From NCBI GenBank assembly GCA_039000375.1, contig JAWBTS010000005.1, positions 1,149 to 25,148 on the forward strand: a stretch of 24,000 nucleotides of DNA. Direction: 5' to 3'. Numbering within the stretch: position 1 is the first letter of the stretch; each line of letters begins with the position of its first letter. Of this stretch, positions 1 to 24,000 are shown piece by piece. Position numbers and translations under genes: made by a program. Under the pieces are notes generated by a model. It saw nothing but the letters and a program-made list of their open reading frames with translations. It was not told the origin of the DNA and searched no databases. Source of the DNA: Candidatus Aenigmatarchaeota archaeon. GTDB lineage: Archaea > Aenigmatarchaeota > Aenigmatarchaeia > GW2011-AR5 > JAHLMP01.

Positions 1-2061
1 AAATATAATGCATCTTCAGAAAACTATCGCGAAGAGATATTAAATGTTGTTATAGGACAAGATACTACACCTCCTTCAGCCATTATCTATGGAATAAATG
101 ATACAAATCTCACAAGAGGAGAGTCATTAAAGATCTATGCTCAATGGAATGAAGAGATAAGCGAAGCAAAGGTATTTTATAACAAAACAAGCTTGTTGAT
201 TAATGAAACTATTCCAGGACCTTATACAAACAATTGGACAAACTATACATTAACTACAGGAAACGATTGGTGGCTTGGAATTCATGGAGTAAGAATTGTT
301 GCTAATGATACAAGTGGTAATATAAACAATACGTTACCTTTCCTAACATTTGAGCTCTGGGGAAGAAGCGTTGTGGAGTGGTATTCCCCTACTGGGAGCG
401 TTGGAAGAGGTATTATAACTTTAAGATGTTTAGTAAAAGATAAAGATACTAATGATGCTATAGAGAATTATCTTGTATTATTCTATAATTCTACACATTA
501 TCTAGGAACAAATTACACAAATGCTAGTGGAATAGCAAGCTTTACTGTAAATACATCTAATTATACTCTTGGAGCTCATAACTTCTATTGCGTAATAGGT
601 AATGATGGATCAAAGTATTACATAGCAAATGTAACACAAGCTAGTGCATCATTATTATTATATGAAACTAGAGTAATAAGAATAAGGGCTTTGAAAGAGA
701 GTAATGAAATAGATAATGATGTTAATATAAAAGTTTGGAAAAACGGAGAGATTATAAACTCTACACAAGGAAATATGGATATAGAGCTAACACTCCAAGA
801 TAAATATAATATTACATTTGAAAAGAATTGCACAAACTTAACTTATGTTATAATAAGAGATTTCAACGCTACTGGACATAATCTTTCTTCTCAAATAGTT
901 TGTAACTACACTGGCTATAAGCCAAGTGGTATAGAAATAGCTACTCCAATATTTGCACTAAATGCTACCGAACTAATATTTAAAAATGCGACACTATCCT
1001 TGCCTTTAATAAAAGCTCCTAATTATGTGTTGCATTGCACAAACTGGAGCTTTGAGACAATGAACTGTAGCAATTGGAGTATAATAAATAAAAATGAATT
1101 CGTTGATTATTACGAAAATGCTACTCATATGAGATTTACTGTTACTTCCTTCCAAGCTTATGGAGGAGGCTCTGAGCTTCCAGATTTGATTGTAAATAGC
1201 ATAACCTTCAATGCTACGAATGCAAAAGAGAATGAAGAGCTGCAAGTTAGAGTAAATGTTAGCAATGAAGGCTCTGGAAGTGTTACTAACGCTAACTTAA
1301 CACTTAAAATATCTTTGTGGAACGGTAGCTCTTGGATTAATGAAACCTCTCAATCCCAACTTGTAAATCTAAGTGTTAATGAAGCTAAGATTATAAACTT
1401 CACTTGGATTGCAAAGCCAGGAACATGGAGGTTTAACGCTACAATAGATCCTAATAATGAGATAGAAGAAACAAATGAAAGCAATAATGAAAAGCTTGAG
1501 AATTATACTGTAAGCGGTTGGCATATATTCTATGGAAAGGTAAACTCAACAATCGTTTTGACTAGTAGCGAGGGAATAAACTTTACTAGATGGATTCCTT
1601 CAATAATAAATGGCACTTTATATTTTGCGGATTATGACTCTTCTTTCTCATTCTCAAATCTTAAAGCATTGAATGGAACAAACGATTTAAATGAAGCTGA
1701 TATCGCTCTTCATATGAATGGCTTCAACGATTCTATAAAAAGACTTTTTGATGCAAACAATGATAATCAACCTGATGCAACAGCATGCTTTATAGTAAAT
1801 GCTCAGCAACTATGCAACGTTCCTATAATAAACTCTACCGATAACAACTATGGAAACTTTGTTACTGGTATTTTGTGGGATAGTGGCGATGGTGGCTCTG
1901 AATACAATGGTACGCAAGACTTAATATTTATAACAAAAATAAATCAAAACAAGCAAGGTAGTTATGGAGTTTATGATTATGAGATTAGAGTACCAGCATA
2001 TCTAAGAGAATTGAAAGGAGAAAATAATCTTGTTTCTATTTATATTGAAATTATAGATTAA
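1..2061 (+). CDS. Secreted surface glycoprotein, 5'-truncated by the window edge, with a CARDB-like domain
   Basis: Frame 1 is open from base 1, so the tracked TTG start at 193 is probably internal. I count 41 N-x-S/T sequons in the 622 tracked residues. Residues about 330-440 (nt about 1180-1512) read PDLIVNSITF...VRVNVSNEGSG...ATIDPNNEIEETNESNN, a CARDB-type pattern. TAA stop. Confidence 0.8.
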   Translation, partial: KYNASSENYREEILNVVIGQDTTPPSAIIYGINDTNLTRGESLKIYAQWNEEISEAKVFYNKTSLLINETIPGPYTNNWTNYTLTTGNDWWLGIHGVRIVANDTSGNINNTLPFLTFELWGRSVVEWYSPTGSVGRGIITLRCLVKDKDTNDAIENYLVLFYNSTHYLGTNYTNASGIASFTVNTSNYTLGAHNFYCVIGNDGSKYYIANVTQASASLLLYETRVIRIRALKESNEIDNDVNIKVWKNGEIINSTQGNMDIELTLQDKYNITFEKNCTNLTYVIIRDFNATGHNLSSQIVCNYTGYKPSGIEIATPIFALNATELIFKNATLSLPLIKAPNYVLHCTNWSFETMNCSNWSIINKNEFVDYYENATHMRFTVTSFQAYGGGSELPDLIVNSITFNATNAKENEELQVRVNVSNEGSGSVTNANLTLKISLWNGSSWINETSQSQLVNLSVNEAKIINFTWIAKPGTWRFNATIDPNNEIEETNESNNEKLENYTVSGWHIFYGKVNSTIVLTSSEGINFTRWIPSIINGTLYFADYDSSFSFSNLKALNGTNDLNEADIALHMNGFNDSIKRLFDANNDNQPDATACFIVNAQQLCNVPIINSTDNNYGNFVTGILWDSGDGGSEYNGTQDLIFITKINQNKQGSYGVYDYEIRVPAYLRELKGENNLVSIYIEIID

Positions 2062-2081
2062 AATCTGCATTAAAATAGATT

Positions 2082-2849
2082 TTATCTTATAAAAATGCTC
2101 TTTATTCTCTCGAGAAATCCTTTCTTCTCTTCTAAAAATACCTCGCCAGTTATTGTGCTACATATCTTATTTATAGCTTTACTTACTTTAGATTTAGGAA
2201 ACAACTCTACAAATGTTTTTTTAGATGCCAATGCAATTAATACACTTTTATCAAAAGGTATTTCTCCTATTACTGGAACGTTTACAAAGCGCTCTATCTC
2301 AAATGCTGAAAGCTCATAAGGTTTTCTACGAACCATATTTAAAACAAGGCCAAGGGATGTTATCATGAGCTCACTACAAAGCTCAGAAACTCTTATTATG
2401 TCTATTGCACTAGGTGTTAGAGGATTTGTTATAAATAGAACCTCCTTGCTAGCTTTTATAGCTTCTACAGCCTCTTTTCCAAGCCCAGGAGCTGTATCTA
2501 AAAGTATAAAATCATAACCAAGCAAGCTAAGCTTTTCTATCAAAGAAGATAATCTACTCATCTCTACATTTTCTAAGCTTCTTGGAGATACAGCAGAAAG
2601 CAATAGATCAAAATTTTCTATATAGGTATAAGGTTCAAAGCTTACGTTTTCGTTTCTTAGCATGTCATTTAGCATCACATTTGCTTTAGTAACGCCTAAT
2701 GATAATCCAATGTGAGATGTTGTTATGTTTCCATCAATTAATAATGTCCTTTTTTTAAAGTTCTTTGCAAGCGCATAAGCTAAGTTTATAGAAAGCGTTG
2801 TTTTTCCAACGCCTCCCTTTCCAGATACTATAGAGATTACACGGGTCAT
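2082..2849 (-). CDS. MinD/ParA-family P-loop ATPase
   Basis: N-terminal deviant Walker A SGKGGVGKTT, LIDGN and Walker-B-like FILLDTAPG. 255 aa is typical of archaeal MinD-like proteins. Divergent from the pilus platform genes. Confidence 0.85.
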   Translation of the reverse strand: MTRVISIVSGKGGVGKTTLSINLAYALAKNFKKRTLLIDGNITTSHIGLSLGVTKANVMLNDMLRNENVSFEPYTYIENFDLLLSAVSPRSLENVEMSRLSSLIEKLSLLGYDFILLDTAPGLGKEAVEAIKASKEVLFITNPLTPSAIDIIRVSELCSELMITSLGLVLNMVRRKPYELSAFEIERFVNVPVIGEIPFDKSVLIALASKKTFVELFPKSKVSKAINKICSTITGEVFLEEKKGFLERIKSIFIR

Positions 2850-2933
2850 ACAATTATTATTTTCTTTTTAAAAATATAAAAAACTCATTTAAGAGAAAAG
2901 AGATAAATAGTAATTAAAACATAATTTAAATGT

Positions 2934-3788
2934 ATGACAAGCTATTCAAAGTTTTGCTATAAGCACTTTGGAAGTCTAATAAAGCCTTTGAGAAAGTACT
3001 TCCTAGATGTTAAAACAGATCTTAAAATAGCTCACTTAGCATTTACCTTAGATGAGTATCTTTCAATGGCATTCTTTACAACTCTTATAACTTTTATGCT
3101 TGAGACAATAATCCTTTCATTTATTTTTGGATTATTTTTCGATGTCTTTGTTTCAGTTTCTCTCGCAACAACGCTATCCTTTGGAATAAGTGGTATAGTT
3201 TTCTTTTTCTTTTATTCATATCCTAGAGTTTTAAGCAAGAAGAAGGAAGATGAGATAGATAAGAAACTACCTTTCGCAACATCTTATATGGCAGCCCTTT
3301 CAGCAGGAAAGGCATTACCATTATTTATATTTAGCACTATTGCAAGGTTTAAAGAGTTTGGAGAGGTTGCAAAAACTGCGAGTAATATTAGTAGAAATAT
3401 AACATTCTTTGGAATGAATTCTGTCGAAGCTATGAGAAAGGAAGCTTCTGAAACACCATCAAAAAATTTTCGCGAACTTCTTTGGGGAATGGCGACCTCT
3501 GTTGCAAGCGGCACTGATTTAGCGATATTTCTTAGAGAAAAGGCAGATTTGCTCATGAGCGAATATAGAAGAAAGATTGTTCGCTTTTCTCAAGAGCTTT
3601 CAATGTATATAGAAATATATTTAACGCTTGTTATAGCCGGCTCTATAATGTTTACTGTTTTAACTGCTGTAATGGCAGGCGCTGGATTAGATGTAATAAT
3701 TATTCAATTCTTTATAATATTTATTTTACTTCCTTTTACTTCGATTGCTTTTATTTTATTGGTTAAGATGAGATCCCCAACAGGATAA
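2934..3788 (+). CDS. Type IV pilus/archaellum platform protein, half-size (T2SSF domain; FlaJ/TadB/EpdJ-like)
   Basis: Polytopic membrane protein. A cytoplasmic segment LPFATSYMAALSAGKALP...GMNSVEAMRKEASETPSKNFRELLWGMATSVASGTDLAIFL matches the T2SSF/FlaJ domain pattern. Confidence 0.75.
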   Translation: MTSYSKFCYKHFGSLIKPLRKYFLDVKTDLKIAHLAFTLDEYLSMAFFTTLITFMLETIILSFIFGLFFDVFVSVSLATTLSFGISGIVFFFFYSYPRVLSKKKEDEIDKKLPFATSYMAALSAGKALPLFIFSTIARFKEFGEVAKTASNISRNITFFGMNSVEAMRKEASETPSKNFRELLWGMATSVASGTDLAIFLREKADLLMSEYRRKIVRFSQELSMYIEIYLTLVIAGSIMFTVLTAVMAGAGLDVIIIQFFIIFILLPFTSIAFILLVKMRSPTG

Positions 3789-3806
3789 TTATCAAGTGAA
3801 ATTAAA

Positions 3807-4757
3807 ATGAAAGGAAAAAAATTGGAGTTGAATGAAAAAAGCATATTGCTTATATCTTCGATTCTATTCTTCATAATTCTAATCTTGGCAAGCTTTACCT
3901 ATCAAAACATAGCTTTGTTTGTTAACTTAATAATCATTGGAGTAATGGTAATAATACTTCCTTATTCAATATTTAAATTTATCAAGTTTCAGAACTTGAG
4001 AAACTGCGAGATGAATTTTCCTAATTTTCTAAGAGATATCGCTGCAGCAAAGAGAAGTGGGTTAACATTGATACAAGCTATAAAGACTTGTGCTGCTTCT
4101 GATTATGGAGCGCTAACACCACATGTTGTTAGATTAAATAATCAGCTTTCCTGGAACATTCCACTAAAAGATGCTTTAGAGAATTTTAGAAATAGGTTGA
4201 AAGATAGCCAAATAATTTCGCAATCAATCTTAGCTATTTCTCAGATAGAAGAATCAGGAGGAAAATCTGAAGATATACTTGACTCCTTAGCAGATAATGT
4301 AGAAGGAATAAAAGAAGCTGAGCTTGAGAAAAGCGCTTTAATGAGCCAGCATATAATGGCAGTCTATGCAATATTCTTCATATTCTTAGGAATTTCTATA
4401 GCTTTGATAGCTTTTTTGCTAAAGTTTCCGCAAATACCTGGAACAGAAGAATTGCCAGGCATACCATTTGGCCAAAATCCTTGTAAGATTTGTATAAACT
4501 CTATGTCTGATGCTTGTTCTCCATGCCATTTTTATTTTATTATTTGCGAAGCTTTTAAATTTGGAAAGAAGGAGAGTGCAAGATGTTATTACAATTCTAT
4601 ATTTTTACTTATGATTATTATAGAAGGAGTATTTTCAGGATTAATAGCTGGACAGATTGGCTCTAACTCTATAGCTGCAGGTTTAAAGCATTCGTTAATA
4701 ATGGGTATTTCAGGATTTTTAATATTTATTATAGCAGCTCAGATAGGCATAATTTAA
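3807..4757 (+). CDS. Second half-size platform protein (T2SSF domain; FlaJ/TadC/EpdK-like) with a Cys-rich insertion
   Basis: NFPNFLRDIAAAKRSGLTLIQAIK...WNIPLKDALENFRNRLKDSQIISQSILAISQIEESGGKSEDILDSLA is T2SSF-like and is flanked by TM segments. The start is preceded by AGTGA (SD-like). Confidence 0.75.
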   Translation: MKGKKLELNEKSILLISSILFFIILILASFTYQNIALFVNLIIIGVMVIILPYSIFKFIKFQNLRNCEMNFPNFLRDIAAAKRSGLTLIQAIKTCAASDYGALTPHVVRLNNQLSWNIPLKDALENFRNRLKDSQIISQSILAISQIEESGGKSEDILDSLADNVEGIKEAELEKSALMSQHIMAVYAIFFIFLGISIALIAFLLKFPQIPGTEELPGIPFGQNPCKICINSMSDACSPCHFYFIICEAFKFGKKESARCYYNSIFLLMIIIEGVFSGLIAGQIGSNSIAAGLKHSLIMGISGFLIFIIAAQIGII

Positions 4758-4775
4758 TCTTGGTGAATATATTAA

Positions 4776-5264
4776 ATGCCAAAACACAAGTCGCAAGTTC
4801 CAGTAGATTTCTTACTTTCTTTAGTTATATTTATAATAGTTTTGCTAATAATATCGAATTCAATAATACAAAATATTTTTTTAAAAGAAGAAAGAAAAGA
4901 TAGAGCGAGCGCTTTACTTCTAGGGTTTGCTATTTCAGAGCTTCTTCTTCACGATAAAGGAATTCCAAACGATTGGAATAATATCTACTATGCGAGACGC
5001 TTGGGCTTTGCAGAGGATTTTTATAAATTGAAAAGAGAAAAAGTTCTAGCGATAAATAATTGTAATCTCAATGATTACGAGAGAATAAAATCACTTCTAT
5101 CAATTCCAGCTAAGATGGATTTTAAAATTATTATCAAAAAAACAAATGAAGAGATTTTAGCAATATGCGGAAAAGATTATCCTTATAGAAAGTTTTTAGA
5201 AATAAAAAGGGTGTCTTCATTAGATAATGAAATAGTTTTACTAATAATTAGAGTATATTATTAG
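4776..5264 (+). CDS. Prepilin-like protein (class III signal peptide)
   Basis: N-terminus MPKHKSQVPVDFLLSLVIFIIVLLII: a short basic stretch, small residue plus Q, an acidic residue, then a hydrophobic helix, as in archaeal type IV pilins (QxSxEF-like). GGTGA SD upstream. Confidence 0.6.
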   Translation: MPKHKSQVPVDFLLSLVIFIIVLLIISNSIIQNIFLKEERKDRASALLLGFAISELLLHDKGIPNDWNNIYYARRLGFAEDFYKLKREKVLAINNCNLNDYERIKSLLSIPAKMDFKIIIKKTNEEILAICGKDYPYRKFLEIKRVSSLDNEIVLLIIRVYY

Positions 5265-5301
5265 ATTTGTTCGTAATATAGAGAATTAAAGAGGAAAAGA
5301 T

Positions 5302-6504
5302 ATGAAAAGAAAAAAAGGATTTATAAAGGTAATAGAAGTGATACTAGCATCGTTTCTCTTATTCTTTGTTCTAATTTTTATCTCACAATCAAAAGAGAAA
5401 AGGGAAGAATATGAGCTTTCTTTATTAGCAGTAATTGGTAGAGACGCCTTAGCATCTTTGGATAAAGCAGGTATTCTAAGAAATCTTGTTTTAAACAACG
5501 ATTTGAATGCACTTAGAAACGAAATTTATAAAATCATTCCTTCTAATGCAAGAGCTGAGATAGAGATTCTTCATCTTAATAAAAATGTAATAAAAATAGG
5601 ATGCAACTGTAGTTATGAAGAGAGAGAAAGGCTAAAGCGAATGCTTGCAACTAATTATCCAGAGGATGCTTTATTTTACTTTAGAGGGAAGAATATGAAG
5701 CTTGAAATCCTTGATATTAGTAGCTTAGATGAAATGAAAGATGCAAACGTTATAGCATTTTTTGGTTGTAGAGACCTCTCAAATTATTACAATTATCTTG
5801 ATGAAGGAAAATCTTTTTTAATGATTTCCACAGTCGCTTGTGAGAACAATTTATTCAATCTTACCCCAAAAATTGGAAGCGCAGAAAGTTTTATAATAAA
5901 TCAAAACTCGTTAGAATCTTTTAGAATAGGAGAATATTTTGTTGATACGGGAATTAATGTCTATAATAATTCTATCTTTTGGGTTAGAGAAAACTCTCAT
6001 GCACTAAACATCTATTTAGATAATAATAGCATACCTTATGTCACTTATGATAATAACGAGGCTCTTAGATATTACAAAGGAGATGTTATGATAATCGATA
6101 ATACTAGAATAAAAATAGATGACATAGTTATAGATTACTCTAAAGGTAGAGTTTTTGCCGAGATTAGAATAATCGATAGAAATTACGAGTTTTACTTTCA
6201 GCCTTATATGCTAGTAGATGCAAATGAAAAAAGTCTTTTGATAAGCTTTAATGGATATGCAGCATCTCAGCTGAATTATTATATATCTAGGTATGGGAAT
6301 GGAAAAACCGCATGGATTAATGATTATAGCGAAGAGAGAACAGATTTAAATCAGCTAATGAAAGCAATTATATTTTGGCTTAGCGAGAATATAGTATATA
6401 AAGAAGAAAAATTAAAGAATTACGTAACAGTTTATTATATTGTTTCTGGAAATTATGATTTCGAGCCGTATATGATAAAGATGAATCTTTGGTATATCTA
6501 CTAG
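5302..6504 (+). CDS. Large prepilin-like / pilus-associated protein
   Basis: N-terminus MKRKKGFIKVIEVILASFLLFFVLIF (KKG then F, a Glu a few residues in, then a hydrophobic helix). The remaining 370 aa are unrecognised. GAGGA SD upstream. Confidence 0.55.
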   Translation: MKRKKGFIKVIEVILASFLLFFVLIFISQSKEKREEYELSLLAVIGRDALASLDKAGILRNLVLNNDLNALRNEIYKIIPSNARAEIEILHLNKNVIKIGCNCSYEERERLKRMLATNYPEDALFYFRGKNMKLEILDISSLDEMKDANVIAFFGCRDLSNYYNYLDEGKSFLMISTVACENNLFNLTPKIGSAESFIINQNSLESFRIGEYFVDTGINVYNNSIFWVRENSHALNIYLDNNSIPYVTYDNNEALRYYKGDVMIIDNTRIKIDDIVIDYSKGRVFAEIRIIDRNYEFYFQPYMLVDANEKSLLISFNGYAASQLNYYISRYGNGKTAWINDYSEERTDLNQLMKAIIFWLSENIVYKEEKLKNYVTVYYIVSGNYDFEPYMIKMNLWYIY

Positions 6505-6568
6505 ATAAATATTTATGAAGAATTTTCGATGATAAAGCATTAAATATTAAACTCTAATTATTATTAGT

Positions 6569-7396
6569 ATGGCAAAAGCAGAGAAAGAAGTGAATGAATT
6601 TGAGTATAAAGAACCAATAAAAGGAAATAAATTTAGATTTAAACTTGTACCAATAGACAAATTTGTAGTTGTTTCTCATCAAAGAAAGCCAAGCGAATAT
6701 CATGTAAAGCATCTTGTATCTTCTATAGAAAGAATAGGATTTATAGTTCCTTTGATTGTTTATGAGGATAAGGAAAAAGACGAATTTGTTATTCTCGATG
6801 GTCAACATCGCTTTCTTGCTGCTCAGAGGGTTGGGATAAAGGAGCTTCCTGCAATTATAGTTCCTGAGAAGCTTGCAAAGCTAATGATGAATCTAAATAT
6901 AGAGAAAGAGCTTAATATTAGAGAAAAGTCCTTTGTTGCATTAAATATATATCGCGAGTACTTGAACACCTCGCCAGAAACTTACGAGAGTGATCCTATA
7001 ATTACAGATTCTATAGAAAATGCTTATTATGTTACATTGGGAATTGCATATGAAAAATTAGAAAAGTTCTCAGGAAGTTCTTTAGAGACAATAATGAAAA
7101 AATGCGATTTCTTTTTGGATGAAAAAATTAAGGATGCAATAAAAATTAGAGAGGAGAGAGCAGATAAGGTTATGGAAGCATTTTCTTTAATGAAATCCAT
7201 TGCACAAAAGATAAAGGAGCTTGGAGAATGGCATCCATTTGTTTATCAGCAGATAGTTTCTTTTGCAAACCCTTATAAGAGAAAGAGAACAATAGTAGAG
7301 TTCGACGAGTTATTTGCAAAGTTTATAGAAAATCTAAAGAAAGCCGAAAACAACCCAAGATTAGTATTAAAAGAGAAGCTTGAAGGTATGGAGTAA
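6569..7396 (+). CDS. ParB/Srx-fold (ParB-like nuclease, DGQHR motif) domain protein
   Basis: VVSHQRKPSEYHVKHLVSSIERIGFIVPLIVYE...FVILDGQHRFLAAQRVGIKELPAIIV matches the ParB N-terminal domain pattern. The C-terminal half is helical and unrecognised. Confidence 0.7.
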   Translation: MAKAEKEVNEFEYKEPIKGNKFRFKLVPIDKFVVVSHQRKPSEYHVKHLVSSIERIGFIVPLIVYEDKEKDEFVILDGQHRFLAAQRVGIKELPAIIVPEKLAKLMMNLNIEKELNIREKSFVALNIYREYLNTSPETYESDPIITDSIENAYYVTLGIAYEKLEKFSGSSLETIMKKCDFFLDEKIKDAIKIREERADKVMEAFSLMKSIAQKIKELGEWHPFVYQQIVSFANPYKRKRTIVEFDELFAKFIENLKKAENNPRLVLKEKLEGME

Positions 7397-7457
7397 TTTT
7401 GTGAAAATCAAAGGAATGAATAATATTTAAAAATCTTTTGAATTATTATGGATATAT

Positions 7458-7613
7458 ATGCATAAAAACTTCTTTTTAATTTTACTTGGAATCATAACCT
7501 TGATATTGGTAATAGGGATGGTATTTCTGGTTAGAGAAGTTACTCCAAAAGGCGGAAAGCAAGTATTTGAGGAGGTTAGTATAACACCAGAAAACATTCT
7601 TAAAATTAAGTGA
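7458..7613 (+). CDS. 51-codon signal-anchor segment ending at an in-frame TGA; likely the true N-terminus of the 7710-8450 gene
   Basis: ATG at 7458 gives MHKNFFLILLGIITLILVIGMVFLVREVTPKGGK..ILKIK then TGA at 7611-7613. It is in the same frame as 7710-8450, with no further stop between them. Not in the ORF track because it is too short. Confidence 0.45.
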   Translation: MHKNFFLILLGIITLILVIGMVFLVREVTPKGGKQVFEEVSITPENILKIK

Positions 7614-7709
7614 ATTGGATTTAAAAAGGAAGCTTGGGCAGAATACAAAATTGAAGGTTATGGAATAGAAATTGAAGATAAAAGTAGAACTGAAAAGATT
7701 GGAAAATTA

Positions 7710-8450
7710 TTGGTGAAACTTGTTTCTCTGCCAATTGAAGGCAAAGAATATATTGGAATTGAATTAGATGGGAAAGAAGGAAGCGGGATTGAGGGTTATT
7801 CGTTTGCGAGATTATTCAATCCACAAACAAATGAGTCAATTTATCTAATAAAATCAACCGGAAGTCCGACAGTTTGCTTAAAGCAATTACCACCAACTGC
7901 TGGTGGCTTACCTTATGAAGAGTTTTCCACCAAAAATTTAGAAAATGAATATATTGTTGAAACCTCAGAATGGAATTTCCTAGGTAAAGAAAATATAACC
8001 TTGCAATCTGGAAAGAAAATCGAGGTATATAAATTTAGAAGAGAAACTACTTTTGAAGGTAATAAAATTGTCAATGAACTTTGGCTCTCAGGAGAAGTTC
8101 CAACTTATCTTGTATTAGATAGTGAAACCATTGGTGATAAAAGAAGGGTGACTAATTTAACTAATTTTGGAATGGATGGCGGACTTCCAAACTTTAGTGA
8201 TAACGATCTTAAAGCTTGCAGCGAGGGAGTTCCAGAAATTCCTGGTCTTCCTAAAGAAGCAGCAAAAATGTATTGTCAAACTGACGAAGATTGTGCTTGT
8301 GGAGTTGATAAGGAAACAGGTAAATGTGCTATTGGAAATAAAAGATATATTGATACATCGAGGCAATGTCCAGATTTTTGCACTGGTATTGCTGGTCACT
8401 TAGGAATAAAGTGCGTTAATAATATTTGTATGGCAATTCCTATCCAATAA
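7710..8450 (+). CDS. Extracellular-type protein with a Cys-rich C-terminal module; no signal peptide as tracked
   Basis: 246-aa ORF with a TTG start in the track. The C-terminus CQTDEDCACGVDKETGKCAIGNKRYIDTSRQCPDFCTGIAGHLGIKCVNNICM is Cys-rich. The frame is open upstream to the TGA at 7611. Confidence 0.7.
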   Translation: MVKLVSLPIEGKEYIGIELDGKEGSGIEGYSFARLFNPQTNESIYLIKSTGSPTVCLKQLPPTAGGLPYEEFSTKNLENEYIVETSEWNFLGKENITLQSGKKIEVYKFRRETTFEGNKIVNELWLSGEVPTYLVLDSETIGDKRRVTNLTNFGMDGGLPNFSDNDLKACSEGVPEIPGLPKEAAKMYCQTDEDCACGVDKETGKCAIGNKRYIDTSRQCPDFCTGIAGHLGIKCVNNICMAIPIQ

Positions 8451-8494
8451 TATTTTAATCAAAAGTTATCGAATTAATCTTTTAAAGTTCCTTA

Positions 8495-8809
8495 ATGGAA
8501 AATTTTGTTTTACGAGAATTGTTGTCTCTCGAGAACTGGAAATTAAATTATTGGAGAACTACTGGAAAGTCTGAAATAGATTTTGTTTTAAGAAAGGAGG
8601 ATATTATAATTCCAGTTGAAGTTAAACTAAGTGGAGAAAAGTTAGGGAAAAGTTTTTATAGTTTTTTAAATTCCTATAAACCAGAAAAAGCAATTGTAGT
8701 AACTTTGGATAAGTTTAAAAAAGAAAAGGTTGGAAAAACCATAGTTTATTGGGTTCCTATATTTATTTTTAAAGAATCCTCAGAAAGTTTGGCTCTATAT
8801 CGCTTATAA
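8495..8809 (+). pseudogene. C-terminal remnant of an AAA+ ATPase of the AAA_14/DUF4143 family
   Basis: ENFVLRELL...WKLNYWRTTGKSEIDFVL...IIPVEVK is the DUF4143 C-terminal nuclease-like module. The roughly 300-aa ATPase part is absent, with a stop 4 codons upstream of the ATG. Confidence 0.6.
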
Positions 8810-9105
8810 GGTTGTAATTCGAATAATGTTAGAATTTAAATGACCGGATAGCAAGATTCATATTACATTTTTGCATGAAAGTTAGAATTAGATTAGTTTA
8901 TGATTGAAATCTCGCTAATTTTTATGGCATTATCTCTATTAAGTTTGACTCTATCTCTATTGTTTTTTATTAATATCATCATGCTTATTTTCTCGCGTTT
9001 AAGCAAGAAATAAACCTTTGAGCGATAAATAAAAATAGTCCAGTTTCTTACAAGAAAATGATTTAATTCTAAGGACCTACTTTTAATCCATTTCAATATA
9101 AACAA

Positions 9106-9210
9106 TGGGCCCGGAAGGATTTGAACCCTCGACCTGCTGGTCCGAAGCATCGGCACGATTTAAAATTTCTCAAGCGTTCAGCCGCTCTATCCAAGCTGAG
9201 CTACGGGCCC
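9106..9210 (-). tRNA. tRNA-Arg(UCG) with a 30-nt non-canonical intron between positions 30 and 31
   Basis: Reverse complement: GGGCCCG UA GCUC AGCUUGGAUA GAGC G GCUG[intron]G CUUCGGA CCAGC AGGUC GAGGG UUCAAAU CCUUC CGGGCCC A. Removing 9149-9178 restores a 5-bp anticodon stem and a loop with U33 and G37. The mature RNA is 75 nt. Confidence 0.75.
9149..9178 (-). other. tRNA-Arg intron (BHB)
   Basis: A central 4-bp helix CGGC/GCCG is flanked by 3-nt bulges UG|A and AU|G. The outer helix is GAG/CUU and the inner helix is ACG/CGU. Confidence 0.65.
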
Positions 9211-9295
9211 ATAAGCAACATGTAATATTTTCTAAGATACAATCTCTCTCAAGCTAATAATTAATTTTTTAACTACCTTTTAAATAATATTCATT

Positions 9296-9613
9296 ATGAA
9301 AAGATATTTGAGAAGCATTCGTGTTTTCATGTTCCTTTCTATAATATTTCTATTTATTCTATCCTTTTCCATTCTTTATTATTTCTCAAAAAACATCTTT
9401 ATTTCATTATCGTTAACCTTTATTTTTCTTGCATTGCTTTTAACAACAAGTAGCATAGAAATGAAACAAATAAGAATCTCTCTAATTATTTTGCTTTCAT
9501 TTCTCTTAATATTTGCTCTAATACTTTCTGGGGCAGACCTATCGATTATCTCATTTTCTCTTGTAATTATTTCTATCATTATTTTTATTATATCGCTACT
9601 TATATGGCTCTAA
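9296..9613 (+). CDS. Small polytopic membrane protein (hypothetical)
   Basis: 105 aa with 3-4 hydrophobic segments. Its low complexity in a T-rich stretch means it could be spurious. Confidence 0.4.
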   Translation: MKRYLRSIRVFMFLSIIFLFILSFSILYYFSKNIFISLSLTFIFLALLLTTSSIEMKQIRISLIILLSFLLIFALILSGADLSIISFSLVIISIIIFIISLLIWL

Positions 9614-9665
9614 GAAATTTCAAAATATTTTAGCAAGAAATAAAAGATTAAAAAACTCACGCAAA

Positions 9666-10178
9666 GTGTTAATTATGGTTTGGGCATCAACAAAGCTAAC
9701 AATATGGGATTATATTTATAGGGATGTAAAAACAATAAGTTTTGAGTATAAAGGAAAAAGTCCAGAATTATTATATAAAAAAGTAAAAGAGCTTTTAGAA
9801 GTTGTTTATGGAATTCAACCAGGAGGATTTCAAGAAAAAACATATTCGATAAGTAAGACAGATACTGGAGAGGAGTTTGAAGCAGAGTGGGAAGCAATAA
9901 GGCAGTTAGATGACTTTAGTTATTTCAAAATAGACATAACAATAAAAGGATTTTCTTCTGGTGGAGTTGGAAAAGTAAAAATAACCTATCGTCCAGTTTT
10001 AATGACTGAATATCCACAAGATACATATTGGCAGCAAAGCATATTTTATGAAATTCTAAGAAGATTGTGGCATGCAATATTTTATAAGAAAAAAAGAAAC
10101 GAGTATTTTGAGCTTGGCAGAGAGCTTACAGAGAAGTTTGAAAGAGAATTAAAAGATTATATGGAACAGTTGAAATGA
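9666..10178 (+). CDS. Hypothetical protein, paralogue A of a tandem pair
   Basis: 170 aa; an in-frame ATG at 9675 is a likelier start. It shares its architecture and the C-terminal motif FYKKKRNEYFELGRE with the next gene (FYYKRRRVYFERGRS). Confidence 0.7.
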   Translation: MLIMVWASTKLTIWDYIYRDVKTISFEYKGKSPELLYKKVKELLEVVYGIQPGGFQEKTYSISKTDTGEEFEAEWEAIRQLDDFSYFKIDITIKGFSSGGVGKVKITYRPVLMTEYPQDTYWQQSIFYEILRRLWHAIFYKKKRNEYFELGRELTEKFERELKDYMEQLK

Positions 10179-10225
10179 AATTGTAAATATTTCAATCAAA
10201 AATTTTATAAAATTGGTGTTGAGAA

Positions 10226-10723
10226 ATGCCATCATTAACAATTGTTGATAATTTACTTTATCCAAGAGATAAGTTGGTTATAAAATTTTCAGGAAATAAT
10301 GTAAAAGAGATCTGTAATATGATTAGGCCAATACTAGAAAAGGTTTTGCAAGTAGAGGCAAAAGATACTTATGAGAGAATACTAAAATGGGATTCTACAG
10401 AGAATCCAAGAAGCTTTTATAACGAGTGGACAACAAACAAAGAAGAGGATAAATGGACAGTTTATTCATTTAAAATAATTGTGCAAGGAAAGCAAGATGT
10501 TAATACAAATAAAGGTAATGTGACTATAGAAATATATGCATGGCTAAAAACATCTTATAATTATTCAAACTTTATTCAAAGATTATTTTGGATTTTTTAT
10601 AACAAGTTTTTTTACTATAAAAGAAGAAGAGTTTATTTTGAGCGCGGTAGATCTCTTGTTTTCGAAGTTCGTGATGCATTCATGAATGCTCTTAAGATAC
10701 CAAAGCTTGAAGAGAGTGAATAA
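10226..10723 (+). CDS. Hypothetical protein, paralogue B of a tandem pair
   Basis: 165 aa with a GGTG SD upstream. Colinear similarity to 9666-10178: a mid-protein W/beta-rich segment, I-x-I-x-G, then a basic YKRRR-YFE-GR helix. Confidence 0.7.
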   Translation: MPSLTIVDNLLYPRDKLVIKFSGNNVKEICNMIRPILEKVLQVEAKDTYERILKWDSTENPRSFYNEWTTNKEEDKWTVYSFKIIVQGKQDVNTNKGNVTIEIYAWLKTSYNYSNFIQRLFWIFYNKFFYYKRRRVYFERGRSLVFEVRDAFMNALKIPKLEESE

Positions 10724-10932
10724 AGATTCATTAGATAATGGATTAAAGATTAAATAAAAGAAAATATCAATTAATTTTGGAAGATGATTGTTGATAAATA
10801 ATTTGGAAAAATAACATTAGGGAATAGCTTAGGAAAAGTAAGAAAATTAGAAGAAAGAATAATGAAGTGCGCGAGAATAATAAAAAATAGAAATTAAGAT
10901 TTTTCCATAATTAAGATAAAAGATGATAAAAA

Positions 10933-11439
10933 ATGGTTTTTGGCTGGATAAAATCGAAAATTAAAAGAGAAAAAGAGGATGAATATGAAAGAATAAAGCA
11001 AAGCATTCTATTAAGGACTAGCGAACCTTCTAGCTCGGTTCATTTTGAAGAGGAAAAACCATTGCTTCTAGAGAGATTTAGAAAAGATGAAATAAAGAGA
11101 GAGGAGCCACTAGAACCATGGGAAAGAGAAAGGTTAGAAAGAGAAGGAATAAGACCAGAGTGGAAGCCTTTTAGAGAGAGAAGGGAGGAAGGAATAACAA
11201 GAGAAAAAGAGCTTGAGCCAATGCTTACGAGAAGGGAGGAAGAACCTTTTAGAAGAAAAGAGATTTATGAAAGTAGCTTAGAACCAAGAGCAATCGAAAG
11301 CTATAGAGGTTATGAAGATATGGAAAGAATGAATAATAGATTAAGATTTATAGAAGAGCAGCTTGCAACAATTAAAGCGCAAAACGAGGTTTTGATAGAA
11401 AAGTTAAGAAACCTAGAAAGAAGATTGGGATATGTTTGA
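10933..11439 (+). CDS. Highly charged E/R/K/P-rich protein with a C-terminal coiled coil (hypothetical)
   Basis: 168 aa with reiterated EP..R.E segments (EEPLEPWERERLEREGIRPEWKPFRERREE...). The C-terminus is a heptad-like RLRFIEEQLATIKAQNEVLIEKLRNLERRL. Confidence 0.6.
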   Translation: MVFGWIKSKIKREKEDEYERIKQSILLRTSEPSSSVHFEEEKPLLLERFRKDEIKREEPLEPWERERLEREGIRPEWKPFRERREEGITREKELEPMLTRREEEPFRRKEIYESSLEPRAIESYRGYEDMERMNNRLRFIEEQLATIKAQNEVLIEKLRNLERRLGYV

Positions 11440-11476
11440 AAAATATTTTTACTAAGTAAATATCTTAAAGTTGATA

Positions 11477-12175
11477 TCAATATCTTAAAATCGATGTTAA
11501 CTCTTCTTTTTTATCTTCTCTCTCGCTACCTATCTTATTTTTAAAACATTCAATGGAATCTCTTCCCTGAATTTCAATAACATATAATTTATTTTTCTTA
11601 TCTTTATTTGCTATGCAATAAACCCTTGCTTTTATGCTTTCTATGTCAAGCATTCTTTGAATTAGCTTCAATAAATTAAAAGAATAGCTGCTTGCTCTTA
11701 TTCTAATCTTTCTCTTCTTTCTATTTTCCTTTTTGTCATAATAATAAACAACATTAAAAAAGCCTTTTGCATCAAAAAACCCGCGAAGAAACATTATTCT
11801 AAGATTAGAATATTCATCTAAGATTGTTATATTTTCTAATGCTATACTTTCTTTTATCTCTTCTAAGTTTTGAATCCATGCTCTTATATCTTGAAAAATT
11901 TTCAAATAATTTTCTGAAAGATTTGCAAAAACTAAATAATAGATTTTATCCTTTCTTCTCTTTTCCTTTATCCTAACATTATTGGAAATTTTTTCCAGTT
12001 TATTTTTTACGATTTTTGCTAAATCTTCATCTGAGGTTTCTAAGGTTAGCCTTCCATCTTTTATGTTGCCTCTATTACAAAATACGCCAAGTATATAAAA
12101 TAAATCTTCTCTATTCTCAAGTATTTTTTTCTCTTGCTTTTTATTATGTTCAAAAGTATCTTCATTCATCTTCAT
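11477..12175 (-). CDS. Free-standing LAGLIDADG homing-endonuclease-like protein with two motifs, the first degenerate
   Basis: The second motif IMFLRGFFDAKGFF is a close LAGLIDADG match. The first, LFYILGVFCNRGNI, keeps the helix pattern but has N/R where the acidic residue is expected. About 230 aa fits a monomeric double-motif enzyme. Confidence 0.55.
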   Translation of the reverse strand: MKMNEDTFEHNKKQEKKILENREDLFYILGVFCNRGNIKDGRLTLETSDEDLAKIVKNKLEKISNNVRIKEKRRKDKIYYLVFANLSENYLKIFQDIRAWIQNLEEIKESIALENITILDEYSNLRIMFLRGFFDAKGFFNVVYYYDKKENRKKRKIRIRASSYSFNLLKLIQRMLDIESIKARVYCIANKDKKNKLYVIEIQGRDSIECFKNKIGSEREDKKEELTSILRY

Positions 12176-12232
12176 AAACTATTCATTTTGTTTAAAATTT
12201 TTATTCTTTTGTGATATAGAGGTCTCCCCATC

Positions 12233-12246
12233 ATTTCACGTGAAAT
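12233..12246. promoter_or_regulatory. Perfect 14-bp palindrome ATTTCACGTGAAAT
   Basis: Read directly. It lies 58 bp upstream of the LAGLIDADG-like start and 110 bp upstream of tRNA-Cys, in the divergent intergenic region. Confidence 0.4.
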
Positions 12247-12392
12247 CTAGAAATAAAATGAAATTTTTTATGAAATTTTTTATTTATAGATTCGTTCTAT
12301 GCAACGATTTGTAAAAGATAAAAATTTAAAATTTCGAAAGCTATAGTTAAGTTAAAGCGGGGATGGCAGAGCGGCAATGCGACCGCCTGCAG

Positions 12393-12453
12393 TTTTAAGA
12401 AATTTGCTATAGATTTTGGAAAAGCTAAAATAAAGCTAATGAGCAAAGCAGAA
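12393..12453 (+). other. tRNA-Cys intron 1, canonical 37/38 (BHB)
   Basis: The central helix CUGC (12387-12390) pairs with GCAG (12448-12451). The bulges are AG|U and AA|A. The anticodon stem ACCGC/GCGGU serves as the outer helix. Confidence 0.75.
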
Positions 12454-12474
12454 AGCGGTTCAGCTGGGTTCGAC

Positions 12475-12488
12475 ATTTATAACGAAAA
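12475..12488 (+). other. tRNA-Cys intron 2, T-loop 59/60 (BHB)
   Basis: The T-stem CUGGG/CCCAG is the outer helix and the central helix is UUCG (12469-12472)/CGAA (12483-12486). The bulges are AC|A and AA|U, and the inner helix is UU/AA with a 3-nt loop. Confidence 0.7.
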
Positions 12489-12764
12489 TCCCAGTCCCCG
12501 CTTTATGCTTTTCTCTAATTTTTAACCTTCGTTTTTCTCCAATTTTAAAAATTTTTAATTAAAATTTTTGCCAAAATTTCAATAAAATTCGATGCTTTTA
12601 GCATTTTGTTGCTAAATTTATTAAAAAATTTAAAATTTGAATTAAAAATTAATAAAAATAAAAAATATTTATTTGTAAACTTTTAAACGAAAAATTTTTA
12701 TTTTTTAAAAATTAAAACAAAAATAAATAATGTTATATATTTAAGGATTGAAATTGTTTCACGA

Positions 12765-12782
12765 AAATTATATATATAAATC
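12765..12782 (+). promoter_or_regulatory. Candidate TATA box/BRE for the S-layer gene
   Basis: AAATTATATATATAAATC lies about 85-100 bp upstream of the ATG. A second TATA-like TGTTATATATTTAAGG is at about 12731. The assignment is positional only. Confidence 0.4.
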
Positions 12783-12813
12783 TTGCGATATATTAAATTA
12801 TCTTACAAATTGT

Positions 12814-12836
12814 CCCCTACATCGTTGATGTAGGGG
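12814..12836 (+). promoter_or_regulatory. Leader stem-loop upstream of the S-layer gene
   Basis: CCCCTACATC GTT GATGTAGGGG is a perfect 10-bp stem with a 3-nt loop. It lies 30 nt upstream of the ATG and 15 nt upstream of the AAGGTGA SD (12851-12857). Confidence 0.6.
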
Positions 12837-12865
12837 TAACTTCACGAGTAAAGGTGAAATGAGAG

Positions 12866-15250
12866 ATGCAAAGGTTAGGTAAAATCCTAACCGCTGGTGC
12901 CTTAGGAGCAATGTTGCTAGGAGCAACAGTAGCTTTGCCAGCAACACTTGCAGATTATCCTTCACCATTCGTAGAGGACGGAAAAGTGAATACTCTTGTC
13001 GTTGTAGGAGCTAATGCTGCTACAGCTGACGTAGTAGGAGCAATAGATCTCGCAGCAAGATTGGCTGGCGAGGTCGGTCTTGAGGGTACTTGCCCTGCTT
13101 GTCCAGGTGTAGCAGGTGCTATTACAGTAACAGGAGGAGTGCAAATTACGCATGATTTGAATAAACTTTACTTAGGCGAAGAGTTTGATACAGTAAAGTC
13201 ATTAATCACAGGAAATGACCTTCCGGACTTGCTTGGAACAAAGACATTTACAGACAAGGAAGGAAATGTAGTAACATACTATGAGCAAATAATACTAGGA
13301 AATCACTATGTAACTTATGGAAGACCAACAGATTTTGATAAGCCAGAGCTTTATGTAGAGTTTCCAACTGCAGAAAAATACAAACTAAAAGCTATATTCG
13401 TAGGAGGTTTAGATACATCAAAGGTCGATTCGAGTTATTCAATAAAGCTATTTGGTAAAGAATATACATTTGGCTCTGGCACAGATCTAAGCGCCGATAC
13501 TATAGAGCTCTACTCCTCAACAGGCGCTACTTCTGTAGCGTTGACAGGAGTAGGAGATACAGAAACTGTAACAGTAGGTGGTAAGACTCTAACATTTGAA
13601 GTAAAGGGATGGGATCCACAAAACACTAATAAAGCTTACCTATATGTAAATGGTAAGGCAACATCTCCTTACGGATGGGTTGAAGGAAGCACTTACACAG
13701 TAGAAGGAGTAAAGGTTTATGTAAATGATGTTTCAGTAATAAGAACAGGAGCTCAGGAAGAAACAGTTTCTGTGCTCTTGTTCGTAGGTACAGACAAACT
13801 AGTACTTAAGGATGGACAAGCAGTAGAAAAGAATGATGAAGCTCTAAGTGGAACAAGTGTAACAATTCACAAATCAGGAACTAAGCTAAACTCCTTAGAG
13901 ATTGAAGTAGTTCCTGATACAACAAAATACTTGAAAGATGGCTCTACTTTTGTAGACCCTGTTTTCGGAAGCTTTAGATTCAGTTTGAACGGAATGACAC
14001 CAAGCTTAACAAGCGATTCTCGCGATTTAGTCAAGATAGAAGAGAGTGGAACAAGAAAGGTAAAGCTAACATTCACAAACAAGGAAGGAACAGCATATTC
14101 ATTTGATGCATTTTACTTAGATACTAACAACAATTGTAAGCTTTCACACGATGGAACTAAAAATATATATGTAGTTGAAAATAACATGGACTTGAAAGTA
14201 GGAGAATACGTAGTTCTAACAGCAGGAGATGCAACATACATTTATAGATTATCAGCATTGACAACAACAGGAAATAATCCTTATGCAACATTCGTTGACA
14301 TAGCAACAGGAAGCTCTCAGAAAGTATATTACAATAGCGATCCTTATATATACATAGGAGAGAACAAGTTTAAGGTACAGTATGATAACAATAAGTTACA
14401 AGTATCTTTGAACGGAGATGAAGACTTTACAGATACAGATGCAGTACCTCTATACACGAAGACAGGAGGAATAATAGATATAAGCCACTGTGATGATGCG
14501 AATAATGCAGATTTCATAACATTCTCAGAGTCAAAGCTTTACAGCTTAGGAAATGATCCTGCTGACGGTGCATTAAAGATAACAGTAGCTTATGCATCAA
14601 ATGATGTGAACTTTAATATTGCGTATGAAGAAGGAGATGATCAAAACTTTGATGAGACCTTGCTAGGAGGCCAAGTAGGAACAAGTGATGTATACAACTA
14701 CTTAACGAAGTATGGAACATTTGTCACGCATGATACAAATGCTGACAAGATAAACATTTACTACCCAGGCAACAGGCCAGCTTACGCTTTGGTTGCTGTG
14801 GGTAGCAACCCAGTATGGTCGACAACAGAAGCTGTAGGACCAACACCTGCAGTTTCTTACAAGACAGCAGTTCCTGTAACAACAGCTCTTGCAAAGCTTG
14901 ATAGTGAAGTAACTCAAGCAGATAGAAATGAAAAGCACCTCATACTTGTCGGAGGTCCTTGTGCAAACGCTTTGGTAGCAGAGCTTGCTGCTGCAGGCAA
15001 GTTCAATTACGAAGGAGCACCTCTAACATGCGATGCATGGAATGCAAGAACATATGCAGGCGATGTGTTTGGATTAATACAACTCGTTGACAATGCCTTT
15101 GCTACTGGTAAAGTAGCATTGGTAGTAGCAGGTTCAAGAGCAGAACAAACAAGATGGGCAACATCAATATTGCAGAAGTATGATGTATACAACTTACGAG
15201 GCACAGCGGTTAAGGTACCAAGTCTAAACACAATTGAGGTAATATCGTAA
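12866..15250 (+). CDS. S-layer protein (Methanococcales/Thermococcales-type)
   Basis: Signal peptide MQRLGKILTAGALGAMLLGATVALPATLA, then DYPSPFVEDGKVNTLVVVGANAATADVVGAIDLAARLAGE. The C-terminal HLILVGGPCANALVAELAAAG matches the conserved S-layer N- and C-terminal boxes as I recall them. Composition is A/G/T/V-rich and clearly more GC-rich than the neighbours. Confidence 0.85.
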   Translation: MQRLGKILTAGALGAMLLGATVALPATLADYPSPFVEDGKVNTLVVVGANAATADVVGAIDLAARLAGEVGLEGTCPACPGVAGAITVTGGVQITHDLNKLYLGEEFDTVKSLITGNDLPDLLGTKTFTDKEGNVVTYYEQIILGNHYVTYGRPTDFDKPELYVEFPTAEKYKLKAIFVGGLDTSKVDSSYSIKLFGKEYTFGSGTDLSADTIELYSSTGATSVALTGVGDTETVTVGGKTLTFEVKGWDPQNTNKAYLYVNGKATSPYGWVEGSTYTVEGVKVYVNDVSVIRTGAQEETVSVLLFVGTDKLVLKDGQAVEKNDEALSGTSVTIHKSGTKLNSLEIEVVPDTTKYLKDGSTFVDPVFGSFRFSLNGMTPSLTSDSRDLVKIEESGTRKVKLTFTNKEGTAYSFDAFYLDTNNNCKLSHDGTKNIYVVENNMDLKVGEYVVLTAGDATYIYRLSALTTTGNNPYATFVDIATGSSQKVYYNSDPYIYIGENKFKVQYDNNKLQVSLNGDEDFTDTDAVPLYTKTGGIIDISHCDDANNADFITFSESKLYSLGNDPADGALKITVAYASNDVNFNIAYEEGDDQNFDETLLGGQVGTSDVYNYLTKYGTFVTHDTNADKINIYYPGNRPAYALVAVGSNPVWSTTEAVGPTPAVSYKTAVPVTTALAKLDSEVTQADRNEKHLILVGGPCANALVAELAAAGKFNYEGAPLTCDAWNARTYAGDVFGLIQLVDNAFATGKVALVVAGSRAEQTRWATSILQKYDVYNLRGTAVKVPSLNTIEVIS

Positions 15251-15275
15251 AATTAAGAAATTAGGATTTATTTGA

Positions 15276-15294
15276 TTTTTTTGTTTTTCTTTTT
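15276..15294 (+). terminator. Oligo-T transcription terminator candidate
   Basis: TTTTTTTGTTTTTCTTTT starts 26 nt after the S-layer stop. Archaeal termination uses T-runs. Confidence 0.5.
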
Positions 15295-15354
15295 CCATAT
15301 TCTTTTTATTGATTCTTAATATAATTTCTCTTAATTTCTCGTGGTTGGTAGAAT

Positions 15355-15999
15355 CTAAGGTAATATCCTAACAACTTCATAATAAGTTACATCTCCTTCA
15401 TTATCTACTATTGCCCATAGCATTCTAGCTCTGATATTATGGGCAAGCCTCACAGCCCTTGAAAGCTCTTGGAAAGAGCACGTATAATCTTCAGGCACGC
15501 AAAAAACAACCCATTTTGTATGCTCTTTTTGCGATTTAGGGCCGCGCTTTAATTCTACACCTCTTTCATAGCATCTAAAGTCGCAGCCAAACTTAAATCC
15601 TGTTTTTACTAAAAGGCCTCGGTCTCTCAAATCTTCATAAACACGATATCTATGGGAAAATCTTTTATCTATGCTACAAGCTATTTTATATAATTCCATA
15701 AAGCTTAACGCTTTTTTAGATTTTTTTGAGATTTTTATTTTTTTGTCTTTTTCTTCTATCTTTTCTGCGAGAAATATCTCTATTCTTCCTTTTTTTAGGA
15801 GGTAAAGAGCTTCTACAAGCGAAAGCTCTATTCTATCATCTAAAATCTTTCCATAATAACCTGGCAAATAAATCTCTTCTTTTCTATCAAAGGCAATAAC
15901 CTTTTCACCAAGAAGATAGCATTTTGGAAGATCTTTATTTTTTTCATTTTTCTTTTCTTTTATTTTATTCTTTTCAAATTTATCGATATCCATGAGCAT
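15355..15999 (-). CDS. endA: tRNA-splicing endonuclease
   Basis: LSLVEALYLL, YRVYEDLRDRGLLVKTGFKFGCDFRCYERG, KEHTKWVV and AVRLAHNIRARMLWAIVDNEGDVTYY are colinear with the short archaeal EndA (M. jannaschii type). It carries a Lys-rich insertion EKIEEKDKKIKISKKSKK. Confidence 0.85.
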   Translation of the reverse strand: MLMDIDKFEKNKIKEKKNEKNKDLPKCYLLGEKVIAFDRKEEIYLPGYYGKILDDRIELSLVEALYLLKKGRIEIFLAEKIEEKDKKIKISKKSKKALSFMELYKIACSIDKRFSHRYRVYEDLRDRGLLVKTGFKFGCDFRCYERGVELKRGPKSQKEHTKWVVFCVPEDYTCSFQELSRAVRLAHNIRARMLWAIVDNEGDVTYYEVVRILP

Positions 16000-16100
16000 A
16001 GAGAAATTTTATTTATTGAAATTTAAATCTCTTAATTTTGATTATTTTTAATTCGTAAGATAATCAATAAATTTTAAATAAATAGAAGGAGTGAAATTGT

Positions 16101-16475
16101 ATGAGAAAAAAATTCACTTATTTGCTTAGTGGTTTGTTAGGTATAGGTTTAGCTTTTGGAGTTTATTGTGGCCTTTCGAAGTACATAGAAAAGAAAAATT
16201 CTGATAGATTATATTATTCTCATCCTTGTAGTAGAGAAGTGGAAGAGTATAAAAAACTATTAGAATCGATGGGAATGCCAGAAATAGAAGAATTAAGATT
16301 ATTAGAATGTGAGTGCAGAAGATTAGCAAAAGAAGAGGCAGAAGTGAAAGCAGCTTTAGAAAGACTGGAAAGAGTTTTAGAAAGCATAGAAAATGTTAAT
16401 CGAAAATTAGAAGAAAGCATAGAAAATGTTAATCAAGAAGTAGAAAGATTATTAGAAGAATTAGAAAATAGATAG
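16101..16475 (+). CDS. Membrane-anchored coiled-coil protein (hypothetical)
   Basis: N-terminal TM segment LLSGLLGIGLAFGVYCGL, then an E/L/K-rich helix containing a duplicated 11-aa unit. GGAGTGA SD upstream. Confidence 0.65.
   Translation: MRKKFTYLLSGLLGIGLAFGVYCGLSKYIEKKNSDRLYYSHPCSREVEEYKKLLESMGMPEIEELRLLECECRRLAKEEAEVKAALERLERVLESIENVNRKLEESIENVNQEVERLLEELENR
16380..16434 (+). repeat. Tandem 33-bp duplication inside the CDS
   Basis: GAAAGCATAGAAAATGTTAATC occurs at 16380-16401 and 16413-16434, encoding ESIENVN twice. Confidence 0.8.
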
Positions 16476-16516
16476 AGAAAAACCGAGAAATCAGATGTAG
16501 CTACAAAGTAGTTATA

Positions 16517-16590
16517 TGGGATGGGTGGGATTTGAACCCACGACACCACGGTCTTCAGCCGTGCGCTCTCCCAGGCTGAGCTACCATCCC
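16517..16590 (-). tRNA. tRNA-Phe(GAA), intronless
   Basis: Reverse complement: GGGAUGG UA GCUC AGCCUGGGA GAGC G CACGG CUGAAGA CCGUG GUGUC GUGGG UUCAAAU CCCAC CCAUCCC A. Confidence 0.95.
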
Positions 16591-16657
16591 TTAAAATTTT
16601 CTCTTATTACTTCTTTCATGCACTCTTGGCACGTGAGGGAGTTTCAATCCATTTCCA

Positions 16658-16844
16658 CGCCCTTGGCAGGATTTTTGCGATTTTCACATCGAAAATCTCT
16701 TTTAACTATTATTTTTTTATTCTTAATAATTTTACAATTTCTCCTCTTGCTTCAAATTCATTCCCAAAACATGATGTGAAAATCGCTTCGAACCTGCGAC
16801 CTTCTGGTTAACAGCCAGACGCTCTACCACTGAGCTACAAGGGC
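16658..16844 (-). tRNA. tRNA-Asn(GUU) with a 115-nt intron in the T-loop (59/60)
   Basis: GCCCUUG UA GCUC AGUGGUA GAGC G UCUGG CUGUUAA CCAGA AGGUC GCAGG UUCGAA[115 nt]U CCUGC CAAGGGC G. All stems are complementary and the mature RNA is 72 nt. Confidence 0.8.
16672..16786 (-). other. tRNA-Asn T-loop intron
   Basis: Closed by a 13-14 bp helix: 16677-16690 pairs with 16773-16786. The BHB register has a central helix UUCG/CAAA (one C.A mismatch) and bulges AA|G and AA|U. Confidence 0.7.
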
Positions 16845-16904
16845 TTTAGCAAGCTATATAAGTAGTTTTATATCTTGATGAAATTTAAATTATTTATGCA
16901 AAAT

Positions 16905-17555
16905 TCATTTTCTCCAATTTATTATCTCTGATAAAATTTTTTCAACATTATCCTTTGTTTTTATTTCATCCTTTAGCGTGTCGATAATCTCGCAAAGTCT
17001 TTGGAGAAATTCATAATCTAAAAAACTAACTTTATTTTCTAAGAAACTTTTTATAAACTCTGCGTTCCACTCATCGATATTATAAAATGTTAGCCAACAT
17101 AGATTTGCTTCAACCCAACTTACAAAATCCTTTGGTTCTATCTTTATTGCCTCATAACATTTTTTATAAAATACAAGATCAGGATAATGCTTCGCTGCTT
17201 CACGATCTACAATAAAATTTTCCATTGCCTTTATTATTCTTTTTTCCTCATCGCTTTTTGCAAAGATATTATCATAATTTATTCCTTTAATCTTCATTAT
17301 CAAGTGATAAAGACTATGAATTATTATGCTTTTTATCCCTTTTTCATCCACGTTTTTTATAAAATCATGATCGTAATTGAAGTATATTTTACCCTTTTTA
17401 TTTACTTCATCAAATTCTACAGCATCATTATCGGAAAGAGTAACCTCAAGCTCTTCTATTCTCCAAGGAAAATAAAATGATTTGAATACTTCATCAAATA
17501 TTTGCATGAAAAGTATAGATCTCGTATCTTTCTCGTAATTTTTGATAAGTTTCAT
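16905..17555 (-). CDS. Hypothetical protein
   Basis: 216-aa ORF with coding-like composition. Only a weak HSLYH (H-x3-H) motif is present and no family was recognised. Confidence 0.6.
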   Translation of the reverse strand: MKLIKNYEKDTRSILFMQIFDEVFKSFYFPWRIEELEVTLSDNDAVEFDEVNKKGKIYFNYDHDFIKNVDEKGIKSIIIHSLYHLIMKIKGINYDNIFAKSDEEKRIIKAMENFIVDREAAKHYPDLVFYKKCYEAIKIEPKDFVSWVEANLCWLTFYNIDEWNAEFIKSFLENKVSFLDYEFLQRLCEIIDTLKDEIKTKDNVEKILSEIINWRK

Positions 17556-17698
17556 AGATTTAAATATAATTAAAGAAAAATTTAAGTTAATTCTTTGCTA
17601 TCTGCAAAAGCTAGGCAATATTTAATTTCCAACAGAAATAAATCTATAAATACAATCAAATTTAAAATTAATTAAGTAAGAAAATGAAGTGATTTTAG

Positions 17699-18079
17699 AT
17701 GGCAGTAGACAAAAGAACAGAGATGATTATACAAGAGATAGTTAGAAGAATAAATAGAACAGACGATAGATTAAGAATTCTTGAACAAAGAGTAAAGGTT
17801 ATGGACTCTTCCTTATCTTCCTTAGAGGCTTCTAACATAAAACAAACAAATGAATTAAAAGATAAGATTCTAACAGTAGAGACAAAGATAAAGTTAATGA
17901 GTGAAAAGCTTGATAAAATAGAAAATCTTGTAGAGAAGTTAAATGAAAATCTAAAGAATTATGCTAAACGCTCGGATATAAAAGAAATAGAAGAGATGTT
18001 CTCTCTTTTAAATCCAATAAAAAATGAATTTGTCACAAGAAAAGAGCTATTAGAAATTTTGAGAGAAGAGAAAACATAA
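17699..18079 (+). CDS. Coiled-coil protein (hypothetical)
   Basis: 126 aa with heptad-rich sequence (RLRILEQRVKVMDSSLSSLEASNIKQTNELKDKILTVETKIKLMSEKLDKIENLVEKLNENL). GTGAT SD upstream. Confidence 0.65.
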   Translation: MAVDKRTEMIIQEIVRRINRTDDRLRILEQRVKVMDSSLSSLEASNIKQTNELKDKILTVETKIKLMSEKLDKIENLVEKLNENLKNYAKRSDIKEIEEMFSLLNPIKNEFVTRKELLEILREEKT

Positions 18080-18144
18080 TTGAAAGTTTTAAATAAATGC
18101 TCGAAAATATAAATTTAAAGGAGATATAATTTTTTATATTAAAG

Positions 18145-18942
18145 ATGATGAAAATGCCTCTTTTCAAGAAAAAACCAAAAATTCCAGGACCAGTACCATT
18201 AAGAGAGATTCAATCTTTGAGAAATGCTGGCTTAAGTGATAAAGAGATTATTAAAAGGTTAAAAGATAAGGGTTATGATTACAATGAGATTGAAAGAGCT
18301 TTGCTGCAATCAATAAGAAGTGAGGTAACCTCTACTAGTGCTAGAACAGAAGAGACGCGATCCACGAGTCCTTCTGAGTCTCCTAGTTTTGGAGATATTT
18401 TTACTAGCGCATCAAAAGAAACACAAGGATATGACTTGGAAAGAAGAACATCTATGCCAGCGCAAACTTCAAGTAGATATGGAGGATTCCAAGAAGATAT
18501 GGAAGATTTTACAGATCTTTTTGGTTCTAGCACAAGCTTTGAAACTCCTGTAGAAGGAGAAGAAACTGTCTCGCCAGAGGTTACAATAGAAGAGATTGTT
18601 GAAGGTGTTATAGGAGAGAAATGGGCTCCAATAGAAAAAGAGATAGAAGCATTGAGAAAGGAACAAGAGAATATAAGAAAAGAGATAAGCGAAATAAAAC
18701 TTATAGCTACAAAAATTCAAACAGTAGAATCAAAAGGTGATTTATCTTCAAAGATAGAAGAGATAGAAGAAAGATTAAATGAGCTAGAGCCAAAGGTTAG
18801 TGGATTAGAAAAAGCATTTAAACAATTCTTACCAACGCTTACAGATAACATAAGGATGCTATCACAAATAGTTGAGAAGATGAAAGAAAAGAGAAGAGAG
18901 GAATCTACGAGATACGATTTTACCGAAAGGATAGAAGAATAA
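18145..18942 (+). CDS. Protein with an N-terminal small helical domain, an S/T/E-rich linker and a C-terminal coiled coil (hypothetical)
   Basis: LREIQSLRNAGLSDKEIIKRLKDKGYDYNEIERAL, then a low-complexity region, then a heptad-rich C-terminus. The exact start is uncertain: three ATGs lie at 18145-18156 and the SD AGGAGA is 20 nt upstream. Confidence 0.65.
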   Translation: MMKMPLFKKKPKIPGPVPLREIQSLRNAGLSDKEIIKRLKDKGYDYNEIERALLQSIRSEVTSTSARTEETRSTSPSESPSFGDIFTSASKETQGYDLERRTSMPAQTSSRYGGFQEDMEDFTDLFGSSTSFETPVEGEETVSPEVTIEEIVEGVIGEKWAPIEKEIEALRKEQENIRKEISEIKLIATKIQTVESKGDLSSKIEEIEERLNELEPKVSGLEKAFKQFLPTLTDNIRMLSQIVEKMKEKRREESTRYDFTERIEE

Positions 18943-19025
18943 AAATATTTTTCTAAGATAGAAAATTCTTTAATTTTATTTTAATAGTTTTGAGAAATTA
19001 TTTTCAACTCATTTTAATTTTCAAC

Positions 19026-19994
19026 TCACTCTACAATAGCTTTCAATATAGCATTTTTTAGCAAGCTTGGATCATGCCTTCCGTGCAACTCTCTTGAGGC
19101 AATATCTTCTTTTATAATCTTACATTTTATGTTTTTCTCATCAATTTCTATTCTTCTATTTAACGGAATTTTAGAATTATCGCAAATAATAACGTCTATT
19201 TTTCTTCCAGCATAATTTTCTATTATTTTTATAAGTTCTGATGCAACTGAAACATTATATTCATTTCTTGCTACAAGATTGCAAACATAGATAAGCTTTT
19301 TTGCTTTCGATAAAAGAATAGCTTCCTTAATCCCTTTTGGCAATAGAGTTGAGATCAATGAAGAATAAATATCACCAGGAGATAATATTATAAAGTTCGC
19401 AGATTTTATCTCCTCTTTAGCTTCTTCAATAGCATTTGCATTGGGTTCAAGCCATACTTCAAGAATTCTTGCTTTTATCTCTTCTAGCTTATTTAGTTCA
19501 TCTATCTTATCTTCACCTTTTATAATGCTCCCGTCCTCTAATTTTGCAAAAAGATAACTTTCATCAGTGCTAGGAGGCAAAACCTTCCCTTCTGTTTTAA
19601 AAATTTCACAAGCTTTTTTTATTGCTTCAAGGGAATCGTTAAAACATTTATAGAGCGAGAGAAGCATAATGTTACCAAACGCGTGGCCTTTGAAATCTCC
19701 ATTAGAAAATCTCATCTCAAGAATCTTCTCTATGCTTTCATCTTTTGCAAGTGCTCCGATGCTTCTTCTTATATCCCCAAAAGCAATGCCACCATATTGC
19801 TTTCTTATTCTTCCTGTAGAACCTCCAGAATCAAAACAATTTGTTATTGCAACAATCTCTAAGTTTATTTCTTTTGCTTCTAATTCTCTTTTTAAAATCT
19901 TCAAAGATTTCAATAGATTTGCTTGCCCGTTTCCTCCACCAATAGCTACAACTTTTATTTTTCTACTTATTTTTATGTTAAAATTATTAATCAT
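19026..19994 (-). CDS. YvcK/CofD-family (UPF0052) protein
   Basis: VVAIGGGNGQANLLKSLK and ITNCFDSGGSTGRIRKQYGGIAFGDIRRSIGAL match the YvcK/CofD signature regions. Confidence 0.8.
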   Translation of the reverse strand: MINNFNIKISRKIKVVAIGGGNGQANLLKSLKILKRELEAKEINLEIVAITNCFDSGGSTGRIRKQYGGIAFGDIRRSIGALAKDESIEKILEMRFSNGDFKGHAFGNIMLLSLYKCFNDSLEAIKKACEIFKTEGKVLPPSTDESYLFAKLEDGSIIKGEDKIDELNKLEEIKARILEVWLEPNANAIEEAKEEIKSANFIILSPGDIYSSLISTLLPKGIKEAILLSKAKKLIYVCNLVARNEYNVSVASELIKIIENYAGRKIDVIICDNSKIPLNRRIEIDEKNIKCKIIKEDIASRELHGRHDPSLLKNAILKAIVE

Positions 19995-20170
19995 CTAAAA
20001 CTACCTTTCTCAATCTTTTTATAAGAAGAAGAATGATATTCGCATTCTACGCAAACCCATTCTTTCAATAGAAATTTAAGTTCGTGCCCACAATTAGGAC
20101 ATATTTTTCTTTTTTTACTTTCTATTTTTGATTTTTTATTTGATTTTTTGTTCAGCAATTTTCTTTTCAT
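19991..20170 (-). CDS. Small zinc-ribbon protein (59 aa), absent from the ORF track
   Basis: Hand translation: MKRKLLNKKSNKKSKIESKKRKICPNCGHELKFLLKEWVCVECEYHSSSYKKIEKGSFR. It has CxxC...CxxC, and its TGA overlaps the ATG of the downstream YvcK-like gene (ATGA). Confidence 0.6.
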   Translation of the reverse strand: MKRKLLNKKSNKKSKIESKKRKICPNCGHELKFLLKEWVCVECEYHSSSYKKIEKGSFR

Positions 20171-20190
20171 TCCTTTTCATCTCATAATTT

Positions 20191-21606
20191 TTATTTCCAC
20201 GGAATTTGTAAACCTTCTTCAATAAGATATGGCCCTAAAAATCTTTTTATCTTTTCCAATCCATCTTTGCTTTTTGCTTCGCATCTTAAGCTTACTACTG
20301 GCTGCGTATTAGAAGCTCTTATTAAAAACCATCCATCATAAATGTAACCACGAATTCCATCTAGCGTGATCGCTTCTTTGCACTTTGGCTTTAACTTCTC
20401 TACAAGATTTTTCACAACATCGAATTTTCTCTCTTCTTCGCAATGAATTCTATACTCCGGAGTATTTTCATATCTTGGCAATTCTTTATAAATCTCATTC
20501 AAAGATTTTTTGCTCGCGATCTCTAAAACCTTGCACATAGCATAGATTGCGTCATCAAAATAATACCAGTTATCAGTAATCCAATAATGGCAGCTCATCT
20601 CTCCACATAACAAAGCTTTTTCCTCAAAAACCTTTTTGTCAAGTAGAGCATGACCAGTTTTCCAGAATATAGGAATTCCGCCAAGCCTTTTTGTTTCTTC
20701 AACAACGATTTCCGAATCTTTTAATTCAACTATAACCTTTGCTCCTTTATGCTTTGGTAGCATTTCTCTAATTAAAATTGTTAAAATGACATCACCTAGC
20801 AATATATTACCTTCTGAATCAACGAAGCCAACACGATCTCCATCGCCATCAAAAAGCATGCCAAGATCTGCACGCTCTTTTAAAACCATATCTACTAAAT
20901 GCTTATAATTTTCAATATGTGCAGGATCAGGTATATGATTAGGAAATCTCGGATCTAAATTGCAAAATAGAGGAATTACATCGCATCCCAACTCTTCTAA
21001 AAATCTAGGAATAAATAAAGAGGGGGTTGCATTTCCACAATCAACAACAACTTTTAATCGCTTTTCAAGTTTTGTTCTTTTTTTAAGCTCTTTGAAATAA
21101 TCTTCTTGCGGATTAACAATCTTTCCGTTCTTTTCAAAAATCTCTCCATCGCAAGCTCTTATAATCTTTCCTTCTCCACTAACAAAATTTTCTTTTAATA
21201 TAATCTCTTTTATTTTCTGAATTTCTTCTCCTGTAATAGCATTTAGCCCATGACAAAGTTTAAAGCCATTATATTCGGGAGGATTATGAGAAGCAGTTAT
21301 AATACAAGCGCCATCTATATCATAATACTTTCTTGCAAAATATATCATAGAAGATAAAGCATATCCAACGTCTATTGCTATGCAGCCGCTATCAACCAAA
21401 CCTTTAATGAAGGCTTCTTTATATGGTATCGATGTTTCTCTTGTATCGTAGCCAACTATAACTTCTTTAGAACCTCTTTTTATAAGATAACTCGCGAATC
21501 CCCTACCAACAATATAGGCAACTTCTTCATCAATATCTTTTCCAACAATTCCTCGAATATCATACTCGCGAAATATGAGCTGATTTATTTTAATAATAAT
21601 CACCAT
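20191..21606 (-). CDS. Phosphohexomutase (phosphoglucomutase/phosphomannomutase/GlmM superfamily)
   Basis: Active-site serine loop CIITASHNPPEYNGFK, metal loop FDGDGDRVGF and sugar-binding-like GEMSCH. 471 aa. Confidence 0.9.
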   Translation of the reverse strand: MVIIIKINQLIFREYDIRGIVGKDIDEEVAYIVGRGFASYLIKRGSKEVIVGYDTRETSIPYKEAFIKGLVDSGCIAIDVGYALSSMIYFARKYYDIDGACIITASHNPPEYNGFKLCHGLNAITGEEIQKIKEIILKENFVSGEGKIIRACDGEIFEKNGKIVNPQEDYFKELKKRTKLEKRLKVVVDCGNATPSLFIPRFLEELGCDVIPLFCNLDPRFPNHIPDPAHIENYKHLVDMVLKERADLGMLFDGDGDRVGFVDSEGNILLGDVILTILIREMLPKHKGAKVIVELKDSEIVVEETKRLGGIPIFWKTGHALLDKKVFEEKALLCGEMSCHYWITDNWYYFDDAIYAMCKVLEIASKKSLNEIYKELPRYENTPEYRIHCEEERKFDVVKNLVEKLKPKCKEAITLDGIRGYIYDGWFLIRASNTQPVVSLRCEAKSKDGLEKIKRFLGPYLIEEGLQIPWK

Positions 21607-21662
21607 TTTCTCATGCTCTTAATCACTTAACTTTAAATAATTCCATTAAAAATAAAAATTAG

Positions 21663-22862
21663 ATGAAAGGTATAGAATCTTGGGTTTGGGTAATAGGCGG
21701 ATTAGTGCTTGCAATGATTTTAATAGGAATCGCTTTGAATGTAATTTATAGTATTTCTTTACAGCAAGATAAGAATCTCGCAGATATGGAATTTTCAAAA
21801 ATAATAAGCGTAATAAATTCTCTTTGCGATTCTAATGTAGGGCAGGAAACTACACAAAGCTTTAGATTTCCAGAGATTGTAGAAAAGATATATGCAAGTT
21901 ATGATAAATTGCCTCCTAATCTTTCAGAAACAAAAGGAAATAATCTTTGCATGAATTTTACAGAATTAAAATGCATAAAGCTTGATTGCTCAATAATATT
22001 TCCTCTTATAAAAAGGAAGGAAGGCTTGCTCACTTTTATTGATAGAATATCTGGAAAGAGAGTTTATTACGAATATAAAATAAATTTTATTAGAATAGAA
22101 GAGGGAGTTGTTGCTAAGGAGGTAAGTATTTCTGAAAATCAAACAACAACTATAATTACCCCATCGATTTACGATTTTGAAACACTGATAGAATTTAATA
22201 ATAATCCGATTCTAATAAGAAAGAATAATGCAATTATATTTTTAGATGCAACCCCTTTTGTAGAAAAGGATGAAAATTTAATAAAAATTTTAGAAAAAAT
22301 ATGCGAGAATTATGGAAATAATATTGCAATATTTTGGGAAGACACTTGCATATGGAATAAAAAAATTCTAGAAGACGGAAGTATATGGTGTCCAGCACAA
22401 AATGAAGTTAAAATAGAGGATAACAAAATTATAAGAAGACTTCGAGAAAAAGGTTGTAGAATTGAAATTATTTTGCATGATAAAAAGATTATAAGTTACA
22501 TGCTAAAAGACTACGATCAAATATGGCTTTTAAGGCCAGGATGGTGCGAGATTTCTTTCGGAGATTTTCCTAGATCTACAATGGATTTTTGTGTAAATTC
22601 TGTTCCATGGGATTTCATTGAGATAAGAGAAATAAAAAAATATGTAGAAGAAGGCGGAAAAGTTGTTATATTTCTAGATTATCTTCCGAACATGAATTCT
22701 AAAATTGCTAATGCATTACTTTCTAATCTAAAATTCCATGCTAAATTTGTCGAAGGAAATGTAGGTAGTGGTAAAGCAACAAAAATATATTATAGTGACA
22801 TAACAAGAGAAATAAGTAGTTATAATATTTTTGGTGCTGCTATTATAAGACCTGAGAATTGA
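21663..22862 (+). CDS. Secreted/membrane-anchored hypothetical protein, possibly with a class III signal peptide
   Basis: N-terminus MKGIESWVWVIGGLVLAMILIGIAL. It has many paired Cys residues. No family was recognised. Confidence 0.65.
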   Translation: MKGIESWVWVIGGLVLAMILIGIALNVIYSISLQQDKNLADMEFSKIISVINSLCDSNVGQETTQSFRFPEIVEKIYASYDKLPPNLSETKGNNLCMNFTELKCIKLDCSIIFPLIKRKEGLLTFIDRISGKRVYYEYKINFIRIEEGVVAKEVSISENQTTTIITPSIYDFETLIEFNNNPILIRKNNAIIFLDATPFVEKDENLIKILEKICENYGNNIAIFWEDTCIWNKKILEDGSIWCPAQNEVKIEDNKIIRRLREKGCRIEIILHDKKIISYMLKDYDQIWLLRPGWCEISFGDFPRSTMDFCVNSVPWDFIEIREIKKYVEEGGKVVIFLDYLPNMNSKIANALLSNLKFHAKFVEGNVGSGKATKIYYSDITREISSYNIFGAAIIRPEN

Positions 22863-22929
22863 TATATAGATTTATAACTCCACACCAAATACTGTATTAG
22901 ATGTTACATTTCGTTATTCTCGGTAATTT

Positions 22930-24000
22930 TTATATATAATCCATCCAGGTTTCTGGTATTCCGTCTCCATCTAAATCGTCGCAAAATCCTGTTGAAGTGT
23001 CCATACAATAACCTTCGCAACAAACCTCTTGTGAAGAACAATCAAAATTTGAAGCACATTTCTTTAGTTTTCCCACTAATTTTATATTACCTATATTAAA
23101 TTTCTCCCTAAAGTTTAAAGTTGGTAAGCATCCTATTGAGTCTGCTCTATAATTAAATTCAAAATTTATATTATCAATATCTCCAGCTCTGGCTTTAACA
23201 AGCAACTCAGATTCTTCCCCAGCTTTTATATTTTTTGGATAATATATAAACTCATAATTCTTTATATTAGTTGATATAACGTCAATTTTGGCCTCTTTAT
23301 CACCAACATTTTTTAATTTTATTTTTATATAAAACTTTTCACCCTCTTTTAAATTTTCCTTGCTTATCTTCGAGCTTGTTATTTCTAAATCTGGTCCTAT
23401 CTCACCTTTTTTACCATTTACTACAAGTTTTTGTTTTATATCTTTCAAATTTCCTTTTATTTCTGAATATCCATAAACATTAGATAAAGGCTTATTGCTA
23501 TATTTGCTTGTCACATTTCTTCTATCTATGAAAAATATGCAATTTACAGGGCATTCGTATTCAATTGAATTTTCTCCTTCATTTTTTAGTATAATCTCTT
23601 TTGTTGCTTCTATAAAATCAAATGATGGAGAACTGCGAATTGAACAAGAAGAAGAACATATCATAGTTCCTCGAACTTCACATTTTTCTGGCCCAGTTTC
23701 TTTTTCTGCTACCGCTCTCCAATCACACACCAAAGCATCATAAACAGTTGTAGTAAAAACACCTTCATCTATTTTTCTCTTTATCTCTTCTAGATTTTCA
23801 ACCCACTCTATTGGTGGACTATCTCTAGGACCACCCTTCGAAAACCACTCTCCAGAAAGGGAAAGTGATTCTAACTTCATCTTAGATCCTATACAACAAT
23901 CTTCATAATTGTTTATGATATATCCTCTATCTATCAATCTTAAGTTTCCATAATAATTAATTCCTATTTTACTAGGATTTACGAGATTTAAAGCTTCTAT
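22930..24000 (-). CDS. Secreted protein, 5'-truncated by the window edge, with a CARDB-like domain and a Cys-rich/DxDxDG C-terminus
   Basis: The frame stays open from the tracked TTG at 23937 to base 24000. GPDLEITSSKISKENLKEGEKFYIKIKLKNVGDKEA is CARDB-like. The C-terminus is CASNFDCSSQEVCCEGYCMDTSTGFCDDLDGDGIPETW. Confidence 0.7.
   Translation of the reverse strand: MEALNLVNPSKIGINYYGNLRLIDRGYIINNYEDCCIGSKMKLESLSLSGEWFSKGGPRDSPPIEWVENLEEIKRKIDEGVFTTTVYDALVCDWRAVAEKETGPEKCEVRGTMICSSSCSIRSSPSFDFIEATKEIILKNEGENSIEYECPVNCIFFIDRRNVTSKYSNKPLSNVYGYSEIKGNLKDIKQKLVVNGKKGEIGPDLEITSSKISKENLKEGEKFYIKIKLKNVGDKEAKIDVISTNIKNYEFIYYPKNIKAGEESELLVKARAGDIDNINFEFNYRADSIGCLPTLNFREKFNIGNIKLVGKLKKCASNFDCSSQEVCCEGYCMDTSTGFCDDLDGDGIPETWMDYI

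Follow-up and report, generated by a model that had tools for sequence, protein, structure and literature searches.

Protein-spliced introns with an hBHBh' motif outside the anticodon loop have been described in the tRNA genes of Crenarchaeota and Nanoarchaeota (Marck & Grosjean 2003; Sugahara et al. 2008; PMC4090602). Yoshihisa's review places these non-canonical introns at 20/21, 22/23, 25/26, 29/30, 30/31, 45/46, 53/54, 56/57 and 59/60, and the split tRNA-Lys(CUU) genes of N. equitans and Staphylothermus are likewise interrupted at 30/31 (PMC4090602). Disrupted tRNAs and incomplete predicted tRNA sets have also been described in the DPANN (PMC5829648, PMC3239211). In ARMAN-2 (Ca. Micrarchaeum), pre-tRNA-Cys(GCA) carries a 13-nt hBH intron at 59/60, a known hotspot, and this intron is cleaved in vitro (PMC3239211). 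An L3 (Nanoarchaea/ARMAN-2-specific) loop in the splicing endonuclease has been tied to the greater number of disrupted tRNA genes in DPANN (PMC3488258, PMC5829648) and to the cleavage of relaxed motifs (PMC5829648).

Here we analyse a tRNA-Arg(UCG) gene on a contig from a Candidatus Aenigmatarchaeota (DPANN) archaeon. All coordinates refer to the window, which is the whole stretch of 24,000 nucleotides that was analysed. The gene (9106-9210) very probably contains a BHB intron at 30/31 that is spliced to yield tRNA-Arg(UCG). Like the non-canonical introns described previously, it would be a protein-spliced hBHBh' intron outside the anticodon loop; it differs from them in its host, which belongs to the Aenigmatarchaeota rather than the Crenarchaeota or Nanoarchaeota, and in the tRNA affected, Arg(UCG). 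With the canonical archaeal intron at 37/38 it shares BHB geometry, the enzyme family and a predicted cut behind the second nucleotide of the bulge. In the canonical intron, however, helix h is simply the anticodon stem and the cloverleaf is kept, whereas at 30/31 the D-stem (3' strand) and the upper part of the anticodon stem have to supply helices H and h, so that the precursor must take a non-cloverleaf conformation.

The resemblance to ARMAN-2 includes membership of the DPANN, non-canonical introns, introns of the 12-13-nt hBH type at sister loci, and use of the 59/60 hotspot (tRNA-Asn in the window; tRNA-Arg in loci L122 and L123). Unlike ARMAN-2, the window encodes a 214-aa alpha-type EndA and not a three-unit epsilon2 enzyme, and its 30/31 motif is strict, not relaxed. 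In the literature searched, which leaves aside the tRNA supplement of the ARMAN paper, we met no earlier account of this particular intron. There is precedent for the mechanism, for the position and for the host superphylum; the novelty lies in the individual gene, its lineage and the comparative support.

A single junction restores the tRNA and carries a complete BHB motif

The tRNA-Arg(UCG) gene is 105 nt long and runs from 9210 to 9106 on the minus strand, with G1 at 9210 and the discriminator A73 at 9106. The Rfam tRNA model RF00005 spans all 105 nt (47.7 bits, E=1.6e-07), and its alignment places a 39-nt insertion in the central anticodon arm, which has 9 nt in the model. The other three arms (acceptor, D and T) are intact, and CCA is not encoded. 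In its default mode, ARAGORN did not call a gene at 9106-9210. Archaeal-mode tRNAscan-SE and SPLITS are built to detect genes of this kind. A first-pass annotation had placed the gene at 9106-9210 and had stated that it lacks a legal anticodon arm when unspliced. The coordinates are correct, with the minus strand to be added, and both the 39-nt Rfam insertion and the failure of default ARAGORN to see the gene bear out the second statement. The gene and its parts are as follows.

9106-9210, minus strand: tRNA-Arg(UCG) gene, complete (Rfam RF00005, and ARAGORN on the spliced product)
9179-9210, minus strand: predicted 5' exon, tRNA positions 1-30, GGGCCCGTAGCTCAGCTTGGATAGAGCGGCTG
9149-9178, minus strand: predicted 30-nt BHB intron at 30/31, with cuts at 9179/9178 and 9149/9148
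9106-9148, minus strand: predicted 3' exon, tRNA positions 31-73, GCTTCGGACCAGCAGGTCGAGGGTTCAAATCCTTCCGGGCCCA
9143-9145, minus strand: anticodon UCG (ARAGORN on the spliced product)

The gene is also overlapped by a mechanical 87-aa ORF (8893-9156, minus strand), which is best disregarded. TATA-like strings occur everywhere in its flanks at the 30% GC of this genome, and we abandoned a promoter or terminator reading.

Removal of 9149-9178 (precursor positions 33-62, AACGCUUGAGAAAUUUUAAAUCGUGCCGAU) joins GCUG to G-CUUCGGA-CCAGC. The product is 75 nt long, and ARAGORN calls it as tRNA-Arg(tcg), with acceptor, D, anticodon and T stems of 7, 4, 5 and 5 bp, U33 and a purine at 37. Its anticodon arm has the perfect 5-bp stem GCUGG/CCAGC and the loop C32 U33 U34 C35 G36 G37 A38, and the predicted spliced junction (9179 joined to 9148), G30/G31, reads GCUG-GCUUCGGA. 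We enumerated the 20 possible 30-nt deletions and found that only 9149-9178 restores a 5-bp stem together with a U33/purine-37 loop. Its two cut sites also lie in a full BHB (H 4/4, h 3/3, h' 3/3), which holds for none of the other 19. The D-loop reads AGCUUGGAUA and includes A20, as had been noted previously; A20 and C35, the Arg identity elements known from bacteria, can both be read in the sequence of the putative spliced tRNA-Arg(UCG). The first-pass proposal that deleting 9149-9178 gives tRNA-Arg(UCG) was thus reproduced by ARAGORN, and the deletion is unique among the 20.

The BHB of the Arg precursor has a 3-nt bulge on each strand, a 4-bp helix H between the bulges in which all pairs are G-C, and a 3-bp helix on either side, h (including one G.U pair) and h'. 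Its elements are listed below.

9185-9187, minus strand: helix h, 5' strand GAG (G22 A23 G24, in the 3' strand of the D-stem), pairs with 9145-9147
9145-9147, minus strand: helix h, 3' strand CUU (C32 U33 U34), pairs with 9185-9187
9181-9184, minus strand: central helix H, 5' strand CGGC (C25 G26 G27 C28), pairs with 9151-9154
9151-9154, minus strand: central helix H, 3' strand GCCG (in the intron), pairs with 9181-9184
9178-9180, minus strand: 5' bulge UG/A, from geometry, with the predicted cut after the second nucleotide
9148-9150, minus strand: 3' bulge AU/G, from geometry, with the predicted cut after the second nucleotide
9175-9177, minus strand: helix h', 5' strand ACG (in the intron), pairs with 9155-9157
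9155-9157, minus strand: helix h', 3' strand CGU (in the intron), pairs with 9175-9177

The central helix CGGC/GCCG, both bulges and the 3-bp flanks had all been drawn at these junctions from the letters alone, and each of them was recovered here. So was the borrowing of the D-stem 3' strand: helix h and the first H pair take up G22 A23 G24 C25. A scan of all cut-site pairs of the precursor returned a single complete 3-4-3 motif, at 9179/9178 and 9149/9148. With the junctions held fixed, a fraction of 4.2e-4 of 200,000 intron shuffles had the full motif, and the window-wide background of full 3-4-3 motifs is ~1e-4 per site pair (413 in ~4.3 million).

Nearest-neighbour folding favours other folds over the BHB, which is non-optimal thermodynamically. 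The MFE of the whole precursor is -39.6 kcal/mol, for a fold unlike that of a tRNA; the value is -33.6 kcal/mol with the BHB imposed and -35.2 kcal/mol for a cloverleaf-like fold in which the D-stem is kept. The H pairs have probabilities of at most 0.02 in the precursor. In local folding, the hairpin GAGCG/CGCUU (-7.6 kcal/mol) beats the BHB core (-3.8 kcal/mol); this competing hairpin is peculiar to the window and absent in the orthologues described below. Because thermodynamic folding misses the BHB, it is of no use as positive evidence.

The 30/31 junction is conserved in orthologues, with covariation in H and h'

We searched genomes and metagenomes for orthologues with patterns that demanded an insertion, which left out intron-less orthologues by design. 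A first genome scan with a pattern ending in CTTCGGA returned 120 loci, of which only L019 and L029 were useful; the rest were mostly irrelevant bacteria, whose tRNA-Arg genes also have CTTCGGA in the T-stem/acceptor. In metagenomes, a search with the D-arm, CUUCGGA and the T-arm as anchors gave nine loci, to which the genome match L029 was added. Once identical loci are merged, six distinct tRNA-Arg(UCG) genes remain, and in all of them 12-31 nt are inserted exactly at 30/31. The position given in the first-pass annotation, 30/31, is therefore that of the same junction in six distinct orthologues.

L121: 29-nt intron at 30/31
L127: 31-nt intron at 30/31
L124 (= L128): 29-nt intron at 30/31
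L129: 28-nt intron at 30/31
L122 (= L125 = L029): 13-nt intron at 30/31
L123: 12-nt intron at 30/31

All six orthologues show H 4/4 and h 3/3 at the junction that restores the tRNA, and this junction is, save for one tie (L121), the best-scoring BHB in each precursor. The 5' bulge reads UG/A, CG/A or CG/U, and the 3' bulge reads AA/G. In a junction-anchored alignment of the six sequences, 96.7% of cells were paired, compared to 28-50% when the 3' partners were slid by 1-3 columns, and the covariation score was 0.50, compared to at most 0.10 in the slid controls. In 500 shuffles, neither the pairing nor the covariation of the real alignment was ever reached. Within H, tRNA position 27 and its intron partner form G-C in two orthologues, U-A in two and U.G in two; position 27 covaries also with position 43 of the mature stem. 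All three h' pairs vary on both sides across the orthologues. Helix h (GAG/CUU) is unchanged in every orthologue, and because its bases were fixed by the search pattern as well, it is without covariation support. The Arg gene thus offers a well-supported BHB at a non-canonical position, confirmed by comparative data beyond one sequence.

Several of these genes lie at the same locus as the window's Arg gene. L029, L122, L123 and L125 (28-32% GC) have the window's neighbour genes, namely the ORFs at 9666-10178 (81-82% aa identity), 10226-10723 (75-77%) and, more weakly, 10933-11439 (35-37%). A LAGLIDADG ORF is common to the window, L029 and L125, and an S-layer protein gene to the window and L123. 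With these neighbour genes in common, the four are the same locus in sister genomes. The sister-locus 30/31 introns are only 12-13 nt long (A-AAAAUU-GCCG-AA), compared to 30 nt in the window; such introns are too small for h' and are therefore of the hBH type. The Arg gene at the sister locus also holds a second intron of 31-32 nt at 59/60, with H 4/4 and the T-stem as h, and removal of both introns gives a valid tRNA-Arg(UCG). This second intron, in the T-loop, is missing from the window's copy.

The other genome match, L019 (an Aenigmatarchaeota MAG, 49% GC), has an Arg intron of 32 nt at 29/30, one position upstream, with H 4/4, an h' of 11 bp and no h. A second insertion of ~35 nt lies near 37-39, where the BHB is poorly defined, and removal of both insertions gives tRNA-Arg(UCG). 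Judging from the sequences compared, intron length, number and exact position shift fast among relatives, while the Arg gene appears to stay functional.

Proposed splicing pathway and rival readings

We propose that this tRNA-Arg(UCG) gene is functional and that a 30-nt protein-spliced intron interrupts its anticodon stem on the 5' side. In the precursor, G22-C28 would leave their cloverleaf partners for the anticodon-loop bases C32-U34 and the intron's 3' end, and this re-pairing would form a strict hBHBh' with two 3-nt bulges and the 4-bp CGGC/GCCG helix between them. The archaeal splicing endonuclease would then cut each bulge behind its second nucleotide, at 9179/9178 and 9149/9148, and an RNA ligase (RtcB in archaea) would join the exons. 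The joined product would be expected to refold into a normal cloverleaf with the anticodon UCG. We identified no gene for an RtcB-type ligase among the ORFs scanned in the 24-kb window. The sequences show the geometry of the motif, the uniqueness of the junction, the motif's conservation and covariation in orthologues, and the presence of an EndA gene; we infer transcription of the gene, cleavage, ligation and aminoacylation, as well as which EndA assembly would cut and whether the intron brings a benefit.

Two other readings would place the splice sites differently or remove splicing altogether. In intron mode (-i), ARAGORN reports tRNA-Arg(tcg) with the intron 'acgcttgagaaattttaaatcgtgccgatg', which is a same-length intron one nucleotide 3' (31/32, 9148-9177) and gives a 4-bp anticodon stem plus an A.C pair, the mature A31.C39 mismatch. 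This mode models introns in the anticodon loop only, however, and the 31/32 junction is without a BHB (H 0/4, h 0) and has a mismatched stem. The 30/31 junction, in contrast, has a perfect stem, a full BHB and conservation in all orthologues, and we give an intron at 31/32 practically no credence. We also consider it very improbable that the gene is a decaying tRNA pseudogene with a random 30-bp insertion, neither expressed nor spliced. Such a reading would fit with the failure of standard tRNA finders to call the gene, and a second, intron-less tRNA-Arg(UCG) copy is possible given that 24 kb of the genome are visible. However, a random insertion is unlikely to make a complete BHB at the very junction that restores the tRNA (p ~1e-4 to 4e-4), all other tRNA stems are intact, and the site and the BHB are kept with compensatory changes in six orthologues, including syntenic loci.

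A further alternative keeps the 30/31 junction and concerns the motif that is recognized. Splicing could proceed through H and h' only, in a relaxed HBh'/BHL-type motif, with h unformed or unneeded and the D-stem unmelted past C25. The invariance of h, which leaves that helix unsupported, is compatible with this, as are the cost of forming h (three D-stem pairs), the L019 intron at 29/30, which combines H 4/4 and an 11-bp h' with no h, and an EndA loop that is linked in the literature to relaxed-motif cleavage (PMC5829648). Against it, all three helices can form in the window, and the geometry makes H use C25 anyway. Moreover, the 12-13-nt sister introns cannot form h' and would depend on h and H, suggesting that h matters at least there. 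We regard splicing through H and h' only as unlikely, and favor the full hBHBh' as the motif at 30/31.

The locus also matters for annotation. Default tRNA finders miss the Arg gene, and the genome would then seem to be without a decoder (UCG) of CGA/CGG; DPANN tRNA sets look incomplete for exactly such a reason (Kaneta et al. 2018). The current understanding of archaeal tRNA splicing is unchanged by the Arg locus.

An EndA gene and a second disrupted tRNA gene in the window

A splicing endonuclease gene sits 6 kb from the Arg tRNA gene.

15355-15999, minus strand: EndA, 214 aa, alpha-type, with the NEQ/L3-type loop GVELKRGPKSQKEH (PF02778 and PF01974)

The product scores 110 bits on TIGR00324 (cut-off 59.6). 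Its best PDB match is 1a79 (M. jannaschii alpha4; E=1e-33, residues 29-213), followed by 3iey (N. equitans alpha subunit); these matches and the two Pfam domains bear out the earlier reading of this ORF as EndA. The protein is 100% identical to protein P0001 (212 aa, start 2 residues later) of a Candidatus Aenigmatarchaeota MAG, a label shared by almost all named homologues. Compared to M. jannaschii, the window EndA has a 6-residue basic insertion, GVELKRGPKSQKEH, just ahead of the catalytic His. This insertion aligns gap-free to GVIPKKGKRSEREH of N. equitans and is missing in M. jannaschii. The NEQ-specific loop was defined by Hirata et al. 2012 as NEQ residues 90-98, with K93, K94, K96 and R97 (PMC3488258). 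The window EndA resembles the alpha4-type L3-loop EndA of DPANN (PMC5829648, PMC3488258) in having N-terminal and catalytic domains and a basic insertion near the His; it is unlike that type in that its family has Ala for the canonical catalytic Lys in all 121 sequences.

Tyr144 and His160 are conserved in the window EndA. The position of the canonical catalytic Lys is occupied by Ala191 and by Ala in 120/120 homologues (121 family members), and the following residue is basic in 120 of the 121 (R in 98, K in 22) in a 123-sequence alignment that includes two K-K references. The Tyr-His-Lys triad is therefore incomplete, with R-A-R/K instead of the R-K-K of M. jannaschii and N. equitans. The offsets of the alignment agree with Tyr115/His125/Lys156, which we take to be the catalytic triad of the M. 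jannaschii enzyme. Y/H/K triads are given for the ARMAN-2 and M. kandleri enzymes (PMC3488258, PMC5829648). Because Ala191 is family-wide and conserved, the pattern looks like a shifted basic residue and not decay, and the shifted residue may replace the catalytic Lys. By this reading of the alignment, the catalytic competence of the window EndA by itself is not certain, and with Ala at the Lys position, failed cleavage by this protein alone would not refute splicing of the Arg intron.

A different EndA accompanies the 30/31 intron in another orthologue. L124 encodes a 397-aa EndA with a full-length match to the three-unit ARMAN-2 epsilon2 enzyme (4fz2, 4.5e-104), and there are more than 1,380 proteins of this type at an E of 1e-40 or better. 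On the basis of its epsilon2-like EndA we considered L124 to be a member of the Micrarchaeota; this assignment was dropped because homologues at 60-64% identity are mostly labelled Aenigmatarchaeota. If the MAG labels are correct, both EndA architectures would be present in Aenigmatarchaeota, with the 30/31 Arg intron alongside both. The endonuclease change in question may be between a 214-aa alpha-type enzyme with L3 (window lineage) and a 397-aa three-unit epsilon-like enzyme (L124 lineage). It is conceivable, although we hold it doubtful, that the 30/31 intron is an old, vertically inherited trait of the Aenigmatarchaeota that was kept through this change of endonuclease architecture.

The window contains a second disrupted tRNA gene. 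The third Rfam match, 16789-16844, is the 5' part of tRNA-Asn(GUU), whose gene spans 16658-16844. If 16787 is joined to 16671, an intron of 115 nt at 59/60 is lost and a 72-nt product results that ARAGORN accepts. The 59/60 motif is relaxed, with 3/4 pairs in H (one C.A mismatch), the 5-bp T-stem as h and an h' of 13 bp. This junction was found only with a scan tied to the mature sequence; the top hit of a strict BHB scan at tRNA-Asn was rejected because it restored no tRNA. Because tRNA-Asn needs the 59/60 intron out to function, the organism must splice non-canonical introns.

The window therefore holds natural substrates of both kinds, strict (Arg 30/31) and relaxed (Asn 59/60), near their cognate L3-loop EndA. 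If it is true that the alpha-type EndA cuts both strict motifs and the relaxed ones, which here are the 12-13-nt hBH introns and the Asn 59/60 intron with its mismatched H, as a homo-oligomer, this would be a direct demonstration of broad specificity with a rewired active site. The broad specificity of the alpha4-type EndA was raised by Kaneta et al. 2018 only as 'growing evidence'.

We also considered whether the introns contain a functional RNA. A C/D-box sRNA in the 30-nt Arg intron was rejected, as the intron is too short, and no C or D boxes were seen by eye in the 115-nt tRNA-Asn intron. The tRNA-Phe gene at 16517-16590 is uninterrupted.

Introns in related tRNA-Arg(UCG) genes

The tRNA-Arg(UCG) genes at four loci syntenic with that of the window, L122 (2151-2270 region), L123, L029 and L125, are sister copies in which the intron at 30/31 is only 12-13 nt long and of the hBH type, lacking an intron-intron helix (h'). 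All four carry a second intron of 31-32 nt at 59/60, which is absent from the window copy. The differences between the window and the sister loci are intron gain or loss together with a change in length among close relatives.

A tRNA-Arg(UCG) gene from an Aenigmatarchaeota MAG recovered in the genome scan (L019, minus strand, match at 506-571) has its first intron, of 32 nt and HBh' type, at 29/30. It also contains a second insertion of approximately 35 nt near positions 37-39, where the bulge-helix-bulge (BHB) is weak and the junction is ambiguous, as cleavage at 37/38, 38/39 or 39/40 yields an identical product.

An intron in the T-loop of tRNA-Asn(GUU)

16658-16844, minus strand: tRNA-Asn(GUU), with an intron at 16672-16786

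This gene of the window is interrupted in the T-loop, at site 59/60, by a 115-nt intron. The BHB is relaxed: the central helix (H) pairs at three of four positions, with one C.A mismatch. The T-stem, of 5 bp, serves as the exon-exon helix (h), and GCGAUUUUCACAUC pairs with GAUGUGAAAAUCGC to give an h' of 13 bp. ARAGORN in default mode did not find the gene, and the Rfam match is limited to its 5' part. After removal of the intron in silico, a valid tRNA of 72 nt is obtained.

The genome scan also returned, as chance finds, short T-loop insertions in tRNA-Arg(UCU) genes of Micrarchaeota and others (L060, L107 and L113; one example reads GGTTCAAAT-AAATTCTTCGGAATTTTGAGA-CTCCCGCC). These are probably further introns of the 59/60 type.

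Splicing endonucleases

In the EndA encoded in the window (15355-15999, minus strand), the catalytic Tyr and His are conserved, and an L3/NEQ-type basic loop is present. Residue 191, which aligns with the catalytic Lys of canonical enzymes, is Ala (R-A-R versus R-K-K). The same substitution occurs in all 120 of the 120 closest homologues, and the residue that follows it is R or K in 120 of 121 family sequences.

L124 9694-10887, plus strand: three-unit EndA, 397 aa

This second enzyme is encoded at L124, a metagenome locus with an orthologous tRNA-Arg(UCG), and aligns along its entire length with the epsilon2 enzyme of ARMAN-2 (4fz2; E=4.5e-104). In the 2018 literature consulted, the three-unit architecture was attributed to Micrarchaeum and Mancarchaeum only (PMC5829648). 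We identified more than 1,380 homologues of the L124 enzyme at E<=1e-40, and most of its named relatives carry an Aenigmatarchaeota label.

Other open reading frames of the window

11477-12175, minus strand: free-standing LAGLIDADG-domain ORF, 232 aa (PF14528, PF00961)
7710-8450, plus strand: ORF preceding the 104-aa ORF
8495-8809, plus strand: 104-aa ORF, directly beyond the 3' end of the tRNA-Arg gene

The LAGLIDADG ORF sits between protein genes rather than inside an rRNA or tRNA gene, and no group I intron was found by Rfam at E<=1. L029 and L125 hold a syntenic, highly divergent counterpart (26% identity).

The 104-aa ORF gave a weak Mrr-like match and a DUF4143 match confined to the C-terminal tail of that profile (positions 110-160 of 160). 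It may be a piece of a larger gene, separated from the ORF that precedes it.

What the first reader, a model, noticed from the sequence alone, without database searches (positions are those of the whole stretch)
12357..12502. tRNA-Cys(GCA) carries two BHB introns: canonical 37/38 (61 nt) and T-loop 59/60 (14 nt)
Both introns can be placed by hand with textbook helix-bulge-helix-bulge-helix geometry.

- Intron 1: the anticodon stem is the outer helix, CUGC/GCAG is the 4-bp central helix, and the 3-nt bulges are AG|U and AA|A.
- Intron 2: the T-stem is the outer helix, UUCG/CGAA is the central helix, the bulges are AC|A and AA|U, and the inner hairpin is tiny.
- Splicing yields a 71-nt tRNA with the GCA anticodon, a G13.A22 mismatch and the U73 discriminator that is the Cys identity element.

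The second intron sits at exactly the same position (59/60) as the tRNA-Asn intron 4 kb away. That is consistent with position-specific intron gain or transposition.
Basis: seen in the sequence. Interest (0 to 1): 0.7.

Follow-up and report, generated by a model that had tools for sequence, protein, structure and literature searches.

The report
Two-intron cysteine tRNA gene, archaeal
This is a real cysteine tRNA gene from a heat-loving Aenigmatarchaeota archaeon, interrupted by two short protein-spliced introns; it is a correct catch, but a further example of a gene layout already described in other archaea.

Summary
Removing 12393-12453 (61 nt, position 37/38) and 12475-12488 (14 nt, position 59/60) from 12357-12502 gives a 71-nt RNA that ARAGORN calls tRNA-Cys(GCA). 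The unspliced gene is invisible to ARAGORN and to the Rfam tRNA model.

Two sister species keep both introns at the same two positions with different lengths and sequences (11 nt, and 15 or 16 nt). They also carry a compensatory A7:U66 to G7:C66 change in the acceptor stem. An intronless relative has the predicted spliced T-loop, UUCGACU.

Intron 2 is a relaxed bulge-helix-loop motif, not a strict bulge-helix-bulge. For intron 1 the central helix and 3' bulge are predicted, but the strict 3-nt 5' bulge is not the favoured fold.

The window is a about 31% GC Aenigmatarchaeota (DPANN) contig. It encodes a tRNA-splicing endonuclease 3 kb away that carries the basic loop of the Nanoarchaeum enzyme.

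T-loop 59/60 introns recur in this clade (Cys, Asn, Arg, Trp). The Cys and Asn introns show no sequence similarity, so transposition is unsupported here.

The closest precedent is the ARMAN-2 pre-tRNA-Cys(GCA), with a 13-nt intron at 59/60 that was cleaved in vitro. Verdict: a new member of a known kind.

The parts
12357..12392 (+). tRNA-Cys exon 1: tRNA positions 1-37, comprising the acceptor 5' strand GCGGGGA, the D-arm with G13.A22, the anticodon stem 5' strand and CUGCAG
   Evidence: It is identical in strains L002/L004. The D and anticodon arms are identical in L067 and L134.
12393..12453 (+). Intron 1, 61 nt, at canonical position 37/38. The central helix is CUGC 12387-12390 with GCAG 12448-12451. 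The 3' bulge is AAA 12452-12454 and the 5' site is AG|U 12391-12393. The candidate inner helix is either UUU 12394-12396 with AAA 12445-12447 (strict) or UUUGCU 12403-12408 with AGCAAA 12442-12447 (a 12-nt 5' bulge).
   Evidence: ARAGORN -i reports a 61-nt intron. The only strain difference in the gene, G to A at 12441, lies here. Sister species have 11 nt at the same site.
12454..12474 (+). tRNA-Cys exon 2: tRNA positions 38-59, comprising A38, the anticodon stem 3' strand GCGGU, the variable loop UCAG, the T-stem 5' strand CUGGG and UUCGAC
12475..12488 (+). Intron 2, 14 nt (AUUUAUAACGAAAA), in the T-loop at 59/60. The outer helix is the T-stem. The central helix is UUCG 12469-12472 with CGAA 12483-12486. 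The 3' bulge is AA|U 12487-12489. The 5' site AC|A 12473-12475 lies in a 10-nt loop. This is the relaxed hBH/BHL type.
   Evidence: The MFE of the whole pre-tRNA and of the isolated arm gives exactly this shape at 37 and 70 C. MAFFT places the gap of intronless homologues exactly here. Orthologues have 15- or 16-nt introns at the same site. The central helix pairs in 27 of 28 cells over 7 distinct clade introns.
12489..12502 (+). tRNA-Cys exon 3: U60, the T-stem 3' strand CCCAG, the acceptor 3' strand UCCCCGC and the discriminator U73. CCA is not encoded.
   Evidence: U66 changes to C66 in sister species together with A7 to G7.
15355..15999 (-). tRNA-splicing endonuclease (EndA, tRNA-intron lyase), the enzyme expected to cut both introns. 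It has one N-terminal and one catalytic domain. It carries a 6-residue basic insertion, LKRGPK, just before the catalytic His.
   Evidence: Pfam PF02778 and PF01974. It is 100% identical to P0001, annotated 'tRNA-intron lyase, Ca. Aenigmatarchaeota'. The best solved relatives are M. jannaschii 1a79 and the N. equitans alpha subunit 3iey. The loop is conserved in 120 of 120 homologues.
16658..16844 (-). tRNA-Asn(GUU) with a 115-nt intron (16672-16786) in the T-loop at 59/60. The intron has a 14-bp perfect inner helix, and the central helix UUCG/CAAA has one C.A mismatch.
   Evidence: Sister species have 11-nt introns at the same site.
9106..9210 (-). tRNA-Arg(UCG) with a 30-nt intron (9149-9178) at non-canonical position 30/31, central helix CGGC/GCCG. 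Its T-loop is uninterrupted.
   Evidence: Orthologues in L067 and L134 carry an extra 32-nt or 31-nt intron at 59/60.

Best explanation
12357-12502 is the functional tRNA-Cys(GCA) gene of a thermophilic Candidatus Aenigmatarchaeota (DPANN) archaeon, split into three exons by two protein-spliced archaeal introns.

The proposed mechanism has four steps.
1. The gene is transcribed as a 146-nt precursor plus leader and trailer. This step is inferred.
2. The splicing endonuclease encoded 3 kb away recognises two motifs. At the anticodon loop, the anticodon stem stacks on the 4-bp helix CUGC/GCAG, and the cut sites are AG|U and AA|A. At the T-loop, the T-stem stacks on UUCG/CGAA, the 3' site lies in a 3-nt bulge (AA|U), and the 5' site (AC|A) lies in a loop. 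The second motif is a relaxed bulge-helix-loop.
3. An RtcB-type ligase joins the exons. This step is inferred, and the ligase gene is not in the window.
4. CCA is added.

The product is a 71-nt tRNA with the GCA anticodon, G37, U73 and the T-loop UUCGACU.

What is shown: the gene structure, the motifs, their conservation, and the presence of the enzyme gene. What is inferred: cleavage, ligation and the order of intron removal.

The exon half of the T-loop central helix is the near-universal T-loop sequence UUCG. An inserted sequence therefore only needs to end in YGRR plus two nucleotides to become spliceable. My inference is that this is why 59/60 is used repeatedly.
For: Gene structure
- In-silico splicing gives tRNA-Cys(GCA). 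Removing one intron gives a Cys gene with a canonical 61-nt intron.
- Folding reproduces the T-arm bulge-helix-loop at 37 and 70 C. For the anticodon arm it reproduces the central helix and the 3' bulge.

Comparative evidence
- L067/L136 come from the same assembly (GCA_964608845.1) as L008, whose EndA is 73% identical to the window's. L134 is a further species. Both keep introns at 37/38 (11 nt) and 59/60 (16 or 15 nt) with different sequences.
- Against these sister-species orthologues, the only exon differences are the compensatory pair A7:U66 to G7:C66.
- Strains differ only inside intron 1.
- The intronless homologue L137 has the T-loop UUCGACU, and MAFFT opens its gap exactly at 59/60.
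- The spliced sequence fits the tRNA-Cys cloverleaf: 99.4% of cells are paired and 15 of 20 pairs covary.
- Gene order is conserved in three species: orf165, orf168, LAGLIDADG-like gene, tRNA-Cys, S-layer gene.

Enzyme
- EndA is present. It carries the basic loop equivalent to the N. equitans specific loop (residues 90-98; K93, K94, K96, R97; PMC3488258). This is the 'L3' loop that Kaneta et al. associate with disrupted tRNA genes in DPANN (PMC5829648). The loop is conserved in 120 of 120 homologues.

Precedent and clade context
- The ARMAN-2 pre-tRNA-Cys(GCA) has a 13-nt hBH intron at 59/60 that was cleaved in vitro (PMC3239211).
- Other 59/60 introns in the clade also splice in silico to valid tRNAs.
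Against: - There are no expression or junction data.
- The whole-precursor MFE mis-pairs the D and anticodon region.
- The strict 3-nt 5' bulge of intron 1 needs a 3-bp all-A:U helix. It is 2.7 kcal/mol above the MFE at 37 C and 2.0 kcal/mol above it at 60 C.
- The residue of this EndA that aligns with the catalytic Lys of characterised enzymes (M. jannaschii K156, A. fulgidus K287) is Ala in 120 of 120 homologues. Lys-to-Ala mutants of the ARMAN-2 and M. kandleri enzymes are inactive (PMC12397907, PMC5829648). The enzymology is therefore not simply transferable.
- I could not scan the rest of the genome for a second tRNA-Cys gene or a second endonuclease subunit.
Confidence: 0.88

Rival explanations
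1. The gene is spliced, but the T-loop junction is one nucleotide off (58/59). That would give the T-loop UUCGAAU instead of UUCGACU. Alternatively, intron 1 is recognised through a large (12-nt) 5' bulge rather than the strict 3-nt bulge, with the same product.
For: - UUCGAAU is also a valid T-loop, and it is the one predicted for the spliced tRNA-Asn (window and L007), L067 tRNA-Arg and L007 tRNA-Trp of this clade.
- For intron 1, the fold with the 12-nt bulge and the 6-bp helix UUUGCU/AGCAAA is within 0.5 kcal/mol of the MFE at 37 C and is the MFE at 60 C.
Against: - The rule of cutting two nucleotides after the central-helix strand places the canonical intron 1 correctly. Applied to intron 2, it gives 59/60.
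- Intronless tRNA-Cys homologues L137, L020 and L130 have C59 (UUCGACU).
- A 58/59 cut would not be symmetric about the UUCG/CGAA helix.
Confidence: 0.06
2. The locus is a decaying tRNA-Cys pseudogene that has picked up two insertions. A different gene supplies tRNA-Cys.
For: Standard finders (ARAGORN, Rfam tRNA) do not call it. The rest of the genome could not be checked.
Against: - Exons are invariant between strains, and a compensatory pair change separates species, while introns and flanks diverge freely.
- Both insertions keep splice-motif helices in three species.
- Synteny is conserved.
- The other interrupted tRNA genes nearby behave the same way.
Confidence: 0.04
3. Only the anticodon-loop intron is removed. 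The 14 extra nucleotides stay in the mature tRNA as an enlarged T-loop.
For: Intron 2 lacks an inner helix and is very short. No direct cleavage data exist for this enzyme.
Against: - A 21-nt T-loop would destroy the T-loop/D-loop core.
- The CGAA-NN-U arrangement is kept in three species and in four tRNA species.
- An equivalent 13-nt intron in ARMAN-2 tRNA-Cys is cleaved in vitro (PMC3239211).
Confidence: 0.02

Closest known systems
ARMAN-2 (Ca. Micrarchaeum acidiphilum) pre-tRNA-Cys(GCA), with a 13-nt hBH/BHL intron at 59/60 (Fujishima et al. 2011, PMC3239211, Figs 1B and 4B)
   Same: Same isoacceptor, same insertion point (59/60), same relaxed motif type, almost the same length (13 versus 14 nt), and also a DPANN archaeon. 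Cleavage was shown in vitro.
   Different: - The ARMAN-2 gene is described with that single intron, whereas this gene also has a 61-nt canonical intron.
- The ARMAN-2 enzyme is the three-unit epsilon2 type with the ASL loop, whereas this one is a single two-domain alpha-type protein with the Nanoarchaeum-type loop.
- I could not compare the intron sequences because the ARMAN-2 sequence is not in the held text.
Multiple-intron tRNA genes of Thermoproteales, and intron transposition there (Sugahara et al. 2008 and Fujishima et al. 2010, as summarised in PMC4033280 and PMC8450103)
   Same: One to three BHB or relaxed-BHB introns per tRNA gene, at canonical and non-canonical sites including the T-loop. 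Introns turn over rapidly between related species.
   Different: - Different phylum (TACK versus DPANN).
- Different endonuclease: (alpha-beta)2 with the Crenarchaea-specific loop.
- In Thermoproteales, similar intron sequences in different tRNAs support transposition. Here the Cys and Asn introns show no similarity.
[quoted passage not shown] 2018, PMC5829648)
   Same: One canonical strict-type intron plus one relaxed non-canonical intron in the same precursor. That paper infers that the canonical intron is removed first.
   Different: The second intron is in the D-arm, not the T-loop. The M. kandleri enzyme lacks any specific loop and cuts the relaxed intron poorly.
N. equitans EndA specific loop (residues 90-98), the 'L3' loop of DPANN alpha-type EndAs (PMC3488258, PMC5829648)
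   Same: The window EndA has an insertion of the same length at the same place, immediately before the catalytic His. It has basic residues at K151, R152, K155 and K158.
   Different: N. equitans EndA is an (alpha-beta)2 heterotetramer and keeps the catalytic Lys. The subunit composition of this enzyme is unknown, and it has Ala at that position. The role of L3 in specificity has not been demonstrated experimentally.

Membership tests
Archaeal endonuclease-dependent (BHB-type) tRNA introns | Removing the insert restores a canonical cloverleaf tRNA with the conserved core nucleotides | tested here: met
   ARAGORN calls the 71-nt product tRNA-Cys(GCA). The product fits the tRNA-Cys alignment at 99.4% paired cells.
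Archaeal endonuclease-dependent (BHB-type) tRNA introns | A 4-bp central helix spans the two splice sites, with each cut two nucleotides 3' of a central-helix strand | tested here: met
   CUGC/GCAG and UUCG/CGAA are read directly and predicted by folding. The T-loop helix pairs in 27 of 28 cells across 7 clade introns.
Archaeal endonuclease-dependent (BHB-type) tRNA introns | Strict hBHBh' form: two 3-nt bulges, each closed by a helix on both sides | tested here: not met
   - Intron 2 has no inner helix. Its 5' site sits in a 10-nt loop, so it is the hBH/BHL relaxed form.
- For intron 1, the strict form is possible but lies 2.0-2.7 kcal/mol above the MFE.
- Relaxed forms are accepted members of the family (PMC5829648, PMC3239211).
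Archaeal endonuclease-dependent (BHB-type) tRNA introns | The genome encodes a tRNA-splicing endonuclease able to cut relaxed motifs at non-canonical positions | tested here: inconclusive
   The EndA gene is present with Tyr and His and with an L3-type basic loop. The aligned catalytic Lys is Ala. The subunit composition and the activity are untested.
Archaeal endonuclease-dependent (BHB-type) tRNA introns | Precursor cleavage and exon ligation are observed | not testable with these tools
   No RNA data or assay is available.
Multiple-intron tRNA genes | Two or more separately excisable introns in one tRNA gene, each with its own splice motif | tested here: met
   The two motifs are independent, one in the anticodon arm and one in the T-arm. 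Both are conserved in L067 and L134.
Transposed or paralogous tRNA introns (Thermoproteales model) | Significant sequence similarity between introns of different tRNA genes | tested here: not met
   - Window Cys intron 1 versus the Asn intron scores 16.0 against a shuffle mean of 17.1.
- No window Cys/Asn pair is among the best 15 of 105.
- The only suggestive case is in the sister species: the L007 Asn and Trp 59/60 introns share the 10-mer TTTTTGGAAT (p about 0.002, uncorrected for 105 pairs).

The most novel reading that the evidence does not exclude
Thermophilic Aenigmatarchaeota may be a second, DPANN-side hotspot of tRNA-intron proliferation comparable to Thermoproteales.

- Three of the four tRNA genes in this window are interrupted.
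- A sister species has a three-intron tRNA-Trp.
- A 59/60 intron in tRNA-Arg is present in sister species and absent here.

All of this would be served by a single alpha-type endonuclease that has the Nanoarchaeum-type basic loop but has lost the canonical catalytic lysine (Ala in 120 of 120 homologues). If so, this enzyme family would be a functionally distinct endonuclease variant with broad specificity. The clade would also be a natural system in which BHB-intron gain and loss can be followed between closely related genomes.
Probability: 0.25. Interest if true: 0.6.

Novelty: new member of a known kind. Interest (0 to 1): 0.3.

Why it matters
- For annotation: this gene is the kind that default tRNA finders miss (ARAGORN and Rfam both fail). 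MAGs of this clade will therefore look as if they lack tRNA-Cys, tRNA-Asn and others unless intron-aware tools are used.
- For biology: it adds Aenigmatarchaeota to the lineages with multi-intron tRNAs. It shows that 59/60 is a recurrently used site across four tRNA species in the clade.
- For enzymology: it provides natural substrates (a strict-like intron and a bulge-helix-loop intron in one precursor) and the cognate enzyme gene. Together they can test the still unproven idea that the DPANN 'L3' loop gives alpha-type endonucleases broad specificity.

None of this changes the current picture of archaeal tRNA splicing.

Tried and rejected
- Direct detection: ARAGORN in default mode and Rfam at gathering and E-value thresholds do not see the gene. 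The weak Rfam hits (Plasmodium RNase P, snoRNAs, miRNAs) are far below their thresholds and were disregarded.
- Orthologues by synteny with EndA: contigs of P0006 and P0007 have a different gene order and no tRNA-Cys.
- Exact-protein look-ups with the window's own ORF calls failed because of different start codons.
Only L067 belonged to the clade. A narrower pattern on metagenomes gave three further useful loci.
- A guide RNA in intron 1: it has no D box (CUGA) and no convincing C box by eye, and no Rfam hit.
- A mobile element in the 115-nt Asn intron: its 14-bp terminal inverted repeat has no other copy in the window or in related loci, and there is no Rfam family.
- Cys versus Asn intron homology: none.
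- The sigma-70 promoter and terminator scan is not informative for an archaeon.
- Supplementary files of the two key papers are not held.
- MAFFT misplaces the anticodon-loop gap of intronless sequences, so pair counts were made on spliced sequences instead.

Full report
**What is at the coordinates.**

- ARAGORN finds nothing in the unspliced sequence.
- With both inserts removed, it calls a 71-nt tRNA-Cys(GCA).
- With only the 14-nt insert removed and its intron option on, it calls tRNA-Cys with a 61-nt anticodon-loop intron.
- Rfam's tRNA model misses the locus at both the gathering and the E-value threshold.
- The product has G13.A22, G18G19, a 4-nt variable loop, the T-loop UUCGACU and U73. 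CCA is not encoded.

**Where the window comes from.** The window is about 31% GC, while its tRNA genes are 56-69% GC. The ORF at 15355-15999 (-) is a tRNA-splicing endonuclease (Pfam PF02778 and PF01974). It is 100% identical to a protein annotated 'tRNA-intron lyase' from Candidatus Aenigmatarchaeota MAGs (GCA_039000285.1, GCA_044343565.1). Contigs of the closest other species (EndA 73% identical) encode a 1196-aa protein with the domain combination of reverse gyrase (DEAD/ResIII helicase plus Toprim/topoisomerase), so the clade is thermophilic. The source is therefore a thermophilic DPANN archaeon.

**Splice motifs.**

- *Intron 2.* Both the whole precursor and the isolated T-arm fold, at 37 and 70 C, into T-stem (5 bp) + UUCG/CGAA (4 bp) + a 3-nt 3' bulge + a 10-nt loop. 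There is no inner helix, so this is the relaxed hBH (bulge-helix-loop) form, not the strict hBHBh'.
- *Intron 1.* The isolated anticodon arm folds with the anticodon stem, CUGC/GCAG and the AAA bulge in place. The 5' site, however, is either paired (the MFE at 37 C) or lies in a 12-nt bulge closed by UUUGCU/AGCAAA. That second fold is +0.5 kcal/mol at 37 C and is the MFE at 60 C.
- The strict 3-nt 5' bulge for intron 1 needs a UUU/AAA helix and costs +2.7 kcal/mol at 37 C and +2.0 at 60 C.
- The cutting rule (two nucleotides after each central-helix strand) places the canonical intron at 37/38. Applied to the T-loop, it gives 59/60.

**Comparative evidence.**

- Strains L002 and L004 differ from the window at one base of the gene region, 12441 G to A, which lies inside intron 1.
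- A pattern scan of species-representative genomes found the orthologue in the sister species: L067, from the same assembly as the 73% EndA locus L008.
- A narrower scan of metagenomes added L136 (identical to L067), L134 (a third species) and L137.
- L067 and L134 have the same D-arm, anticodon arm and T-arm. They carry an 11-nt intron at 37/38 (UGUUUGAAGAA or UGCUUGAAGAA; the central helix has a G.A mismatch). They also carry a 16-nt or 15-nt intron at 59/60 (UUUUUAAAAACGAAAU or UUUUAAAAACGAAAU), which keeps UUCG/CGAA and the 3-nt bulge.
- Across the three exons, the only differences are A7 to G7 and U66 to C66. This is a compensatory change in a pair whose two halves are separated by both introns.
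- L137 is an intronless tRNA-Cys with the same D-arm, and its T-loop is UUCGACU, exactly the predicted spliced loop. MAFFT opens the gap of intronless sequences precisely between C59 and U60.
- On nine spliced or intronless tRNA-Cys sequences, the cloverleaf is 99.4% paired and 15 of 20 pairs change on both sides. Slid controls give 35-54%.
- The gene order orf165, orf168, LAGLIDADG-like gene, tRNA-Cys, S-layer gene is conserved in all three species.

This pattern is that of a gene under purifying selection on its exons and on the splice helices only.

**The 59/60 site in this clade.** The window holds four tRNA genes.

- Phe is uninterrupted.
- Arg(UCG) has a 30-nt intron at 30/31 with a CGGC/GCCG central helix.
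- Asn(GUU) has a 115-nt T-loop intron (16672-16786, minus strand).
- Cys is the gene under study.

A simple scanner for T-loop-interrupted genes, run over all held loci, followed by hand parsing, found further cases.

| Locus | tRNA | Introns |
|---|---|---|
| L007 | Asn | 11 nt at 59/60 |
| L012 | Asn | 11 nt at 59/60, plus a D-loop intron |
| L067, L134 | Arg | 32 or 31 nt at 59/60, plus a 13-nt intron (12 nt in L134) at 30/31 |
| L007 | Trp(CCA) | three introns: about 26/27, 37/38 and 59/60 |

All the spliced forms checked (every case in the table except the L134 tRNA-Arg) are accepted by ARAGORN. Over seven distinct 59/60 introns, the central helix pairs in 27 of 28 cells. Variation on the intron side is absorbed by G.U wobble, and slid controls give 59% or less. 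I chose the columns of that alignment using the structural hypothesis, which favours it.

The window's tRNA-Arg has an intact T-loop (UUCAAAU), whereas its orthologues are interrupted. The site is therefore gained or lost between sister species.

Intron lengths also differ sharply between the window and the sister species: Cys 37/38, 61 versus 11 nt; Asn 59/60, 115 versus 11 nt; Arg 30/31, 30 versus 13 nt.

**Shared ancestry of the Cys and Asn introns.** Sequence does not support it. Cys intron 1 versus the Asn intron scores below the shuffle mean. No window Cys/Asn pair ranks among the best 15 of 105 intron pairs. What the 59/60 introns share is the 3' end YGRR-NN, which pairing to the invariant T-loop UUCG forces on them. 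The only suggestive non-orthologous pair is in the sister species: the Asn and Trp 59/60 introns both begin with TTTTTGGAAT (p about 0.002, uncorrected for 105 comparisons).

**The enzyme.**

- The closest solved relatives of the window's EndA are the M. jannaschii homotetramer subunit (1a79, E = 1e-33, aligned over nearly its full length) and the N. equitans catalytic subunit (3iey).
- Relative to M. jannaschii, it has a 6-residue insertion (LKRGPK) directly before the catalytic His. The insertion has the same length and position as the N. equitans specific loop (residues 90-98; K93, K94, K96, R97; PMC3488258). It is conserved in 120 of 120 homologues.
- Kaneta et al. call this loop L3. They report L3-bearing alpha4-type enzymes in several DPANN lineages, associated with more disrupted tRNA genes (PMC5829648).
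- Whether this enzyme is alpha4 or has a partner subunit cannot be told from the window.
- Unexpectedly, the residue aligned with the catalytic Lys (M. jannaschii K156, A. fulgidus K287) is Ala191 in all 120 homologues, followed by Arg or Lys. Lys-to-Ala mutants of characterised enzymes are inactive (PMC12397907, PMC5829648).

**Comparison with what is known.** Archaeal tRNA genes with one to three introns at non-canonical positions, including the T-loop, are well documented (PMC3239211, PMC4033280, PMC8450103). The closest precedent is nearly exact: the ARMAN-2 pre-tRNA-Cys(GCA) has a 13-nt hBH intron at 59/60 that its endonuclease cleaves in vitro (PMC3239211). I found no paper describing tRNA introns in Aenigmatarchaeota. 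That is an absence in the held library only.

**Verdict.** The gene is a new member of a known kind. Interest is modest. The clade-level pattern and the unusual endonuclease are the parts worth following up.

Noticed in passing
window 15355-15999 (-), residue 191 of the EndA protein: The residue aligned with the catalytic Lys of characterised splicing endonucleases (M. jannaschii K156, A. fulgidus K287, in the motif R-K-K/R) is Ala here and in all 120 closest homologues (motif R-A-R/K). Tyr and His are conserved. Lys-to-Ala mutants of the ARMAN-2 and M. kandleri enzymes are inactive according to the literature. Either another basic residue (R192, or the LKRGPK loop) substitutes, or a second catalytic subunit exists.
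   Followed up: partly
window 16658-16844 (-); intron 16672-16786: The tRNA-Asn(GUU) T-loop intron is 115 nt long with a perfect 14-bp inner helix (GCGAUUUUCACAUC/GAUGUGAAAAUCGC). The orthologous intron is only 11 nt in two related species. Strains differ by indels and substitutions inside the intron only. No other copy of the inverted repeat was found, and there is no Rfam match.
   Followed up: partly
window 9106-9210 (-); L067 (-) 3331-3450; L134 (-) 3862-3978: tRNA-Arg(UCG) has a 30-nt intron at non-canonical position 30/31 (9149-9178). Sister species have a 13-nt or 12-nt intron there plus an extra 31-nt or 32-nt hBHBh' intron at 59/60, which the window gene lacks. This is a presence/absence polymorphism of a T-loop intron.
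   Followed up: partly
L007 755-892 (+): The sister species' tRNA-Trp(CCA) appears to carry three introns: 19 nt at about 26/27, 22 nt at 37/38 and 22 nt at 59/60. The spliced form is accepted by ARAGORN. Its 59/60 intron starts with the same 10-mer (TTTTTGGAAT) as that genome's tRNA-Asn intron.
   Followed up: partly
window 11477-12175 (-): A free-standing 232-aa ORF with a LAGLIDADG homing-endonuclease-like domain lies 180 bp upstream of tRNA-Cys. It is syntenic in three species but only about 26% identical between them, while the neighbouring orf165 is 77% identical. No link to the tRNA introns was found.
   Followed up: partly
window 12866-15250 (+) and 193-2061 (+): There is a 794-aa S-layer-like protein (PF05124) immediately downstream of tRNA-Cys and a 622-aa CARDB-domain protein at the window start. 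T2SS-F-like (archaeal pilus/archaellum membrane) genes lie at 2934-4757, and a ParA/MinD-like ATPase lies at 2082-2849.
   Followed up: no
L012 (-) 11722-11823: In a more distant relative (EndA 70% identical), tRNA-Asn(GUU) carries an approximately 18-nt D-loop intron in addition to an 11-nt 59/60 intron (AGCAGCGGAAA). The Asn 59/60 intron is therefore kept in three species with unrelated sequences.
   Followed up: partly

Follow-up and report, generated by a model that had tools for sequence, protein, structure and literature searches.

A predicted bulge-helix-bulge intron in the T-loop of a tRNA-Asn(GUU) gene next to a tRNA-splicing endonuclease gene in Aenigmatarchaeota

Introns of the bulge-helix-bulge (BHB) type do not always occupy the canonical position 37/38 of archaeal tRNA genes. 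In Crenarchaeota, and especially in Thermoproteales, they reportedly also occur between positions 59 and 60, in the T-loop (Marck & Grosjean 2003; Sugahara et al. 2008; reviewed in PMC4090602). In Euryarchaeota, the tRNA-Trp genes carry long introns at the canonical 37/38 site, and these encode a box C/D guide RNA. Positions 59/60 and 30/31 are both listed among the non-canonical sites of archaeal BHB introns (PMC4090602). Transposition of such introns in Thermoproteales is credited to Fujishima et al. 2010 in passages of PMC4033280 and PMC4090602. In DPANN archaea, passages of Kaneta et al. (PMC5829648) associate alpha4 splicing endonucleases (EndA) bearing an extra 'L3' loop with a larger number of disrupted tRNA genes; ARMAN, according to passages of PMC3239211, PMC3488258 and PMC5829648, combines disrupted tRNA genes with an epsilon2 EndA that carries an ASL.

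The window analysed here, a stretch of 24,000 nucleotides from a Candidatus Aenigmatarchaeota archaeon with a G+C content of about 31%, contains a further instance of such an interrupted gene. Sequence, ARAGORN and folding together delimit, at 16658..16844 on the minus strand, a tRNA-Asn(GUU) gene with a single intron, a precursor of 187 nt and a mature product of 72 nt. The 5' exon (16787..16844, minus strand; from 16844 to 16787 it reads GCCCUUGUAGCUCAGUGGUAGAGCGUCUGGCUGUUAACCAGAAGGUCGCAGGUUCGAA) covers tRNA positions 1-59 and ends with the T-loop sequence UUCGAA, on the evidence of sequence, Rfam and ARAGORN. The 3' exon (16671..16658, minus strand; UCCUGCCAAGGGCG), placed by sequence and ARAGORN, provides U60, the T-stem strand CCUGC, the acceptor strand CAAGGGC and the discriminator G73. 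Once joined, the exons pair at 7/7 positions of the acceptor stem (GCCCUUG/CAAGGGC) and 5/5 positions of the T-stem (GCAGG/CCUGC), with UUCGAA and U meeting in the T-loop, GUU as anticodon and G as discriminator. Removal of the 115 nt in silico restores a complete canonical cloverleaf that ARAGORN calls as tRNA-Asn(GTT), from exon blocks with exactly the coordinates proposed in an earlier note on this DNA. Given the unspliced locus, ARAGORN returns no tRNA at all, and the Rfam tRNA model recognises the 5' block only (16789-16844, 36.5 bits).

The intron itself, positioned between 59 and 60 by sequence, ARAGORN and the BHB fit, spans 16672..16786 (minus strand). It starts with GCGAUUUUCACAUC (16773..16786, minus strand), the 5' arm of a closing helix; the 3' arm, GAUGUGAAAAUCGC (16677..16690, minus strand), ends five nucleotides before the end of the insert. 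The arms are perfect complements over 14/14 positions and pair with a probability of 0.99-1.0, so that the perfect helix of 13-14 bp which the earlier note drew between the intron ends is borne out. The minimum free energy fold of the 187-nt precursor (-58.5 kcal/mol, z = -5.6) consists of the cloverleaf and this closing helix, and its energy was reached by 0/200 shuffles. The interior is AU-rich, as had been claimed, at a figure lower than the "over 80%" given for roughly 80 nt: it measures 82 nt with 78% A+U, the intron as a whole having 74%. In folding predictions at 70 °C the interior comes apart and only the closing helix stays robust, which suggests that this helix does no more than hold the splice sites together. 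The intron had also been described as long for its class; long it is, yet not extreme, ranking third after introns of 183 and 139 nt among the 20 distinct 59/60 introns (11-183 nt) that we collected from relatives. An Rfam match to CRISPR-DR5 at 16641-16688 was discarded as noise, its 18 bits falling short of the gathering score, which is 40.

The junctions fit a 3-4-3 BHB register in which the T-stem (5 bp) acts as the outer helix and 13 bp of the closing helix as the inner one. U54 U55 C56 G57 form the exon strand of the central helix (16789..16792, minus strand; BHB register and comparative pairing), and CAAA, intron nucleotides 110-113, its intron strand (16674..16677, minus strand; BHB register). 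G57-C, U55-A and U54-A are paired and C56.A is a mismatch, hence 3/4 positions. From BHB geometry, cleavage is predicted after A59 in the 5' bulge A58 A59/G1 (16786..16788, minus strand) and before U60 in the 3' bulge A114 A115/U60 (16671..16673, minus strand). Both the register and the mismatch agree with the relaxed motif put forward earlier. Under the strict hBHBh' definition the locus does not qualify, the mismatch breaking what should be a fully paired central helix of 4 bp; its symmetric bulges (AA/G and AA/U), correct spacing and two flanking helices are those of a relaxed BHB. The rule of cutting after the second bulge nucleotide also returns exact junctions for the introns of tRNA-Arg and tRNA-Cys in the window and for the 20 distinct 59/60 introns. 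One nucleotide is disputed between two partners: C110 is the partner of G57 if the BHB register forms and of intron G1 if the 14-bp helix does. Free RNA favours G1-C110 (p = 0.997), the BHB register being less stable than the minimum free energy fold by 8.5 kcal/mol; the argument for the central helix therefore rests on comparison and not on energy.

This comparison is based on ARAGORN-validated tRNAs from 84 Aenigmatarchaeota loci, collected with the central helix unused as a criterion and with artefacts removed. The validated set was preferred to a regex-only scan for T-loops, whose 202 candidates were mostly false, and the isotypes that ARAGORN assigns to multi-intron genes ('tRNA-Stop', 'tRNA-Ser'), which are unreliable, were left unused. 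The bins of some relatives bear names that, in our own reading, hint at hot springs. The set comprises 20 distinct introns at 59/60, versus 83 tRNAs with an intact T-loop. When nucleotides 54-57 are set against the intron tetranucleotide just before the 3' bulge, 92.5% of the cells are paired over the 20 introns, versus 16-52.5% in slid registers of the same skeleton alignment. Covariation is seen between position 57 and the nucleotide opposite (G-C in 10 introns, A-U in 6, G.U in 3 and another combination in 1; n=20), and the observed pairing or covariation was reached by 2/500 column shuffles. C56 forms a C-G pair in 18/20 introns, the C.A of the window being one of the two exceptions. No other line of evidence speaks as strongly for a genuine BHB intron as this pairing of the central helix across introns.

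The gene can also be followed in relatives at its own locus. A tRNA-Asn is recognisable beside EndA in 27 loci, with an intact T-loop in 19/27 and an interruption at exactly 59/60 in 8/27, and in-silico splicing yields a tRNA-Asn in all eight interrupted cases. Inserts measure 115, 114, 112 and 112 nt in the species group of the window, and 76, 11, 70 and 42 nt in four other loci (L005, L006, L015 and L055, respectively). Three independent assemblies of the species group (L001-L003) show 95.7-98.3% identity over the 115-nt intron; the copy in L004 breaks off at the end of its contig. Among four strain-level copies there are four variable sites, all of them in the intron interior; none falls in the exons, the bulges or the closing helix. 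In L005, whose EndA is 95% identical to that of the window, most of the interior has been deleted or replaced, with 9 nt at the start of the intron and ~28 nt at its end being kept.

The tRNA-Asn gene is not the only interrupted one in the window. A tRNA-Arg(UCG) gene at 9106-9210 (minus strand) contains a 30-nt intron (9149-9178) that the BHB places at the non-canonical site 30/31, with CGGC/GCCG as central helix and UG/A and AU/G as bulges. A tRNA-Cys(GCA) gene at 12357-12502 (plus strand), missed by both ARAGORN and Rfam, has two introns: one of 61 nt at 37/38 (12393-12453; central helix CUGC/GCAG), and a mini-intron of 14 nt at 59/60 (12475-12488; central helix UUCG/CGAA) without an inner helix. 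ARAGORN calls this tRNA-Cys only after removal of the T-loop insert. From the Asn, Arg and Cys introns it follows that 3/4 tRNA genes in these 24 kb are interrupted, and in two of the three an intron lies in the T-loop. The fourth, tRNA-Phe(GAA), is uninterrupted; it lies at 16517..16590 (minus strand; ARAGORN, and Rfam with 66.9 bits), 67 nt downstream of tRNA-Asn, with which it is probably co-transcribed.

A candidate enzyme for the processing of such transcripts is encoded close by. The EndA gene, for a tRNA-splicing endonuclease of 214 aa, occupies 15355..15999 (minus strand), 660 nt from tRNA-Asn, in a synteny that is conserved: the order Asn-Phe-EndA recurs in relatives, and across the phylum EndA has tRNA-Asn upstream of it, in many cases with tRNA-Phe next in line. 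The protein contains PF02778 and PF01974 in one copy each, and has the alpha4 enzyme of M. jannaschii (1a79, 1e-33) as its best full-length PDB match, 3iey_A scoring 1.3e-27; by these domain and structure matches, the organism encodes its own splicing endonuclease. An NCBI 'tRNA-intron lyase' from a Ca. Aenigmatarchaeota MAG (JAWBQA010000005.1, GCA_039000285.1) matches it at 100% identity, and a second MAG as well as two read-set assemblies contain near-identical contigs. Its layout is that of the alpha4 type, namely a single chain in the range of ~180-215 aa in which an N-terminal domain is followed by a catalytic C-terminal domain, each present once. A basic insertion of six residues, KRGPKS, lies between its catalytic Tyr and His; the M. 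jannaschii enzyme lacks this insertion, which aligns without gaps to PKKGKRSE of the broad-specificity N. equitans alpha subunit. A [KR][KR]GP[KR] motif is present in 111/118 EndA homologues; the N. equitans structure paper contains no discussion of the loop insertion. Judged from its sequence, the EndA is predicted to be alpha4-like, with a basic loop resembling that of Nanoarchaeum.

These elements can be assembled into a pathway. The tRNA-Asn would be transcribed, probably along with the downstream tRNA-Phe, and its T-stem would then serve as the outer helix of a BHB in which U54-G57 and CAAA form a central helix of four positions including the C.A mismatch, flanked by the two 3-nt bulges A58-A59-G and A-A-U60. 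The 13-bp inner helix would keep the splice sites together despite an AU-rich and largely unconstrained interior. EndA, encoded 660 nt away, would cleave both bulges, and an RtcB-type ligase would join the exons and probably circularise the intron, as in the established archaeal pathway. Formation and modification of the T-loop would be possible only after splicing.

In-silico splicing, the neighbouring EndA and the comparative evidence all speak strongly for a tRNA-Asn(GUU) gene with a relaxed-BHB intron at 59/60 in a DPANN archaeon. We put at about 90% the probability that the locus is a functional tRNA-Asn(GUU) gene with a genuinely spliced BHB intron, cleavage and ligation in vivo being predicted from sequence. 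Three other explanations have to be weighed against this one.

The earlier note had proposed competing folds. Their sequence basis is real: GAUUUUC occurs twice in the intron and GAAAAUC once, and the second GAUUUUC copy (16691..16697, minus strand) can form a 7-bp hairpin with the 3' arm (16679-16697). The intron might thus act as a regulator, its 3' arm toggling between the closing helix, competent for splicing, and the local hairpin, incompetent for it, and so gating tRNA-Asn maturation. Only 0.2% of shuffled interiors contain a second GATTTTC (P ~0.002), the 3'-terminal ~28 nt with one GAUUUU persist in the shorter variant of L005, and in a nascent transcript the local hairpin could form ahead of its displacement by the 5' arm. 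The folding ensemble, however, lends the switch no support. The probability of the closing helix is 0.998 at 37 °C, 0.991 at 55 °C, 0.964 at 70 °C and 0.752 at 85 °C, against 0.0, 0.0, 0.0001 and 0.0056 for the hairpin, and forcing the hairpin costs 9.8 kcal/mol. In L005 the second GAUUUUC copy is sequestered in a separate 8-bp hairpin of its own by an extra AAAAUC, and for this reason the repeat looks like a relic of duplication and not like a conserved switch; same-site introns of other lineages have no such duplication. Since L005 is close kin by the identity of its EndA, its retention of the 3' end is no independent support either. We regard a regulatory switch as very unlikely. Less likely still is that the excised 115-nt intron works as a functional RNA, a stable circle or a guide RNA comparable to the C/D-box tRNA-Trp introns. 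Archaeal BHB introns are known to form circles once excised, a circle of this one would have a stable stem in the 14-bp closing helix, and a length of 115 nt is unusual among 59/60 introns. Against this, neither RUGAUGA nor CUGA occurs anywhere in the 115 nt, in line with the lack of C/D boxes remarked on before, H/ACA boxes are likewise absent, and a comparison with Rfam at gathering and at permissive (E<=5) thresholds matched no family, snoRNA and sRNA included. Moreover, the interior is without structure at 70 °C, accounts for all the variation between strains and is the part that L005 has mostly deleted or replaced.

The least probable account is that the tRNA-Asn is a pseudogene killed by a MITE-like non-autonomous transposon, in favour of which the insert has perfect terminal inverted repeats of 14 bp and an AT-rich interior. 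The inverted repeats come without a target-site duplication at the junctions TTCGAA/TCCTGC and without dispersed copies: neither the window nor the 84 Aenigmatarchaeota loci yield a second copy, and a metagenome scan made with a short 17-mer yields none either. The insert lies exactly at a 3-4-3 BHB, the exons are perfectly kept in four assemblies, unrelated inserts at the same position in relatives obey the identical pairing rule, and the syntenic tRNA-Asn is intact in other relatives. A group I or group II intron and an integrase att site were also considered, and were rejected because the insert measures 115 nt, contains neither an ORF nor direct repeats and fits a BHB exactly.

The earlier note had raised intron mobility. 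BLAST of the 115-nt intron against 204 loci finds copies at the tRNA-Asn of the same species group and of L005 only, so that the intron family of the window is confined to the T-loop of tRNA-Asn and shows no sign of movement. A metagenome scan with the 3' end of the intron, TGTGAAAATCGCAAAAA, gave at least 120 matches, none with tRNA context or a partner arm; because this 17-mer is too short for the collection, the scan is mute on mobility. An all-against-all BLAST of the introns sorts them into families with different habits. Family W, made up of the window group and L005, is limited to the tRNA-Asn T-loop. Family A unites the Asn T-loop intron of L015 with tRNA-Asn D-arm inserts of L021, L030 and L041, the boundaries of which are approximate, as many alternative deletions yield a tRNA-Asn in ARAGORN. 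Family B joins the Asn T-loop intron of L055 to the Phe T-loops of L073 and L072 and to L067, and family C groups L043 with L066. The tRNA-Asn exons of L055 and L073 are nearly identical, and the two loci are reciprocal: in L055 Asn is interrupted and Phe intact, and in L073 Asn is intact and Phe is interrupted by a homologous intron. That intron families of the relatives occupy different sites or different tRNA genes suggests transposition. We tentatively propose, giving it slightly less than even odds, that the locus captures one moment in an active turnover of T-loop BHB introns, by gain, loss and transposition, throughout the phylum, forming a second hot-spot independent of Thermoproteales, where introns would hop between the 59/60 sites of Asn and Phe and D-arm sites and would be serviced by the adjacent alpha4-like, loop-bearing EndA. 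If this is true, the reciprocal pair L055/L073 is a natural system for how BHB introns are gained.

The most direct consequence concerns annotation. Standard finders would score tRNA-Asn and tRNA-Cys as missing from this genome, because ARAGORN and Rfam miss or shorten both genes. Incomplete tRNA sets of DPANN archaea probably hide disrupted genes, according to passages of PMC5829648, and the training data behind the BHB models of tRNAscan-SE 2.0 came from Crenarchaeota, Euryarchaeota and Thaumarchaeota (PMC8450103). Beyond annotation, about 20 distinct 59/60 introns and intron families that span more than one site bring intron gain and loss, as well as the substrate range of an alpha4-like EndA, within reach of experiment.

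How does the locus compare with the systems described so far? With the 59/60 introns of Thermoproteales it shares the insertion point, the use of T-loop nucleotides in the central helix and the predicted removal by EndA and a ligase, and the 30/31 site of the tRNA-Arg intron in the window also figures among the listed positions. It departs from Crenarchaeota in its host, a DPANN archaeon of the Aenigmatarchaeota, and in its enzyme, which is alpha4-like with a Nanoarchaeum-type loop, where Crenarchaeota have an (alpha-beta)2 enzyme with a Crenarchaea-specific loop. Unlike the Thermoproteales 59/60 introns, that of the window measures 115 nt and combines a 14-bp closing helix with a C.A mismatch in the central helix. 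Transposition offers a parallel in the relatives, where homologous introns (families A and B) lie in different tRNA genes or positions as in Thermoproteales, whereas the family of the window is found at one site only and the phylum differs. The tRNA-Trp intron of Euryarchaeota resembles the window intron in a length of ~100 nt and in the removal through a BHB that is predicted here, and differs in lying at 37/38 and not 59/60 and in its boxes, the window intron having neither boxes nor an Rfam match.

The closest likeness is to the DPANN genomes with a loop-bearing EndA: a DPANN host, several non-canonical introns per genome and an extra basic loop of EndA near the active site are common to both. 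KRGPKS is a candidate counterpart of the 'L3' loop, for which the portions of PMC5829648 drawn on here carry no coordinates, and the methods passage of that paper names four added DPANN genomes, with Aenigmatarchaeota absent from them. Since 59/60 and 30/31 are listed sites and the link between loop-bearing EndA and disrupted tRNA genes has been reported in DPANN, the T-loop BHB intron is an already known kind of feature, and one that is common in Aenigmatarchaeota; a 115-nt intron alone is unsurprising to specialists. Aenigmatarchaeota thereby joins the lineages in which a loop-bearing EndA accompanies many non-canonical introns, and what is new here is this lineage, the adjacent alpha4-like EndA with its loop, and an intron length in the upper range.

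The T-loop intron of the window's tRNA-Asn has counterparts at the same position in related Aenigmatarchaeota, where either member of the tRNA-Asn/tRNA-Phe pair can be interrupted. Two loci fetched from these relatives show a reciprocal pattern: L055 carries a 42-nt intron at 59/60 of tRNA-Asn (3753-3866) beside an intact tRNA-Phe, whereas in L073 tRNA-Asn is intact and the adjacent tRNA-Phe (3855-3976) holds a 48-nt intron at 59/60. The tRNA-Asn exons of the two loci are near-identical, and the L055 Asn and L073 Phe introns are homologous (E 3e-8, with 96.6% identity over 29 nt); their family also includes L067 and the intron in tRNA-Phe of L072.

Intron position also varies within tRNA-Asn itself. 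The T-loop intron at L015 (3689-3758) is homologous to D-arm inserts of tRNA-Asn in L021 (~805-890), L030 (~3463-3550) and L041 (~2537-2676), whose boundaries are approximate; a single intron family thus occupies different positions of the same gene. Three inserts appear to interrupt tRNA-Asn in L021: one in the D-arm, one in the anticodon stem and one, of 19 nt, in the T-loop. Downstream of the L015 tRNA-Asn, tRNA-Phe (~3776-3894) also appears to bear a D-arm insert, with the putative layout GGGAAGGTAGTTCAGTCTGGGA|caagcag...|CACACGGCTGAAGACC; Rfam covers this gene just in part, at 30.8 bits.

Two further interrupted tRNA genes lie in the window. A tRNA-Cys(GCA) with discriminator U73 (12357-12502, plus strand) contains two introns: one of 61 nt at position 37/38 (12393-12453, plus strand) and a 14-nt mini-intron at 59/60 (12475-12488, plus strand). 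Both ARAGORN and Rfam overlooked this gene in the unspliced window, and ARAGORN recovers it only once the T-loop insert is taken out. About 180 nt separate it from a free-standing ORF (11477-12175, minus strand; 232 aa) with a LAGLIDADG domain (PF14528, 39.3 bits, over cutoff), for which a tie to intron mobility is speculative. The other gene, tRNA-Arg(UCG) (9106-9210, minus strand), has a 30-nt intron at 9149-9178, which we place at the non-canonical position 30/31 because the location is set by its bulge-helix-bulge (BHB) motif, with central helix CGGC/GCCG and bulges UG|A and AU|G. The intron mode of ARAGORN shifts it by one nucleotide, and an A31.C39 mismatch remains.

The 14-mer GAAATGGATTRAAA occurs directly downstream of both tRNA-Asn (at +3; 16642-16655, minus strand) and tRNA-Arg (at +12; 9081-9094, minus strand), against a chance expectation of 0.09 matches, and is confined to same-species loci. 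Its end resembles a CRISPR-repeat 3' handle (ATTGAAAC); the Rfam CRISPR-DR match, however, scores far under threshold. Elsewhere, in L014, a locus on an Aenigmatarchaeota MAG contig, positions 4500-4649 (minus strand) match RT-16 RNA in Rfam (RF03019; 67.6 bits, gathering score 50), a family described as reverse-transcriptase-associated.

The gene for the tRNA-splicing endonuclease EndA (15355-15999, minus strand) adjoins the tRNA-Asn/tRNA-Phe cluster, a layout that recurs in many Aenigmatarchaeota. Between them lies a short ORF (16101-16475) whose 124-aa product is coiled-coil-like; within this ORF, a 33-nt tandem duplication of 91% identity (16379-16444, plus strand) yields an 11-residue protein repeat. 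The window's EndA is an alpha4-like enzyme with a conserved basic insertion, KRGPKS, which aligns with the alpha subunit of N. equitans, whereas EndA of M. jannaschii is without it.
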